From an uncultured Acidobacteriota bacterium (GTDB taxonomy: Bacteria; Acidobacteriota; UBA6911), in assembly GCA_963827655.1 (NCBI GenBank), contig CAWHCF010000042.1:52778-116777 (forward strand): a stretch of DNA of 64,000 nt, read 5' to 3'. Each line of letters begins with the position of its first letter. The stretch's first letter is position 1. The notes beneath the pieces were generated by a model. The model did no database searches. It saw only the letters and a program-made list of their open reading frames with translations, and was not told where the DNA came from. Positions 1-64,000 of this stretch are shown piece after piece. The position numbers and the translations under genes are program-made.

Positions 1-281
1 GCCAGGGTAAGCTCACGGCTGACGATTACGGACGCGACCACCATCCACGCTGCTTCACCGTCTGGATGGCCGGCGGCGGCATCAAACCAGGCCTCAGCTA
101 CGGCGAAACCGATGACTACTGTTACAACATCGTGCGCGATCCGGTCGACGTGCACGACCTGAATGCCACCATTCTGCATTGCCTGGGAATCGACCACACG
201 AAGCTGACGTTCAAATATCAGGGACGTCACCACCGGCTCACCGATGTGGGCGGACACATCGTCGATAAACTCCTGACCTAG
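1..281 (+). CDS. DUF1501 (sulfatase-like) family protein, C-terminal part, 5' truncated by window edge
   Basis: Open frame from nt 3: [21 protein letters not shown]...[18 protein letters not shown]...RLTDVGG; closely resembles the C-terminus of 8339..9781. Confidence 0.9.
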
Positions 282-292
282 CGCGTTTCTTA

Positions 293-361
293 TCTTGGAG
301 TACTAGTGGCTTAGTGTGAGCGCGAACAAGAACTAACCTCCAAGACGCGAAGGCCCGAAGC
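293..361. repeat. Family-1 palindromic repeat (CTTCGTGT/ACACGAAG octamer arms), degenerate copy
   Basis: tcttggagtactagtggcttagtg ... ccaagacgcgaaggcccgaag between convergent genes. Confidence 0.55.
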
Positions 362-364
362 AAG

Positions 365-2737
365 TCAGCGCAAGCTGAATGCCACGATCGTAGTCCCCGC
401 GGCCATCGCAATGTACTGGTTGCCGTCCACCGTGTACGTCATTGGCCCCGCCTTCCAGCTCTGGCCGGTGTTGAAATGCCAGAGCAGTTTCCCGTTCGTC
501 GCGTCCGCCGCGATAAAGGCGCCACTACCGTCTCCATAGAATAACAGCCCGCCGGCTGTGGCCATGAGACCGCTGCCGAGAATCCCGCCTCCTACGTCCG
601 GTATCTCCCAGGCGGTCTTTCCCGTTTGAATGTCGAGCGCTTTTAGAGACTTCCCCGCGCCATTCTCAACCGGAGCCCGGCGCGTGCCGCCGCCGTAGAA
701 CGACTTGCCTGCCTCCCACCACTGGTCGTTCTTGGTGTAAATGCTGCACGACTCCTCTGCAAACATGTAGAAGAGCCCGGTCATCGGGCTGAACGCCGTC
801 GACGGCCAGTTGGTGGCCCCTGCGACCGCGGGACAGACGCGCCGGCCTTCCGGTGTCGGCTCATTGCCGGGCAAGAGCTTGGGACGGCCGTCAGGGCCGA
901 TGCCGCTCGCCCAGGTCAAATTCTTGACGAACGGTTCGGCCAGCAGGAACTTGCCCGTCAACCGGTCCAGCACGTAGAAAAAGCCGTTGCGGTTACCCTG
1001 AAGCAGCAGCTTGCGCTGCTGTCCGCGAAACATGGCGTCGACGAGCATCGGCGTCTCGGTCGCGTCCCAGTCGTGCAGGTCATTGGGCGTGAACTGGAAA
1101 TACCACTTGAGCTTTCCCGTGCTCGGGTCGAGCGCCAGCACAGAGCAGCTGTAAAGGTTGTCGCCTTTGCGCTCGTCACCGTTGTAGTCGGGACAGGGAT
1201 TGCCCGTGGGCCAGTAGAGCAGCTTCGCTTCCGGATCGTAGGTGCCTGTGAGCCACGTCGCGGCGCATCCATGATCGATGGCCCTGCCGCCCCACGTCTC
1301 TGACCCCGGCTCGCCCGGCGCGGGGACTGTCCAGAACCGCCAGGCGCGTTCGCCGGTCGAGGCTTTGTACGCATCCAGGAACCCGCGGACTCCTTCGTCT
1401 CCGCCGGAGACGCCGGAAATCACCAGATCGTTGACCACCAGGGGCGCGCCGGTCGCTCCGTAATTCTGGCGAGAGTCGGCCATCTCGACGTCCCAGAGCA
1501 GCCGGCCGGTATTGCGGTGCAGCGCGATCAGGTGCGCGTTGTCCGTGACCATGAACACCCGGTCGCCAAGTATCGCCACGCCGCGGTTGATTCCACTGGC
1601 GGCATCGCCGGCCAGGCCTTTGGTGCGCGGGCGGCTGTAATGCCAGATCTCCCGGCCGCTACGCGCATCGAGAGCGAAGGCTTCATTGACTGAAGTGACG
1701 TACATGACGCCGTCGGCCACAACAGGCGTGACCTGAAGAGCGCGTGGCGCTCCCTGAATCGAGAACATCCACCTGGGCGCGAGCTGCCGGACATTGCGCG
1801 TGTTGATCTGGTCGAGCGGGCTGAAGCGATTGCCGCTCAGGTTCCCGTGGTAGGTCGGCCAGGTGCCGGGCTTCGGCTGCGCTACGTCAGCAAATGGGAT
1901 TCCAATTCCCATCTCGGCGGCGGCGACCGGGGCCTTGACGTCAGGTTCAGTCGTAAGACGGCTGAGATAGGCGATCAGGTCGCGCATCTCCGTCACGTTC
2001 GCCTCGACCTTCGGCATCACCGACTTCTCGCGGACCACCTCGGCGACCTGATCTTTCAAGAGCAGGTGCATCTTTCCGTCGACGGCAAGGAGTTGCAGGT
2101 CAAAAGCGCTTTCGTTCTTTGCCAGGCCGCGGATGGTCTGGCCGTTGCGCAGGCGTACCGTGACAGCCCGTTCCGAGACCGTGGCTCCGCCGCGACCTCC
2201 GCGACCGCGCGAACCGGGAGCTGGTGGAGCAGCGCCGGGTTCACGGAGCGCCTGTTCGATCTGATCCGGCTTTCGATCGCGTCCGACATTGGAAAGGTCG
2301 GGGCCGACCACGCCGCCGCGGCCGCGCACCATGTGGCAACTCGTGCAGTTCCCTTTCCCGTTGAAGAACCGTTCACCCGCAGCGGCATCCCCGGGCGTGC
2401 CGCCGCTCGTCGCCGCGGCATCGGCGGCCGCCGGTTTCAGCGACATGACGTACGTCACGATCGACTCGAGTTCCGGATCAGATATCGGGAAAGGGGGCAT
2501 GCCCCGGTCAGGAATGCCCTTCAGGATCAGGTCGCGGACCGCTTCTCTGGAAGCGGCGCGCGGTTGGGGCAGGTTGACGATATTGAACCCGCGTGCGCCG
2601 CCCGTTCCATCCTCGCCATGGCAACTGGCGCAGCGGGCCTGGAACTGCCTTCTGCCGGATTCGTCGGTCTGGGCGTGTGCGCTGGCCCAGACCAATGCCG
2701 CGCAGATTATCAGTGTGGAGATTCGCATTGTTGTCAA
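365..2737 (-). CDS. PQQ-type beta-propeller dehydrogenase with two N-terminal c-type cytochrome domains
   Basis: Sec signal; CASCH and CTSCH heme motifs; WPTYHG..RFSPLDQIN, repeated W-docking motifs, HDWDA, PMTY..G.QYI typical of quinoprotein alcohol dehydrogenases; start may be 2728. Confidence 0.88.
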   Translation of the reverse strand: MTTMRISTLIICAALVWASAHAQTDESGRRQFQARCASCHGEDGTGGARGFNIVNLPQPRAASREAVRDLILKGIPDRGMPPFPISDPELESIVTYVMSLKPAAADAAATSGGTPGDAAAGERFFNGKGNCTSCHMVRGRGGVVGPDLSNVGRDRKPDQIEQALREPGAAPPAPGSRGRGGRGGATVSERAVTVRLRNGQTIRGLAKNESAFDLQLLAVDGKMHLLLKDQVAEVVREKSVMPKVEANVTEMRDLIAYLSRLTTEPDVKAPVAAAEMGIGIPFADVAQPKPGTWPTYHGNLSGNRFSPLDQINTRNVRQLAPRWMFSIQGAPRALQVTPVVADGVMYVTSVNEAFALDARSGREIWHYSRPRTKGLAGDAASGINRGVAILGDRVFMVTDNAHLIALHRNTGRLLWDVEMADSRQNYGATGAPLVVNDLVISGVSGGDEGVRGFLDAYKASTGERAWRFWTVPAPGEPGSETWGGRAIDHGCAATWLTGTYDPEAKLLYWPTGNPCPDYNGDERKGDNLYSCSVLALDPSTGKLKWYFQFTPNDLHDWDATETPMLVDAMFRGQQRKLLLQGNRNGFFYVLDRLTGKFLLAEPFVKNLTWASGIGPDGRPKLLPGNEPTPEGRRVCPAVAGATNWPSTAFSPMTGLFYMFAEESCSIYTKNDQWWEAGKSFYGGGTRRAPVENGAGKSLKALDIQTGKTAWEIPDVGGGILGSGLMATAGGLLFYGDGSGAFIAADATNGKLLWHFNTGQSWKAGPMTYTVDGNQYIAMAAGTTIVAFSLR

Positions 2738-2768
2738 GCCGCGGCTAGTTTATACCACGGCATAACGA

Positions 2769-2811
2769 TTCTTGGTGTTTCTTCGCGTCTTCGTGTCTTC
2801 GTGGTATTTGT
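2769..2811. repeat. Family-1 repeat, left arm
   Basis: ttcttggtgtttcttcgcgtcttcgtgtcttcgtggtatttgt. Confidence 0.8.
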
Positions 2812-2891
2812 TTCGCACGAAAAAACGGTAAAGATTTTCTTGACCGCCTGGTCCCCTTCGCCATTATATCGTTGCGAGTGGGAGCAAACTT

Positions 2892-5031
2892 ATGCGTTCA
2901 AATCTAGCTTGGATTTCTCAGAGGCTGCTGGTTGCGCTATGTCTGATGGGAGCCCAACCGCTGCTGCTCGCCCAGGATCTCGACTTCACCGCCGGCCTGG
3001 ACGAGTTCCGCGAACTGCGCAACATGCTCCGCGCCCATGTTCGACGGCTTGGGTTGGAGCACCTTGAAAAACGTCGCGAGGCTGTAGCGCGGTGGACGGC
3101 TTCAGACGTCAAGGCGCGCAAGGCATACGTGCGCGAGCGTCTGCAGGAGTCGCTGGGAGGGCCCTTCCCCGAGCGCACGCCCGCTCAACCCGCGCGTAAC
3201 CGGCACCGTCGATCGCGGCGATTACCGCATCGAGAAGATCGTTTTCGAAAGCCAGCCGTCCTTTTACGTGACCGCGAATTTATACGTACCGGCTCGCGGC
3301 CAGCCCCCCTTTCCCGCGGTTCTGTATCCGCTCGGCCATGAAGCCGGCGCGAAATCGCATCATGCCTGGCAGCAGATGCTCGGCTCGCTGGCCAAGCGCG
3401 GATACGTCGCGCTGGCGTGGGACCCTGTTGGACAAGGCGAGCGCGTGCAGCTATGGGATCCTGAGGCCGGTGGACCCAAGCTCGCAAGCTCCACAACCGA
3501 GCACTCGATGCTGGGTATTCAATGTCTTCTGACCGGTGACAATCTTGCTCGCTACACGATCTGGGACGGCATCCGGGCCCTCGACTATCTTCTGTCGCGC
3601 AAGGAAGTGGACCCGAATCGCATAGCCGTCACCGGCAACTCCGGCGGCGGCACGCACACCGCGTACCTTGCGGCGCTGGAAGATCGCATTCATGTCGCCG
3701 CCCCATCCTGTTATCTGACCAACTGGCGCCTGTTGCTCGAAACCCGCGGCCCGCAGGATGCCGAGCAGAACCTGCCGCCGTGGCTGGCAGCGGGTCTCGA
3801 CCACGCCGACTTCGTGCACGCTTTCGCCGGCAAGCCTTACCTTATTCTGTCCGCGATCCGCGACTTCTTCGCAATTGCCGGGGCTCGGGAAACCTTCGCC
3901 GAGGCCAAGCGCGCCTATTCGCTCATCGGCGCCGCGGACAAGGTGGCGATGGCGGAGGCCGACGACGGTCACGGCTTCAGCCAGCCGCGACGCATCGCCG
4001 CGTACACCTGGTTTGATCAGTGGCTAAAGGGCAAGGCCGGCGAGGCCGCCGAGCCTGAGGTGCACATGGCTACTGAAGATGAACTGTTCTGCACCGAGTC
4101 CGGCCAGGTCAATGTCTCGCTCGGCGGCGAAACCGTGTTTAAACTGAACCGGCGGCGCGCCGACCAGTTCAGCAAGGCGCAGCCCGGCGGCGATCTGGCG
4201 GCCCACGTTCGCCGGCTCACCGGCTACCAGCAGCCGGAGGGTCCGGTGTCGGTGCGCAGTTATGGCGTGATCCGCCGCTCGGGCTACTCGATCGAGAAAC
4301 TGGTTTACGATAGCGAGCCCGGCATCGTCGTGCCGGCGTTGCTCTTTGCCCCCGAATCCGGCGGACCGAAAAAGCCGGCGGTTCTCTGGATTCACGCTCG
4401 CGGTAAATCAATCGACGCAGCATCCGACGGCGACATCGTTCAGCTGGTTCGCGCCGGAGCCGTCGTCCTTGCCATTGACGCCCGCGGTTATGGCGAGACT
4501 CAGCTGGCCACACAACCCGAACGCATCGACTCGGTTCGAATGTTCGGCGACTTCTACAGCGCCATGACCGCGCTGCTGGTCGGCAAGACACTGGTCGGCA
4601 TGCGCGCGCGGGACATCATCCGTGGCATCGACGTGCTGGCCGCTCGCCCGGAGGTTGACCCCCAACGAATCGCTGCTGCGGGCAAAGAAGGCGCCGCCGT
4701 GCCGCTGCTGCACGCGGCGGTCCTGGATCCCCGCATCCGCAAAGTCGCGCTCGAGCGCATGATCCTGTCGTACGCCGCCGTACTGGAGCGCCCGATTCAC
4801 CGGCAAGTCTTTGAAAGCGTCGTTCGTGGCGTGATCCGCTCTTATGACTTGCCCGCGCTTGCCGCTGCGATCTCCCGGCCGGTCCTGATCATTGATGCAG
4901 TGGATTCAGTGGGCAACCTGGTCAAGCTGGAACGGGTCCGCAGCGAATACGGGAGCGCCGCCTCCGCGCAGATACAGAGACGTGGCATGAACCAGCCTGC
5001 GTCCTCGCTATTTGCCGACCTGATCCAATAG
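2892..5031 (+). CDS. Secreted acetylxylan-esterase-like alpha/beta hydrolase (duplicated fold), +1 frameshift near 3181
   Basis: Signal peptide in ORF 2892; removing one C from cacgcccgctc gives ERTPLNPRVTGTVDRGDYRIEKIVFES joined to ORF 3268; GNSGGG nucleophile motif; second half has GKEGAA instead. Confidence 0.8.
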
Positions 5032-5046
5032 CCGTCGGCAAAAACA

Positions 5047-5077
5047 AAAGCCACCACAAAGACGCGAAGAAAACACT
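5047..5077. repeat. Family-1 repeat, right arm (interrupted by family-2 element)
   Basis: ccaccacaaagacgcgaagaaaacact directly before the CTAAG duplication. Confidence 0.65.
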
Positions 5078-5157
5078 CTAAGGTTCGTTCGGGGACTTCG
5101 CCCCGAACGAAAGGCCCCTTCTGAACGAAAACATGTTGGTTTGAACGTTTCGCTAAG
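5078..5157 (+). mobile_element. Family-2 ~70-bp MITE-like hairpin element, copy 1, flanked by CTAAG direct repeats
   Basis: CTAAG-gttcgttcggggacttcgccccgaacgaaaggccccttctgaacgaaaacatgttggtttgaacgtttcg-CTAAG; near-identical reverse copies at 16169 and 62330. Confidence 0.75.
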
Positions 5158-5653
5158 CGCCTATTCCGACGACCTGGCTTCTCCGTTCAAGCAAAACAAC
5201 GTCTCGCCAGATCCCATTCAGTTGACCAACGCGTTCGCGAGTTCCAATCTCCCGGAAGCCGCACCTCTTGTGCAAAGCGAGACTCGAGCGATTCTCCGGG
5301 AATATGCCGGCCTGCAACGTCCATATCCCAAGTTTCTCCGACAGCGCTGCCAGTGCGTCAAGCAAAGCTCGTCCGATCTGTCGACCGCGATACCTGGCTC
5401 CCACGTAAATACTTACCTCTGCTACACCGGAATATGCGGAACGGCTCGAGACCGGACTCAAGGCGGCCCATCCGAGAATGACATCGCCTGCTTTGGCGAC
5501 CAATCGACAATTCGTCAGGTGGGTTGAATCCCATCGCTCCCAGGTTGGCGGTTCTGTCTCAAAGGTAGCATGACCGCTCGAAATCCCTTCGACGTAGATG
5601 GAACGTACCTGCGGCCAGTCGTCAGGTGTCATCGTGTCTATGATGTATTCCAT
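5153..5653 (-). CDS. GNAT N-acetyltransferase, phosphinothricin/methionine-sulfoximine acetyltransferase (Pat/YncA) type
   Basis: IYVEGI..ATFET.PP.WE.W, VAEVSIYV...RGRQIG, LQAGIFPEN..SLALH...GF, WRDV.LLERRS. Confidence 0.9.
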   Translation of the reverse strand: MEYIIDTMTPDDWPQVRSIYVEGISSGHATFETEPPTWERWDSTHLTNCRLVAKAGDVILGWAALSPVSSRSAYSGVAEVSIYVGARYRGRQIGRALLDALAALSEKLGIWTLQAGIFPENRSSLALHKRCGFREIGTRERVGQLNGIWRDVVLLERRSQVVGIGA

Positions 5654-5667
5654 CCCCAGACTCAGTT

Positions 5668-5733
5668 TTCTTCGCGTCTTCGTGCCCTCGTGGTTAGCTG
5701 AAATACCACCAGGACGCAAAGACACCAAGAAAT
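5668..5733. repeat. Family-1 palindromic repeat
   Basis: ttcttcgcgtcttcgtgccctcgtggt-tagctgaaat-accaccaggacgcaaagacaccaagaa. Confidence 0.75.
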
Positions 5734-5832
5734 TCATTCGTTGCAATCGTCTTTTTTTCCGGCTAATGTTTGAGACTGTAAGTGTGCGGGGAGCTTCAAG
5801 ATGGCTTGCGAGTTCCCCGTCCCCTCTGGCAA

Positions 5833-8328
<2,496 letters not shown>

Positions 8329-8338
8329 TTTTTTTACT

Positions 8339-9781
8339 ATGAATCCTACTCTACTCCAGACCCGCCGGCACTTCTTCTCCGACTGTGCGGTTGGCTTGGG
8401 CAAAATCGCTCTGGCTTCGCTATTCTGCGGCCCGCAGGTGTTCGCCCAGGAGAAATCCAAGCTCTCAAACCCGCTGGCTCCGAAGAAGCCTCACTTCCCC
8501 CCGAAAGCCAAAAGCGTCATCTATCTCTTCATGGCCGGCGCCCCGAGCCAGCTGGAATTGTTCGACTACAAACCGAAGCTGAATGAAATCGACGGACAGC
8601 CAATCCCCGACTCGTACATGAAGGGAAAGCGGTTTGCCTTCATGGACACGTTCGCCAAGGAAGTGCCTCGATTGCTCGGCACGCGCCGGAAATTCGCCCA
8701 GCATGGCAAGTGTGGCGCCTACGTCTCGGAATGCCTGCCGCACATCGCTACCGTGGTCGATGATCTGGCCATCGTGCGTTCCGTGTCGACCGAAGTTTTC
8801 AATCACGCGCCGGCCAAGGTGTTCGTCAATACGGGTTCGGCGCAGTTCGGACGCCCGAGCATGGGCGCCTGGATTACCTACGGGTTGGGAAGCGAGTCGC
8901 AGGATCTTCCGGGGTTCGTGGTACTGCAGTCCGGCCCGCGCGGCCCGCGCGGCGGCGCGGCCAACTGGGGAAGCGGTTTTCTTCCCACCGCCTACCAGGG
9001 AGTTCCCTTCAGCTCCGTCGGCGACCCGATTCTCAATCTGGCGAATCCCGCCGGAATAGATCCACGTCGTCAGGGTCAGGCCATCGAGGCGCTCCGGGAT
9101 CTGAACCTGACTCGCCTGTCCGAAACCGGCGACTCCGAGATCGCCACACGAATCGCGTCTTATGAAATGGCCTACCGGATGCAGACCAGCGCCCCGGAAT
9201 TGATGGATCTGTCGGGCGAAACCAAAGAAACGCTCGAACTGTACGGCGTGGAACCTGGGAAGACTTCCTTTGCCAATAATTGTCTGCTCGCGCGCCGCCT
9301 GGTGGAACGGGGCACGCGATTCATTCAACTCTACCATGCAGACTGGGATCACCACGGCGGGCCCGGACAGGATCTTGACGGGAGTCTCGACAAGGTGTGC
9401 AAGGAAGTAGATCAGCCTGTTGCCGCGCTGATCAAGGATCTCAAGCAGCGCGGCCTTCTCGACCAGACGCTGGTGATCTGGGGTGGAGAATTCGGCCGCA
9501 CCCCGATGGGCGAGAAGCGCGAGACGACCGGCCGCAATCATCACATCGACGCCTATACCATGTTGATGGCCGGCGCCGGAATCAAACGGGGAATCACGAT
9601 CGGCGCCAGCGATGAACTGGGTTTTTCTCCGGTCGAAGATCCAGTGCACATCCACGACTTACAGGCTACGCTTTTACACCTTCTTGGAATCGACCACCTG
9701 AAACTTACCTTTCGCTTCCAGGGGCGGGATTTCCGACTCACGGATGTCGCGGGCAAGGTCGTCACCAAGCTGCTTGCCTAG
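8339..9781 (+). CDS. DUF1501 domain protein with Tat-like signal
   Basis: TRRHFF twin-arginine; IYLFMAGAPSQLELFDYKP, WDHH, WGGEFGRTP; directly follows the PSD1 gene. Confidence 0.92.
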   Translation: MNPTLLQTRRHFFSDCAVGLGKIALASLFCGPQVFAQEKSKLSNPLAPKKPHFPPKAKSVIYLFMAGAPSQLELFDYKPKLNEIDGQPIPDSYMKGKRFAFMDTFAKEVPRLLGTRRKFAQHGKCGAYVSECLPHIATVVDDLAIVRSVSTEVFNHAPAKVFVNTGSAQFGRPSMGAWITYGLGSESQDLPGFVVLQSGPRGPRGGAANWGSGFLPTAYQGVPFSSVGDPILNLANPAGIDPRRQGQAIEALRDLNLTRLSETGDSEIATRIASYEMAYRMQTSAPELMDLSGETKETLELYGVEPGKTSFANNCLLARRLVERGTRFIQLYHADWDHHGGPGQDLDGSLDKVCKEVDQPVAALIKDLKQRGLLDQTLVIWGGEFGRTPMGEKRETTGRNHHIDAYTMLMAGAGIKRGITIGASDELGFSPVEDPVHIHDLQATLLHLLGIDHLKLTFRFQGRDFRLTDVAGKVVTKLLA

Positions 9782-9790
9782 CATCTCTCT

Positions 9791-9829
9791 CACCGCCAAG
9801 ACACGAAGACACTAAGAAACGCTAAGAAT
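9791..9829. repeat. Family-1 repeat, right arm
   Basis: caccgccaagacacgaagacactaagaaacgctaagaat. Confidence 0.8.
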
Positions 9830-9857
9830 CGTTGTACGTCAAGAGTAGAGGGTGAGG

Positions 9858-10008
9858 ATGCAGACAAAGTTGACCTTACGACTGGACGATGAACCGACGC
9901 GCGGGCACAACCGGCATCGTCACGAGGGACCCTGCTGGTTTCGCAGAAGGGAGCTTGAGGATCTATTCACCGGACGAGTTGATGAGGATGGCTGAGGCTC
10001 TGCCGTAA
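9858..10008 (+). pseudogene. Collapsed toxin-antitoxin remnant: DUF6364-like antitoxin N-terminus joined to PIN toxin C-terminus
   Basis: RBS + ATG 9858 reads MQTKLTLRLDDE; another frame immediately after reads GIVTRDPAGFAEGSLRIYSPDELMRMAEALP*. Confidence 0.6.
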
Positions 10009-10042
10009 TAACGGATCGCTAACTACGAAGGGAAGCTCGATA

Positions 10043-11113
10043 ATGACGCTGAGCGCTAGAATTTCGATCGTCGCTCTCTTCGGCCTGGCGTTTGCCGGTG
10101 CCGGCGCCCAGTCTCCGAGAGTCGAGTGCATCGCCGGGAGTGGTGATGGCCCGCTGGGTGGCCCTGCCAGGACGGTCAAATTAATCGAGCCATTTGGCGT
10201 CGCCTTCGATAGGAGTGACAATGCCTATATCTGTGAGTACAAGGGGCAGCGCATCAGCAAGCTCGACAAGAGCGGCATTCTCAGCCTGTTCGCAGGCACC
10301 GGGAAGATAGCGTACGGCGGTGATGGAGGTCCGGCCCGGGACGCGGCATTTAACGATCCCCACGGCCTGGTGATCGGAAGAGATCAGCAACTCTACGTTG
10401 CCGACACGCTCAATCACCGCATTCGAAAGATCGACCTCAAGACCGGCTCCGTCACAACCGTCGCCGGCACAGGCGAGCGTGGTTTTTCGGGCGATCGAGG
10501 TCCAGCCACCAAGGCCGCCTTCAACGGGGTCTATGCGATTGACATCAACCGGGCTGCGGACAAGGTTTACGCAGCCGACCTGGAAAACCGTCGAATTCGC
10601 CTGGTGGATCTGAAGAGCGGCATCGTGACGACCGTGGCGGGAAATGGCGACTCGGGCGTCCCGGCCGACGGGGCCGACGCGGCTCAGAGTCCGCTGGTTG
10701 ATCCCCGCGCGGTCGCGGTCGATTCGCGCGGTAATGTCTACATCCTGGAGCGTCGCGGACATGCGCTTCGCGTGGTCGACCCGCAAGGCAGAATCCGAAC
10801 CCTGATTGGCCCGGCAACCGGCGACCGTCCCGCCAGCGGGCCGAAGCTGAACGGCCCGAAACACCTCTGCGTGGATCTCAACGACAACGTGATCATCGCG
10901 GACGCTGAGAACAACCTCATCCGCCGATACACTCCCAAAGACGGGCAAACCGTGACTATCGCAGGGACTGGAGAAAAAGGGGATCTTCTGGTTCCCGACG
11001 ACCCATTAAAGACCCAGCTGAGCCGCCCTCATGGGGTCTACGTTCATCGATCGGGGGCGCTGTACGTCTCCGACAGCTACAACCATCGCATCCTGAAGAT
11101 CACCGGCTGGTAG
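10043..11113 (+). CDS. Secreted NHL-repeat beta-propeller protein
   Basis: Signal peptide; repeated P.G(V/L)..D...YVAD..NHRIRKI and AGTG..G..GDGGPA units. Confidence 0.9.
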   Translation: MTLSARISIVALFGLAFAGAGAQSPRVECIAGSGDGPLGGPARTVKLIEPFGVAFDRSDNAYICEYKGQRISKLDKSGILSLFAGTGKIAYGGDGGPARDAAFNDPHGLVIGRDQQLYVADTLNHRIRKIDLKTGSVTTVAGTGERGFSGDRGPATKAAFNGVYAIDINRAADKVYAADLENRRIRLVDLKSGIVTTVAGNGDSGVPADGADAAQSPLVDPRAVAVDSRGNVYILERRGHALRVVDPQGRIRTLIGPATGDRPASGPKLNGPKHLCVDLNDNVIIADAENNLIRRYTPKDGQTVTIAGTGEKGDLLVPDDPLKTQLSRPHGVYVHRSGALYVSDSYNHRILKITGW

Positions 11114-11195
11114 ACGCGAAGCGCGCCAAGTCAGCGACCCATAGCCTCTTTGACGTGCATGCAAAACGCATGCACAATTCGAACCGGAGTCCCAA

Positions 11196-11424
11196 ATGGC
11201 TATCCTGACAGTAAGGAACGTTCCGGAAGATATCATCAAGACCATCAAGGCGAGGGCCAGGACCAACGGTCGATCTATGGAGCAGGAGATCAGATCCATC
11301 CTGCAATCCGTCGCCATGGACCGGCAATCGGCCTGTCGATCAGATTGAGCAAGGTTGGAAACGCCAGACCCGTCCGACACGCCGCAAGGAAGTGGACGCC
11401 TGGATCCGGAAAAGCCGTCCATGA
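11196..11424 (+). CDS. FitA/Arc-like ribbon-helix-helix antitoxin, +1 frameshift near 11336
   Basis: MAILTVRNVPEDIIKTIKARARTNGRSMEQEIRSIL; corrected frame continues DQIEQGWKRQTRPTRRKEVDAWIRKSRP* with ATGA overlap onto the toxin start. Confidence 0.75.
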
Positions 11425-11837
11425 GCGTCGTGGTGGACACTAATGTTGTCGCATACTACTTGTTGGAAACCGAGCCTTTCACGAGAGAGTGCGCCCTGTT
11501 CTGGCGTGGCGCCCGAGAGGTCTACGCTCCAATGTCGTGGGAAATCGAGCTTGTCAATACAGTCTGGCTGGCAATCGGCGCCGAGGTGCTCGACCTCAGC
11601 GAGGGGATCGAACGCCTGCGTTTGGGGGCGCAGCTGGGAATCAACTCCGTGCCCGTAGCCGGTCTGTGGGAGGGCACACTGACAAGGGCCACGGCAGCCA
11701 ATCATCCGGCCTATAATACCGTTTTTGTGGAGCTTGCCGTCCGGCTACGAAAACCGCTTGTCACTTTCGATCAGGGCCTGCTGCGGAAGTTTCCTGACAC
11801 GGCTATTCGTCCCAGGCAGTTCACCCGTGGCTCCTGA
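11421..11837 (+). CDS. vapC: VapC/PIN-domain toxin
   Basis: VVVDTNVV, conserved E, LVTFD; coupled to upstream antitoxin; usual YD motif reads YN. Confidence 0.85.
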   Translation: MSVVVDTNVVAYYLLETEPFTRECALFWRGAREVYAPMSWEIELVNTVWLAIGAEVLDLSEGIERLRLGAQLGINSVPVAGLWEGTLTRATAANHPAYNTVFVELAVRLRKPLVTFDQGLLRKFPDTAIRPRQFTRGS

Positions 11838-11902
11838 CCCCCGGAATGATAGCTCGAGGTTTCGTGTCATTCAGGTTGCCGCACTGCGCGAAGGCAATAT
11901 CA

Positions 11903-12214
11903 CTACTCGAAGAATCTCGTGCCCGGGACCAGATGCGCCCGGCAAACTTCCTCGTTCAGATTCACGCCCAGGCCGAGGTTTGTCGGGCACAGTAAGAAAT
12001 CCGTTCTTGTAGAGCGGTCCATCCCATTCCACATGTCCCGGATCTTGACCTTGCCAAGACTGGTGGCGGCGGCGGGCAGGGCTTTGACAACCTGGGGAAT
12101 GGCTGCCATCGTGGCTGCGAAGGCACCCCCAGCGGTAGCGAAGAATTCTCGGCGGCTAAGGGCTCGCGCAGAAATAACTTCACATTCTGGCGCGAGGGTG
12201 GGTTGCTCAATCAT
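11903..12214 (-). pseudogene. Internally deleted Tat-exported mandelate racemase/enolase-superfamily gene
   Basis: SRREFF Tat signal and LGKVKIRD N-terminus jump straight to C-terminal GPLYKNGFLTVPDKP(G)LGVNLNEEVCRAHL. Confidence 0.6.
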
Positions 12215-12370
12215 GGACCGGTTTCTGTTTGTTAACACGCTGAGGATCGCGCCCCTTGGGCTGCGGCCTGGGGCCTGCAGCAGAATGCGAACTTATTTCT
12301 GCGCGAACCCTAAGACCCCGGTCGTACATTGGTTCCTCCAATTCACTCCCGGGTTTCAGAATCCCGATCG

Positions 12371-14110
12371 CTAGAAGGCGTCTGGCTGCGCCGCTATGCG
12401 GTCGAGCTGCGCCCGCGTATAGGATCCCAGGCTTCTGTAATCAAGCTCGGTATAGTTCTTGATCCAACGGAGGGAGATATTCAAAGCCTTTCGATACCTC
12501 TCTTCGGCGGCTGTCTGGGCCGGTTGATTCTTCACTTCCTCTTTCAGGATCCTCAGAATGTCCTCGAGCTCTTCTTTGAGCAGGCGCTTCACCAGCTCAA
12601 AATCGTGTGCCTGGCCGGTCGAGGTATCTTGGGCGGCATGCCTGATTCGCTGGGCAATCTGGGCAACCGAAATGCGGGCCGTCGCCAGGTCTTCCATCAG
12701 GGCGGGATGGATACCAGGCTTCCCTGCCAGGCTGTCGATCGATTTCGCTCCTCTTCCATTCAGCCACCCTTCGAGGTATTCGATCAACATCCTGGCATTC
12801 CGCCGGGTTCCCTCGATGGTAACGGGACCTTCCGGTACCCTGAGTCTGATCGGATATCGATCCGGGTCGGCCATTTCCGCCCCCGGCTTCCAACCGGACG
12901 CATGCAGCTCCTGGAAAGGGGCGGCTGCTGTCTTCATGTGGAAAATATGGGCCACCCAGGCCCTCACAAAACCCTGTCTCGCCTCCCACTCCTTGTCGGC
13001 TCTAATCGCCGCGCCTGCTGCTTTGTTGACTTCATCGTTCTTGCTTGGGAGCGCCGTCGCCATCCCGCCAATCGGCACGGCGCCTCGCTTCAGGCAGACC
13101 GCCACCAGCCGCCTGAAGATGTCGGCCAGGAAATCCGTGGTTTTGATATCGACGCCGAAGCGGTCAGGCCAGACCGAGTGCGGATCTGTCATGACGTACT
13201 CGAGGATGCTCGCCTGAAAATCCCATCGCGCCGCGTTTAATCCGGCGCCATAGGGCCCGAGCTCAAACAGCATCTCCTCCATCTGATAGGCCGCCGGGAG
13301 CGATTCGATCAGCGGGATCGCCTTGATCACGGCATCCTTCAGGAAATCCAGGTAGGCCTGACTTTCGGTAAAGAACGACCGCCAGAAGGCGGCTTCCTCG
13401 GCGGATTCCATCTTGGGCAGATAAAAGTAGATCCCCTGCTTTCTCTCGGCTTGAGCCTTGCCGGTATGGAATAGCGTCAGGGCAGTGCCCAGGATGCTTG
13501 CTGAAATGGCCTTGCCATCGATCGTGACGTCCGGTTCATCCAGATGTAGCCCGCGCTCCCGATGCATGAAGAACGGAAGCTCGCCCTTCTCCAGCTTGTA
13601 CTCTTTCCCCTTCTCGGCATCGTGAAAACTGAGGGTGCCTTCCACGGCCCGCTTGCGATTCCATGCCGCCTTGACCGTGTCGATGAATCGATGGCCTGCG
13701 GAATCCTCGTCATCGTCCAGATCACCTTCCGCGCGAGTACCCTCCGGACCCGGGTTGAGCCCATTGATAAACATCCCGGTAATCGACGCAGGCCCCGAAA
13801 TCTCGATGCCCGGCTTCTTCAGATCTTCCGGCAGATCGGAAATCTTCCAGTTTCCGCTCCGGATTTCGGACGAAGCCAGGGGGCCAGGCAGGATGTGCTC
13901 GTTCAGAGCTCGTCCCAGCACCTCCGCTCGCTTTCGACGCAAGAGTTGAATCTTCGGAGTGAAAACATCATGCAGGAAGAGGAGATATCGAACGAACTTC
14001 GGAACAAAAAGTTGCTCGGCCCCTTCAACGGGCGCAAACCTCAGTCTTGTTGTTTCGGTCGATTCCGACGTACCTGCGGCAATCGATATGCGAGACGATT
14101 CAGCGACCAT
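12371..14110 (-). CDS. aceB: Malate synthase A-like protein (divergent)
   Basis: EISGP, DLDDDED, RGLHLDE, YFYLPKMES..EA.FW, LIES, GLNAARWD, GGMA, K.WEA.QGF..AWVAH, LMEDLATARIS.AQI. Confidence 0.82.
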   Translation of the reverse strand: MVAESSRISIAAGTSESTETTRLRFAPVEGAEQLFVPKFVRYLLFLHDVFTPKIQLLRRKRAEVLGRALNEHILPGPLASSEIRSGNWKISDLPEDLKKPGIEISGPASITGMFINGLNPGPEGTRAEGDLDDDEDSAGHRFIDTVKAAWNRKRAVEGTLSFHDAEKGKEYKLEKGELPFFMHRERGLHLDEPDVTIDGKAISASILGTALTLFHTGKAQAERKQGIYFYLPKMESAEEAAFWRSFFTESQAYLDFLKDAVIKAIPLIESLPAAYQMEEMLFELGPYGAGLNAARWDFQASILEYVMTDPHSVWPDRFGVDIKTTDFLADIFRRLVAVCLKRGAVPIGGMATALPSKNDEVNKAAGAAIRADKEWEARQGFVRAWVAHIFHMKTAAAPFQELHASGWKPGAEMADPDRYPIRLRVPEGPVTIEGTRRNARMLIEYLEGWLNGRGAKSIDSLAGKPGIHPALMEDLATARISVAQIAQRIRHAAQDTSTGQAHDFELVKRLLKEELEDILRILKEEVKNQPAQTAAEERYRKALNISLRWIKNYTELDYRSLGSYTRAQLDRIAAQPDAF

Positions 14111-14224
14111 AGTTCCCTCTTTCTATTGTTAGTGAGAAGGCGCCTGGATTTTACTACAATCTCACGAATCGCAAAGCCGCAAAGACGCCAGGACCGCTGA
14201 TGAGTGGATTAGGCGAATGTACAC

Positions 14225-14725
14225 TTGGAGAGATCAATCTTGGAACAATTTCAGCCTCATAAGATCACGCTGGTAGTCGCCGCCCTGATCGAAGACCGCG
14301 AGAAGCGGCTTCTGATGGTGCGCGAGGCGCAGCCCGACTGCTACGGACTCTGGAACCAGCCTGCCGGGCACGTCGATGCGGGCGAGAGCATCACGGATGC
14401 TCTCCTGCGCGAAGTCAAAGAAGAAACCGGCTACGCTAACGTCCGGATCGACGGTATTGCTCGGGTTTACTATTTTGTCAATGAGGCCCTGCTGCGCATC
14501 AACTTCTTCGCGTCGCTGCTCGATCGCGTCCAGGGGCCGCTGGCCGACGATGTGCTCGAGACGGGTTGGTTCAGCGCGGAAGAACTCTCGGCGATGAGCC
14601 AGCGGGGCCAATTGCGCAACAAGCGGACCGAGCTTGCCATTCGAGACTGGCTGGAAGGTCAAAGCTCGAATTCAGAGATCATCCAGACTGTGACAGACGA
14701 GATGATCGATCGAGTTCTGTTCTAA
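14225..14725 (+). CDS. NUDIX hydrolase
   Basis: Nudix box GHVDAGESITDALLREVKEETG; start may be TTG 14240. Confidence 0.9.
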   Translation: MERSILEQFQPHKITLVVAALIEDREKRLLMVREAQPDCYGLWNQPAGHVDAGESITDALLREVKEETGYANVRIDGIARVYYFVNEALLRINFFASLLDRVQGPLADDVLETGWFSAEELSAMSQRGQLRNKRTELAIRDWLEGQSSNSEIIQTVTDEMIDRVLF

Positions 14726-14740
14726 GGATTCTCGCAATCC

Positions 14741-14823
14741 CTGGTGTTTCTTGGTGTCTTCGAGTCTTCGTGGTTGGTGTGGTGGAACAAAACCAACCTC
14801 TAAGACTCGAAGACTCGAAGAAG
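14741..14823. repeat. Family-1 palindromic repeat
   Basis: ctggtgtttcttggtgtcttcgagtcttcgtggtt ... aacctctaagactcgaagactcgaagaag between convergent genes. Confidence 0.8.
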
Positions 14824-14831
14824 CGCCAGCA

Positions 14832-16128
14832 TCAGAGATCGGGCAGGAGCCAGGGCTTTCGGTAGTCGCGACTCAGGAACGCGTTCGCCTCGGCATCGCC
14901 GGCGTAACTCTGGGTCTTCGGATCGAAGCGGAGCTTCCGCCCGACTCGCCAGGCCGTGTTCCCCATGTGGCACATCGCGCTCAGGACGTGCGCCTCTTCG
15001 ATGTCGAAGCTCGGTTTTCGGCCGTCGCGGATCGCGTCCACGAAGTTCCGCTTGTGGGCCTCATCGTGCTCGCTGTTCGTGCTTGCGGTGCCGTGGGGCA
15101 GGGCCTCGCCCTTCGGTCCGAAAGCGCGCCAGCGACCGTTGCCGATAACGACGTACCCCCCGGTCCCGTAAACCGCAGCTCCCTCCGCCTCCCCTTCGAA
15201 GGGATAGGCGTTCCCGACTCGCATCTCGTAGACGAGCGTCGCACCCGGGTAGTCGTAGGTGACGAGCATCGTGTCGGGCCACTCCTGGGCGTCATCGAAG
15301 ACGTACTTGCCGCCGCTTGCAGCGACGGCCGTCGGCCAGGCCGGGAGCTGCCTGCCCTCGGCCTCAAAAGCTCCGGCGAGCGCGCGGCGCGCGTAGTCGA
15401 TGCGGTGGACGCCGTCGTTGCCGAGGTCGCCCGTGCCGTAGTCGAAAAACCAGCGCCACGAGCCGTGGAATCGCGCCGGGTTGAACGGACGCCGGGGCGC
15501 CGGGCCGAGCCAGAGGTCGTAGTCGACGCCGGGCGGCGACTCGCCGTCCTTTGGGTAACCGATCGGTCCCTGTTTCGCGCTCTCCCACGCGCGCGCAAGG
15601 CTCACACGCCCGAGCACACCCGAGCGGATGTACGCGACCGCTTCGGCGAAGTGGCGGCCGCTCCGGGATTGGCAGCCAACCTGGACCACGCGGTTGTATC
15701 GTCGAGCCGCTCGCACCATCGTGGTTCCTTCCCGGATATTGTGCGAGGCGGGCTTCTCGACGTAGACGTGCTTGCCGGCCTGGCAGGCCAGGATCGCCGG
15801 GATCGCGTGCCAGTGATCGGGCGTGGCGATCACGAGCGCGTCGACCGAGCGGTCGTCCAGGAGCCGGCGGAAATCGGCGACGGCCGTGGGGCGACGGTTC
15901 CGGGCCTTCTCGACCATCGCGACTCCGCGCGCCAGAACGCCCGGCATCGACATCGCACAGCGCCGCGACCTCGATCTCTGGGAGCGCGAGGAAACCCTCC
16001 AGCAGGCTCCGGCCCCGCCCCCGAAAACCCATGACGCCGACGGTGACCCTTTCGTTAGGGCTGGCCCGGAGACTGGCCGCCCCTGCGGCAACCTGAAAGA
16101 GGAATGTGCGGCGGTCGATTCGAGCCAT
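14832..16128 (-). CDS. Tat-exported Gfo/Idh/MocA oxidoreductase, +1 frameshift near 15941
   Basis: MARIDRRTFL Tat signal, VGVMGFRGRG; removing one G joins LCDVDAG-VLARG to IATPDHWH, VYVEKP, YDLWLGPAP, GNDGVH. Confidence 0.85.
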
Positions 16129-16168
16129 GGCGGCCTCCTCACGTTCGGAGTTGTTCGTGTCTTAGGCG

Positions 16169-16246
16169 CTTAGCGAAATGTTCAAACCAACATGTTGTCG
16201 TTCATAAGGGCCTTCGTTCGGGGCGAAGTCCCCGAACGAACCTTAG
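16169..16246 (-). mobile_element. Family-2 MITE-like element, copy 2, flanked by CTTAG direct repeats
   Basis: CTTAG-cgaaatgttcaaaccaacatgttgtcgttcataagggccttcgttcggggcgaagtccccgaacgaac-CTTAG. Confidence 0.75.
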
Positions 16247-16293
16247 CGTCTTCGTGGTTGGCTTTGAAGACGCAAGACATCAAGAAACGCGAA
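16247..16293. repeat. Family-1 repeat hosting family-2 copy 2
   Basis: cgtcttcgtggttgg...aagacgcaagacatcaagaaacgcgaag; further ttcgtgtcttag on the other side at ~16154. Confidence 0.65.
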
Positions 16294-16311
16294 GCATCGT
16301 ACAACGTGCCG

Positions 16312-18732
16312 TCAGCCATCGTTGCGCAGCGCCACCATCGGATCCACACGCGCGGCGCGCCAGGCCGGCACGCCGCAAGCGATCGCCACGGCAAGAGCCA
16401 TCACGGCGGCGGCGCCGGCATAGCTTATGGGATCCGCCGCGCTGATACCGAATAGCAGATGGTTGAGGACCCGCGCCAGTGCGAAGCCTCCGCAGATGCC
16501 GGCCACCGCGCCCACACCGGCGAAGAGCGCTCCCTGGCGGAGTATCATTCTGAGCACGTCCTGAGGACTGGCGCCGAGCGCCATGCGAAGGCCGATCTCC
16601 GGAGTTCGCCGCACAACCACTTGCGCCATCAGCCCGAAGATGCCGACCGCCGCCAGGAGAACCGCGAGCATCGAGAACAGAGCGAGCAGCAACGCCTGGA
16701 AGCGGCGGACCGCGAGCGATTCGCCGATCTCCGCTTCGACGGTGCTGAGCTCCGTAATCGGTCCCGATGGATCGAGCGCTCGAATTTTGGACCGCACCGC
16801 AGGAGCCAGCGCGAGGGGTTGGCCATCGGTAGCCACGAGCAACTGCATACTGCGTCCGATGCGCTGCCCGGTGGAACCGAAGATCTCGAGTCGCGAGCCT
16901 TGATGCAAGCCGCGGCGGCGCATGTCGCCCACGACGCCGACGATTGTAATCCAGGGATTTTTCGGCCCGGCACTACCGAACACGAGGCGCTTTCCGACCG
17001 GGTCCTGATTGGGCCAGTATTTGTTGGCAAAGGTCTCGTTGATCACGATGGCGCGCGGCGCGCCGTCCTTATCGCGTTCGTCGATGAACCGGCCGCGGAC
17101 CAGAGCCACTTGCATGACCCCGAAGAATCCAGGCGAAACCAGATCGTTGGTCGCTTCGATCTGTTCGGAAGGCGGGAATGGAGGGCGATCCTCGAGAGTG
17201 AAAATGCCCGAGCTGGGTGTATTGCTGAGGAACAAATCGGAAATGACCGCGGCGCCGCGCACACCCGGAAGCGCGCGCACATCCTGCAGTAGTTGATCGT
17301 AGAACTGCGTGAGCTGCGGAACTTGCGCGTGTCGGGCGCGCGACACATTGACTCGCATCGTCAGCACGTTGGCGGTGCGAAAGCCGGTATTCATGCCGCG
17401 CAGCGCGCCCAGAGACCGCAACAGCAGGCCTGCGCCGGCGAGCAACAGAATGGCCAGCGCGCACTGCGCGACGACGAGAGCCGATCGCGTCTTTGCCGCC
17501 GCATGTGAGCCGGCCATGCCCCGGCCCCCTTCGCGCAATGCTTCCTGGAGGTTGACCCGGGACAATCGCCATGCGGGCCACAATCCAAACAACAGCGCAG
17601 TCACCGTGGTGAGGCAGATGGCAAAGACGAGCACCGCGCCATCGACCGCGATCTCGTCGACGCGCGGAAGATCTCGCGGCGCCAGCCAGAGAAGAGCGCG
17701 CACGCCTCCGTATGCGGCGAGAATACCCGCGGCGCCCGCTAGCGCGGCGAGGGCGCTCGCTTCCATCACGAGCTGGCGGATGAGGCTTCCGCGGCTCGCG
17801 CCCATAGCCGAGCGCACCATGATCTCGCGGCCGCGAGCTTCGGCGCGCGCAAGGAACAGGCCGGCGACATTCACGCACGCGATCAGGAGAACGAACCCCA
17901 CCGCGCCCAGCAAGACCAGCAAAGGCGTCCTGACATTGCCGGCGACGTGGTTCTCGAGCGGATTTACATAGATTCCGTAGCCAGCATTGTCGTCGGGATA
18001 CTGCTGCTCGAGCTGCTTGCCCACCAGGTCCATCTCGGTTTGGGCCTGGACTGGCGTGATGCCTGGCTTTAAACGGGCGACCATCTGGAGCCAGTAACCC
18101 ACGCGGCGCTTGGCGGGCTCGGAGACTACCAGGGGCGCCCAGAATTCGCTTTTCTTCATCGGGAAAGCAAAGCCGGGCGGCATGACACCGATGACCGTCA
18201 AACGGCGGCCGTCGAAATCAAGCGTTTGGCCCAGGACATCGCCTGCGCCGAAGCGCCGCTGCCACAGACCCCAGCCGATTACGGCGACGTTCTCCTTGCC
18301 CGCGGTCTCCTCCTCTTTGGTGAACAGGCGGCCTTGAATCGGCCTTGCGCCCACCACGTCAAAGAGCGCCGCCTCGGCGAATGCGCCGCGGATGCGCTCG
18401 GGCTCGCCGTCGCTGATGAGGTTCATCGAAGGCTCGGTAAACGCCGCCATCGATTCGAACGAGGTGCCGAGGCGCTTATAGTCCTGGTAGTTCAGGTAGG
18501 AAGCCCAATCCTCTCGCATTTGAAGGCGGCGATTATCCATCCACACGCGCACGAGCCGCTCCGGCTCGCGGTACGGCAGCGGTTTTAACAGGACGCTGCG
18601 AACTACGCTGAACAGGGCGGTGTTCGCCCCAATCCCCAGCGCCAGCGTGAGAACGGCTATGAACGCGAACCCGGGATTGAGGCGTAGCTGGCGGAAACCG
18701 TAGCGCAAATCGGCGAGCAAGCTGGGTAGCAT
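16312..18732 (-). CDS. ADOP-type duplicated ABC permease (MacB/FtsX domains)
   Basis: DLRYG.R.L...[54 protein letters not shown]. Confidence 0.93.
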
Positions 18733-18819
18733 CGACGTGACTCCTGGATAAGACATAAGCACCGATTAGTTGGACGTTCAAGCGCAAAAAAGGGTTGACT
18801 GTTCAACGTCCCGGTTCCA

Positions 18820-18849
18820 TTTCTTAGCGCCTTCGTGTCTTCGTGGTTT
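18820..18849. repeat. Family-1 repeat, left arm
   Basis: tttcttagcgccttcgtgtcttcgtggttt. Confidence 0.75.
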
Positions 18850-18937
18850 AATTTGGCGGCTCTGGGGGACCGGTTTGTTGTAACATTCAACCGAACCGCT
18901 AGAAATCGATACCTGGACAAGACCGTGGGAGGTTGCT

Positions 18938-20275
18938 ATGAAATCAAGAATCACGAGGCGCACGTTTCTGGAGACGACTGCCGGCGTGGGAGTCGGGTTG
19001 GGAGTCGCCCCGGGCTTCGCTGCAATGCGCGGCGTCGACGCCCCTAATAACAAAGTGGTTGTCGCGATAGTCGGAACCAACAGCCGGGGGAAGAGCCTGG
19101 CCCAGAGCTTCGCCCGGCTGGCTGGCGCCGAGGTAGCCTATGTGTGCGACGTGGACCAGCAGGCCGCGGAAAAGGCCGCGGCTGCCGTCAAGACCATCCA
19201 GAACAAAGATCCAAAGCAGGTAAAGGATTTTCGCCGTATCCTTGAAGACCGGTCCGTCGACGCGCTGGCCATCGCCACACCGGATCACTGGCACGCACCC
19301 GCCGCGATCGCGGCGTGTACTGCCGGCAAGCACGTCTACGTCGAGAAACCGTGCAGTCACAATCCGCGCGAAGGCGAACTGCTGGTCGAGGCGGCCCGAA
19401 AGCACAAGCGGGCGGCGCAGATGGGCAGCCAGCGCCGCTCCTGGCCGCGGCTGATTGAAGCCATCGAGTCGATCAAGTCAGGTCTGATCGGCCGCGTGTA
19501 CTATTCGCGCGGCTGGTATGCCAACCACCGGGATTCGATCGGGAGCGGAAAAGTCGCCGCCGCGCCTTCCTGGTTGGACTATGACCTGTGGCAGGGACCG
19601 GCGCCGCGCCGCCCCTTCCGGGACAACCTGATTCACTACAACTGGCATTGGTTCTGGCACTGGGGAACGGGTGAGGCCGGGAACAACGGGGTTCACGCGC
19701 TGGACCTCTGCCGCTGGGGACTGGGGGTTGACTATCCGATACGGGTGACTTCGTCAGGGGGACGTTTTCACTTCCGCGACGACTGGGAAACTCCGGATAC
19801 GCAGGTCATCAACTTCGAATTCGACGGAGGAAAGCAGATCACCTGGGAAGGACTGAGCTCCAATGGCTATGGTCTGGATGGCAGCGGCTTCGGCGTGAGC
19901 TTCCATGGCGAAAAGGGCGCGCTCGTGATCGGCGGCGGAGATTCCTACACGGTTTATGACCGGGCAGGCAAAGAGGTGAAAAAGGTCTCGGGTCGACCCG
20001 ACGAGCAGAAGATAGACCTCACGGGTCCGGCGGCGAGCCTCGACGCTGTCCATCTTGCCAACTTCCTCGACGCGATTCGCAGCGGAAAACCTCTGGCATC
20101 CGAGATCGAGGAGGGACACAAGAGCACCCTGTTGACGCAGCTGGGCAACATCGCTTTGCGAGTGGGACGAATGCTTCGCTGCGATCCCCAGAATGGCCGC
20201 ATCCTGGGCGACAAGGAGGCCATGGCTCTCTGGACGCGCGAGTATGAGCGCGGATGGGAGCCGCGCGTTACTTAG
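18938..20275 (+). CDS. Tat-exported Gfo/Idh/MocA oxidoreductase
   Basis: TRRTFL Tat signal; IATPDHWH, VYVEKP, YDLWQGPAP, HYNWHWFW, GNNGVH. Confidence 0.93.
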   Translation: MKSRITRRTFLETTAGVGVGLGVAPGFAAMRGVDAPNNKVVVAIVGTNSRGKSLAQSFARLAGAEVAYVCDVDQQAAEKAAAAVKTIQNKDPKQVKDFRRILEDRSVDALAIATPDHWHAPAAIAACTAGKHVYVEKPCSHNPREGELLVEAARKHKRAAQMGSQRRSWPRLIEAIESIKSGLIGRVYYSRGWYANHRDSIGSGKVAAAPSWLDYDLWQGPAPRRPFRDNLIHYNWHWFWHWGTGEAGNNGVHALDLCRWGLGVDYPIRVTSSGGRFHFRDDWETPDTQVINFEFDGGKQITWEGLSSNGYGLDGSGFGVSFHGEKGALVIGGGDSYTVYDRAGKEVKKVSGRPDEQKIDLTGPAASLDAVHLANFLDAIRSGKPLASEIEEGHKSTLLTQLGNIALRVGRMLRCDPQNGRILGDKEAMALWTREYERGWEPRVT

Positions 20276-20279
20276 CGCA

Positions 20280-20359
20280 TTCTTAGTGTTCTTCGTGTCT
20301 TCGTGTCTTCGTGGTTAGAGCTGTCTAACAAGAACCACTAAGACTCAAAGACACGAAGG
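20280..20359. repeat. Family-1 palindromic repeat, full form
   Basis: tcttagtgttcttcgtgtcttcgtgtcttcgtggt-tagagctgtctaacaaga-accactaagactcaaagacacgaag. Confidence 0.88.
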
Positions 20360-20386
20360 CGCATCCACGACCCAAGAGGAGGAGAC

Positions 20387-21145
20387 GTGCAAACCTATCG
20401 AGTTTCTCTATGGAGCGCCCTGGCGATGATGCTGGGCGCCTTCGCCTTTCACGCGCAGCCTCCCAGTGACGCAAGAGCGGATCCTCAGGCGGACGAGAAG
20501 TCTAAAGTCATTGAAGAACTCCGGAAAGTAAGCACGGGGAACATCGCTGACGCCGTCGACGAAGCAACCGGACAGAGGGGTTTCATGTACCACGACATGA
20601 AGCCGATTTTTAAGGCGAAGATCGTGGGACCGGCGGCAACGGCTGTTCTTCGCCCGGTTCTGAAGACGGATAAAACCGAGTATCCGAACTATGCCCTCCA
20701 GATTCTGGACGAAGCCCCCGCCGGAAGCGTCCTGGTCTACGTGCTGGAAGACGGTCTCGAGACTGCCGGCATCGGAAACCTGATGGCGACCACCGCTAAA
20801 GTGCGCGGGCTGTCCGGCGCCGTCATCGACGGCGGCGCCCGTGATATCGAAGAAATCGAAGCGATCCAATTCCCCGTCTTCAGCCGTTCGGTGACGCCCG
20901 CAACATCGGTAGGGCGATATGTCAGCGTCGCGAAGCAGGTCCCGGTGACCTGCGGCGGCGTGCTGGTTCGACCCGGCGACTACATCGTGGGAGATCGGGA
21001 TGGCGTCGTGGTGGTTCCGGTGGAGAAGATCGCAAAGGTCGTGGAATTGATCCGGGACTATGACGCGAGAGAGAGCAAGATGGTCCCGATCATCAAGGAA
21101 CAGAAATCCATGCTCAAGGCGCTGGCGAAATACAATCGCTACTGA
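20387..21145 (+). CDS. RraA / HMG-aldolase family protein with N-terminal signal peptide
   Basis: STGNIADA, GNLMAT, VIDGGARD, V.PGDYIVGDRDGVVVVP; GAGGAG RBS before GTG. Confidence 0.88.
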   Translation: MQTYRVSLWSALAMMLGAFAFHAQPPSDARADPQADEKSKVIEELRKVSTGNIADAVDEATGQRGFMYHDMKPIFKAKIVGPAATAVLRPVLKTDKTEYPNYALQILDEAPAGSVLVYVLEDGLETAGIGNLMATTAKVRGLSGAVIDGGARDIEEIEAIQFPVFSRSVTPATSVGRYVSVAKQVPVTCGGVLVRPGDYIVGDRDGVVVVPVEKIAKVVELIRDYDARESKMVPIIKEQKSMLKALAKYNRY

Positions 21146-21167
21146 GTTCCCGGCATGTCGTGTGGGG

Positions 21168-21870
21168 TTACTGCGCGAGCGGGTACTGGTACTCGATCTC
21201 CAGAGTCGACCTGCCGGCGAGGAAGATCGAGCTTTCCGAAAAAATCCTCGCAGGAAGCCAGCGGTTTCCTCAGCTTGTGATAGTCCTTCTCGATCTTTGA
21301 GCTTGTGGTCCAGAAGGACGGACGTATCAAGGGCGAGCCCACCAGCCGCGCGATGTGCAGATCCTGACAGTCGAGCCAGATGCTGCCCTGAACGGCATAC
21401 TTGTTCCTTTTCAGCGGCGTGATGTCGAACACGTAACTCGCGCGCCCGTTCCAGTTTTCGATCCGCTGGAAATGAAACTTGTAGTTCGCGGGCGTCACAT
21501 CTACGTCCTCGCGCTGGTTCTCGGCCTCGGCCTCGGCTTCGAGAATTTTCTCGAACACTCGATTCCGGATCAGATCCGATCCTTCGAACGAGATCAGCCG
21601 CGACTCGGCGTGACGATTCGAGTCCACCATGGTTTCAACCACCATGCTGGCCTTCTTCTTGAACCGCCGGTTCTCGGCCTGAAAGATCCGGGTAACCTTA
21701 TACTCGTGGAAATCGCGCGCGACGGCCCGACTACGCTCCGCCATGGCCAGAATCACCGACTGTTCGTCGACGGCCTTGCTCGGTGCGAGGGCGGAGATTG
21801 ACTCGCCGCCCCATGCAGCCGCGGCCGCGCATAAAACACCGGCAACGGCAACCGCTGGAAATTTTCGCAT
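21168..21870 (-). CDS. Secreted hypothetical protein (MucB/LolA-like fold suspected), +1 frameshift near 21270
   Basis: Signal peptide; TPANYKF, G.IWLD..D..IARL.G, PSFW; corrected end GNRWLPARIFSESSIFLAGRSTLEIEYQYPLAQ* removes the overlap with the RraA gene. Confidence 0.6.
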
Positions 21871-22410
21871 CTGTCGCTCAGCTCTCTAATCATCTTCTTC
21901 TCCATCGCTCAGAACGTGCGGCTCGACCTTGGCAAACCCGTTTCGCGACAAAGCACCTCGCACTTTCGATTGAATTCCCGCAGCACCCCATTGATAGCAA
22001 GCCGTGTTCCACAATAAAAACATCAGCTTCAGCGAAGAACAGGAGGCCTAGCGCATCAAGAAGATTGGACTTACATCCTGGAAAGCCCCCGCGAGAGGAA
22101 TCGACTTCCATCCGTGACGGTGGCAAGAAGTCCGACACCTGCCCAAGAATCCGTCGCAGTTGCCGGGCTATTGGCGCGCCTTGAATTGGCACAGCGAGCT
22201 TCGTGACGAGTCTGGCCATTTCGCGCGCTTTAGCAAGCTGTTCTGGAGTGTTGACACTTGGCGGGCACAGCCAGCTCGTGCCGAAGGCACGGCAGAAAAT
22301 AGCCCCGCCTGTGGAGAGTGAAAAGTAAAAAGTGCTGAGGGGAAAGTAGGGAGGCGAAGCGATGGGGGAGAGAAAGAGAGTCGAACGTTGAGGATCTGAT
22401 TGGGACTGTC

Positions 22411-22596
22411 GCGCGGGTCATCATGAGACTGTCTCGAAACTCAGATTCCCTGGTAGTTTGGCTCAGACATTCTTTAGAGCACCCTGTCGCGACGGGCCAA
22501 TGGCCCGTCGCAAGTTACGTAATCGCTATGCCTTAACCTTAAAAGTTCAGTAGTGCCCCTCGGGAGCCGGACGGGCTTGATAGCCCGTTCGCGCAT
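22411..22596 (+). mobile_element. Family-3 non-coding double-hairpin element, copy 1 (leader 22411-22442, body 22455-22596)
   Basis: Body is the near-exact reverse complement of 42925-43067; hairpins GCGACGGGCCA-A-TGGCCCGTCGC and GACGGGCT-TGAT-AGCCCGTT. Confidence 0.8.
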
Positions 22597-22639
22597 CTAT
22601 GCAAGCCAGGGCCTGGCCTGCTAACCCCTTCGTACTGCG

Positions 22640-25144
22640 TCAAGGCCCGGTTTGCGGCAAGACCGCGGACAGCGAGGTTAGATCGTGGGTTCCAAACAGG
22701 GCAAAACCGGCGATTGCCCGGTCCGCCGACACCTTGACATAACCGCCCCGATGGCTTTGTCCCCGGATGCCCGGAAAATACTCGGTCAATAACCGTGATC
22801 TTCGCCCGCCCGCCGGAATTGTCTCGCGCGTCGCAGCAATCCGCGCACCCAGGCGGTCGAAGATTTCCACGAGGGCGCCGGCTGGGTTCTCGCTCGGATT
22901 GAGAATGGCGATACCGGTAAAGTAGGTTTCATCCGATGCTACCTGGCCGAACGTGAAGGATCCGTGCAAAGTCGAAACCAGCGGGAGCGCCGAAGAAAAT
23001 GTAGCTCGGTCCGAATCACTAAAGACGACGGACCCGCTCAGCGCCAGTCCGTCACTCGTTATCTCGACATGCCCCTGGACCACGGACGATCCCGGATTCA
23101 AGAAGAAATTCTGGTCTGCTACCCAGAGCTTCCCTCTTGCAGGCAACGGCAGATCGGTTCGGGTTGCGATGGTCGTTCCGTCTTCGCCCGCCAATCGAAG
23201 CGTCACTTTACCCGCCCTCGGTTCGAGATTGACGATCGAGATCGCGCTGCGCCAGGAACCTCCGATCACGTACTGCGGCGCGTAGAGTTTCGAGCTTCCG
23301 CGGCTTGCATCCTGGCCGTTGAGACACTGAATATAGCGGCCAGTCTTGCCCAGCAGCTCGAAAGGAACCACACCACTGTTGGAAGTACCCCGGATGTAGT
23401 CGGAACCCGCTGCAACTACGCCGGGGAAAAGCGTCGCGACGGTCGGCGCGAGCGCCCCGTTGGGATTAATGTGTTGAACGGCTGTCGAGCGGGGCAGACC
23501 GTCCGCCCTCACCAGATGCAACTCGACGGACGCCGCCCGGTCGCCCGGATTGACGAGATGGAGTTGCGTATACCCGACATCCTCGATCTCCGGCGCTATG
23601 AATGACGTCATCGTGGTACCCGAGGCGTCGGCGCCATCGAGAATCGAAAGAGTGCGGTCGAAAATGAGGAAAGAGGCGGCGGGCTGGCCTCCCGCGCTGT
23701 CGACCCGGCACCAGCCTGGCGGTTTTTTCTCCTCCAGGGCTATGCCGAAAAGCTCGTGATCGAGCAGTGAGACTTGAGCTCCGGACGGCAGTTCCCTGAA
23801 GCTCGGATTCTCGATGCCCGATCCGCGAATCCGCGCCCCGGCGCTGTCAAAAATCGTGAAAGCCAGCGACGACGTCGTGCTGCCCATATTCGTCAGCGCG
23901 ATCCCCAGGTATTCGCCGTCATCGCCCTCCACATTCCCCAGTCGAGGGAAATAGATCGATGCCGGATTGGCCAGATCGGGATTAATGATGCGGTCCACGG
24001 TGCCATCTATGCCGACAACATAAATCTCCCCTGCCTGGTCTTCTCCAAAGGAAGCTATTCTGCGGTCCGTTTTGAGAACAAGAGTCTGAACTCCTCTTTC
24101 CAGCAGAAAGATCTCTCCCGAGCAATAGTCCCCGAAGACATAGGATCCTGTGGGCAGGCTGAATTTTGCGCCGCGATAGACGTATCCTCCGGTGATCGAG
24201 CAACGATCGCCGGTGTGCCCGTACTCGGCAATCGGCGGAATGAAGCCGCTCGGGTCACACGAGGTTGAATTGCATCGCGTCCCCTCGAAGATGTCCCAGC
24301 CATAGTTGCCGCCGAGCGAAACGATGTCGATCTCTTCCATGTCAAACTGCCCCACATCCGCAGCGTAGAGTTCTCCGGTCTTCTGGTCGAAGGAGAACCG
24401 CCAGGGGTTCCGAAATCCGGAGGCAAAGATTTCATCCCGCCCGGGGATCGGGCCGAAATAAGGATTGTCCGGCGGAGACGAATACGGTTTATCGGGGCTC
24501 TCGGGCCGATCTACGTCGATGCGCGAAATCTTTCCCAGCAGGTGTCCCTTGTTCTGGACATGATCCGCCGGATCAGTCCAGCCGCCACCGTCGCCCATCC
24601 CGATATAGAGATACCCGTCCGCCCCGAACTCGATCATGCCGCCGTTGTGATTGGTAAACGGGTGCGGCACTGTGAGCAGAACGGCTTCGCCGGGCTGCGC
24701 GACATTGACATCCGAGGACGAAGCGCGGTATTCAGCCACGACAATCGCCCCATCCGGGCGGCGCGTATAGTACACAAAGAACCGCCGGTTGGCGGCAAAC
24801 TGCGGGTGGAAGGCCAATCCCAGCAACCCTTGCTCACCGCCCGAGAGTACCTTCGAGCTGATGTCGAGAAACAACTCCGGCGTTTTCGCTCCCGGCTGAA
24901 GCAATTTGATGGTACCGGGCTGCTCGACGATAAAAAGCCGGTTACTGTTGTCACGCGCATGGGTGACGTACAGCGGTTCGGTCAGGCCCGTAGTCAGGAC
25001 GGCTTCCAGGGCGATACGGGGGAGGGGCTCCTGCAAGTTCGGTGCGGCTGGCGCGTAACGCGCCCGATAAAGCCTCGGTAATGCGACGGTCCAGGTACCC
25101 AGGCAGATCAGGAGGAGCGCAGCTCGTGTGACGGTGCCGTTCAT
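22640..25144 (-). CDS. PQQ-dependent sugar (glucose/sorbosone) dehydrogenase domain fused to a repeated C-terminal beta-rich region
   Basis: GEQGLLGLAFHP, NHNGG, DGYLYIGMGDGG, GFRNPWRFSFD, DVGQ...EEID, GGNYGW, SITGGYVYRG. Confidence 0.88.
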   Translation of the reverse strand: MNGTVTRAALLLICLGTWTVALPRLYRARYAPAAPNLQEPLPRIALEAVLTTGLTEPLYVTHARDNSNRLFIVEQPGTIKLLQPGAKTPELFLDISSKVLSGGEQGLLGLAFHPQFAANRRFFVYYTRRPDGAIVVAEYRASSSDVNVAQPGEAVLLTVPHPFTNHNGGMIEFGADGYLYIGMGDGGGWTDPADHVQNKGHLLGKISRIDVDRPESPDKPYSSPPDNPYFGPIPGRDEIFASGFRNPWRFSFDQKTGELYAADVGQFDMEEIDIVSLGGNYGWDIFEGTRCNSTSCDPSGFIPPIAEYGHTGDRCSITGGYVYRGAKFSLPTGSYVFGDYCSGEIFLLERGVQTLVLKTDRRIASFGEDQAGEIYVVGIDGTVDRIINPDLANPASIYFPRLGNVEGDDGEYLGIALTNMGSTTSSLAFTIFDSAGARIRGSGIENPSFRELPSGAQVSLLDHELFGIALEEKKPPGWCRVDSAGGQPAASFLIFDRTLSILDGADASGTTMTSFIAPEIEDVGYTQLHLVNPGDRAASVELHLVRADGLPRSTAVQHINPNGALAPTVATLFPGVVAAGSDYIRGTSNSGVVPFELLGKTGRYIQCLNGQDASRGSSKLYAPQYVIGGSWRSAISIVNLEPRAGKVTLRLAGEDGTTIATRTDLPLPARGKLWVADQNFFLNPGSSVVQGHVEITSDGLALSGSVVFSDSDRATFSSALPLVSTLHGSFTFGQVASDETYFTGIAILNPSENPAGALVEIFDRLGARIAATRETIPAGGRRSRLLTEYFPGIRGQSHRGGYVKVSADRAIAGFALFGTHDLTSLSAVLPQTGP

Positions 25145-25172
25145 AGCTCTCGTGTCCAGCCAGTCTTGCTGA

Positions 25173-25784
25173 TCAGGTTCCCACCGTGACCTGAATCGGA
25201 GCGCTGAGTTGGAGCTTGCCCCACGCGATCGTCAGCTTCACGTCCTTCGGAGTCTCTTTGGCATAAGACAACGTGAGAGTCAGTTTTTCACTGCTTCCCT
25301 TTCCCTGCTCGACGGTCATCGGAATTTCGAATTCAACCGGCGCGCGTTCAATCTGGAACGCGTCGAGGCGCGCGCTGCGGACCTTCGAAGGATCGATGAA
25401 GACCAGACTCCACGCCGCGCCGTCTGCCGATCGGCGCAGGCCAAGGTAATAGTAGCCCGCCGAGACATTCCTGGCGCCAATCTTCAGCGGCAGCTGAGTA
25501 TCGAGAACCGTCCAGAAGTTGCTGCCGAGCCGCCATACTTTCCCCTTGGTCAATTGGTCAAACTTCGCAGGATCGTCGTAGTCCTTCTTCCAGGCAGGCC
25601 GACCGTAGTCAATCGCGAATTGTCCGTGAGCCGTATCCTGTCGCGGATTCCAGTACAGAACCCGAGCCAGGCCCCGCTCCTGCAGGCCTCCATCTTCTCC
25701 GATGAGGGCCGGCTTCTGCGCTTGAGCGTAAGCAACGGCCGGAACGAGAGAGAGAATTGCTATTGCCGAGACGAGACGTCGCAT
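25173..25784 (-). CDS. DUF2911-like secreted protein
   Basis: Signal peptide; IDYGRP, VWRLGSN, AGYY, LTIAWG. Confidence 0.72.
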   Translation of the reverse strand: MRRLVSAIAILSLVPAVAYAQAQKPALIGEDGGLQERGLARVLYWNPRQDTAHGQFAIDYGRPAWKKDYDDPAKFDQLTKGKVWRLGSNFWTVLDTQLPLKIGARNVSAGYYYLGLRRSADGAAWSLVFIDPSKVRSARLDAFQIERAPVEFEIPMTVEQGKGSSEKLTLTLSYAKETPKDVKLTIAWGKLQLSAPIQVTVGT

Positions 25785-25846
25785 TATTTTCTCCTGAACG
25801 AACGGCTGAATAGCGAACATAACCGAAAGGAACTTCACCCCGGGCG

Positions 25847-26317
25847 CTAGGACCGGACGCCGGCGGGTTTCTGGCTGCCACCGGCAATGACGTAGATAAA
25901 CGATCCTATACCCCACAGGACAATGGTGAAAACGATGGCGGCAATGGTGTGACCGGCGATATGTTCCCAGGGACTGAAGGCTCCGCCGTGAGCAGGATCC
26001 GTATAGTAAGTGTCGATTCCGCCGAAATCATCGATCAGGATGCCCGCAACGATGAACCCCAGCATCGAAAGCGAAAGCACCGCCGCGAACCCAAGAACGT
26101 CCCGATAGGTACCCGCTGTGCGAATGACTCTCATGGTGTAGATAAGCATCAGAATGGGCTGCACAATGGTCACGCTGGCGAACAACGTCCCTTTTTCATA
26201 AGGGATGCCGAAGACCGGCTTGAGCAAAAAGCGGATCAGTGACACCACAAAGAGCAGAGCGATCCCGAATTGGGCCTCCTTCGCGTACGCTATGAACGGC
26301 TTGTCGAGAATCTTCAT
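25847..26317 (-). CDS. Hypothetical membrane protein (about 4 TM helices)
   Basis: Four hydrophobic segments; GAGGAG RBS. Confidence 0.7.
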   Translation of the reverse strand: MKILDKPFIAYAKEAQFGIALLFVVSLIRFLLKPVFGIPYEKGTLFASVTIVQPILMLIYTMRVIRTAGTYRDVLGFAAVLSLSMLGFIVAGILIDDFGGIDTYYTDPAHGGAFSPWEHIAGHTIAAIVFTIVLWGIGSFIYVIAGGSQKPAGVRS

Positions 26318-26482
26318 GGCTTCTCTCCTCAAGCCAGGGGCGCGCCTCGGGGTAGCCCGCGGGATTTGGCCCCGGTTGACATGAGTCGAATGCTACCGCC
26401 ACACTCTCGGCGCTTGCAATTGTTTTTGGAGTTTCTTTAAAGGCGCGAATTCAGTCGTGAGTCAATCGATGATGCAGAATTT

Positions 26483-26515
26483 CAATCCGCAATCCGCAAT
26501 CTGCAATCCGCAATC
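26483..26515. repeat. Heptamer tandem repeat (CAATCCG)n
   Basis: caatccg caatccg caatctg caatccg caatc, just past the HEAT gene stop. Confidence 0.85.
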
Positions 26516-26518
26516 GGT

Positions 26519-27623
26519 TCAGCGGGTGAGGATTTCTTCGAAGAATGCGAGGGCGCGCGCGTCTTTCGATTGGCCCAGCCAGAAGATGGCCTGCCGCCGA
26601 ACGGCCGGATTTCGATTGGTGCGGGCAACCTGGATCAGCAGTGGTATTCCTTCGTCTCTGGGAAGCTGGCTCAACGCAAAAACCGCTTTTTTCTTTACCT
26701 CGGTTTCAGGATCCATTTCGATGGCTTCGGTGATCGCCTCCGCCGCCCTCTTCCCGGCCCGTTGACCGAGCCAGAACAAGGCCTGTCCGCGAACGCGGCT
26801 GCTCCTGTCATTGCGCGCGGTTTCGATCATGCTCGTCAGAGCCTCCGGCTCCTTGCTCTGAGACAGGGCGAAAACGATTTTTTCGCGCACCCGATCGCTC
26901 GGATCTCTGTCCAACGCCTGGCGGAGGATTTCGTATCCGCGCCGTCCGCGCGCGTTGCCCAACCAGAAGGCAGCGCGTTCCCGCAGTGATTCGGGCTGAC
27001 CGGCGGCCATGAATTGTTCAAGGGTCCGATCCGCCGCGGGCCCGTTGTGGAATGCGATTGCCGTGACCGCCGAATCACTCAGCCGCCGGCCCTCCTTTTC
27101 AAGGAGGGTGGCAAAGGAGCTGAGCCACGCGATGCTCTCGTCCGGACCAACGCCCGTGAGCCAGTGAAAAGCCAGGCCGCCGGCATCCAGCTCGCATTCT
27201 TCGGAGAAGGAACGAATCTTGTCTACCCGGCCCTGCTCGATGCGATAGAGCACGAGAAGCTGCCGGCCGCCTTCCAGCCTTACGGGTCCTGGAACCCGCG
27301 TGGAGCTGTCGGATTTCCCTCCTTCGAGCCGGCATCCGCCGCAGCACCCTGAAGAGCAGCACATCTGGTGCTCACCGGGAATTTTGGGGACGCTGTATCC
27401 CACCCACGCCGGCTCCTGGCCGGCGGCGAGCAAGGAGCGAAATTCCCGCTCCAGGCCGGCAGCGGCGGACCGGGTCTGAAGCTTTGCATTCGCGAGCCGC
27501 GGCTCCTGCGCAAGCATCGAACCTGCGCTTGCGACGGTTGTCGGGTCTAGCAATTCCAAAAGCAAAAGCCACCACTAAGACACGAAGACACCAAGAAACA
27601 CGAAGCAACGAGCACGGATTCAT
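26519..27623 (-). CDS. HEAT-repeat protein with N-terminal Cys cluster, +1 frameshift near 27544
   Basis: ATG 27623 overlaps upstream TGA; removing one C links MNPCSLLRVSWCLRVLVVAFAFGIARP to TTVASAGSMLAQ; repeated VR..A.FWLGQ / VFALSQ units; CCSSGCCGGC. Confidence 0.8.
27566..27606. repeat. Family-1 repeat arm lying inside the predicted signal-peptide codons
   Basis: aagccaccactaagacacgaagacaccaagaaacacgaagc. Confidence 0.8.
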
Positions 27624-28892
27624 TTCTTCAAGATCTCCATGAGGTAATCGACTGCTTCCTTCGATCTCATAAGCGATAGTTTGCCCACGATTTCTTTCTT
27701 CAATTCCATGTCGGTCTCTTTTTTTGCCAGGCTTATGAGGGCTGACGCATTGCCCTGGATGAAGAGGCCCTGAATCACCGCCTTCCGAACCGCCGTATCC
27801 TTCTCGGCTTCATACAGTGACACCAGCGTGTCGCCGGTCCTGCGTTGAGCCCATGATTCCCAGGTTGCGGATCGCCGCCAGCCGCAGCTTGGGTTCTTTT
27901 TCACTTCGGGCCACCTCGATCAGACGCTCGGCGTTGCCGCTGATGAACATCGAATGCAGTATCTTCTCCTTGACCTCGACCGAACTCTCGGCCTGGTAAA
28001 GCTCCGATAACTCGGTGCGCGCGCCCATGACTCCGAGCTGGTGGATGGCTTCGGCGCGTAACTCGGGGCTGGCTTCCCCCTTGGCGGCCGCCAGCAGTCT
28101 CTCGCGATCGCCGGAGACCATGAAACTGTGCAGGATTCTCCGCTTCACCTCTCTATCGGAGGACGACGCATAGATCTCCGCCAGCAACTGGCGATTTTCC
28201 TTGTTTCCATAGATACCGAGGTAGTTCAACGCCTTCATCTGCAGATCGGGATTGGAACTTCCCCGGGCAAACTGGGCCACCACCTCTCGGGCGCGGGGAG
28301 AGTTGCTCTGAGTGAGCACAAACAAGGCGCGCTCTTTCAGCTTGGGCGACTGATTTCCCTGCAGGAGTTTCTCCAGCATCGGGACGGCGCGTTCGGCGTC
28401 GGTGTTTAGCAGTGCGTTGATGGCGATTAACTTGAGTTCCTCGTCTGATTCACCTTCGGGCGCAACGGGTTGACCCGAGGCTTGCCGGATCTCGACTTCG
28501 AGCACTTTGGCCTCATTCAGCCAGCGGCTGCTGGGAAAGTCCTTCATGAGCTGGCCCAGCGTGGTCAGCGCTTCCGCCCTCTGCCCCTGCTTGTTCTGGG
28601 CGTAGGCTTTCCAATAGAGCGCTCCGTCGACGCGGCGTCCCCCCAGCTTGACGGCCTCGCTGAAGGCTTCGACGGCACGGTCCCAACGATTTTCTTGCAA
28701 TGCGCTCGTGCCGCGTTCGTAATACCTGTCCTCTTGCGAGTCTTGCTCGAAATCGAATGGCATGAAAAGCGCCGCCGCAAACGCCGGATTGGCGGGAAAC
28801 GCCGGGGCTTCCGCCCGCGCATCCGTCACCATATCCTGGGCGGGCAAGGCCGCGACCACGAGAAGAGTGAGTGTCTTTTCCATCCAGTTCAT
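27620..28892 (-). CDS. Secreted TPR + HEAT-repeat protein, +1 frameshift near 27846
   Basis: Signal peptide; ALYWKAYA, FPSSRWL; LKERALFVL and further HEAT units; corrected join LGIMGS-RRTGDTLVSLYE. Confidence 0.82.
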
Positions 28893-28905
28893 TGATTGCT
28901 CCAGC

Positions 28906-29661
28906 TCATAGAGTTCTCCGGGCAAGCTCGCGGATAGCTGCTTGTTCGCGCTCCCGCACCTGCGAACCGATAACTCGGACCTTGAAGATGATTTCCCCTT
29001 CGGCAATCCTGCGGCGGATCTGATTGAAATCCGCGGCCGAAATTGTTGAGGGACTGTTGGCAACCTCGAGCAAAACCCGCTCCAACTCCTCGAGCACGGT
29101 CGCAAGAGCCACTTCGCCTGCGCCGGCAGCGGCCTGACGGTAAATGCGATTGGAGGTAATCAGGTCTCGCACTCGAGACTGCTGATCGCCAATGTCGAGG
29201 GTCAACTCGAAGTCGGCGTTGACAAACTCGATCAAAGCCATCTGCGAACGCTCCAGGTGTTCGCCCACCTCAAATAGCAGAATTCGATGGCGGACTTGCT
29301 CCGATACAAGCTGGGGCGGCGCGACCTCCGGTCTGGACCAAAAGCGCCCGATCAGGAAGGCCAGCACGATGAGGGCCGCCACCGATGCCACCGCAACCCA
29401 TCGGGAAGGCTGCAGGAAAGCCCGCCAGCGGTAGCCGGAGCGCTCCGGGAGCCTGGACCGCAGTCGCTGCCATACCTCGGCTCCGTAACCTTCCGTCCGC
29501 TCCGGGACTTTTACTCTATCCAGAATGCCCAGGGCGTCGCGCAGACTCTGATAATTGGCCCGGCAGGAATTGCAGGAAGCCACGTGCTCCCGGATACCGG
29601 GCAAGTCGTCCGCCTCTCCGTAGTGGTAAAGGACCAGCTGTTCTTCGCTGAGATGTTTCAT
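28906..29661 (-). CDS. Zinc-finger (ZAS) transmembrane anti-sigma factor
   Basis: MKHLSEEQLV..HVASCNSC (HxxxCxxC), one TM helix, ATGA overlap with sigma stop. Confidence 0.85.
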   Translation of the reverse strand: MKHLSEEQLVLYHYGEADDLPGIREHVASCNSCRANYQSLRDALGILDRVKVPERTEGYGAEVWQRLRSRLPERSGYRWRAFLQPSRWVAVASVAALIVLAFLIGRFWSRPEVAPPQLVSEQVRHRILLFEVGEHLERSQMALIEFVNADFELTLDIGDQQSRVRDLITSNRIYRQAAAGAGEVALATVLEELERVLLEVANSPSTISAADFNQIRRRIAEGEIIFKVRVIGSQVREREQAAIRELARRTL

Positions 29662-30236
29662 GTTCGTATAACACTCATGACCGGCTCGAGCGCCCGGCGC
29701 ATCTTGCGCACCGCGCGAAATATGCTGTGTTTGGTAGCGTTGGCGCGCAGTCCGAGCGCGCGCCCCACCTCTCGAATCGACATTCCTTCGAAGTGACGCA
29801 GCACGAACGCCGATCGCTCCATCGGACTCAGGCATTCCAGTGCCGAGAGCACGATTTCCTGAAGTTCCGCGGCATAGACCTCGCGGTCAGGCCCCGGCAC
29901 ACTGCCGACCAGCGAGGGCATGTTACCCGCCTGTTCCGGATCCATCGGGTCGCGGCGATCCTCGTGCCGCCGCCGGCTGCGCATCAAGTCCAATGAACAG
30001 TTAACGCCGATACGATAGAGCCACGTCCCAAAGTTTGCGCGCGCCTCAAATCGATTCAATTGACGGTAAGCTCGCAGGAATGTCTCCTGAACCACGTCCT
30101 CAGCGTCTGATTCGCTCCCGGTCATCCGGTACGCCAGTCGGAAGATGCTGCGGCTGTGACGTTCTACGAGCGCGCGAAAGGCCTCATCGTCGCCGGCGCG
30201 CGCCCGAGACACAACAGCTGCATCAAATTCCTCCAT
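29658..30236 (-). CDS. ECF RNA polymerase sigma factor
   Basis: GDDEAFRALVERH, DAEDVVQETFLRAY, FGTWLYRI, region 4 LSPMERSAFVLRHFEGMSIREV; alternative start 30245. Confidence 0.93.
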   Translation of the reverse strand: MEEFDAAVVSRARAGDDEAFRALVERHSRSIFRLAYRMTGSESDAEDVVQETFLRAYRQLNRFEARANFGTWLYRIGVNCSLDLMRSRRRHEDRRDPMDPEQAGNMPSLVGSVPGPDREVYAAELQEIVLSALECLSPMERSAFVLRHFEGMSIREVGRALGLRANATKHSIFRAVRKMRRALEPVMSVIRT

Positions 30237-30245
30237 CGTTTCCAT

Positions 30246-30274
30246 TAGACGGTTCGGGTCCGTTCCGGTTAGTC
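30246..30274 (-). promoter_or_regulatory. Putative autoregulatory ECF promoter
   Basis: Minus strand GACTAAC-N16-CGTCTA just upstream of the sigma ATG; matches the generic ECF AAC/CGT(C) pattern. Confidence 0.5.
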
Positions 30275-30355
30275 TCCGATGCAAAGAATCTTATTATCGT
30301 CGATTTCCCACCCCAAGACGCAAAGACCCGGCGCGGCCTTCAGCTGCAACCAAAG

Positions 30356-30394
30356 TCTTAGTGTTTCTTCGTGTCTTCGTGTCTTTGTGGTTAG
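30356..30394. repeat. Family-1 repeat, left arm (partial right arm at ~30312-30327)
   Basis: tcttagtgtttcttcgtgtcttcgtgtctttgtggttag. Confidence 0.8.
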
Positions 30395-30571
30395 CGCCGC
30401 GAAGCCGCGGCAAAAACGCGATTCTTTCGTGGATAAGGGTTGAGCTTTCGCGTTCGTTATCTCATGATACAAGTGATTTCTCTGTGCTCGATACTCAGAG
30501 AAAATTAGATCGATGAAAAGATTGCGACTCGCACTGATTATGGTAACGTTCTTTCTGGACCAAGAAGAGAC

Positions 30572-31540
30572 ATGATCGGCGAGGAAATCGGCGGGTACAC
30601 AATTCTGGAGAATCTCGGCACCGGGACTATGGGAACGGTGTACAAGGCCGAAGATCTTGCAACCCATCGCGTGGTAGCCGTAAAGGTTGTCCGGTCTCAA
30701 GTCCTGTATGACCGTGAAAAGCGGGAGCGATTTCTGCAGGGGCTACTGGCCGCGGCCGAGTTGAAGCACGACAAGATCTGCCCGATTCTGGAAATTGGTG
30801 ATGAGGATGACGACTTCTATGTGGCCATGCCCTTTCTCAAAGGGACGACGCTCAAACAACAGATTGAGCGCAAGCGTTTGAACTGGGAACAGGCCCTCGA
30901 AATCGCGCTTGCCGTAGGAGAAGCTCTCGCCGTGGGACATGCCGGCGGAGCCGTGCATCGAGGGTTAAAACCGGCCAACGTCTGGCTAAGAAGCGATGGC
31001 ACGGTGCTGGTGACCGACTTCAACATGGCTCGGTTCACCGAAATCGATCGGCAGACAGGGTCGAAGGTGAAGAGCGATTTCGCGGACACGGTCATTCCAA
31101 TGGCCGCCCTTGCCTACATGTCGCCCGAACAGATCAGAGGGGATCCCGTAGATTATCGAACGGACATTTTTTCTTTCGGCGTAGTCCTTTACGAAATGCT
31201 CTCGGGGCATCACCCTTTTGAATCCCGGAACTCGCTCTCGAGAATGAGCGCGATCTTGAATGAAAATCCCTCTCTGGTGAGTGCCAGGGGCCGGCCGGTC
31301 CCGGCCGAGTTAGATCCGATTCTCGACAAGGTGCTCGCGAAATCTCCACAGAATCGCTATCAGAGCATTGATGACTTGCTGCCTGAGCTTCGACGCATTC
31401 GGGAGCAGAGCTCCGTACCTGCCGCTCAACACTCACATTCTCCGCGCAATCCAGAGGAGCAGCCCCCGGCATACGCGGCTTACGTCTTGCTGGCAGCGGT
31501 TCTGATATTGCTCGGCATCGTCGCTTACCTTCTTCTGTAG
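30572..31540 (+). CDS. Hanks-type Ser/Thr kinase-like protein with C-terminal TM anchor; probable pseudokinase
   Basis: LGTGTMGTVY, VAVK, YMSPEQ, DIFSFGV present, but HRG replaces HRD and DFN replaces DFG. Confidence 0.85.
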   Translation: MIGEEIGGYTILENLGTGTMGTVYKAEDLATHRVVAVKVVRSQVLYDREKRERFLQGLLAAAELKHDKICPILEIGDEDDDFYVAMPFLKGTTLKQQIERKRLNWEQALEIALAVGEALAVGHAGGAVHRGLKPANVWLRSDGTVLVTDFNMARFTEIDRQTGSKVKSDFADTVIPMAALAYMSPEQIRGDPVDYRTDIFSFGVVLYEMLSGHHPFESRNSLSRMSAILNENPSLVSARGRPVPAELDPILDKVLAKSPQNRYQSIDDLLPELRRIREQSSVPAAQHSHSPRNPEEQPPAYAAYVLLAAVLILLGIVAYLLL

Positions 31541-31560
31541 CTCTTGCGCTACTCCTCATT

Positions 31561-31642
31561 TCAGTGTTTCTTCGTGTCTTTGTGGTTAGAGCTGTCTAAC
31601 AAATACCACGAAGACTCAAAGACACGAAGAAACACCAAGAAT
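31561..31642. repeat. Family-1 palindromic repeat, full form
   Basis: gtgtttcttcgtgtctttgtggt-tagagctgtctaacaaat-accacgaagactcaaagacacgaagaaacaccaagaa. Confidence 0.88.
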
Positions 31643-31670
31643 CTTGGTTTCTACCTGCTAGAATTGGCTG

Positions 31671-31868
31671 ATGATCAAGTTTCTGCTCTGGTGCATCTTG
31701 CTGGTTCTGTGTTGGCCGCTGGCTCTGCTGGCGTTGATCTTGTACCCGATCGTTTGGCTTCTCTTGCTCCCATTTCGCCTCATCGGCATTGCCGTCGGAG
31801 GCGTTCTCGAGTTCATCGGAGCTGTCATCACACTGCCGGCGAGACTCTTGAAGAAGTCGGTTGCTTGA
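31671..31868 (+). CDS. Small hydrophobic membrane protein
   Basis: 65 aa, MIKFLLWCILLVLCWPLALLALILYP..LPFRL, in otherwise empty space. Confidence 0.7.
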   Translation: MIKFLLWCILLVLCWPLALLALILYPIVWLLLLPFRLIGIAVGGVLEFIGAVITLPARLLKKSVA

Positions 31869-31893
31869 GATTTACAGGACATCATCCAGTCAC

Positions 31894-34800
31894 ATGAGAC
31901 AGAAAGAACCGGAAAAAAGGCGGGGTCACCGTCCCGTGGCATTGCGTTCCAGGAATCCTGAGGAAAGCGCCACGGCTGCTCTCCCCGCGCCAGCCCCCGC
32001 AATTGCTGCCGTCGCCTGCCGGAGACGAAGCGGTGCCACTGCGGGGAGCAGGCGCCAGGATCGTCGAGAACATGGAGACCAGCCTGGGCGTGCCGACCGC
32101 GACCTCGAATCGAACCATCCCGGTCAAACTCCTGGAAGAGAATCGAACGATCATTAACGAGCACCTCGAGGCCGGGCGCCGGGGCAGAATTTCATTCACT
32201 CACATCATTGCGTGGGCCATTGTCCAGGCCGTGCGTCATTTTCCGTCCTTGAACTCAAGCTTTGAGGTCGTAGACGGCATTCCCCATCGACGGGTGAGGC
32301 GCGCGACTAACCTGGGAGTGGCGGTGGATCTGGAGCGCAAAGACGGCACGCGTTCGCTGCTGGTGCCCAACATCAAGAACGCCCAGAGTCTGACCTTCGA
32401 TCAGTTCGTACAGGCCTATGAAAACGTCGTCGGCCGGGTTCGCAAGGGTTCACTCGAGCCGGCGGATTTTCAGGAAACGACGATCACGCTCACGAACCCC
32501 GGAACCGTCGGAACCGTGCTCTCGCAACCCCGTCTCATGGCGGGTCAGGGCGTTATCGTGGCTACGGGAGCCATCGGTTACCCGCCCGAGTATCACGCCT
32601 GGTCGCCCCGAGCGCTCTCGAGCCTCGGCCTGAGCAAGATCATGAACATCAGCAGCACCTACGATCACAGGGTCATTCAGGGGGCGGAATCGGGTCAGTT
32701 CCTCGGCAAGATTCATGACTTGCTTCTAGGACACGAAGGGTTTTACGAGCAAATCTTCGAAAACCTGAAGTTGCCCGAAAGGCCGGTCCAATGGGCTCTG
32801 GATCACAGCCCGGCGATCTTTGGCGTCGCGCCGCCGCGCGAGGACCTTGAGAAGCAGACTGGAGTGCTCCAGCTCATCAATCTCTACCGTGTGCGGGGTC
32901 ACCTGATCGCGAATCTAGACCCGCTCGGAAATCATCCGCTCTACCACCCGGAACTCGATCCTGCCAACTACGGCTTGACCGTGTGGGACCTGGACCGGGA
33001 ATTCGTAACCGGAGGTCTCGGGGGTCTGCCCCGCGGAACTTTGAGAGAAATCCTTGCCGTTCTGCGCCAGACCTATTGCCAGAAGATCGGCGTCGAGTAC
33101 CGTCACATCCAGGACCCGGGGGAGAAGGCCTGGATCCAGGACCGGCTTGAGCCCGCGGAGAATCGCGCACCCCATGACCTGGGGACTCGACGCGAGATTC
33201 TGCGCAGTCTTATGGCTGCTGAAAGCTTCGAGAGGTATCTGCACACCAAGTTCGTCGGGCACAAGCGATACGGACTGGAGGGCGCAGAGACGACAATTCC
33301 GGTGCTGGAGAGAATATTGACGGAAGCAGCCGGCGAAGATGTTCAGGAAGTTGTCATCGGCATGGCCCACCGTGGACGCCTGAACGTGCTGGCCAATATC
33401 ATAGGAAAGCCGCTGGCGAAAATATTCTCGGAGTTCGAAGAAATTACGGATCCGCTTGCGACTCAGGGATCCGGTGATGTGAAGTACCACCTGGGATCTT
33501 CCGGCACACTGACCACATCGTCGGGAAAGAAGATCATGGTTTTTGTCGCGCCCAACCCGAGCCATCTCGAGTGGGTCAACCCCGTCGTCGAAGGGATTGT
33601 GCGCGCGAAACAGGAACGGCGCGGGGATCGCAGCCGGATGAAGGTAATCCCGGTCTTGATTCACGGCGATGCTGCCTTTGCCGGGCAGGGCGTGGTGGCG
33701 GAGACGTTGAACCTGTCGCAGCTTCATGGTTACCGGACCGGAGGAACCATCCACATCATCATCAACAACCAGATCGGATTCACGACTACTCCGGAAGAAG
33801 CGCGCTCCTCCCCGTATGCCACTGATGCCGCCAAGTCCGTTCAGGCGCCTATCTTTCACGTCAACGGAGATGACCCCGATGCGGCAATCCGGGTGGCGCG
33901 CCTGGCCTATGCCTATCGGCAGCGTTTCAAGAAGGACGTCGTAATTGACATCTTCTGTTACCGGCGCCACGGGCATAACGAGGCGGACGAACCGAGCTAT
34001 ACTCAGCCGCTTCTTTACAAAGAGATCGGCGAGCATTCTTCCGTCCTGACGCTCTTTTCCGATCGGCTGGTGAAGGAAGGCGCGATCACCCAGCGTGAAT
34101 TGGACAACCTTCGTGACGAGATCCACAACCGGCTGGAGAGGGCTTTTGAAGAAAGCCACAAGGGGGATCATCGCTTCGAACCTGATCTGCCGCTCGCCGT
34201 ATCAGAGGAAGAGCTGGCGGAGTTCCAGCCCAAGCTGGGTACGCAGGTCGGGCTGGAAATGCTGAGAGACGCAGCGCAAGGATTGACAACCCTTCCCGAG
34301 GGTTTCCGGCTTCATCCCAAGCTGAACCCCTTCCTCGCAAAGCGGCGAGAGCTTCTGGAACGGGACACTTCGATTGATTGGGGCTATGCCGAGGCGCTGG
34401 CATTCGGCACGCTCGTTTGTGAAGGGACCCCGGTGAGGCTTAGCGGTCAGGATTCCGTGCGCGGCACCTTCAGCCAGCGGCATTTACTGCTCACCGATAT
34501 GGAGACAGGAGCCGCTTACGTTCCCTTGAAGCACATTCAGCCGGACCAGGCGCCTTTCGAGGCATTCGACAGTTCACTGTCGGAAGCGGGCGTGCTCGGG
34601 TTTGAATTCGGCTACAGCGTCGCGGATCCCCTGACTCTTGTGATCTGGGAGGCGCAGTTCGGTGACTTCGCAAACGGAGCGCAGATTATCATCGACAACT
34701 TCATCGCCAGTTCAGAATCGAAATGGCATCAACCCTGCGATCTTGTTTTACTGCTTCCGCACGGCTACGAAGGACAGGGCCCGGAGCACTCCAGCGCCCG

Positions 34801-35398
34801 GCTGGAGCGATTCCTGAGCCTTTGCGCCGAGGACAACCTCCGGGTTTGCTGCCCGAGTTCGGCTGGGCAGTATTTCCACGTGCTAAGGCGCCAGATGCGG
34901 GACGGGATGAGAAAGCCGCTGATCTTGATGACGCCGAAAAGCTTGCTCCGCCATCCACTCGCTTCATCCAGCCCTCGGGAACTGGCGGAGGGAAGCTTCG
35001 AACTGGCGCTCGACGACTCGAGCATTCAAGACAAAGAGAAGGTCAGGAGAGTGCTGCTTTGTACCGGAAAGGTCTATTACGACTTGCTGGTGGAACGTGA
35101 GCGACGCAAGATATCCGACATCGCATGTATCCGGGTAGAGCAGCTTTATCCTTACCCCGAATGGCACATTGCCAACCTGCTCGGATCTTACGAGCGCTCG
35201 ACGGAGGTCTGCTGGGTTCAGGAAGAACCGCAGAATATGGGGGCTTGGCCCTTTTTGCGCCACCGTCTTCCCGAGACCCTGCCTTTCGGCAAAGCAGTTC
35301 GATACGTCGGCCGGCCCGAGAGCGCCAGTCCGGCCACAGGTTCCGCCCGGACGCATCGAATGGAACAAGCGGCCCTGCTGGATTCTGCATTGGATTAA
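31894..35398 (+). CDS. sucA: Multifunctional 2-oxoglutarate decarboxylase/dehydrogenase (Kgd-type E2-E1 fusion)
   Basis: E2 domain STYDHRVIQGAESG; E1 motifs GMAHRGRLNVL, GDVKYHLG, HGDAAFAGQG, RLSGQD, WEAQFGDF, HGYEGQGPEHSS; ATG 31894 needs a frameshift in a C-run near 31990, else TTG 32003. Confidence 0.9.
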
Positions 35399-35465
35399 CT
35401 TTTCTTGATCATCTTTTCTTCGTGTTGAGCTTACTGGATCGATAACTTCTTTGTTCTTTTGAGGC

Positions 35466-35556
35466 ATTCTTGGTGTTTCTTCGTGTCTTCGAGTCTTAGT
35501 GGTATTTGTTAGACCTCTCTAACCACGAAGACACAAAGACACGAAGGAACACTAAG
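35466..35556. repeat. Family-1 palindromic repeat, full form (reverse core)
   Basis: ttcttggtgtttcttcgtgtcttcgagtcttagtggt-atttgttagacctctcta-accacgaagacacaaagacacgaaggaacactaag. Confidence 0.9.
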
Positions 35557-35586
35557 CGCGCTTCTTGGTGGTTTGGTCTCGCTCAG

Positions 35587-36717
35587 ATGAAAATCGGCAT
35601 AACCTGCTACCCAACCTATGGAGGAAGCGGCATTGTAGCGACAGAACTGGGTAAGGAGCTGGCTGAGCGCGGCCATGAGATTCACTTCATCAGCTATGCC
35701 GCGCCCCTGCGTTTGAAAGGAGTCCTCCCCCGCATCCATTTTCACGAAGTGGAGGTTACTACCTATCCTCTCTTCGATCACCCCCCCTATACGCTGGCCC
35801 TTGCCACCAAGATGGCGGAGGTCGCGGAGCTGCAGGGTCTGGACCTGATTCACTGTCACTACGCAATTCCTCACTCCGTCAGCGCCTTCCTTGCGAAATC
35901 GATGCTGCACCCGCGCAACCTTCCTGTCGTCACGACGCTCCATGGCACGGACATTACACTGGTGGGGGCCGACCGCTCCTATTTGCCGATCACCCGTTTT
36001 TCGATCGAGAAATCTGACGGTGTAACTGCGGTGTCACAATCTTTGAAAGAGTCCACGTATCAAACCTTCGCAGTTCGGAACGAGATCGAGGTCATTTACA
36101 ATTTCGTGAATTGCGCGACTTACAAACCGGCGGTGTCTACGAAGCTTCGGAATTCTTATGCCCCGCAGGGCGAAAGAGTGCTGATTCACCTGTCGAATTT
36201 CCGAGCGGTAAAGCGTCCGGCGGATGTGGTTGAAATATTCTTCCGCGTGCAACGGGAAATCCCGGCGGTTCTCCTGATGGTCGGTGACGGTCCGGAAAGG
36301 AGCAATGCCGAATGGCGAGCGCGCCAGTACGCCATCGAAAAGAAAGTCTATTTTCTGGGGAAACAGGACAATGTTGAAGATTTGATGGGCTCCTCCGACC
36401 TGCTGCTTCTTCCGAGCGACCATGAGTCGTTCGGCCTGGTCGCGCTCGAAGCCATGGCATGCGAGGTGCCGGTGGTGGTGTCGAGAGTCGGCGGCCTGCC
36501 TGAGCTGGTAACCGAGGGCATTGACGGATTTCTGGTCGAACCCCGCAATCTGGAGGAGATGGCGCGGCAGGCACTCGCTGTGCTAAGTGATGAAGCCCGT
36601 CGCAAGGAAATGGGCAAACGTGCCAGGGAGACCGCCCTGACGCGGTTCTGTTCCACGAAACTGATCCCGCAGTACGAGAACTTCTACACCAAGGTCCTGG
36701 GCGGTGCCAGGCCTTGA
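35587..36717 (+). CDS. bshA: N-acetyl-alpha-D-glucosaminyl L-malate synthase (bacillithiol synthesis, GT4)
   Basis: MKIGITCYPTYGGSGIVATELG, HYAIPH, TTLHGTDITLVG, H.SNFR.VKR, ESFGLVALEAMAC. Confidence 0.93.
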   Translation: MKIGITCYPTYGGSGIVATELGKELAERGHEIHFISYAAPLRLKGVLPRIHFHEVEVTTYPLFDHPPYTLALATKMAEVAELQGLDLIHCHYAIPHSVSAFLAKSMLHPRNLPVVTTLHGTDITLVGADRSYLPITRFSIEKSDGVTAVSQSLKESTYQTFAVRNEIEVIYNFVNCATYKPAVSTKLRNSYAPQGERVLIHLSNFRAVKRPADVVEIFFRVQREIPAVLLMVGDGPERSNAEWRARQYAIEKKVYFLGKQDNVEDLMGSSDLLLLPSDHESFGLVALEAMACEVPVVVSRVGGLPELVTEGIDGFLVEPRNLEEMARQALAVLSDEARRKEMGKRARETALTRFCSTKLIPQYENFYTKVLGGARP

Positions 36718-36739
36718 ATATTCAAGACCTGACACCAGT

Positions 36740-37111
36740 CTATTCCGCTCTGTGGGAAGACTCGATCATGACAAGGCCGGAGCTCACGGCTTCGGGCAGC
36801 TTGACCAGGGATCCGAGGTCGAACCCATCCTGGATCTTGCCTTTCACGCCGACTCGCGAGCCTTTGCGAGGAACTCCCTTATCGGAGACAATCCAGAGTT
36901 TTCCGGTCCCGTCATCGACCCGATACACGCCGCGCCCCAAGACCGAGTAGCTATCTACGACATTGCCTTCAATGCCGACCTCGCGATTCGTGTAGCGGCT
37001 CGGCTCGGCCAGGATCTGGTTAATTGTTTTACGCTCGCAGGCAGCGAGGAACACGACAATGGAAATAAGAATAAAGGTGACTGCGGTACGCCCAAGCTTA
37101 ATTTCTTTCAT
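36740..37111 (-). CDS. Small OB-fold-like lipoprotein
   Basis: Lipobox FLAAC; V.IEG.V, VDDGTG.LWIV, V.VKG. Confidence 0.7.
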   Translation of the reverse strand: MKEIKLGRTAVTFILISIVVFLAACERKTINQILAEPSRYTNREVGIEGNVVDSYSVLGRGVYRVDDGTGKLWIVSDKGVPRKGSRVGVKGKIQDGFDLGSLVKLPEAVSSGLVMIESSHRAE

Positions 37112-37201
37112 TTGTTTCCCGCCTCCAACCCTTTGAGAATCGACTCACTAATAGAGACAAAACGCCTGGATTAGTTTCACCCGAGCCCTTACCTTTACTG
37201 A

Positions 37202-37987
37202 ATGCGAGTGGCTGCAACGCGAATCCGTATTGGCATCATCCTGAGCGCCGGCGGGCTGCGAGGAGTCGCACATCTGGGCGTCTTGCGCCAGCTCCTGCGC
37301 CATCGCATTCCCATGGATGTGATGGTGGGCGTCAGCGCCGGGGCTATCATTGCCGCTTACTACGCGGCTGTAGGTCTCTCGGTGGAAGAACTGATCCAGG
37401 AGACGCGGACTTTCCGTGGCCGCCATGTCATCCTTCATGGCCTGAGCCTGCGCGCGCCAAAACCGCTGAACTCCCTGCTCGCGCGCTTTTGCGGTGTGAT
37501 CCCGCAAAGGCTGCGTCAACTGGACCACGTCCAGTTTGATCGTTTGCACCACGGAGTTCAGGCCCTCGGTATCGTCTGCCACGACCTGATCACCAATCGT
37601 CCCCTCTACTTCTGCACCGGCGGCGAACACAAAGTCACTCTGGCGGAGGTCGTCAAAGCGAGCGCCGCGATCCCTGGAGTAATCCCGTCACGCGCGGTTC
37701 GGCGCGGGGGGCAGATTCTCCGCCTGGTGGATGGCGGCATCGCTGATTCCCTTCCCATAGAGTTTGCCCGCGGCCACGCCCTGTCCGCCACACACCTCAT
37801 TGTCTCGGACTGCCGCAGTGAAACGCCCTCCGTTGCGTGTGGCGATCGCATGGTCTACATTCGGCCCCGGCTCGAAGGCGTGGGCGTTCTGCGATCACGG
37901 CAAGCCTCACTGGTCCGGGCCGTAGCCGCGGGAGAAGCTGCCGTTACCGATGACATCTTGAAGCAGATTCACCAGTGGCTAATGTAG
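37202..37987 (+). CDS. Patatin-like phospholipase
   Basis: AGGLRG, GVSAG, ASAAIPG, DGG. Confidence 0.9.
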   Translation: MRVAATRIRIGIILSAGGLRGVAHLGVLRQLLRHRIPMDVMVGVSAGAIIAAYYAAVGLSVEELIQETRTFRGRHVILHGLSLRAPKPLNSLLARFCGVIPQRLRQLDHVQFDRLHHGVQALGIVCHDLITNRPLYFCTGGEHKVTLAEVVKASAAIPGVIPSRAVRRGGQILRLVDGGIADSLPIEFARGHALSATHLIVSDCRSETPSVACGDRMVYIRPRLEGVGVLRSRQASLVRAVAAGEAAVTDDILKQIHQWLM

Positions 37988-38031
37988 ACGGGGCCCGACA
38001 TCAAATAGTTCACTCTCGCCATGAGACCAAA

Positions 38032-38099
38032 AAAAGTGGAAAGTAGAAAGTGCTGAGTGAAAAGTGCTTTCAACTCAGCACTCAGCACTTTCTACTTTT
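38032..38099. repeat. Heptamer-built inverted repeat (perfect 20-bp arms); possible terminator
   Basis: AAAGTAGAAAGTGCTGAGTG (38040-38059) / CACTCAGCACTTTCTACTTT (38079-38098); related half at 22311-22350. Confidence 0.8.
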
Positions 38100-38113
38100 G
38101 TTGAGGAGGATCT

Positions 38114-39064
38114 ATGCCCGGCCGAAAAACAAAACGCCGCAAAAAAGCGGCGCCCGGCTCTGTCGGTCTCGCCGCCGTAGACACCAGGATCACCAACCTG
38201 GCGGCGGAAGTGCGCGGGCTGGCTGAGAGCGTCGAAGCGGATCGGGGCGCCGTCCTTGGCATTTACGCCGAACCGTTCGGCGGGAAGGCCGTTCTCCTGG
38301 TTGCGTTACCGATCGACCGCGTCGAACCCACGCCTTACCAGCGCGATCCTTCCGAGAATCACGTCAAGCGGCTGATGAACGTGATCGAAAGAATCGGCCG
38401 TTTCCTCGACCCGATCATCACGATCCGCCAGGACGAGAGGTACTGGACGCCAAATGGGAGTCACCGCCTGAAGGCTCTGAAGAAGCTTGGCGCCCGCAGC
38501 GTCACCGCCCTGCTGGTACCGGAGCCCGATGTGGCGTTCAAGATTCTGGCCCTTAACACCGAAAAGGCGCACAACCTGCGGGAGAAATCGATCGAGACGA
38601 TCCGAATGGCGCGGGCGCTGGCTGAACGCGGCGAGTTGAAGGAAAGCGATTATGCCTTTGAGTTCGAACAAGCGCCCTTCTTGACGCTCGGACTGTGCTA
38701 CGAAAAACGCCCGCGCATAAGCGGCGGCGCCTACCATCCGGTGCTGAAACGCGTCGACGATTTCCTCGAGCAACCCATGGCCCGGGCGCTCGCTGTGCGC
38801 GAGAAGCGGGCCGCTCAGGTGCTCGAGCTGGATGATGCTGTTTCGGAGGTTGCGGGCAAGCTGAAGGAACGCGGCTTTACCAGTCCTTACTTGAAGCCTT
38901 ACGTTGTGGCCCGGGTTAACCCGACGCGTTTTTCCAAAGCAACCTCGTTTGACTTTGACGAGATCTTCAAGAAAATGATCGGTTCTGCAAAGCGGTTCAA
39001 TGTTGAAAAGGTCAGACAGGAAGATCTCGCGCGTGTCGGCGGCGCGCCTCCAGCAGAGGATTAG
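38114..39064 (+). CDS. Stand-alone ParB/Srx N-terminal domain protein
   Basis: LPIDRVEPTPYQRD, FLDPII, TPNGSHRL.AL, LALNTEK; GAGGAG RBS. Confidence 0.82.
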   Translation: MPGRKTKRRKKAAPGSVGLAAVDTRITNLAAEVRGLAESVEADRGAVLGIYAEPFGGKAVLLVALPIDRVEPTPYQRDPSENHVKRLMNVIERIGRFLDPIITIRQDERYWTPNGSHRLKALKKLGARSVTALLVPEPDVAFKILALNTEKAHNLREKSIETIRMARALAERGELKESDYAFEFEQAPFLTLGLCYEKRPRISGGAYHPVLKRVDDFLEQPMARALAVREKRAAQVLELDDAVSEVAGKLKERGFTSPYLKPYVVARVNPTRFSKATSFDFDEIFKKMIGSAKRFNVEKVRQEDLARVGGAPPAED

Positions 39065-39095
39065 CGTTTCTTGGTGTCTTCGTGTCTTGGTGGTT
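39061..39095. repeat. Family-1 repeat, left arm overlapping the ParB-like stop codon
   Basis: ttagcgtttcttggtgtcttcgtgtcttggtggtt, the reverse-complement counterpart of the copy at 9791. Confidence 0.8.
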
Positions 39096-39126
39096 GATTT
39101 TATTCAATTTGGCGAGGGAGGTTGAC

Positions 39127-39930
39127 ATGTCGCTTAAAGGGAAACACGCTTTGATTACCGGAAGCTCGCGCGGGATTGGGCGAGGGATCGCTCTGAAGCT
39201 GGCTCAGGAGGGGGCCGAAGTCGCCATTCACTATTATCAAAACGAGGAGGCCGCAAAAGACACTCTTGCGAAGGTCCGGCAGCGCGGCTCGGATGGCTTC
39301 GTCGTCCAGGCTGATGTTTCTCGGCCCGACGAAGTCAAAGGCATGTTTGATAAGGTGCGGGCCGAGTTTCACACATTGGAAATCTTGATTAGCAATGCGA
39401 GGCCCGAGCTACCCCGCTTTTACCAGGCACCCATGAAAATCACACTCGACCATTGGAACATGGCGGTAGATTCGCAGGGAACGGCGTTCCTGATTTCGGT
39501 CCAAGAAGCGGCGAGCCTGATGCACGACGGCGGCAGAATCGTTGCCATCACCTATGCGCCTAGCGCTCGCACGGGAAGCTGGCAAAACTGGATCGCGATG
39601 GGATCGGCAAAGGCGGCTCTGGAGACGCTATGCCGCTACTTTGCGGTGGCGCTGGCCAAGCGCGGCATTACCGTCAACGCGATCAGCCCGGGGCTTACCG
39701 AAGACAGTGTCTTGAACTCGTTGCCGGCCGAGGTAGTGAATCAGACCCGGGCCTGGCACGAGAGCGGCTGGACGCCCATGGGACGGTTGTGTACTCCAGC
39801 GGATGTGGGCAACGCCGTGGCCCTTTTCTGCTCGGACGAGGCCGGGTGGATTACGGGACAGGTTGTCGCCGTGGATGGTGGGGCGTCGCTGATGGACACC
39901 GTTTTCCCGCTCGAAATTCAGCGCGGGTAG
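39127..39930 (+). CDS. SDR oxidoreductase, FabL/enoyl-ACP-reductase-like
   Basis: LITGSSRGIG, ISNA, GSAKAALE, VNAISPG, TPMGRL, WITGQV..VDGG; GGAGG RBS. Confidence 0.9.
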   Translation: MSLKGKHALITGSSRGIGRGIALKLAQEGAEVAIHYYQNEEAAKDTLAKVRQRGSDGFVVQADVSRPDEVKGMFDKVRAEFHTLEILISNARPELPRFYQAPMKITLDHWNMAVDSQGTAFLISVQEAASLMHDGGRIVAITYAPSARTGSWQNWIAMGSAKAALETLCRYFAVALAKRGITVNAISPGLTEDSVLNSLPAEVVNQTRAWHESGWTPMGRLCTPADVGNAVALFCSDEAGWITGQVVAVDGGASLMDTVFPLEIQRG

Positions 39931-40050
39931 CGGAGTGTAACCGCGGAATTGGAACTGCCCAAGCAAGCTCCGCCGCCTGCCGTTGGACGTTTCGCGGCGG
40001 CGGCAGCAAGCTGACGCAATTTAAGCCGCAAGCAAGCTTGCGCACTCCAA
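39931..40050. repeat. GGAG-footed REP-like palindromes
   Basis: CGCAAGC-AA-GCTTGCG-CACTCCAA at 40027-40050 plus degenerate gcggcagcaagctgacgc upstream. Confidence 0.55.
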
Positions 40051-40186
40051 GCTCCGGGAGAGCGGGCGGAGTCTGACTTGATCGGTACAGCGACTATTTG
40101 GCACAATCACGCCGGGCGACGTGGTCAGGCGGCAGCAGATCATGATCAAGTGCCTGCGCTCCGGATCGAGTGACCACTATTCTCTT

Positions 40187-42877
40187 ATGGACTCAATATC
40201 GGTCGGACAGAAAATTCGCCATTTCGAGGTGGTTGAACGGATCGGCGAAGGCGGCATGGGTGAAGTCTTCAAGGCCAGGGATGTGAGCCTGGGCCGTTCC
40301 GTCGCGCTCAAAGCGCTGAAACCCGGACTCATGACCGCCTCGGCCCGCGAGCGATTCTTGCGCGAAGCGCGTGTGGCCTCGGCTTTGAATCATCCCAACA
40401 TTGTGACGGTTTTCGAGGCCTTCACGGAAGACGATACGGACTTCATTGCTATGGAGCTGATTACCGGGAGAACCCTGGACCTCGTGATCGCCGAAAAAAG
40501 CCTCCCGGTCAGCGAAGCACTGGAATTTGCGCTCCAGATCTCCGACGCGCTGAATGCGGCTCACCGCGCCGGCGTGGTACACCGCGACCTGAAGCCCGGC
40601 AACATAATGGTGACCGACGATCGCGTCATCAAAGTGCTGGACTTCGGCATCGCTAAAATGGTTTTGCCCGAGGACACCCAGGGATCGAATATCGCCGGCG
40701 CCACGGCCACGATCGAACCTTTCAGCGCAGGCCGTACCAGTCCGGGCGTGATCATGGGGACAGCAGCCTATATGTCCCCCGAACAGGCTGAGGGAAAGCC
40801 GGTCGACGCTCGATCCGATATCTTTTCCTTCGGCGTGATCCTCTACGAAATGTTGACCGGGCGCCGCGCCTTCAAGGCCGATACCGAGGTGTCCTCGCTG
40901 GTTGCGATCCTGACCAAGGAGCCGACTCCGCTGGCCGAGTTGGTCCCCGCAGCACCTGGAGCGTTAGAGTCCATCGTGTCTCGCTGCTTGCGCAAGCAGG
41001 CCGAGCGGCGCCTTCAGACTGCGGCTGACCTTCGTGCCGCCTTGCGGGATGTCCAGGACGAGCTCGCCGGAGAATCTCGGACTCTTGCGGCCGCCGCGCC
41101 TGCCGCAAGCCGATTTCGATCCCCGTGGCTGTGGGTCGCGGCGCTTGCCCTGGCCGTTGCGCTCGCCGGTACGTGGGTCTACCTTAGCCGGGAAAGAACC
41201 TCAGGTCCCGGCACGTCCGGCATTCATGCGAAGAGCACCCCACTCACTGCCTACCGCGGGAGCGAGGCCGATCCTTCGTTTTCTCCCGACGGAAACCAGG
41301 TCGCGTTTTCTTGGGACGGCGAATCCAGAGATAACTCCGATATTTATCTCAAACTGGTCGGCCCCGGCCGCCCCGTGCGGATCACCACCGATCCGCGGCC
41401 TGACATCTGTCCGTCCTGGTCGCGTGACGGCCGGTGGGTCGCCTTTCTGCGCCAGCTTGCCGACAACGAGTTCTCTCTGATTGTGATCCCGGCCCTGGGG
41501 GGGCGCGAACGCGCGCTCTTGAACCTGAACACCTCTTACATTCTAGGTGCGTCGAAGCCGGCGTGGTCCAAGGACTCAAAGTGGCTTGTTATTTCAGCCA
41601 CATCCCCGGGGCAGAATCAACAGGCTCTCGCCCGCGTCAGCCTGGAAAGCGCCCAGATCTCATGGATCACGCAGCCGGATACCTCCTCTGGCCTTCATGA
41701 AGTCATGCCTGCTCTTTCTCCGAATGGTCGTCAGCTCGCCTTCTCGCGTGTCGGCGGAGGGTTTGTGACTGCCGCTTTTGTCCTCTCCGTCTCCGATGGT
41801 CTGGTTCCGAGCGGCGCGCCCAGAGCGCTCGATCAAGGCGAAATCCCGGCTCTCACGCCCGAATGGTTGAATGACGACGAATTGATAGTCGCCACCGGCG
41901 GAGTGCAATCGACTCTCTGGAAGATCAGCGCTTCGGGGAAGACGCCCGTGCAACCTCTGGTTGTAGCCGGCACGGACGTGGTTCAGCCGGGAATCAACCC
42001 AACCACACACCGTCTCGCTTACGTCTCCAAGACGCTCGACACCAACATCTGGACGCTTCGCCTGGCGAGCACGACCCAGGCCTCAGCGGATCCCGCCCGG
42101 ATTGTTGCCTCCACGAAGTCCGACGTGAATCCACAGGTCTCACCCGATGGAAAACGGGTTGCATTCTCTTCCAATCGTTCCGGCAGGTACGAGATCTGGA
42201 TCCGGGACCCGGACGCTCCTGATGCCTATCAGCTCACGACACTGGGTGCGGGAACCAGCGGCTCTCCGCGCTGGTCCCCGAGCGGACGCGAGATCGCATT
42301 CGACTCCAATCTCGGTGGCCGATCCAATATCTACGTGGTGAACAGCGAGGGGGGGACGCCTCGCAAGCTCACCGAGAGCGCCGGAGCCAATATCGTGCCC
42401 TGCTGGTCGAAGGACGCCGCGTTCATTTTCTTCGGCTCGAACCGCAGCGGCACGTTTCAAATCTGGAAAATGAATGCGGATGGCAGCAATCCGGTAATGA
42501 TCACAAAAGGCGGGGGCTTTGCTCCTCTTCTATCGGCAAACGGCGAGTTCATCTTCTACGCAAAGAGTCCCGCGTTGGCCAGCGACATTTGGAGGGTCCC
42601 GGTCCAGGGTGGAGAGGAACGCAAGGTTACGGATGGCGTGTACCGTTACAGCTTTGCTCTTGCCCCTGAGGGTCTTTATTTCGTCTCCGCGCCCCGATTT
42701 CAGAAGCGATCTGCCATTTGCTTCCTCGAGTTCGCGCGTGAATCGATCACCGATGTCTTCCCGCTTCAGGATCCAGCGGAGCTGGGCCTCGGGCTATCGT
42801 CCGATTACCGGAATCTCTTCTTCGCCAAAGTCGATTACAGCGATAGCGATATCATGCTGGTTGAGAATATCCCCTGA
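40187..42877 (+). CDS. Membrane Ser/Thr protein kinase with extracytoplasmic PD40/TolB-like propellers
   Basis: IGEGGMGEV, VALK, HRDLKPGN, DFG, YMSPEQ; TM helix; repeated P.(F/W)SPDG..(V/I)AF. Confidence 0.93.
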   Translation: MDSISVGQKIRHFEVVERIGEGGMGEVFKARDVSLGRSVALKALKPGLMTASARERFLREARVASALNHPNIVTVFEAFTEDDTDFIAMELITGRTLDLVIAEKSLPVSEALEFALQISDALNAAHRAGVVHRDLKPGNIMVTDDRVIKVLDFGIAKMVLPEDTQGSNIAGATATIEPFSAGRTSPGVIMGTAAYMSPEQAEGKPVDARSDIFSFGVILYEMLTGRRAFKADTEVSSLVAILTKEPTPLAELVPAAPGALESIVSRCLRKQAERRLQTAADLRAALRDVQDELAGESRTLAAAAPAASRFRSPWLWVAALALAVALAGTWVYLSRERTSGPGTSGIHAKSTPLTAYRGSEADPSFSPDGNQVAFSWDGESRDNSDIYLKLVGPGRPVRITTDPRPDICPSWSRDGRWVAFLRQLADNEFSLIVIPALGGRERALLNLNTSYILGASKPAWSKDSKWLVISATSPGQNQQALARVSLESAQISWITQPDTSSGLHEVMPALSPNGRQLAFSRVGGGFVTAAFVLSVSDGLVPSGAPRALDQGEIPALTPEWLNDDELIVATGGVQSTLWKISASGKTPVQPLVVAGTDVVQPGINPTTHRLAYVSKTLDTNIWTLRLASTTQASADPARIVASTKSDVNPQVSPDGKRVAFSSNRSGRYEIWIRDPDAPDAYQLTTLGAGTSGSPRWSPSGREIAFDSNLGGRSNIYVVNSEGGTPRKLTESAGANIVPCWSKDAAFIFFGSNRSGTFQIWKMNADGSNPVMITKGGGFAPLLSANGEFIFYAKSPALASDIWRVPVQGGEERKVTDGVYRYSFALAPEGLYFVSAPRFQKRSAICFLEFARESITDVFPLQDPAELGLGLSSDYRNLFFAKVDYSDSDIMLVENIP

Positions 42878-42884
42878 GGAGCTG

Positions 42885-43067
42885 GCGCGGGTCATCAGAG
42901 ACTGTCGCAAAACTCGCCGGGTTCATGTGCGGACGGGCTATCAAGCCCGTCCGGCTCCCGAGGGGCACTACTGAACTTTTTAAGGTTAAGGCATGCCGGT
43001 TACGTTACTTGCGACGGGCCAATGGCCCGTCGCCACAGGGTGCTCTAAAGAATGTCTGAGCCAAACT
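42885..43067 (-). mobile_element. Family-3 double-hairpin element, copy 2 (leader 42885-42915 forward, body 42925-43067 inverted)
   Basis: Body reverse-complement matches 22455-22596; leader gcgcgggtcatcagagactgtcgcaaaactc matches 22411-22442 directly. Confidence 0.8.
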
Positions 43068-43135
43068 GGGTGCCCATCGAAATCCTTGACAATCTGAGCC
43101 GGCTCGCTGGCGCGCAGTCGGCCGAACCCCAGGGG

Positions 43136-44842
43136 TCACCCGGTTTTTCTGGAATCGACGCCTACCCTGGGTAGCTCTTCGGCCGAGGAAGGCGAGGCTG
43201 GAGCGGGGAACCAGTCTGACTTGGGGACGACGACCGGCCGGTGCGGCTGCAGCATGAAATGCGGCGACATGATCTGCACTCCGTATTCGTTGAAGACGTC
43301 CTGAATCTGAGCGTGGAGCTCGGACAGCACGACTGGCCGCTCTTCAGGCCGCTCCAATGGAAGCAGGTGCACCAGCAGACGATACTCGATATAGAAGTCG
43401 CCAAGGGATCTTTGCAGAACGCGCGGTGGTGGTTGTTGGCAAACGCCGGCGGTCCGGCCGGCCGCCACCAGCAGCATCGAATGAACCTGCCGCCAGGGTG
43501 CGTCATAACCAATGGTGACGGATGTGGACGCCACCGAGCCCTGATCTTTCGCCAGCCGCGTGTAGTTGACCGCCGTCATTCCCACCAACGTTGCGTTCGG
43601 GATGATGACTTCCTCACGCTGGACCGTGAGCAGCTTGGTGGACAGGACACCCATGTCACTAACCACGCCTTCAGTTTCACCGATGCAGACATAATCGTTA
43701 ATCCTGAAGGCTCGGGAATAGACGATTACCAGTCCGCTCATGATCTGGTTGACCAGACCCGCTGAACCCAGCGAGACAACCAAACCGGCCAGGACCCCGA
43801 TTCCCTTGAACCCTTCCGTGTTGGAGCCCGGAATATAAGGGTAAGCGACAGTCAACGCGAAAATCCAAATCACAAAAACAAAAAGCCGCCGGGTGGCGCG
43901 CGCCGTTTCTGGCTGGAACCCATAGAAGCCGAACGTCCCATGTTCCACGCCCCGAAAGAAGCTGACCACCAGGCGAACCAAAACGCGAGTCAGAGCGACG
44001 ATCACCACGACAGTGAACAGGTCCGGCAAGGAACCGACAATCCCCTGAACAACCTGCTTGAACAACTCCACAAGAAAGCCGCTCAACCGCTCTCCCCAGG
44101 GTTGGGTATAAGGAAACCACATCAACTCGTACATCAGCCAAAGGTAAGTCAGGAACACCAGGGCGACCAGGACGAGGAACCGGATAATGACCCGCTCGAA
44201 GGACACGACGTGCGCTCGCACATCCACTCCGCCGATCTTCAATCGCTGGCTTTTGTCGACGATTCTCTGCAGGTGAAGCACTAACTTCTTCTGGAGCTTG
44301 AGCGTCAGCCACACCGCCCCGACAAACAGCAGGGTGGCGGCAGCGGCGAACCCCACTGCCCTCACCATGAGCGGAAAGTTGCTCTGCTGCTCGCGGGCCT
44401 CCAAAAAACCTCTGAGCCGGGCCCCGGCCTGGCTGGCGGCCTGCTCCAGCGTTTCCCCAGCCTCACGGTTCAGGTCGCCGGCTATGACCCCAAAGACAGG
44501 TTGCTGATTAACAGAAATCAGAATGCCGCTGACAGGACCAAGCGTCGCAGGCCTGGTCTCGATGGTCCAGGGTCCGAACTCAGGCAAGGCTTCGACGCGG
44601 GCTTGGGCCGCCGCCGCCCGCTGAGCCGGGGTGCGCTGTTCCAAGGATGACCGAAAAACGAAGATCGTACGGTTCCAGACCACCAGGGGCGCCTCTTCAA
44701 CGACAGCGCCCGCCGAAGGTGTCTCGGCCGCCTGGGCCTCAGGCAGATTCTGCACTGCCAGCACGGTCATGACAGTCACAAGCAGAGAAACGACGGCCGC
44801 GAATGATGATGGGCGCCCTTTCGAGGATCTCAGCATGTCCAC
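43136..44842 (-). CDS. MscS-family mechanosensitive channel with N-terminal periplasmic domain
   Basis: YPYIPGS..GFKGI, SGLVIVYSRAF..DYV.IG, IIPN, IGYDAPWRQV, FNEYGVQIMSPH. Confidence 0.9.
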   Translation of the reverse strand: MDMLRSSKGRPSSFAAVVSLLVTVMTVLAVQNLPEAQAAETPSAGAVVEEAPLVVWNRTIFVFRSSLEQRTPAQRAAAAQARVEALPEFGPWTIETRPATLGPVSGILISVNQQPVFGVIAGDLNREAGETLEQAASQAGARLRGFLEAREQQSNFPLMVRAVGFAAAATLLFVGAVWLTLKLQKKLVLHLQRIVDKSQRLKIGGVDVRAHVVSFERVIIRFLVLVALVFLTYLWLMYELMWFPYTQPWGERLSGFLVELFKQVVQGIVGSLPDLFTVVVIVALTRVLVRLVVSFFRGVEHGTFGFYGFQPETARATRRLFVFVIWIFALTVAYPYIPGSNTEGFKGIGVLAGLVVSLGSAGLVNQIMSGLVIVYSRAFRINDYVCIGETEGVVSDMGVLSTKLLTVQREEVIIPNATLVGMTAVNYTRLAKDQGSVASTSVTIGYDAPWRQVHSMLLVAAGRTAGVCQQPPPRVLQRSLGDFYIEYRLLVHLLPLERPEERPVVLSELHAQIQDVFNEYGVQIMSPHFMLQPHRPVVVPKSDWFPAPASPSSAEELPRVGVDSRKTG

Positions 44843-45082
44843 GTTCCGCGCCGATTCGGCCTACATTTCCCTTTTGGCATAGTCTTCAGTAAACCCGAGC
44901 GGGAAGTAGCAGTAAGGATGGGCAGGCGGGAGCTATCGAGAATCCGTCCTCGATCACACGCCTGATTTGGTTTTCCATATGACAACCACGCTGAAAATGG
45001 ACGAAGATCAGACTTCGGACAGTTTCCTCCTTTTGATTGAATTGCGTGATACAAGAGCTGAATAGAGCCTCACGATGCATGT

Positions 45083-47461
45083 TTATCTTCGTCGCCCACC
45101 CATGCGGCCGCCGCCACCTCTCGACGACCAGCCACCTCCACCACCCGACCATCCGCCGCTGCGTTCATACTGGCGTTGCTGGGCGGCTCGTCGCTCGCCT
45201 TCCTGACGGGCACGGGCCTGTCGATCCAAGCTATCCATGTTTTCGCGAGACAGGGACGGAGCTTGCGTCCGAGTATCGGCGCGTTGTTGTGCCGCTTGAG
45301 CTGCCGACTCCCGGGTAACCCCGGCGCCCTGGGCGGCCTGTCGGGCCTGGTCTCGCGCAGCTGCATTGTCCACCGAATTCCAGTTTCCCCCTCCTCCATA
45401 CTGGCTCCAGTTGCCGCTGGCATCTTTGCGGTAGAGGTTTCCATCCTTGCCGGCATAGACGTTGTTTCCGGAGCCCTTTGCCACCGTGCCACCCCCCGCG
45501 CCACGGGCCCAGGCCGCGGAACCTTGTGAACTCTGGATACCTCCAACCGTCCCTCGGTCGGTCGTGACATGTCTGCTCCGGGCCCAATCGTCGCCACGCA
45601 CAGCCGCCGACCGCCCCCACTGGGCATAGGGACTGGAACCTTGCCGTGTGGCGCCGTACCCTCCTGTCCACGGGTTGTAAGCGGCAGCCGCCGTTCGCCC
45701 GCCATACCAGGTCTGGGCGGTGGCAGCGCGCCCGTATCTTCCAGTGGCCGGGTTGAACCAGGCCGAGCCCCCCACCGCCCCATACGGACCATAGGCAGCC
45801 CGGCCGACGTAATAGCCGCCCGTCCACGGGTTGTAAACCGCGCCGACTCCGTAAGTAACCGGCCAGGGCCGGTAAATGGGATAGGGATACATGGGTCCCC
45901 AGTAGTAATACGGGGGATAGTAATAGCCCGTCCCATACGCCACGGTCAGGCCTACGGTTGTGCCCATCAGAAACATGCCCTCGTACCCGCTGGTGTGGCT
46001 GCACTCCACCGTGGTTGTCGTCGGATTCGCAACGGTGACATAGGTCACGTTGTGCACGGGGGAACTGGGAGGAATGGTGTAGATCTCTGCGGGAACCGTG
46101 TCGGCCGTTTTCCACGGACCCTCAGCCGTGGTGGACGTGAACCAGACTCCCTGCAGGCACATATAGTACACGTCCCCGTACTTGATCACTTTGTCCTGGG
46201 TGTTGGTCGCGTATTGCAGAGAAGTCTGCTCGATCGGCTTGAACTGCGGCTCTCCGTCATAATTCACTTTTGCCTTGGCTTCCACTTCAGCCCGATTGAC
46301 CACCGCTGTGGTCGGGACTTGCGCCAGCAGCACGGCGTCTTCGGCCTGCTGGGAACCGGGAACCGACGCCACAACATGCGACCGGGGATGATCCGCAGGA
46401 ATTTTGGCGAAATCGGGCGGCAAATCGGCGCCGGCGTAACTCCACGGACCGTCCAGAGACTTGGCGCGGAACCAGCGGCCAGAGGTCAGGAAATAGATTT
46501 CATTCTGCTTGGAATCCTGAAAGACGTCGCTTTCTGAATTGCTCGCATATGAGAGATTTGTCCCCTCGATCTTGGAGTAAGCCGGCTCTCCCTGGAAGAG
46601 AATCAGTTCCGCTGGTGTATTTGTGAAGAACACTTCCGGTCCTTTCACCGACGGCGAAACCGTTGGGGGAATCGCCTTCTTCACATCGTCCCAGTTCTGG
46701 TTGGCGGGCAGTTTGGACAAATCGTCCGGCAGTTTGTTGGTTACGGCCCAGGGGCCCGCCAAGGCCGAAGCAGACAGCCAGGTCTTGTCTGTCAGGAGGT
46801 AGTAGGTTTTGCTCTTCTTGTCGTGGAAGAGGTCCCAGTTTGTGTTGACCACAAATTCCACGTCAAACTTCTCGATCGGAGCAAGCACGGGTTCGCCGTC
46901 CACGAGGAGCATGATGGCTTGCCTCTTGCTGTATAAGATCCGTGGCGGGTCCGTCTTGACAGCCACGGGCTTTGCCGAAGCCTCGGACTTCTGCAGGCCC
47001 GCCAGAATCCGGTCGAGCGAAATTGTCATCACAGGGGTTGGAAACAACTTTCGCAGCAGCTGGTCGAGCGCGTCGGTTATGGTCTTGTCGGCTGAAGGAA
47101 AACGCGAACTGGTGATCTCGATATCCCGAACGACAACCGTTCTTTTTTCCAAATCCGCCAAGGTCGATGCCTTGAGCGAGGCTACGCCCAGAATCGGCTG
47201 TCCGCCTGGCGGGGTCAGCGAGACTGCCACATCCCCGGTCAGCACTCGATAGTCCTTCCATTCATCGATTTGTGGTTGGTAGTAAACCAGACGCGCGCCG
47301 TCTTGCTGGACTTCCCGGGGCCATCCTGGGTCGGAAGAAGAGCTGCCGCCCGCAGGTGCTTGCGTTGGCGCAGGCTGCTGAACCGGCAGGGATAGCGACG
47401 CCGGGATAAGGCACAATAGCAAGACCAGGCAAAGATAATGTCGAACAATATAGGAGTTCAT
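45083..47461 (-). CDS. Large secreted hypothetical protein with Tyr/Trp/Gly-rich region and RGG tail
   Basis: GAGGA RBS; signal peptide; DPGWPR..YQPQIDEW; repeated W...GPW units; ends GGRMGGRRR. Confidence 0.8.
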   Translation of the reverse strand: MNSYIVRHYLCLVLLLCLIPASLSLPVQQPAPTQAPAGGSSSSDPGWPREVQQDGARLVYYQPQIDEWKDYRVLTGDVAVSLTPPGGQPILGVASLKASTLADLEKRTVVVRDIEITSSRFPSADKTITDALDQLLRKLFPTPVMTISLDRILAGLQKSEASAKPVAVKTDPPRILYSKRQAIMLLVDGEPVLAPIEKFDVEFVVNTNWDLFHDKKSKTYYLLTDKTWLSASALAGPWAVTNKLPDDLSKLPANQNWDDVKKAIPPTVSPSVKGPEVFFTNTPAELILFQGEPAYSKIEGTNLSYASNSESDVFQDSKQNEIYFLTSGRWFRAKSLDGPWSYAGADLPPDFAKIPADHPRSHVVASVPGSQQAEDAVLLAQVPTTAVVNRAEVEAKAKVNYDGEPQFKPIEQTSLQYATNTQDKVIKYGDVYYMCLQGVWFTSTTAEGPWKTADTVPAEIYTIPPSSPVHNVTYVTVANPTTTTVECSHTSGYEGMFLMGTTVGLTVAYGTGYYYPPYYYWGPMYPYPIYRPWPVTYGVGAVYNPWTGGYYVGRAAYGPYGAVGGSAWFNPATGRYGRAATAQTWYGGRTAAAAYNPWTGGYGATRQGSSPYAQWGRSAAVRGDDWARSRHVTTDRGTVGGIQSSQGSAAWARGAGGGTVAKGSGNNVYAGKDGNLYRKDASGNWSQYGGGGNWNSVDNAAARDQARQAAQGAGVTRESAAQAAQQRADTRTQAPSLSRENMDSLDRQARARQEGERRAAQQRQYERSGGWSGGGGGWSSRGGGGRMGGRRR

Positions 47462-47535
47462 GTTAGTCCTCATTCGAGTACCAATAGCGAGCACCGAAAG
47501 TGGGGGACGAGCGCTACAGATGCTGAACCGCCGGC

Positions 47536-48480
47536 CTATCGGACCCTCCGCCACGAGCTATCGGGATTATACTCGTTGATTTGACTGGCAACCTTGACGG
47601 TTTCCTCCCCCAGATCCTTCTCGTAGATAACTCCGTCCTGATTGACGATGAACGCCATCACGCCGCTCTTGCGATATTCGGCTGGATAGGCGAGAAGAGC
47701 AAAGCCGCCCGTCATTTCCCCATTGGAGATGTAGCTCTTTGCGCCTCCCGGTGCGGCAGGCCCTTGCGCGGTCAGCAGGCGGTATAGGTAACCGTGAAAT
47801 GGCGTCGGACCTGAAACTCCGAGCGAGGAGTAATCTGGGGAAGCCTCAGCTACGAACGCGCCCAGGGGGCTCAGATCCTCGCCCGGCGCGACCTTCCAGT
47901 ATAGGCCATCCTGCTTGCCGGGTTGGCTGGCGAATCTTTGGGCATAGAGTCCGGCTGGTTTGCCGTCATGGCTTTTCGCCGCGTACTCTTTTTGTACTCG
48001 CACGTAAACGCTGCAGGCACGAATCGTGCTCAGCTCATTACGGCCAATCCGCCGGAACAGGATTTCCTCTCTTCCCGCGGAAGTATCGAATCTCCAACCC
48101 CCTGAATCCTTCACGAGCGGGATCGGATAGCGCCACTTTTCGTTGCCAATCACCAGGATTCTGGTATTCGCTCCCTCGCTGGTCAGCGACCACTTCTCAT
48201 TCAAGGCGACCAGAATCACCTGTCGCGACCTCCGGTCGGCAACCTTGTCGCCTGACGAAAGAAGGTCCTCTGCGTCTGCTCCGAAGATCGCCAGCAACTC
48301 GGGCATGTTGTTGCCCTTCGCCGCCTTGATCGCACTCTGCACGGCCTCTTCTGCGGTCTTAAACCGTTTCTGAGTCTGCTGTGCGATGCTATTCTGAGCA
48401 GTCAGAGCCGTCGCAACTATCATGAGCCCACAAGCGACAAACCGCTTGAACCGAAGACTGCTGAGAATGAAATGGCACAT
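47536..48480 (-). CDS. DUF2950 family protein
   Basis: F.TAEEAV, LLSSGD.VAD, PIPLVK...WRFD..G.EEI..RRIGRNE, DGLYW, PFHGY, GFALLAYPAEY..SGV, YEKDLG. Confidence 0.88.
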   Translation of the reverse strand: MCHFILSSLRFKRFVACGLMIVATALTAQNSIAQQTQKRFKTAEEAVQSAIKAAKGNNMPELLAIFGADAEDLLSSGDKVADRRSRQVILVALNEKWSLTSEGANTRILVIGNEKWRYPIPLVKDSGGWRFDTSAGREEILFRRIGRNELSTIRACSVYVRVQKEYAAKSHDGKPAGLYAQRFASQPGKQDGLYWKVAPGEDLSPLGAFVAEASPDYSSLGVSGPTPFHGYLYRLLTAQGPAAPGGAKSYISNGEMTGGFALLAYPAEYRKSGVMAFIVNQDGVIYEKDLGEETVKVASQINEYNPDSSWRRVR

Positions 48481-48538
48481 GGAGCGTTCTCCCATTCCGT
48501 CACTGCGAGATGACTGAAGGCGCGTCGCGTTCGTGCTG

Positions 48539-49795
48539 CTAACGGCGACGCCCGCCGCCTCGACCGCCGCCGCCCATGCTGCTTCGCCCCCGGGAGCTGC
48601 TGGATCGACTGGAACTGCCCCGCTCGTACCCCGACCAGGCCCCGGCACCCGAGCTGGATTGGCGAGACGTTTGTGAGCCGCTCTGTCCATGCCCGCGCGA
48701 CTCATAACCCGAAGGAAGTGAAGAAACGCCGGCACCGCCAGATGAAGAACGAGCCGCCCGGTCCTGGGTACTGGCACTGGCTCCACTCGACTGGCGGCTG
48801 GCCTGACGGTCGGCTGTGGACGTTGTGGTTCCTGACTGGCGGCTGGCTTGACGTTCGCTCGCGGTTTGCTGCCCGCTGGTCTGCCGATTAGCCGCCGCTT
48901 CTTGGGCTTTAGCCTTTTGTTCGGCGGTCCGCTCCGGAGCATTCTCCCGCATGTCCTCGCGATGATCGTAATAGTCCTCCCGCCTGTCTTCCCGGTAGTC
49001 CGCGACGTCGTCCCAGTCGGCGCCATAATATCCACCGTAATGCATCCCGTAGCCTCCCCAGCCGTACGGTCCGTAGTAATAGCTGCTGTTCATGGTAGCT
49101 CCGAGAGCCACGCCGGCTGAAAATCCGATCAACCCGGCGGCAATTTCATCACTGTTGTCGTCTTCGTGAACGACGACGGTCTGGGTCGCCGGCGGCGCCT
49201 GAATGACATATACCGTCTGTGGATTATATTGGGGAACGTACACCACCTGAGGATTGGAGGGTTGAATCACGATTACCTGTTGCCCTCCCTGCTCTACCGT
49301 CTGGACCTCTTGCTGCGGCGTCGTCTTCAAATTCCCCAACTCAACCGCCTTAGACCGCAGCCTCTGAATGGAGGCGAACACCGCTTTCTTGTCAGCCGTG
49401 AAAGCCTGGCCCAACTGCCGCGTCCAGCCGATCGAATCGGCCATTGTCTTCACCACTTGTGGAAAAATGACAATCGCGACGAAACTGGGCGCGAACCCCT
49501 GCTTCTCGGCCGCATCCTGCAGTTCGGTCCCCTTCAGTTTCTGGTTTTTTTGGATCCAGCTATTGAGCTCGCGGACCTTATCCGGATCGGTGGAACAGAA
49601 CAGGATCTGTGCAATCAGAGCGTCGGGATAAAGCGCGACGGGCGCCAGTATTTTGTCCAGGGCCGCCGGATCCGGTGCCGGCTGGGTTTGGGCAGGCTGA
49701 GTTTGGGCCGCCTGGGTCTGGACGGCCAACGAGTGACTGCCGGGAGACACGACCAGAAGGCAAAGCGTGAGAACGGCTAATCTTCCCTTTGTCAT
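48539..49795 (-). CDS. DUF3300 family protein
   Basis: LAPVALYPDAL.AQIL, WT..LG.AF, IQRLR, GNLKTTPQQ.V, I.PSNPQVVYVPQYNP..VY; RGG tail; GGAGG RBS. Confidence 0.88.
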   Translation of the reverse strand: MTKGRLAVLTLCLLVVSPGSHSLAVQTQAAQTQPAQTQPAPDPAALDKILAPVALYPDALIAQILFCSTDPDKVRELNSWIQKNQKLKGTELQDAAEKQGFAPSFVAIVIFPQVVKTMADSIGWTRQLGQAFTADKKAVFASIQRLRSKAVELGNLKTTPQQEVQTVEQGGQQVIVIQPSNPQVVYVPQYNPQTVYVIQAPPATQTVVVHEDDNSDEIAAGLIGFSAGVALGATMNSSYYYGPYGWGGYGMHYGGYYGADWDDVADYREDRREDYYDHREDMRENAPERTAEQKAKAQEAAANRQTSGQQTASERQASRQSGTTTSTADRQASRQSSGASASTQDRAARSSSGGAGVSSLPSGYESRGHGQSGSQTSRQSSSGAGAWSGYERGSSSRSSSSRGRSSMGGGGRGGGRRR

Positions 49796-50065
49796 AACTA
49801 CCTCCAGCGAAACGTCGAAAAAAAGGACCTCGATACCCTGGACTTCGAGCCTCGTGTACCCGCCGAGCGGGGCGCGTGCAAGCGATAAACCCCAGAAGAA
49901 GGCAACATTCTTATACCACTGGCAGCATAGCCTCGACCACTGTAATTGCTGGCAGGCTACCCGGGCTGCTTCAGTCGACATCCAGAAGGAACCAATGAGT
50001 AGCGGAATCGAGCGCCGGTTCTGCGGGAGCTGATCTTTGATGTTGCCCGACTTGCAGCGACGAGT

Positions 50066-50911
50066 TCAGTAGGCCTTGAGCCCTGCCGCCCGGAACTGGG
50101 CAAGGGTCCTCTCGACGATTTCCTTTGAGGCTGGTTCCAGATCCCGAAGTTTGTATTCGATGTCGAGCTGCTTCCACTTGAAAGCGCCCATCTGGTGAAA
50201 AGGTAATACATCGACCCGTTCAACGTTGCCGAGGTTGGCAGTGAAGCTGGCAATCTGGGCGATCTCCTCCGGGTCGTCCGTCAAGCCGGGCACCAGCACG
50301 TAGCGGAGCGAGACCGGTCTTCTGCGAATTGCCAGGCGGCGCGCAAAGTTCAACACCGGATCTATGTTCATGCCGGTCAACCGGAGGTGCCGCGCCGGGT
50401 CCCACCCCTTTATGTCAAGCAATACCAGGTCAATTCTCTCAAGTTCCTCATCGCTGAGGCGATCGCCCAGGAAACCGTTGCTGTCCAAGGCCGTGTGAAT
50501 CCCCATGGCCTGGGCAGCGGTGAATAGCTTGACGACAAATCGGTCCTGCATCAAGGGTTCGCCACCGCTCACAGTCAATCCGCCCTTCATAATCTTGAGC
50601 CCTTGGCGATACTTTCCGAGTTGGGCTTTTGCTCTCTCAAGAGTGACCGGAACACCGTTCGTCATTCTCCAGGTATCGGGGTTGTGGCAGTACAGGCAAC
50701 GAAACTGGCATCCCGTGAGCCAGGCAACCACACGCACTCCCGGGCCATCCACGGTAGACCCGGTGGTAAACGAATGGACGAAGCCCATATCTCCAGTGGC
50801 GAGTGCCGTTCGAACGTCAGTCTCGGGCACATCCTGGCTCAGGCCGACACGAAGTTCGAAAGGGCTCTTCGCTTCCAGGGCAACCTGCTGCACCTCCGGA
50901 GTATCGCTCAT
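50066..50911 (-). CDS. pflA: Pyruvate formate-lyase activating enzyme (radical SAM)
   Basis: VDGPGVR, GCQFRCLYCHNPDTW, SGGEP, LPFHQMG. Confidence 0.95.
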   Translation of the reverse strand: MSDTPEVQQVALEAKSPFELRVGLSQDVPETDVRTALATGDMGFVHSFTTGSTVDGPGVRVVAWLTGCQFRCLYCHNPDTWRMTNGVPVTLERAKAQLGKYRQGLKIMKGGLTVSGGEPLMQDRFVVKLFTAAQAMGIHTALDSNGFLGDRLSDEELERIDLVLLDIKGWDPARHLRLTGMNIDPVLNFARRLAIRRRPVSLRYVLVPGLTDDPEEIAQIASFTANLGNVERVDVLPFHQMGAFKWKQLDIEYKLRDLEPASKEIVERTLAQFRAAGLKAY

Positions 50912-50912
50912 G

Positions 50913-53165
50913 TTACATACTTCCGTGGAAGGTGCGATTGATGACATCAAGTTGCTGTTCTCGAGTCAATCGCACGAAGTTAACCGCATAGCCGGACACG
51001 CGGATCGTCAGGTGCGGGTACTTTTCGGGATGGTCCATGGCATCCAGAAGCGTTTCGCGATTCAGCACATTCACGTTCATGTGGTAGCCGGTACTGCCAA
51101 AGAACGCATCGAGCATGCCGGTCAAATTGTTAATCCGGTCTTCCGCGACTCTCCCGAGGCCTTGGGGGACCATCGACACGGTCAGCGAGATTCCGTCGGC
51201 AGCATCACGATACGGGATCTTCGCAACCGAGGCCGCGGACGCGTGGATGCCATGCTGATCGCGGCCATGCATCGGATTCGCACCCGGCGCGAAGGGTTCT
51301 CCTTTTCGTCGCCCGTCCGGAGTGTTACCCGTGTTCTTCCCGTACACCACGTTCGAAGTGATCGTCAGGACCGATTGTGTATGTAGCGCGTTTCGATAGG
51401 TGGGATACTTCCTCAACTTCTTCATGAACGTGCTCACCACCCATGTAGCGAGCTGGTCAACACGATTGTCGTTATTGCCGAATTTCGGGAAATCACCTTC
51501 GGTCTGAAAGTCGGTCACCAGCCCGGTCTCGTCCCGGACCACACGTACTTTTGCGTAACGGATTGCCGACAGGCTATCGGCCACCACTGAAAGGCCTGCG
51601 ATACCGAAAGCCATGGTCCGCAACGGAGCGTAGTCGTGCAACGCCATCTCGATCCGTTCATAGGCGTACTTATCATGCATGTAGTGAATGATGTTCATGG
51701 CATTGACGTACACGTTGGCAACCCAGTCCATCATCTTCTCATACTTCTCGAGTACCTCGTCGAATTCAAGGGTCTCGCCCTGGATCGCGCCCATGGGCGG
51801 GCTCACCTGATCGCCACTGACTTCGTCCCGGCCTCCGTTGATGGCGTAGAGAAGACACTTGCCGAGATTGGCCCTCGCGCCAAAAAATTGCATCTGCTTG
51901 CCCATGAGCATCGGGGACACACAACAAGCAATGGCCCCGTCGTCGCCCCAGGAACGGCGCATGATTTCGTCGTTTTCGAATTGAATGGAACTCGTGTCGA
52001 TCGAAACTTTGGCGGCAAAATGGCGAAAGCCATCGGGCAGACGTGGGGAATACCAGATCGTCAGATTCGGCTCCGGGGCGGGGCCGAGGTTGTACAAGGT
52101 GTGAAGAAAACGGAAGCTCGTTTTCGTTACCAGCGGTCGACCGTCGTCTCCCATGCCGGCAAGCGACTCGGTGACCCAGGTCGGATCGCCTGCAAAAAGT
52201 TCATCATATTCCGGCGTACGCAGAAAGCGAACGATGCGCAGCTTGATCACGAAATCATCGATGATCTCCTGTGCCTGCGCCTCGCTGATGACGCCGGCGT
52301 CCAGGTCCCGCTGGAAGTAGATGTCGAGGAAGGTTGACGTCCGGCCCAACGACATGGCGGCGCCGTTCTGCTCTTTCACTGCCGCCAGATAGGCAAAGTA
52401 GAGCCACTGGACGGCTTCTCTCGCATTGCCGGCCGGCACCGAGATATCGAGTCCGTAGGCAGAGGCCATCTGCTGCAGTTCTTTCAACGCCCGGATTTGC
52501 TCGCTCAGTTCTTCCCGGTCCCGGATAATGTCGTCGGTCGACATGGCTGCATCGAGGCTGAGTTTTTCCTGCTGTTTCTGCTCGATGAGCCGGGAAACCC
52601 CGTATAGTGCCACACGCCGGTAATCGCCGATGATGCGGCCCCGCCCGTAGGCGTCGGGTAATCCGGTGAGGATGTGCGAGCTGCGGCAGCGCCTTACGTC
52701 TGCCGTGTAGGCATCGAAGACTGCCTCATTGTGGGTTTTCCGATACTTGGTAAAGGTCTCGACTACATGGGCATCGGGCTTGTAGCCGTAGGCTTTGAGG
52801 GCATTGACAACCAGCCGGAACCCCCCGTTCGGCATGATGGCGCGTTTTAGCGGCGCTTCGGTCTGAAGACCCACGATGATTTCATTCTCGCGATCGATGT
52901 AGCCGGGTCCGTGCGCGGTGATGGAACTTGGAATCTGCGAGACATCGAGGACACCTTTCTTGCGCTCCTCAAGGAACAGTTCGCTCAAACGGTTCCAGAT
53001 CTTGCTGGTTCGCTCCGTGGCGGGGGCAAGGAAGGATGCGTCGCCTTCGTAGGGCTCGTAGTTCTGCTGGATGAAATCGCGAACATCGATCTCCTTCCCC
53101 CAGAGGCCCGTCTTGAATCCCTGCCAGGGGGAAATCGCCTTTTCCTGGGCGGTAGTAGTACTCAT
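50913..53165 (-). CDS. pflB: Pyruvate formate-lyase (formate C-acetyltransferase)
   Basis: [23 protein letters not shown], glycyl-radical motif [10 protein letters not shown]. Confidence 0.97.
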
Positions 53166-53324
53166 CTTAGTTCTCCTTCTTGCCGCAGATGTTGCCTGGA
53201 ACACCATGCAGTAGAAAAAAGTTCAGGCATATATAGCAAAGGCCGACGCTCAGCTTCTTCCTTGGCGCCAAGAGGGGTGCCTTCAACCTGCAGACTCCTT
53301 CGCCTGCGAGCATTAAGATTGGTG

Positions 53325-54516
53325 TCACATCAATCCCAGCAGCCGACCGGTATGCCGGGCGATCATCAGCTCCTCGTTGGTCGGGATGACCCAGGCCGAG
53401 ACCTTGCTGTCCGGGCGGGAGATTCGCGGACCTTTACGGTCGTTGGCTTCGGCGTCGAGTTCCACACCGAGCCAGACCGAAGCTTCACAGATTCGCCGGC
53501 GGATTTCGGCTGAGTTCTCTCCGATGCCGGCGGTGAACACCAGCCCATCGATGCCGCCCAACACCGCGGCCAGGGCGCCGATCTCCTTGGCGGCACGGTA
53601 TACGAAGTAATCCACGGCCAGGCGGGCTTCAGGTTCGCTGCTGGCAAGCAGGTCACGCATGTCGTTACTGATGCCGGAAATCGCGAGCAACCCCGATTTC
53701 TTGTAGAGAATATCCTCGACTTGCTTGGCCGACAGTCCCAGGTTTTGAAAGAGATACAGAATCACGCCAGCATCGACGGTGCCCGGTCTGGTTCCCATGC
53801 AAAGCCCATCCAGGGCTGTGAAGCTCAGGGTACTATCGACGCTTTTCCCGTCCTTCAAGGCGCATAAGCTGGCGCCGCTTCCCAGATGGGCAACGATCAC
53901 GCGTCCCCGCGCAATCTCCGGCGCCACCTGCGGCAAGACAGAAGCAATATATTCGTAAGACAGTCCATGGAAACCGTAGCGCTGCAGCCCGGATTGACGA
54001 AGGTTGCGCGGCAGCGGTATCAGCTCCGCCACCGCCGAATGGCCGCGATGAAAGCTGGTATCGAAGCAGGCAACCTGCGGCACGTCCGGCAGCCGCTCGG
54101 AAACCGCTTCAATGGCTCGCCAGATTATAGGGCTGGTGCAATGGAGCCAGAGGAATCAGTTGATGCAGTTCTGCCAGCACCTCCCGGCTCACAATGGTGG
54201 GCTGGGCGTGCCGCGCTCCGCCATGAACCACGCGGTGCCCGACACCCAGGACTCGTGCGCCGCCATACCTGGACCGCAGCCAGCCGGCCAGCGCTTCCAG
54301 CGCCTGTCGCCCATCCCGGACGGACGCGTCTAGTGCCTGGTCGGCGAGTCTTGCCCCCGCAGCGTCCTTGGCCGAGAGTCGGGGCGATGTCCCGATGCCC
54401 TCGATCTGTCCACGCGCTTCCAGACACCAATTCTCGCCCTCTGGCCGCCGGTAGACGCAGAATTTCAGACTCGACGATCCGGCATTGAGTACCAGAGCAT
54501 AATCATCCATCACCAT
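53325..54516 (-). CDS. ackA: Acetate/propionate kinase, +1 frameshift near 54116
   Basis: [70 protein letters not shown]. Confidence 0.9.
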
Positions 54517-54521
54517 CTCTC

Positions 54522-55454
54522 CTATGGTTGTGCTCGCCGGGCATGAACCGCGAGCATCGCCACGGCGCAGCTTGCCGTGCGGGCTCGGACACTGTCGGCC
54601 CGGCTGGTGAGGACCACCGGCACCCTGGCTCCCAGGACCAGACCCGCACTGTCGGCGTTGGCCAGGAAAGTGAGCTGCTTCGCAAGAATGTTGCCCGCCT
54701 CGAGATCCGGCGCCAGCAGGATATCGGGATCACCGGCGACCTCGGAGCGAATGCCTTTGGTTCGAGCCGCCGCCTTGCTGATGGCGTTGTCAAACGCCAG
54801 CGGTCCATCCAGGACGGCGCCGGTAATTTGCCCGCGTTCCGCCATCTTGCAGAGTGCGGCGGCATCGAGGGTGGCGGGCATCTTCGAAGTCACGGTCTCC
54901 ACGGCCGCAAGGATCGCCACCTTGGGTTTTTCGAGACCGAGTGAGATCGCCAGATCGATGGCGTTCTGGCAAATGTCCACCTTGTCTTCCAGCGTCGGAG
55001 CAATATTGATCGCGCCGTCGGTCACGATCAGCACCTTGTGATACGTGGGAACATCCATGATGAAAACATGGCTGATGCGGCGCGCGGTGCGGAGTCCGCC
55101 ATCGCGGGCCACAATTGCCGACATCAGTTCGTCCGTATGGAGGCTGCCTTTCATCAAGAGTTCTGCCTGTCCTTCCCGAACCAGTGCTACGGCCTTCGCG
55201 GCGGATCCGTGGCTGTGCGGCGCGTCCACGATCTGCAGGTTGCCGAGATCGACTCCTGCGGCCTTGGCAGTAGCCGCGATCTTTGCCGCCGGCCCCACGA
55301 GAATGGGTCGTATCAGCTTCTTTTCAGCCGCCTCAACCGCTCCGCTGAGCGCCGTCTCCTCACACGGATGTGCTACCGCGGTCGGAACCGGCTCCAGTTT
55401 TTTGCACCGCGCCAGCAGCCGTTCGTATTTTCCTGTACCCTGCTTATGATTCAT
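54522..55454 (-). CDS. pta: Phosphate acetyl/butyryltransferase
   Basis: LMKGSLHT, TDGAINIAP, DGPLAFDNAI, PDLEAGNILAK, LTSRADS. Confidence 0.9.
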   Translation of the reverse strand: MNHKQGTGKYERLLARCKKLEPVPTAVAHPCEETALSGAVEAAEKKLIRPILVGPAAKIAATAKAAGVDLGNLQIVDAPHSHGSAAKAVALVREGQAELLMKGSLHTDELMSAIVARDGGLRTARRISHVFIMDVPTYHKVLIVTDGAINIAPTLEDKVDICQNAIDLAISLGLEKPKVAILAAVETVTSKMPATLDAAALCKMAERGQITGAVLDGPLAFDNAISKAAARTKGIRSEVAGDPDILLAPDLEAGNILAKQLTFLANADSAGLVLGARVPVVLTSRADSVRARTASCAVAMLAVHARRAQP

Positions 55455-55557
55455 GGCTTCTCCTGAGAGATGGTGACCGGCATCAATTTGCGCTGCGACT
55501 GAAGGTCACGATCGCGCAGCTTCTTCCAGCGCATGATAGCGTCCTGTCACCAATTCG

Positions 55558-56781
55558 TCAAACACGACGCGCGGGACCTGTCTCCTTCAAGCAAAAACTG
55601 AGGACAATGGCGATTGCCACGCCATAGAGCAGCGGCTCAAAGCCGGCCTGGTAATGCTCCAGCGTCATCTGCGAGGCCCCGCCCGAAACCTTGTGGAGGA
55701 TCCGTCCAAAGACCGGGCCCAGCAAAGCGCTGAAGGTGAAATTCAGAAAATTGATAACCCCCGTCGCCGTGCCGGCGAACTCCGGACGGTTTGCTTCTTT
55801 GATCACCGTATAAGGGAGCATGGCCGCGCCTGACGCCACTCCCGCTGTCAAGCCGAGGACATAAGGAGGAAAGACATCCGCGGGACCGTAGAGCACCCAG
55901 ACAAGGCATGCCAGAAGAACGATCCCCCCTCCAATGATCACTGGTTTCCTGCGCCCGATCCGATCCGAGAGCAGCCCCAGCATCGGACAACCGATAATCC
56001 ACCCGAAAGGTACGGTCGAGGAACGCATCACCGCTGAAGCATACTCAAAACCGCGCGCCTCCTGAAGGAAGCGCACACCCCAGATCATATCGAAGATCGT
56101 CGTGGGAATAAAAAGCAACCCTGCGATCATGCCGCAGAGGATCGACTGCGGGTTTCTGAAGACAGCGCTTAAAGCTCCGACTGCGTCCTTCAGCCCGCCA
56201 CTTTGGGCTTTTTGCTCCTGATGCGGAAGAAACACAACCAGTAGAACGCTGATGAGCAGCCCGGCGATGCCCATCCCAATCCAGAAATGGTTCCAGGCCA
56301 GGCCTCCGGCGATCATCGGGCCGACCACAGATTGGCCGGCCGATCCGCCGGCCATCCCGAACATCTGGGTTGCGCCGATCAATGTGGCGGCACGGGAGGC
56401 CGGGAAATTTGTGCTGGCGATGGAAACGGCTCCCACCAGTGCGAAAACACCGCCCGCGCCTTGCAGGAACCTCCCTGCAGTTGCCGCCGCTTGATTTCCC
56501 ATGGCGAACAGCAGGGCCCCGATGCCGACCGCCGCCGCGCCGATCGGGACAACCTTCCGCGGTCCCAGACGATCTATGGCTGCGCCGGCGACAAGACTGA
56601 ACGGTGAGTACCCGTAGTAGAACACACCTACCATCGAGGCCACACCGAGTGCGCTGAGTCCGAAAGCCTCGGACATTTGCGGCATCATGACGGCCGGTGC
56701 GGAGCGGAGCACGTATTGATAGAAGTAGTACACCGCCGCCAATAGCCAGGCCAAAACGGCCGTCCTGGCGCTTTGGCTCAT
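55558..56781 (-). CDS. MFS transporter
   Basis: About 12 TM helices; DRLGPR and SDRIGRRK loop motifs; GRFLQG. Confidence 0.92.
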   Translation of the reverse strand: MSQSARTAVLAWLLAAVYYFYQYVLRSAPAVMMPQMSEAFGLSALGVASMVGVFYYGYSPFSLVAGAAIDRLGPRKVVPIGAAAVGIGALLFAMGNQAAATAGRFLQGAGGVFALVGAVSIASTNFPASRAATLIGATQMFGMAGGSAGQSVVGPMIAGGLAWNHFWIGMGIAGLLISVLLVVFLPHQEQKAQSGGLKDAVGALSAVFRNPQSILCGMIAGLLFIPTTIFDMIWGVRFLQEARGFEYASAVMRSSTVPFGWIIGCPMLGLLSDRIGRRKPVIIGGGIVLLACLVWVLYGPADVFPPYVLGLTAGVASGAAMLPYTVIKEANRPEFAGTATGVINFLNFTFSALLGPVFGRILHKVSGGASQMTLEHYQAGFEPLLYGVAIAIVLSFCLKETGPARRV

Positions 56782-56821
56782 CGGGTTACTCCTTCCGGGC
56801 TGACTCGTTCGAAGTTCGATC

Positions 56822-58470
56822 CTAACAAAGCACTAACGCCGCCAAACCTGCTTCGGACGTCTCCTTGTATTTGGCATTCATGTCCTTGGCGGTCATGGCC
56901 ATTGCCGCAATAGTGGTGTCGAGATCGACCCTGCGCTGTTCGGCAATTTCTTCGCTTGCGATGCTGTAGCCGGTCCAAGCCTTGACTGCCCCGTAGGCGC
57001 AGCGCTCGATGCAGGGTACCTGAACGTAGCCGGCCACCGGATCACAGGTCATGCCGAGGTGGTGCTCCAGGGCCGATTCGGCGGCATTCGAAACCACCTT
57101 GGGGTTGGCGCCCAAGGCCTGGGCGATCATCGCGGCCGCCATAGAGGAGCCCACTCCAACCTCCGCCTGGCAGCCGCCTTCGGCGCCAGACAGCGTGGCA
57201 TTGTGCTTGCATAGGTAGCCAATTGCCGCCGCTGCCAGGAACCCTTCCCGGATTTTCTGAGCTGGTATCTTGAGGTCACGAAGTGACCTGAGGACTGCCG
57301 GCAGAATTCCTGCCGAGCCGGCGGTGGGGGCGGTCACGATGATATGGCCGCGGGCGTTTTCCTCGCCCATGGCGAACGCATAGGCTGCCACCTGGCTAAT
57401 GGCACGCGCGCGCTTCGCCTCCGCTGGAGGCTTTCAGGTTGCGATGAATTGCGGCCGCCTTGCTGTGCAATTTGATCGGGCCGGGGAGAACACTCTCCAC
57501 TTTGAGCCCGGTGTCCACGCCGCGCGCCATGACTTCGGCCACCTGGTCGAGGAATTCCCAGATCTGCTTTCTCGCTCTTGCCGGAGATGGCCATTTCATT
57601 CTCCAGCAACAGCTGCGGCAGCGGGATCTTGTCGTCGATGATGAACTTTTTCAAGTGCTTAGCCTGCGAGAAGGGATACTTGGGTTTCCCCTTGTCCGGC
57701 GGCTTGTAGCCCTTCCACTCGATGAAGCCTCCGCCGACCGAGTAGTATTCCAGCTCGTAAAGCGTCTCGTTGCCGGCGAGCAACTTCGCGGTCATCGTGT
57801 TCGGGTGCGGGAAGGTTCCCTTGGGAGCGTCGAAGACGATGTCTTTCAGAGTCAGATTGAGACTGGTCGGACCGATGGTCACCTTGTGCGCTTCATCGGG
57901 ATTCGCGGCCAGTCCGTCCAGGAACTCGGGAGGGCACGTGGCTGGAGCCTTGCCGAGCAGTCCGGCGAGCGACGCCCGGTCGGTGCCATGACCTTTCCCG
58001 GTAGCGCTGAGACTGCCAAACAAATGGACTTTCAGCGCCGTGGCCCGCTTGAGCTGATCTTCCGGAAGCTTCGATACCCGCTGGAAGAAATCATACGTAA
58101 TTCGCATCGGGCCCATGGTGTGAGAACTCGAGGGTCCCGGGCCCATCTTGTAGAATTCGTCGAGCACCGTGATGATCGTGCCCTTGCCCTTCTGGACCAC
58201 GTCGAGTTCCGGCGACACGTTGGAAGCGGGCGGCGCCGCGGCAGGCCCAGGCGGCGACGCGCTTTTCTCGCCGTTTTTTGTTCCGGGCTGGAGCAGCCGG
58301 CCAGAATCGCTCCAGCGGAGGCGGCCAGGGCGGCGCGCCCGAGTTGCCGGCGGCTTAATAAGGTCGCGCTCTCCGCTTCGGCGGGCCGGTGCGCACGTGC
58401 CGCACCCTGTCGTACTGCAGCTGCCGCAGCCGCTTGCTGGGCTATTGATGACCTTCAATGAACTCTCCAT
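56822..58470 (-). CDS. sdaA: Fe-S-dependent L-serine ammonia-lyase with long N-terminal extension, several frameshifts (~58384, ~58269, ~57570, ~57410)
   Basis: [93 protein letters not shown]. Confidence 0.88.
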
Positions 58471-58508
58471 AGCTAATTCTCCTTTCGAGGAAAGTCTGTT
58501 GGATACAG

Positions 58509-59735
58509 CTACTTTTCTAACCGGACCGCAAAGTTGTATTTGAACGAAAACTGAATCCGGTAGTCCGGGACGCTCAAACCATCCCGGAAGTTCTTGCGGT
58601 GTCCCCACACGAACTCCGCACCCATCATCGCGTCTTTCACGGGGTAATAGAGGAGGTTCGTCGATGCGTACTGGCCGTCTCGAAAGGCATTGTCGGTTTG
58701 CGAAGCGCTGTTGACCATGTCGAGACGGGAATAGCCGACGGTGCTGCTGAATTTTTCACCCCAGTAGTGATCGTAGTACGCGACAATTCCAAGCAGCGGC
58801 AAGGCCTTTCCGGTGACCGGTGTCACGGGATTGCCCGGGTTGGGCTGCGGGCCGATATCTGCCGGGGCATCGTTCATGTAGTTCTGGATGCCCTCGCCAT
58901 ACACGATTTGAAGCTTCACGACATCCTTCGTGGAAACCTTCAGATTGGAACTGAGATTCACTCCCCAGCCCCAGTCATCGCCGGAGAGATCGAATTGATC
59001 CGTTCCAATATCGACCCACTTGATCCTTCTCAGCATTCCTGCGACCTCGACATAGCCCCAGTCGCGGCCGAGCCGGGCCTCCCCTGAGATGTCGGGCATT
59101 GGAAAATGAGGCCGGACGTCCTGGAGCTCAATCCTGTCCCGGTAAATTCCCTGGTCCGCGCTCGCGCCTGGCCGCTCCAGGGCCAAGGTGACGCGGGATT
59201 CTCCCTGAATTGGCATCCATCGGAACTGTACGTTACGGAAGAACACCATTCCGTTCGGTCCCCAATACTCCACCGAGTTGGGAAAGACGTCGACGTCCAT
59301 GAAGGGGCTCCAGGTCTGGCCGGCTCCGAACTGGCCAAGCTCTCCATAGGCATGACGCAACCGGAACGTGGTCTGTCCCGCGTCAACACCGGTCCCGAAA
59401 AGCTCGAATTCGAAGAGCGCCTTCAACGCGCCCAGGTCCGTCGGGACTTCGGATCTGACCCCGAAGCGCGTCTGCCGGACACTGAAATAGTTATTGCCGT
59501 CGGCGCCGAACTCGTCTTTCCTGGATGGGAGCTTGACAGGTCGTACGACGTCGAACCAGGCCGGGTCCACTTGCTTGAAGTCGTAGCCTGCATCCATCAT
59601 GACGAAACCGTAAATCTCCAACGACGGCTTCGCGGGCTGAGACTGTGAAGCGGACTGAGCAAAAGCAGCGTCCCCGCAGACAAGGACCGCAGTGCAGCAC
59701 CACAATCCCCATGCTCTCCCAATTGTTTTCTTCAT
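58509..59735 (-). CDS. DcaP-family outer-membrane porin
   Basis: Signal peptide; IYGF.M.D, SVRQTRFG, FRLRHAYGE, GQTWSPFMD.D.FP, YGEGIQNY, alternating beta-strand C-terminus. Confidence 0.85.
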   Translation of the reverse strand: MKKTIGRAWGLWCCTAVLVCGDAAFAQSASQSQPAKPSLEIYGFVMMDAGYDFKQVDPAWFDVVRPVKLPSRKDEFGADGNNYFSVRQTRFGVRSEVPTDLGALKALFEFELFGTGVDAGQTTFRLRHAYGELGQFGAGQTWSPFMDVDVFPNSVEYWGPNGMVFFRNVQFRWMPIQGESRVTLALERPGASADQGIYRDRIELQDVRPHFPMPDISGEARLGRDWGYVEVAGMLRRIKWVDIGTDQFDLSGDDWGWGVNLSSNLKVSTKDVVKLQIVYGEGIQNYMNDAPADIGPQPNPGNPVTPVTGKALPLLGIVAYYDHYWGEKFSSTVGYSRLDMVNSASQTDNAFRDGQYASTNLLYYPVKDAMMGAEFVWGHRKNFRDGLSVPDYRIQFSFKYNFAVRLEK

Positions 59736-59934
59736 ACGCATCGCCTCCATTGTGATCGGTCGCAACTACTACGATGACTTCCCCTGATCATCATCTGCTC
59801 TTGAGTTCCGTCGTTCTCAATTTCGGGTTTCAGCTCCGAGGCTCAGTACTCCCGAAAGAGCCTCTGGACGTCGGCCAGGCTGCGAGACTTCAAAAGGGCA
59901 AGTCGGAGGAGCACTCGCGCCTTCTGGGGGTTCA

Positions 59935-60269
59935 GGGTAGATCACATGCTGCGTCCCGGAGGCCAGGATCATCAGGTAGGTGACCAGAGGGGCGAGGAAG
60001 GTGATGCGGCGAGGGTTTCGGCGCAGGACTTTCTCTGCGAGTTGGATGACGTAGTCAAGTCCCCCTGCGGCCTGCATCAGCGAAAGGGCTGTGATCACCG
60101 CCAGGATCATTCCCAGAACGGTACCCGGCGGGCTGCCGGGTGGGAGCCCGAACAGGAAGACGAATACGAAGAGCCCGAGCCCGCCCATCGGCCCGAGGCC
60201 AATTCCCCCCAGGCGGGCCCCGACCACGATCGAGGCAAGGAGCACCAGCAGTTCCATCCAAAGAAGCAT
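59935..60269 (-). pseudogene. dcu: Truncated anaerobic C4-dicarboxylate transporter (DcuA/DcuB family), N-terminal ~110 aa only
   Basis: GARLGGIGLG..GGLG, MQAAGGLDY....AEKVLRRNPRRITFLAPLVTY, GT.HV.Y; similarity then ends abruptly. Confidence 0.82.
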
Positions 60270-60479
60270 GGTATCCACGCGATTCGAGTACAGTCCCGCG
60301 TCCCAACCAATGTGAGTATGCAGGGACGTCGAATGGCGCTGAACTGGAATAGATGGCAGGTTTGACTGGAAAATGGACCGGGGGCTGGATTGCCGGCAGA
60401 GCGAATCGCCAGGCTGGTTGTGTTCGTGTCATCCGGCATCGCCGACCGCGTCACGGTGATCAGAGCGGTCGAAGTCACC

Positions 60480-60495
60480 CTGTAACAAGTTACAG
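60480..60495. promoter_or_regulatory. Perfect 7-2-7 inverted repeat, candidate regulator site
   Basis: CTGTAAC-AA-GTTACAG in the divergent region between the dcu-dcaP-sdaA operon and the response regulator. Confidence 0.5.
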
Positions 60496-60717
60496 TTAGA
60501 AGGAGAGCATTTTCGCAGTCTAATGCGCACAGGCCGTCGGAACTCCAAGACAGAATGAGAGCCGTGTTGCGGCTGACAAATCGATCGCTTGAATGATATT
60601 GGCGGCCAAAGAATGTGTATCTAGACTGTGTCGATACCAACATCTCTCCTGCGATTGTCGCGAGACTTCTTGGTCTTAACACACGAAGAAAATTAAGAAA
60701 GGTTTTAAGGGGACCCT

Positions 60718-61113
60718 ATGAGCCTGCTCCGGGTGTTGCTGGCTGATGACAATGAGACCGTCCTTCAGTCAGTCCGGCGGATTTTGGAGGCTGAATTCGA
60801 GATCGTCGGAGTCGTCAAAGATGGGCAGTCTCTGGTAGCAGCGGCTCGCAAGCTTAAGCCGGACGTCATGATTGTCGATGTATTTATGCCAGGGATGAAC
60901 GGCATCGAAGCGGCCAGGCAGCTCAAGAAGCGTCATGTGAAAGGCTGTATCATCTTCCTGACGGTCCACCAGGACTTGGCCCTTGCGGACGAGGCGCGCG
61001 CGATAGGCGCGATGGGTTACGTTCTAAAATCGTCGGCAGATCGCGACCTGGTTCCTGCTATTCAAGAGGCACGGGCGGGACGCTTCTTCCTCTCTTCGGC
61101 TTTGAACCTTTGA
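60718..61113 (+). CDS. NarL/FixJ-type response regulator, receiver domain only
   Basis: VLLADD, PDVMIVDVFMPGMNGIEA, IFLT, GYVLK; stops before any HTH. Confidence 0.9.
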   Translation: MSLLRVLLADDNETVLQSVRRILEAEFEIVGVVKDGQSLVAAARKLKPDVMIVDVFMPGMNGIEAARQLKKRHVKGCIIFLTVHQDLALADEARAIGAMGYVLKSSADRDLVPAIQEARAGRFFLSSALNL

Positions 61114-61324
61114 GAGGTAGTCGTGTTCCACACTCCCTTGGTCTTCACTTCGCGCGATGGCAATAATGCTTCGTTTCCGACGCTTGCTCACTATTCAGGC
61201 GGGGCGATTTGACCATCTGCTAGCAGAGTCCTGTTACCACGGCAGACCATGCGTTGGTTTCTGCGTGTGTGAACAACCAGGCGCTCGGATCGTGGCAAGC
61301 GTTCGAGCCTAAAAAGGGTCCGGA

Positions 61325-61430
61325 CTGAGCTTCCCGAACCGTGGTTTTTCACAAGTCCAATATCATGGATAAACTGGGAGTTCGCACGACAGCCCAGTTG
61401 ACCCGATCCGCCATGCGCCACGGCCTGGTG
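61325..61430 (+). pseudogene. Orphan LuxR-type HTH fragment
   Basis: Frame from 61332 reads SRTVVFHKSNIMDKLGVRTTAQLTRSAMRHGLV with no intact 5' part. Confidence 0.7.
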
Positions 61431-61597
61431 CCTTCCCTCAACGATGATGGTACTGCCTGGGTTGGCCCGGCCCACACGTAAACCCGAACGGCCTGAGCCA
61501 GACAGCGTAACCAGCCCTCGTTCGCTGGAGCGGCCTGCGAGCGCTAACTGTGGCGATTTCGACCAGGCGTCGAATTCAATGTCGGGCGGCGGCCATT

Positions 61598-62320
61598 TCA
61601 GGCTGACTTACCCGATTTCGAGGTCAGCCATCTTTCGTGGTGACGTCGCACCAGGGCGATTGCTTCATCCCCGTTCGCGACGCACTGCGCGATGGACATA
61701 TCTTCCGGATTCGCCAGGGGCAGTTCGGAAGACAACATCGACGTGCGCGCCCACTCAACCAGACCGGGCCACATCCGGCCGACCAGAATCAGCGGCACAT
61801 CGCGCACGTGTCCTACCTGGAGCAGTTGCCAGACCATCAGGGTTTCCAGGGCTGTGCCGATACCCCCGGGGGCGACAATGAAGGCATCGGAGGCGAGGAC
61901 GAAATGATGGAGGCGGGTGAAGAAGGTTCGATGCTCGAACGCCTGCGTCACGAAGGCATTGACGTCCTGCTCGAAGGGCAGCTCGACACGCACGCCGACA
62001 GATCGGCCTGGGCCGGAAACGCTGGCCGCTCCTTCGTTGGCTGCCTGCATCAACCCGGGGCCGCCGCCCGTGATGATGTCGCAGCCCAGCTGCGCCAGCG
62101 CGGCTGCCACGCGTTTGGTCTCTTCGTAGGCGAAGGTTCCCGGCTTGGCGCGCGCCGAACCGAAAATGGTGACACGGTAGCGGTCGTGGCGCGTGGGACG
62201 AAGCCGGGTGAGATTGTTGACCACGTCCCACAATCCCATGACTGAGTCGATCAGAACTTGCTTCACTCTTTCCTCATCAGCCAGGCTGACGATACTTGAT
62301 CCTGCTTCATTCACGCTCAT
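61598..62320 (-). CDS. LOG family nucleotide phosphoribohydrolase-like protein
   Basis: VTIFGSAR, ITGGGPGLMQAANEGA, LPFEQ, PGGIGT.LE. Confidence 0.9.
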   Translation of the reverse strand: MSVNEAGSSIVSLADEERVKQVLIDSVMGLWDVVNNLTRLRPTRHDRYRVTIFGSARAKPGTFAYEETKRVAAALAQLGCDIITGGGPGLMQAANEGAASVSGPGRSVGVRVELPFEQDVNAFVTQAFEHRTFFTRLHHFVLASDAFIVAPGGIGTALETLMVWQLLQVGHVRDVPLILVGRMWPGLVEWARTSMLSSELPLANPEDMSIAQCVANGDEAIALVRRHHERWLTSKSGKSA

Positions 62321-62329
62321 ACGCACTCT

Positions 62330-62402
62330 GCGAAACGTTCAAACCAACATGTTGTCGTTCAGAAGGGGCCTTTCGTTCGGGGCGAAGTCGCCCGAACGAA
62401 CC
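62330..62402 (-). mobile_element. Family-2 MITE-like element, copy 3
   Basis: gcgaaacgttcaaaccaacatgttgtcgttcagaaggggcctttcgttcggggcgaagtcgcccgaacgaacc; no CTTAG flanks here. Confidence 0.75.
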
Positions 62403-62479
62403 ATACAGTCCCTCTGGCGGGCTTGAGGCAAGGCGGCTGCAACGGCAATCCGCCTGTCTTTGACCCCGTTTGTTCAGGC

Positions 62480-63898
62480 TCACAGTTCGATAACTTCCAT
62501 CCCATGGGTTGCTTCCTCCCGGGCTGCTGGTCCGTGTGTGACCAGGGCAAACTCGCCCGGGACTTCGTGACGCTGCAGCCACTCTTTGACGTAGCTGCGC
62601 CATGAGGCCGGCGGCTTCGGCTGATAGACCGGATGAACGCCATAGGAAAAGATCAGATCCTGACACGTCTTCTCCTGGTCCCCCATCGCCACGATCCAGG
62701 CCGGAAGATGAAAGGCGGCCAGACGCCTGGCGGTGGCTCCGGTGCGAGTGTTTACGAAGACGGCGGCGGGTGACAGATATTCCAGACTGGCTTCAATGCT
62801 GACAGCAATCAGATGCTGCGGCCGCATTCTTCCCCGCAACTCAAGACCTGCATACATCTCCTTAAGTGAAACGTCGCGCCGGGTTGGCTCAACCACAGCA
62901 GCGATCCTGCCCAGCATTGCGACCGATTCGACCGGATAGCTTCCGATGGCAGACTCGCCCGAGAGCATCACGCAATCGGTCCCGTCGAGGATCGCGTTGG
63001 ACACGTCCGTCGCCTCGGCGCGCGTGGGAAGCCGATGGCTGGTCATCGATTCCAGCATCTGCGTGGCCGTGATCACCGGCTTGGCTCGCTGGTTGGCGCG
63101 CCGCATAAGATCCTTCTGCACCACCGCAATCCTCTCGATCGGCACTTCCACGCCCAGGTCGCCACGAGCGATCATGACGCCGTCGGCCGCCTCCAGAATC
63201 TCATCCAGGTGGTCCAGCGCGCGCGCGCGTTCGACCTTGGCGATGATGAAGGGCTGGCGGCCCAGCTCGTTCGCTGCCTCCCGCACCGCATGGATATCGG
63301 CGGCACTTTCGACGAAGGACTGGCTGATCGCGTCGACACCGTGTTCCAGAGCAAATCGAAGACAGTTTCGATCGTGCTCCGTGAATGCCCGGATACCCAG
63401 GTCAATGCTCGGAAGGTTCAGCCCCTTTCGGGATCGCAATTCGCCCCCGACTCTGACGACACAGACCACGTCGTTGCCGCGGACAGCCATGACTTCCAGT
63501 TGAATGAAGCCGTCATTCAGGAAGAGCACATTCCCTGGCTTCACAGCTTGCGGCAAACGCGAGAAGGTAACGGAAACGCGCTGCTGATCGCCGGTCACCT
63601 CGTCTGTGGTGAGCGTGAACGTGTCATCGCGCTTCAATTCAATCTTCTCCACACCAAAATTGCCAATGCGCATTTTGGGCCCGGGCAGATCGGCCATGAT
63701 CGCCACTCGACGTCCCACCTGAGTGGAGGCTGTCCGGATGTTTTCGATGACCTGCCGGTGAGCGGCGAACTCACCGTGGGAAAAATTGAGCCGCGCGATG
63801 TTCATCCCTGCGTTGATCATCTGCGCGATGATCTCCGGCGCCTGCGAGGCGGGACCAATCGTGGCCACGGTCTTGGTTTTATGGGTGGGAAGGTTCAT
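62480..63898 (-). CDS. pyk: Pyruvate kinase
   Basis: KTKTVATIGPAS, ARLNFSHG, DLPGPKMR, MIARGDLGVE, TATQMLESM, PTRAEATDV.NAILDGTDCVMLSGE; alternative start 63910. Confidence 0.96.
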   Translation of the reverse strand: MNLPTHKTKTVATIGPASQAPEIIAQMINAGMNIARLNFSHGEFAAHRQVIENIRTASTQVGRRVAIMADLPGPKMRIGNFGVEKIELKRDDTFTLTTDEVTGDQQRVSVTFSRLPQAVKPGNVLFLNDGFIQLEVMAVRGNDVVCVVRVGGELRSRKGLNLPSIDLGIRAFTEHDRNCLRFALEHGVDAISQSFVESAADIHAVREAANELGRQPFIIAKVERARALDHLDEILEAADGVMIARGDLGVEVPIERIAVVQKDLMRRANQRAKPVITATQMLESMTSHRLPTRAEATDVSNAILDGTDCVMLSGESAIGSYPVESVAMLGRIAAVVEPTRRDVSLKEMYAGLELRGRMRPQHLIAVSIEASLEYLSPAAVFVNTRTGATARRLAAFHLPAWIVAMGDQEKTCQDLIFSYGVHPVYQPKPPASWRSYVKEWLQRHEVPGEFALVTHGPAAREEATHGMEVIEL

Positions 63899-64000
63899 CG
63901 GCTTTCGCATGTTCTGGCCATGAATAGCCCCCGTGAGGCGGGGACTGCCCAAAATGGTTTGCCGGACCACAAAAATACTGCTGCTCGCAATTACGCTAAC

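What the first reader, a model, noticed from the sequence alone, without database searches (positions are those of the whole stretch)
58200..58470. Hidden Tat-lipoprotein signal and Cys-rich leader on an Fe-S serine dehydratase
Seen: the sdaA N-terminus starts [26 protein letters not shown]. Shifting one base near 58384 gives [36 protein letters not shown], with SRR at 58347-58355, a hydrophobic core and an LAGC lipobox at 58293-58304. A compensating shift near 58269 returns to a Pro/Ala linker and the catalytic domain. The ORF track misses this. Known: SdaA/TdcG enzymes are cytoplasmic [4Fe-4S] proteins, and Tat exports folded cofactor-loaded proteins. Inference: a membrane-tethered periplasmic serine deaminase working between the adjacent DcaP porin and MFS carrier, releasing ammonia outside the cytoplasm. 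The CxxC-x4-CxxC leader could bind metal or gate export. Best candidate for an undescribed system in this window.
Basis: partly seen in the sequence, partly recalled or inferred. Interest (0 to 1): 0.78.

Follow-up and report, generated by a model that had tools for sequence, protein, structure and literature searches.

The report
Exported iron-sulfur serine dehydratase, hidden leader
A serine-degrading iron-sulfur enzyme, cytoplasmic in every studied case, here carries a conserved cysteine-rich export leader that four small insertions or deletions hide, so soil bacteria probably break serine down outside the cytoplasm.

Summary
On the minus strand, sdaA (58470-56822) is 1649 nt long and changes frame four times. 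The out-of-frame stretch 58382-58275 reads [36 protein letters not shown].

A same-family relative has an intact 548-aa ortholog. It reads the Cys motif, twin arginines, lipobox, Pro/Ala linker and SdaA in one frame.

The leader is a conserved family trait. Of 75 loci scored, 64 have an RR leader, 59 the C-x2-C-x4-C-x2-C motif and 54 a lipobox. Spacing is nearly fixed at 14 residues, Cys4, 14 residues, RR, 17 residues, Cys. A leader profile run against 1.84 billion proteins found it only on SdaA (49 of 50 hits).

An MFS carrier follows the gene in 47 of 64 RR-leader loci, against 1 of 11 without a leader. Behind it usually lie pta, ackA and pflBA.

Best reading: a Tat-exported, lipid-anchored periplasmic L-serine dehydratase feeds pyruvate to an importer and a fermentation operon.

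Caveats:
- The Cys4-clade leaders miss the curated Tat model; basal relatives pass it.
- Export and the role of the Cys motif are untested.
- No reads could settle whether the window's indels are assembly errors (favoured) or a young pseudogene.

The parts
58479..58483 (-). Shine-Dalgarno AGGAG, 8 nt before the ATG at 58470
   Evidence: Direct reading of the 30 nt upstream of the ATG
58393..58428 (-). Cys4 motif [12 protein letters not shown] (C-x2-C-x4-C-x2-C) in the start frame, 14 residues after Met1
   Evidence: The four Cys are invariant in 41/41 aligned leaders
58383..58386 (-). Indel site 1: the window lacks 2 nt relative to 8 orthologs, in a GC-rich run (CCGG/CCCGCC)
   Evidence: DNA alignments
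58275..58382 (-). Out-of-frame stretch that encodes the signal: [36 protein letters not shown]
   Evidence: 22/34 identical to residues 33-66 of intact ortholog P0004, E 7e-12
58347..58352 (-). Twin arginine (RR of SRRQLGR)
   Evidence: R41 and R42 are invariant in 41/41 leaders
58293..58304 (-). Lipobox LAGC. The Cys lies 17 residues after RR
   Evidence: The 17-residue spacing holds in 33/41 leaders. A lipobox is present in 54/75 loci
58268..58270 (-). Indel site 2: the window lacks 1 nt relative to 8 orthologs, which returns it to the start frame
58216..58263 (-). Pro/Ala-rich linker ([16 protein letters not shown]) between the lipobox and the catalytic domain
57568..58215 (-). SdaA beta domain and the start of the alpha domain, in the start frame
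   Evidence: Pfam SDH_beta, E 7.7e-40; tblastn
57566..57572 (-). Indel site 3: one extra A in GAGAAAGCAG. Orthologs read ..SEKQIWEF.. straight through
   Evidence: Contigs of related organisms lack one base at 57566/57567
57411..57565 (-). Middle piece of the alpha domain, read one base further on ([52 protein letters not shown])
57405..57415 (-). Indel site 4: one extra base in a GCGCGCGCG run
56822..57404 (-). Rest of the alpha domain in the third frame, with [14 protein letters not shown] and VPCIERC and the C-terminal ..LVLC, then TAG
   Evidence: Pfam SDH_alpha, E 1.2e-61; aligned to 4RQO
58509..59765 (-). DcaP-like outer-membrane porin, 38 nt upstream of sdaA
   Evidence: PF19577, 73.3 bits against a cut-off of 27; PDB 6EUS, E 9e-9
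55558..56781 (-). MFS carrier, 40 nt downstream of sdaA. Proposed pyruvate (2-oxo acid) importer
   Evidence: PF07690. The nearest NCBIfam model is the ACS-type TIGR00893, at 76 bits and far below its cut-off. Next downstream of sdaA in 47/64 leader-bearing loci
54522..55454 (-). Phosphate acetyltransferase (pta)
   Evidence: NF008852, 519.8 bits against a cut-off of 413
53325..54516 (-). Acetate kinase (ackA), split by one frame change at about 54100-54116
   Evidence: The two ORFs match PF00871 positions 2-126 and 140-392; tblastn
50913..53207 (-). Pyruvate formate-lyase (pflB)
   Evidence: TIGR01255, 1143.7 bits against a cut-off of 994.2
50066..50950 (-). Pyruvate formate-lyase activating enzyme (pflA). 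Orthologs align from 50920
   Evidence: TIGR02493 on the first 161 aa; ORF listing; tblastn
59817..60278 (-). Remnant of a DcuA/DcuB carrier: only profile positions 1-107 of 368
   Evidence: PF03605, E 5e-44

Best explanation
The window holds a broken copy of a distinct clade of iron-sulfur L-serine dehydratase (SdaA type). Its precursor has five parts in order:
- a 26-residue N-terminal piece ending in an invariant C-x2-C-x4-C-x2-C motif;
- a 14-residue spacer;
- a twin-arginine signal (S/T-R-R-x-hydrophobic-G, then an Ala/Ser/Gly-rich core);
- a lipobox Cys and a Pro/Ala tether;
- the complete catalytic enzyme.

Inferred mechanism. The enzyme folds and receives its [4Fe-4S] cluster in the cytoplasm. 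The Tat system carries it across the inner membrane. Lgt and LspA lipidate it and cut it at the lipobox Cys. It then deaminates L-serine (possibly also L-threonine) in the periplasm, releasing ammonium there. Serine enters through the neighbouring DcaP-like porin. The MFS carrier encoded next downstream takes up pyruvate. PflB/PflA, Pta and AckA turn pyruvate into acetate, formate and ATP under anoxia.

Shown here: the anatomy, its conservation, its restriction to SdaA, and the gene linkage.

Inferred: export, the Tat route, lipidation, the substrate of the MFS and the anaerobic role.

The four frame changes in the window are most likely consensus errors of the assembly (about 0.75). Otherwise the gene is a very young pseudogene. 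The role of the Cys4 piece is open. My leading guess is a small metal-binding knuckle on the cytoplasmic side of the signal that acts specifically on this enzyme.
For: Hidden leader:
- An intact 548-aa ortholog in a same-family genome reads Cys4, RR, lipobox, linker and SdaA in one frame.
- 10 of 10 database hits to the leader region are SdaA proteins.

Conservation:
- In 41 leaders that are on average 38% identical to the first, M1, the four Cys and RR are invariant. G45, S52 and G59 are at least 90% conserved.
- 14 residues precede the first Cys in 40/41. 14 residues lie between Cys4 and RR in 36/41. 17 residues lie between RR and the lipobox Cys in 33/41.

Spread (75 loci scored: 74 species genomes plus the window):
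- 64 have an RR leader, 59 Cys4, 54 a lipobox and 50 all three.

Behaviour as an export signal:
- Forms without the lipobox Cys have Ala-x-Ala-like ends instead, for example ALAQQP and DARAGNQ.
- The hydrophobic core has a median Kyte-Doolittle value of 1.91. Sec-type neighbours score 2.2-2.7.
- Basal members of the clade carry canonical RRxF(L/M)M leaders. Two of these pass the curated Tat model TIGR01409 at 25.4 and 18.7 bits against a cut-off of 16.7.
- TatC, LspA and Lgt are encoded in the window's genome.

Enzyme identity:
- The ortholog passes TIGR00720 at 411.9 bits against a cut-off of 345.1.
- It aligns to Legionella SdaA (4RQO) at E 2e-85, with the GCQ, MTCDP and PCIER cysteines in place.

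Linkage:
- The MFS is next downstream in 47/64 RR-leader loci against 1/11 loci without one. pta, ackA or pflB lie in 39/64. A porin lies in 25/64.
- Neighbouring asparaginase and glutaminase genes have N-terminal signal peptides.

Errors rather than decay:
- The window keeps 233 of 235 family-invariant catalytic positions. Intact orthologs miss 0-2 in 32 of 35 leave-one-out tests.
- The frame-shifted signal stretch has no stop and keeps all conserved residues.
- Two of the four sites lie in an A run or a (GC)n run.
- Close relatives from contig-level MAG assemblies carry frame changes in this gene at other positions.
Against: - The Cys4-clade leaders (3 tested: L009, L029, L063) give no hit to TIGR01409 even at E 10. 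In 55 of 56 they carry Gly where the Tat consensus has Leu. The leader is therefore an atypical twin-arginine signal, and its Tat dependence is inferred by descent and by the need to export a folded cofactor enzyme.
- No signal-peptide predictor, structure prediction or experiment was available.
- The rest of the pathway (PflB, Pta, AckA) is cytoplasmic, so the scheme depends on the MFS importing the product. That carrier matches only the general MFS family. Its best subfamily score is 76 bits against a cut-off of 395.
- Four frame changes in 1.65 kb is an excess over the neighbourhood. There was 1 in the other roughly 8 kb of the operon and 2 in 22.5 kb of a small sample of 20 regions.
- The locus also holds a truncated dcu gene, which fits real decay.
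- No sequencing run held this stretch (best share of words 0.16). The indels could not be checked against reads.
Confidence: 0.7

Rival explanations
1. The four frame changes are real. In this organism sdaA is a pseudogene in a decaying amino-acid fermentation locus. This is compatible with the family-level reading but means there is no working enzyme here.
For: - Four frame changes lie in 1.65 kb, against 1 in the other roughly 8 kb of the operon and 2 in 22.5 kb sampled elsewhere.
- ackA is also split.
- A Dcu carrier upstream is truncated to profile positions 1-107 of 368.
- A second SdaA copy elsewhere in the genome is a 118-aa remnant.
Against: - 233 of 235 invariant catalytic positions are kept, within the range of intact orthologs.
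- There is no stop in the shifted signal stretch, and all its conserved residues are kept.
- If roughly ten substitutions accompany each indel in neutral decay (a ratio recalled, not computed here), about ten invariant positions should have changed.
- Relatives from similar assemblies show frame changes at different places, and one has about ten. This looks like consensus error.
Confidence: 0.25
2. The leader is not a cleaved Tat signal. Instead it is an uncleaved N-terminal membrane anchor with a cytoplasmic zinc knuckle, or it holds the enzyme at the inner face of the membrane next to the MFS carrier.
For: - The Cys4-clade leaders miss the curated Tat model and have Gly in place of the consensus Leu.
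- All downstream enzymes are cytoplasmic.
- The precursor is long: 59 residues precede the lipobox Cys.
Against: - The lipobox Gly-Cys lies at a fixed distance from RR in 36/41 leaders. It is replaced by Ala-x-Ala-like sites, not lost, in other members. This is the behaviour of a cleaved signal.
- The core is short, about 13 residues, and only moderately hydrophobic (median 1.91).
- With RR before the core, the positive-inside rule (general knowledge) puts the catalytic domain outside.
- Basal relatives have model-passing Tat signals at the same position.
Confidence: 0.1
3. The present frame is correct, and the Tat and lipobox look of the other frame is a chance product of GC-rich DNA. Translation gives a cytoplasmic SdaA with a basic, disordered extension.
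For: - The frame stays open from the ATG through the leader as assembled.
- Codon-usage scores do not separate the frames in the leader.
Against: - More than 50 orthologs read the signal in frame.
- The out-of-frame peptide is 65% identical to theirs, E 7e-12.
- Against 8 orthologs the window lacks exactly 2 plus 1 nt.
- The gene as assembled is broken twice more downstream in any case.
Confidence: 0.02

Closest known systems
Cytoplasmic [4Fe-4S] L-serine dehydratases: Legionella pneumophila SdaA (PDB 4RQO), E. coli SdaA/SdaB/TdcG
   Same: Same beta plus alpha domain enzyme. The ortholog passes TIGR00720. It aligns over residues 104-544 to 4RQO at E 2e-85, with the cluster cysteines and the C-terminal Cys in place. 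Which residues are the ligands is recalled from the Legionella structure paper, not tested here.
   Different: About 100 extra N-terminal residues: Cys4 motif, twin-arginine signal, lipobox and Pro/Ala tether. The predicted workplace is the periplasm. The genes beside it are a porin and an MFS carrier, not a serine importer.
E. coli tdcABCDEFG operon, anaerobic serine/threonine degradation (recalled)
   Same: Same logic. An SdaA-type dehydratase (TdcG), a pyruvate/2-oxobutyrate formate-lyase (TdcE) and an acyl kinase (TdcD) give ATP from serine or threonine under anoxia. Here the genes are sdaA, pflB/pflA, pta and ackA.
   Different: In tdc the amino acid is imported (TdcC) and deaminated inside the cell. 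Here deamination is predicted outside, and the oxo acid is imported.
Periplasmic asparaginase II, glutaminase and gamma-glutamyl transpeptidase with Dcu/Glt uptake, as in Campylobacter and Helicobacter (recalled)
   Same: Same strategy: strip nitrogen from the amino acid in the periplasm, then import the acid. Signal-bearing ansB and glsA, with dcu and aspA, sit beside the exported sdaA in many loci.
   Different: Those are cofactor-free hydrolases exported by Sec. This is an oxygen-labile iron-sulfur lyase that must cross the membrane folded.
Tat-exported lipoproteins, and Tat proofreading chaperones for cofactor enzymes such as TorD, DmsD and NapD (recalled)
   Same: A twin-arginine signal ending in a lipobox is a known combination. 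Holding a cofactor enzyme back until it is loaded is a known need.
   Different: No known Tat signal carries a conserved four-cysteine module in its n-region (searches, listings only). If the module controls export, it acts in cis, not as a separate chaperone.

Membership tests
Iron-sulfur L-serine ammonia-lyase, single-chain form (TIGR00720; Pfam SDH_beta + SDH_alpha) | Score above the curated equivalog cut-off | tested here: met
   Intact ortholog P0001 scores 411.9 bits against a cut-off of 345.1. The window's pieces hit SDH_beta at E 7.7e-40 and SDH_alpha at E 1.2e-61.
Iron-sulfur L-serine ammonia-lyase, single-chain form | Three cluster-binding cysteines of the alpha domain, and the C-terminal Cys | tested here: met
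   C433, C475, C486 and C548 are invariant in 35 orthologs. They align to GCQ, MTCDP and PCIER of 4RQO. The window keeps them: it retains 233/235 invariant positions, and the two it lost are P98 and K350. Their role as ligands is recalled.
Iron-sulfur L-serine ammonia-lyase, single-chain form | One uninterrupted reading frame in this window | tested here: not met
   Four frame changes; 1649 nt from ATG to TAG.
Twin-arginine (Tat) signal peptide | Adjacent arginine pair followed by an uncharged hydrophobic core | tested here: met
   RR is invariant in 41/41 leaders. The core's median hydropathy is 1.91. The window reads [21 protein letters not shown].
Twin-arginine (Tat) signal peptide | Match to the curated model TIGR01409 (cut-off 16.7 bits) | tested here: not met
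   Leaders of L009, L029 and L063 (Cys4 clade) gave no hit at E up to 10. Basal relatives L067 (25.4 bits) and L069 (18.7) pass, and L082 (16.6) just misses. The window's own leader was not submitted because it is frame-shifted.
Twin-arginine (Tat) signal peptide | Export depends on TatABC and on the RR pair | not testable with these tools
   TatC is encoded in the genome. Dependence itself needs an experiment.
Bacterial lipoprotein (signal peptidase II substrate) | Lipobox [LVI..][ASTG..][GAS]C at the end of the hydrophobic core | tested here: met
   LAGC at 58304-58293. A lipobox is present in 54/75 loci. LspA and Lgt are encoded in the genome.
Bacterial lipoprotein (signal peptidase II substrate) | Acylation and cleavage at the Cys | not testable with these tools
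   Needs labelling, globomycin or mass spectrometry.
DcaP-like outer-membrane porin (PF19577) | Score above the gathering cut-off | tested here: met
   73.3 bits against a cut-off of 27; PDB 6EUS, E 9e-9.
Anion:cation symporter (ACS) subfamily of MFS (TIGR00893) | Score above the curated cut-off | tested here: not met
   76.3 bits against a cut-off of 395. Only the general MFS_1 family is met. No PDB relative was found by sequence.
Zinc-knuckle or zinc-finger modules (FYVE, B-box) | Significant match of the Cys4 piece to a known metal-binding domain | tested here: not met
   FYVE_2 at E 0.0097 and 16.5 bits against a cut-off of 27.2. PDB profile hits to B-box and rabphilin zinc sites have E 0.15-0.59. 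These are leads only.

The most novel reading that the evidence does not exclude
The invariant four-cysteine piece on the cytoplasmic side of the signal may be a cis-acting, enzyme-specific pro-sequence. It would bind a metal, or cap the open iron of the enzyme's own [4Fe-4S] cluster, in the manner of a 'cysteine switch'. That would keep the dehydratase silent and shielded while still in the cytoplasm. It would allow the atypical RR-x-hydrophobic-G signal to engage the Tat translocase only once the cluster is in place. This would be the first built-in, metal-dependent proofreading device of a Tat substrate.

It fits four observations:
- The module occurs only on this enzyme (49 of 50 profile hits).
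- Its spacing to RR is fixed.
- It arose within a clade that already had a canonical Tat signal.
- It came together with the change of the Tat consensus to Gly.
Probability: 0.15. Interest if true: 0.85.

Novelty: new variant of a known kind. Interest (0 to 1): 0.68.

Why it matters
Every SdaA-type serine dehydratase studied so far works in the cytoplasm. An exported, lipid-anchored form would place an oxygen-labile iron-sulfur lyase in the periplasm. Ammonium would then be released from serine outside the cell.

The clade was found in 64 of the 74 species genomes scored. Most belong to Acidobacteriota, a dominant soil phylum, and to Bacteroidota. It sits in an operon that points to anaerobic serine fermentation. 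This bears on how soil bacteria mineralise amino-acid nitrogen and survive anoxia.

Public records name the protein plainly as L-serine ammonia-lyase or dehydratase. One GenBank entry even starts it downstream of the leader, at 441 aa against 546 aa. The leader has therefore gone unremarked there.

The four-cysteine n-region is a new feature of a twin-arginine signal. It can be tested directly in a cultured carrier, Algoriphagus sp. A40.

The case also shows that small indels in contig-level assemblies can hide targeting signals from ORF-based annotation.

Tried and rejected
Frame evidence from composition. A codon-usage frame plot confirmed the two catalytic-domain frame changes but could not separate the frames in the leader. 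Stop-to-stop ORF coverage was uninformative in this GC-rich genome.

Reads. No public run held the stretch; the best share of words was 0.16. The contigs laid from 4 runs were those of relatives, mostly 88-95% alike. They bridged only indel site 3, where they lack one base. The indels therefore remain unchecked against the source reads.

Programmed frameshifting was rejected. Orthologs are single-frame, and the frame changes in close relatives lie elsewhere.

A general Cys4 leader type was rejected. A regex scan of all six frames of the genome found 0 other ORFs with Cys4, RR and a hydrophobic core, although frameshifts could hide some. The leader profile found only SdaA-type leaders, 49 of 50 hits.

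Naming the Cys4 piece failed. There was no Pfam or NCBIfam family. PDB profile hits were insignificant. The one unrelated hit, P0048, has no Pfam family.

Promoter and terminator scans were at background level.

Literature. Six searches were read as listings only, meaning titles and the starts of abstracts. No paper was opened. None of the listed papers described a Tat-dependent or periplasmic serine dehydratase, or a cysteine-rich Tat n-region. Subscription journals and supplements are outside what was searched.

Nothing was folded, so no structural statement about the leader is made.

Regex classification. The first lipobox calls mislabelled some loci, because an RR upstream of the start codon was picked. 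The table replaces them. Three Binatia-type loci (L072, L075, L081) were counted as RR-positive by eye. L083 (no upstream DNA) and L084 (no catalytic motif in the locus) were dropped before the count of 75.
Full report
**What is in the window.**
On the minus strand an ATG at 58470 follows an AGGAG box at 58483-58479. The frame opens with [26 protein letters not shown]. Pfam places SDH_beta and SDH_alpha, the two domains of the iron-sulfur L-serine dehydratase, in ORFs that lie in different frames.

Three-frame translation, a codon-usage plot and tblastn with orthologs agree on the path:
- start frame to about 58385;
- next frame to about 58269;
- start frame to about 57570;
- next frame to about 57411;
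- third frame to the TAG at 56822.

From ATG to TAG the gene is 1649 nt long.

**Is the hidden leader real?**
A genome of the same family (G006) has an intact 548-aa ortholog. It reads MERSFNVIKNAEESCGTCNTKVCGACSS..FSRRDLGRAAFAAATASVFAGCSGPP.., then a Pro/Ala linker, then SdaA, all in a single frame. A word-indexed search with residues 1-100 of that protein returned 10 proteins. All carry SDH_beta and the same leader.

The window's out-of-frame peptide is 22/34 identical to residues 33-66 of one of them, E 7e-12. Against 8 orthologs the window lacks 2 nt at about 58385 and 1 nt at about 58269.

**How wide and how conserved.**
A scan of one genome per species (185,579 species) with two conserved peptides of the family gave 76 loci. 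I dropped L083, which has no upstream DNA, and L084, which has no catalytic motif in the locus. I added the window and scored 75 loci in all three frames. The results were 64 with an RR leader (61 by pattern, 3 by eye), 59 with C-x2-C-x4-C-x2-C, 54 with a lipobox and 50 with all three.

Going by record titles, most are Acidobacteriota (Terriglobia). A second block is Bacteroidota, including the isolate Algoriphagus sp. A40. A few are Binatia, Planctomycetota, Verrucomicrobiota and Gemmatimonadota. Some titles disagree with the tree and may be mislabelled bins.

In 41 aligned leaders, on average 38% identical to the first, M1, the four Cys and RR are invariant. G45, S52 and G59 are at least 90% conserved. 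The geometry is almost fixed:
- 14 residues before the first Cys in 40/41;
- 14 residues between the last Cys and RR in 36/41;
- 17 residues from RR to the lipobox Cys in 33/41.

**Is it an export signal?**
Evidence for:
- A twin arginine is followed by a short uncharged Ala/Ser/Gly-rich core. Its median hydropathy is 1.91, below the Sec-type signals of neighbouring asparaginase, glutaminase and porin genes at 2.2-2.7.
- A lipobox sits at a fixed distance. In members that lack the Cys, Ala-x-Ala-like ends take its place.
- TatC, LspA and Lgt are encoded in the genome.
- On a tree of the catalytic domains rooted with three distant SdaA genes, forms with a canonical RRxF(L/M)M leader and no Cys motif (L067, L069, L082) branch first. 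The Cys4 forms make one group (SH-aLRT 84). Leaderless Bacteroidota forms are nested inside it (quick search, long outgroup branches).
- Two of the basal leaders pass the curated Tat model TIGR01409, at 25.4 and 18.7 bits against a cut-off of 16.7. The third scores 16.6.

Evidence against:
- Three Cys4-clade leaders gave no hit to that model at all.
- 55 of 56 carry Gly where the consensus has Leu.

I therefore read the leader as a derived, atypical twin-arginine signal. The Tat route is inferred from descent, and from the fact that a folded iron-sulfur enzyme cannot use Sec (general knowledge).

**The enzyme.**
The ortholog passes the L-serine ammonia-lyase equivalog TIGR00720, at 411.9 bits against a cut-off of 345.1. 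It aligns over residues 104-544 to Legionella SdaA (4RQO) at E 2e-85. The GCQ, MTCDP and PCIER cysteines and the C-terminal Cys are conserved. Public sources call these proteins simply L-serine dehydratase or ammonia-lyase. One GenBank entry starts the Algoriphagus protein downstream of the leader, at 441 aa against 546 aa in RefSeq.

**The neighbourhood gives the purpose.**
In the window the minus strand carries the following, in order:
- a DcaP-like porin (58509-59765);
- sdaA;
- an MFS carrier (55558-56781);
- pta (54522-55454);
- ackA (53325-54516);
- pflB (50913-53207);
- pflA (50066-50950).

The gaps range from an 8-nt overlap of pflB and pflA to 117 nt.

Across the loci the MFS is the next gene downstream in 47/64 RR-leader loci. 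It is next downstream in 1/11 loci without an RR leader, and that one is a heavily frame-shifted copy. pta, ackA or pflB are present in 39/64 and a porin in 25/64. Some loci end at contig edges, so these are lower bounds.

Signal-bearing asparaginase II and glutaminase, a Dcu carrier and aspartase are frequent upstream neighbours. The MFS is closest to anion:cation symporters but far below that model's cut-off.

The simplest scheme runs as follows:
1. Serine enters through the porin.
2. It is deaminated in the periplasm.
3. The MFS imports pyruvate.
4. PflB/PflA, Pta and AckA ferment it to acetate and formate with ATP gain.

This is the logic of the E. coli tdc operon, with the deamination step moved outside. 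It also matches the periplasmic asparaginase/glutaminase strategy of Campylobacter and Helicobacter. Both comparisons are recalled.

**The Cys4 piece.**
A profile of 41 leaders was searched against 1.84 billion representative proteins. It gave 50 hits at E up to 1e-3. All 50 were read. 49 are SdaA-type leaders, most on gene fragments. One is an unrelated 1413-aa protein with six copies of a similar C-x2-C-x4-C-x2-C unit.

The module is therefore tied to this enzyme and is not a general feature of Tat signals. It has no Pfam, NCBIfam or significant PDB match. Weak, non-significant likeness to FYVE and B-box zinc sites is only a lead. It arose inside a clade that already had a Tat signal, together with the Leu-to-Gly change in the signal. 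A few nested members have lost it (L061; L046 keeps three Cys).

I favour a small metal-binding knuckle on the cytoplasmic side of the signal with an enzyme-specific role. That role could be protecting or silencing the cluster, or timing export. This is a guess.

**Errors or decay?**
For assembly error:
- The window keeps 233/235 family-invariant catalytic positions. 32 of 35 intact orthologs miss 0-2 in leave-one-out tests.
- The shifted signal stretch has no stop and keeps all conserved residues.
- Site 3 is an extra A in an A run, and site 4 lies in GCGCGCGCG.
- Contigs of related organisms lack a base at site 3.
- The nearest relatives at DNA level (L011, L064, L065) carry one, two and about ten frame changes at other positions.

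For real decay:
- Four changes in 1.65 kb exceed the 1 change in the other roughly 8 kb of the operon and the 2 in 22.5 kb of a small sample.
- ackA is split.
- The upstream dcu gene is truncated.
- A second SdaA copy elsewhere is a remnant.

I put artefact at about 0.75. No run held the stretch, so reads could not settle it.

**Novelty.**
Six full-text searches, read as listings only, turned up no description of a Tat-dependent or periplasmic serine dehydratase, or of a cysteine-rich Tat n-region. The enzyme, the Tat route, lipoprotein anchoring and periplasmic amino-acid deamidation are each known. Their combination and the Cys4 n-region are not. I rate it a new variant of a known kind, with interest 0.68.

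Noticed in passing
window 53325-54516 (-): ackA is split into two ORFs, matching Pfam Acetate_kinase positions 2-126 and 140-392. One frame change lies at about 54100-54116.
   Followed up: partly
window 59817-60278 (-): Only the first 107 of 368 profile positions of a DcuA/DcuB anaerobic C4-dicarboxylate carrier remain, just upstream of the porin. Relatives have dcu-aspA-ansB there, so this locus has lost or rearranged that block.
   Followed up: partly
L086:1531-1887 (window's genome, another contig): A 118-aa remnant of a second SdaA alpha domain, with the GGCQAE and MTCDPV motifs, lies with no beta domain beside it.
   Followed up: partly
P0048 (1413 aa, representative library): An unrelated, very acidic, repeat-rich protein ends in six copies of a unit ..GC(D/E)xCTxKDCANCSKGAAK.. 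It has the same C-x2-C-x4-C-x2-C spacing as the leader and no Pfam family. This hints that the Cys4 unit can be a free-standing module.
   Followed up: partly
P0011, P0047, P0052, P0056, P0058 (metagenome proteins): Five short ORFs of 54-154 aa join the Cys4 leader in frame to the last 15-95 residues of SdaA (..KYKETSE..LVLC). They may be assembly chimeras or real internal deletions.
   Followed up: no
L063 (Algoriphagus sp. A40): RefSeq starts the protein at the leader Met (546 aa). The GenBank entry starts it downstream (441 aa), cutting off the Cys4 motif and the RR signal.
   Followed up: yes
L002:186-716 (-) in G006: The MFS gene next to the intact ortholog is itself split by a frame change. 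Relatives' assemblies carry such breaks too.
   Followed up: partly
L011, L064, L062, L075 record titles: Titles such as Acidimicrobiia, Limnohabitans and Margulisiibacteriota sit on the tree among Acidobacteriota, Bacteroidota or Binatia sequences. They are probably mislabelled or mis-binned MAGs, so taxon counts by title are rough.
   Followed up: no
window 60718-61113 (+) and 61341-61481 (+): A response-regulator receiver domain (PF00072) ends without an output domain. A 46-aa ORF about 230 nt further on looks like a LuxR-type helix-turn-helix by eye but has no Pfam hit. This may be another split gene.
   Followed up: partly
window 48539-49981 (-): A DUF3300 protein (PF11737, E 3.6e-54) follows pflA. 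Proteins of that kind also appear near the operon in a few relatives (cluster 27).
   Followed up: no
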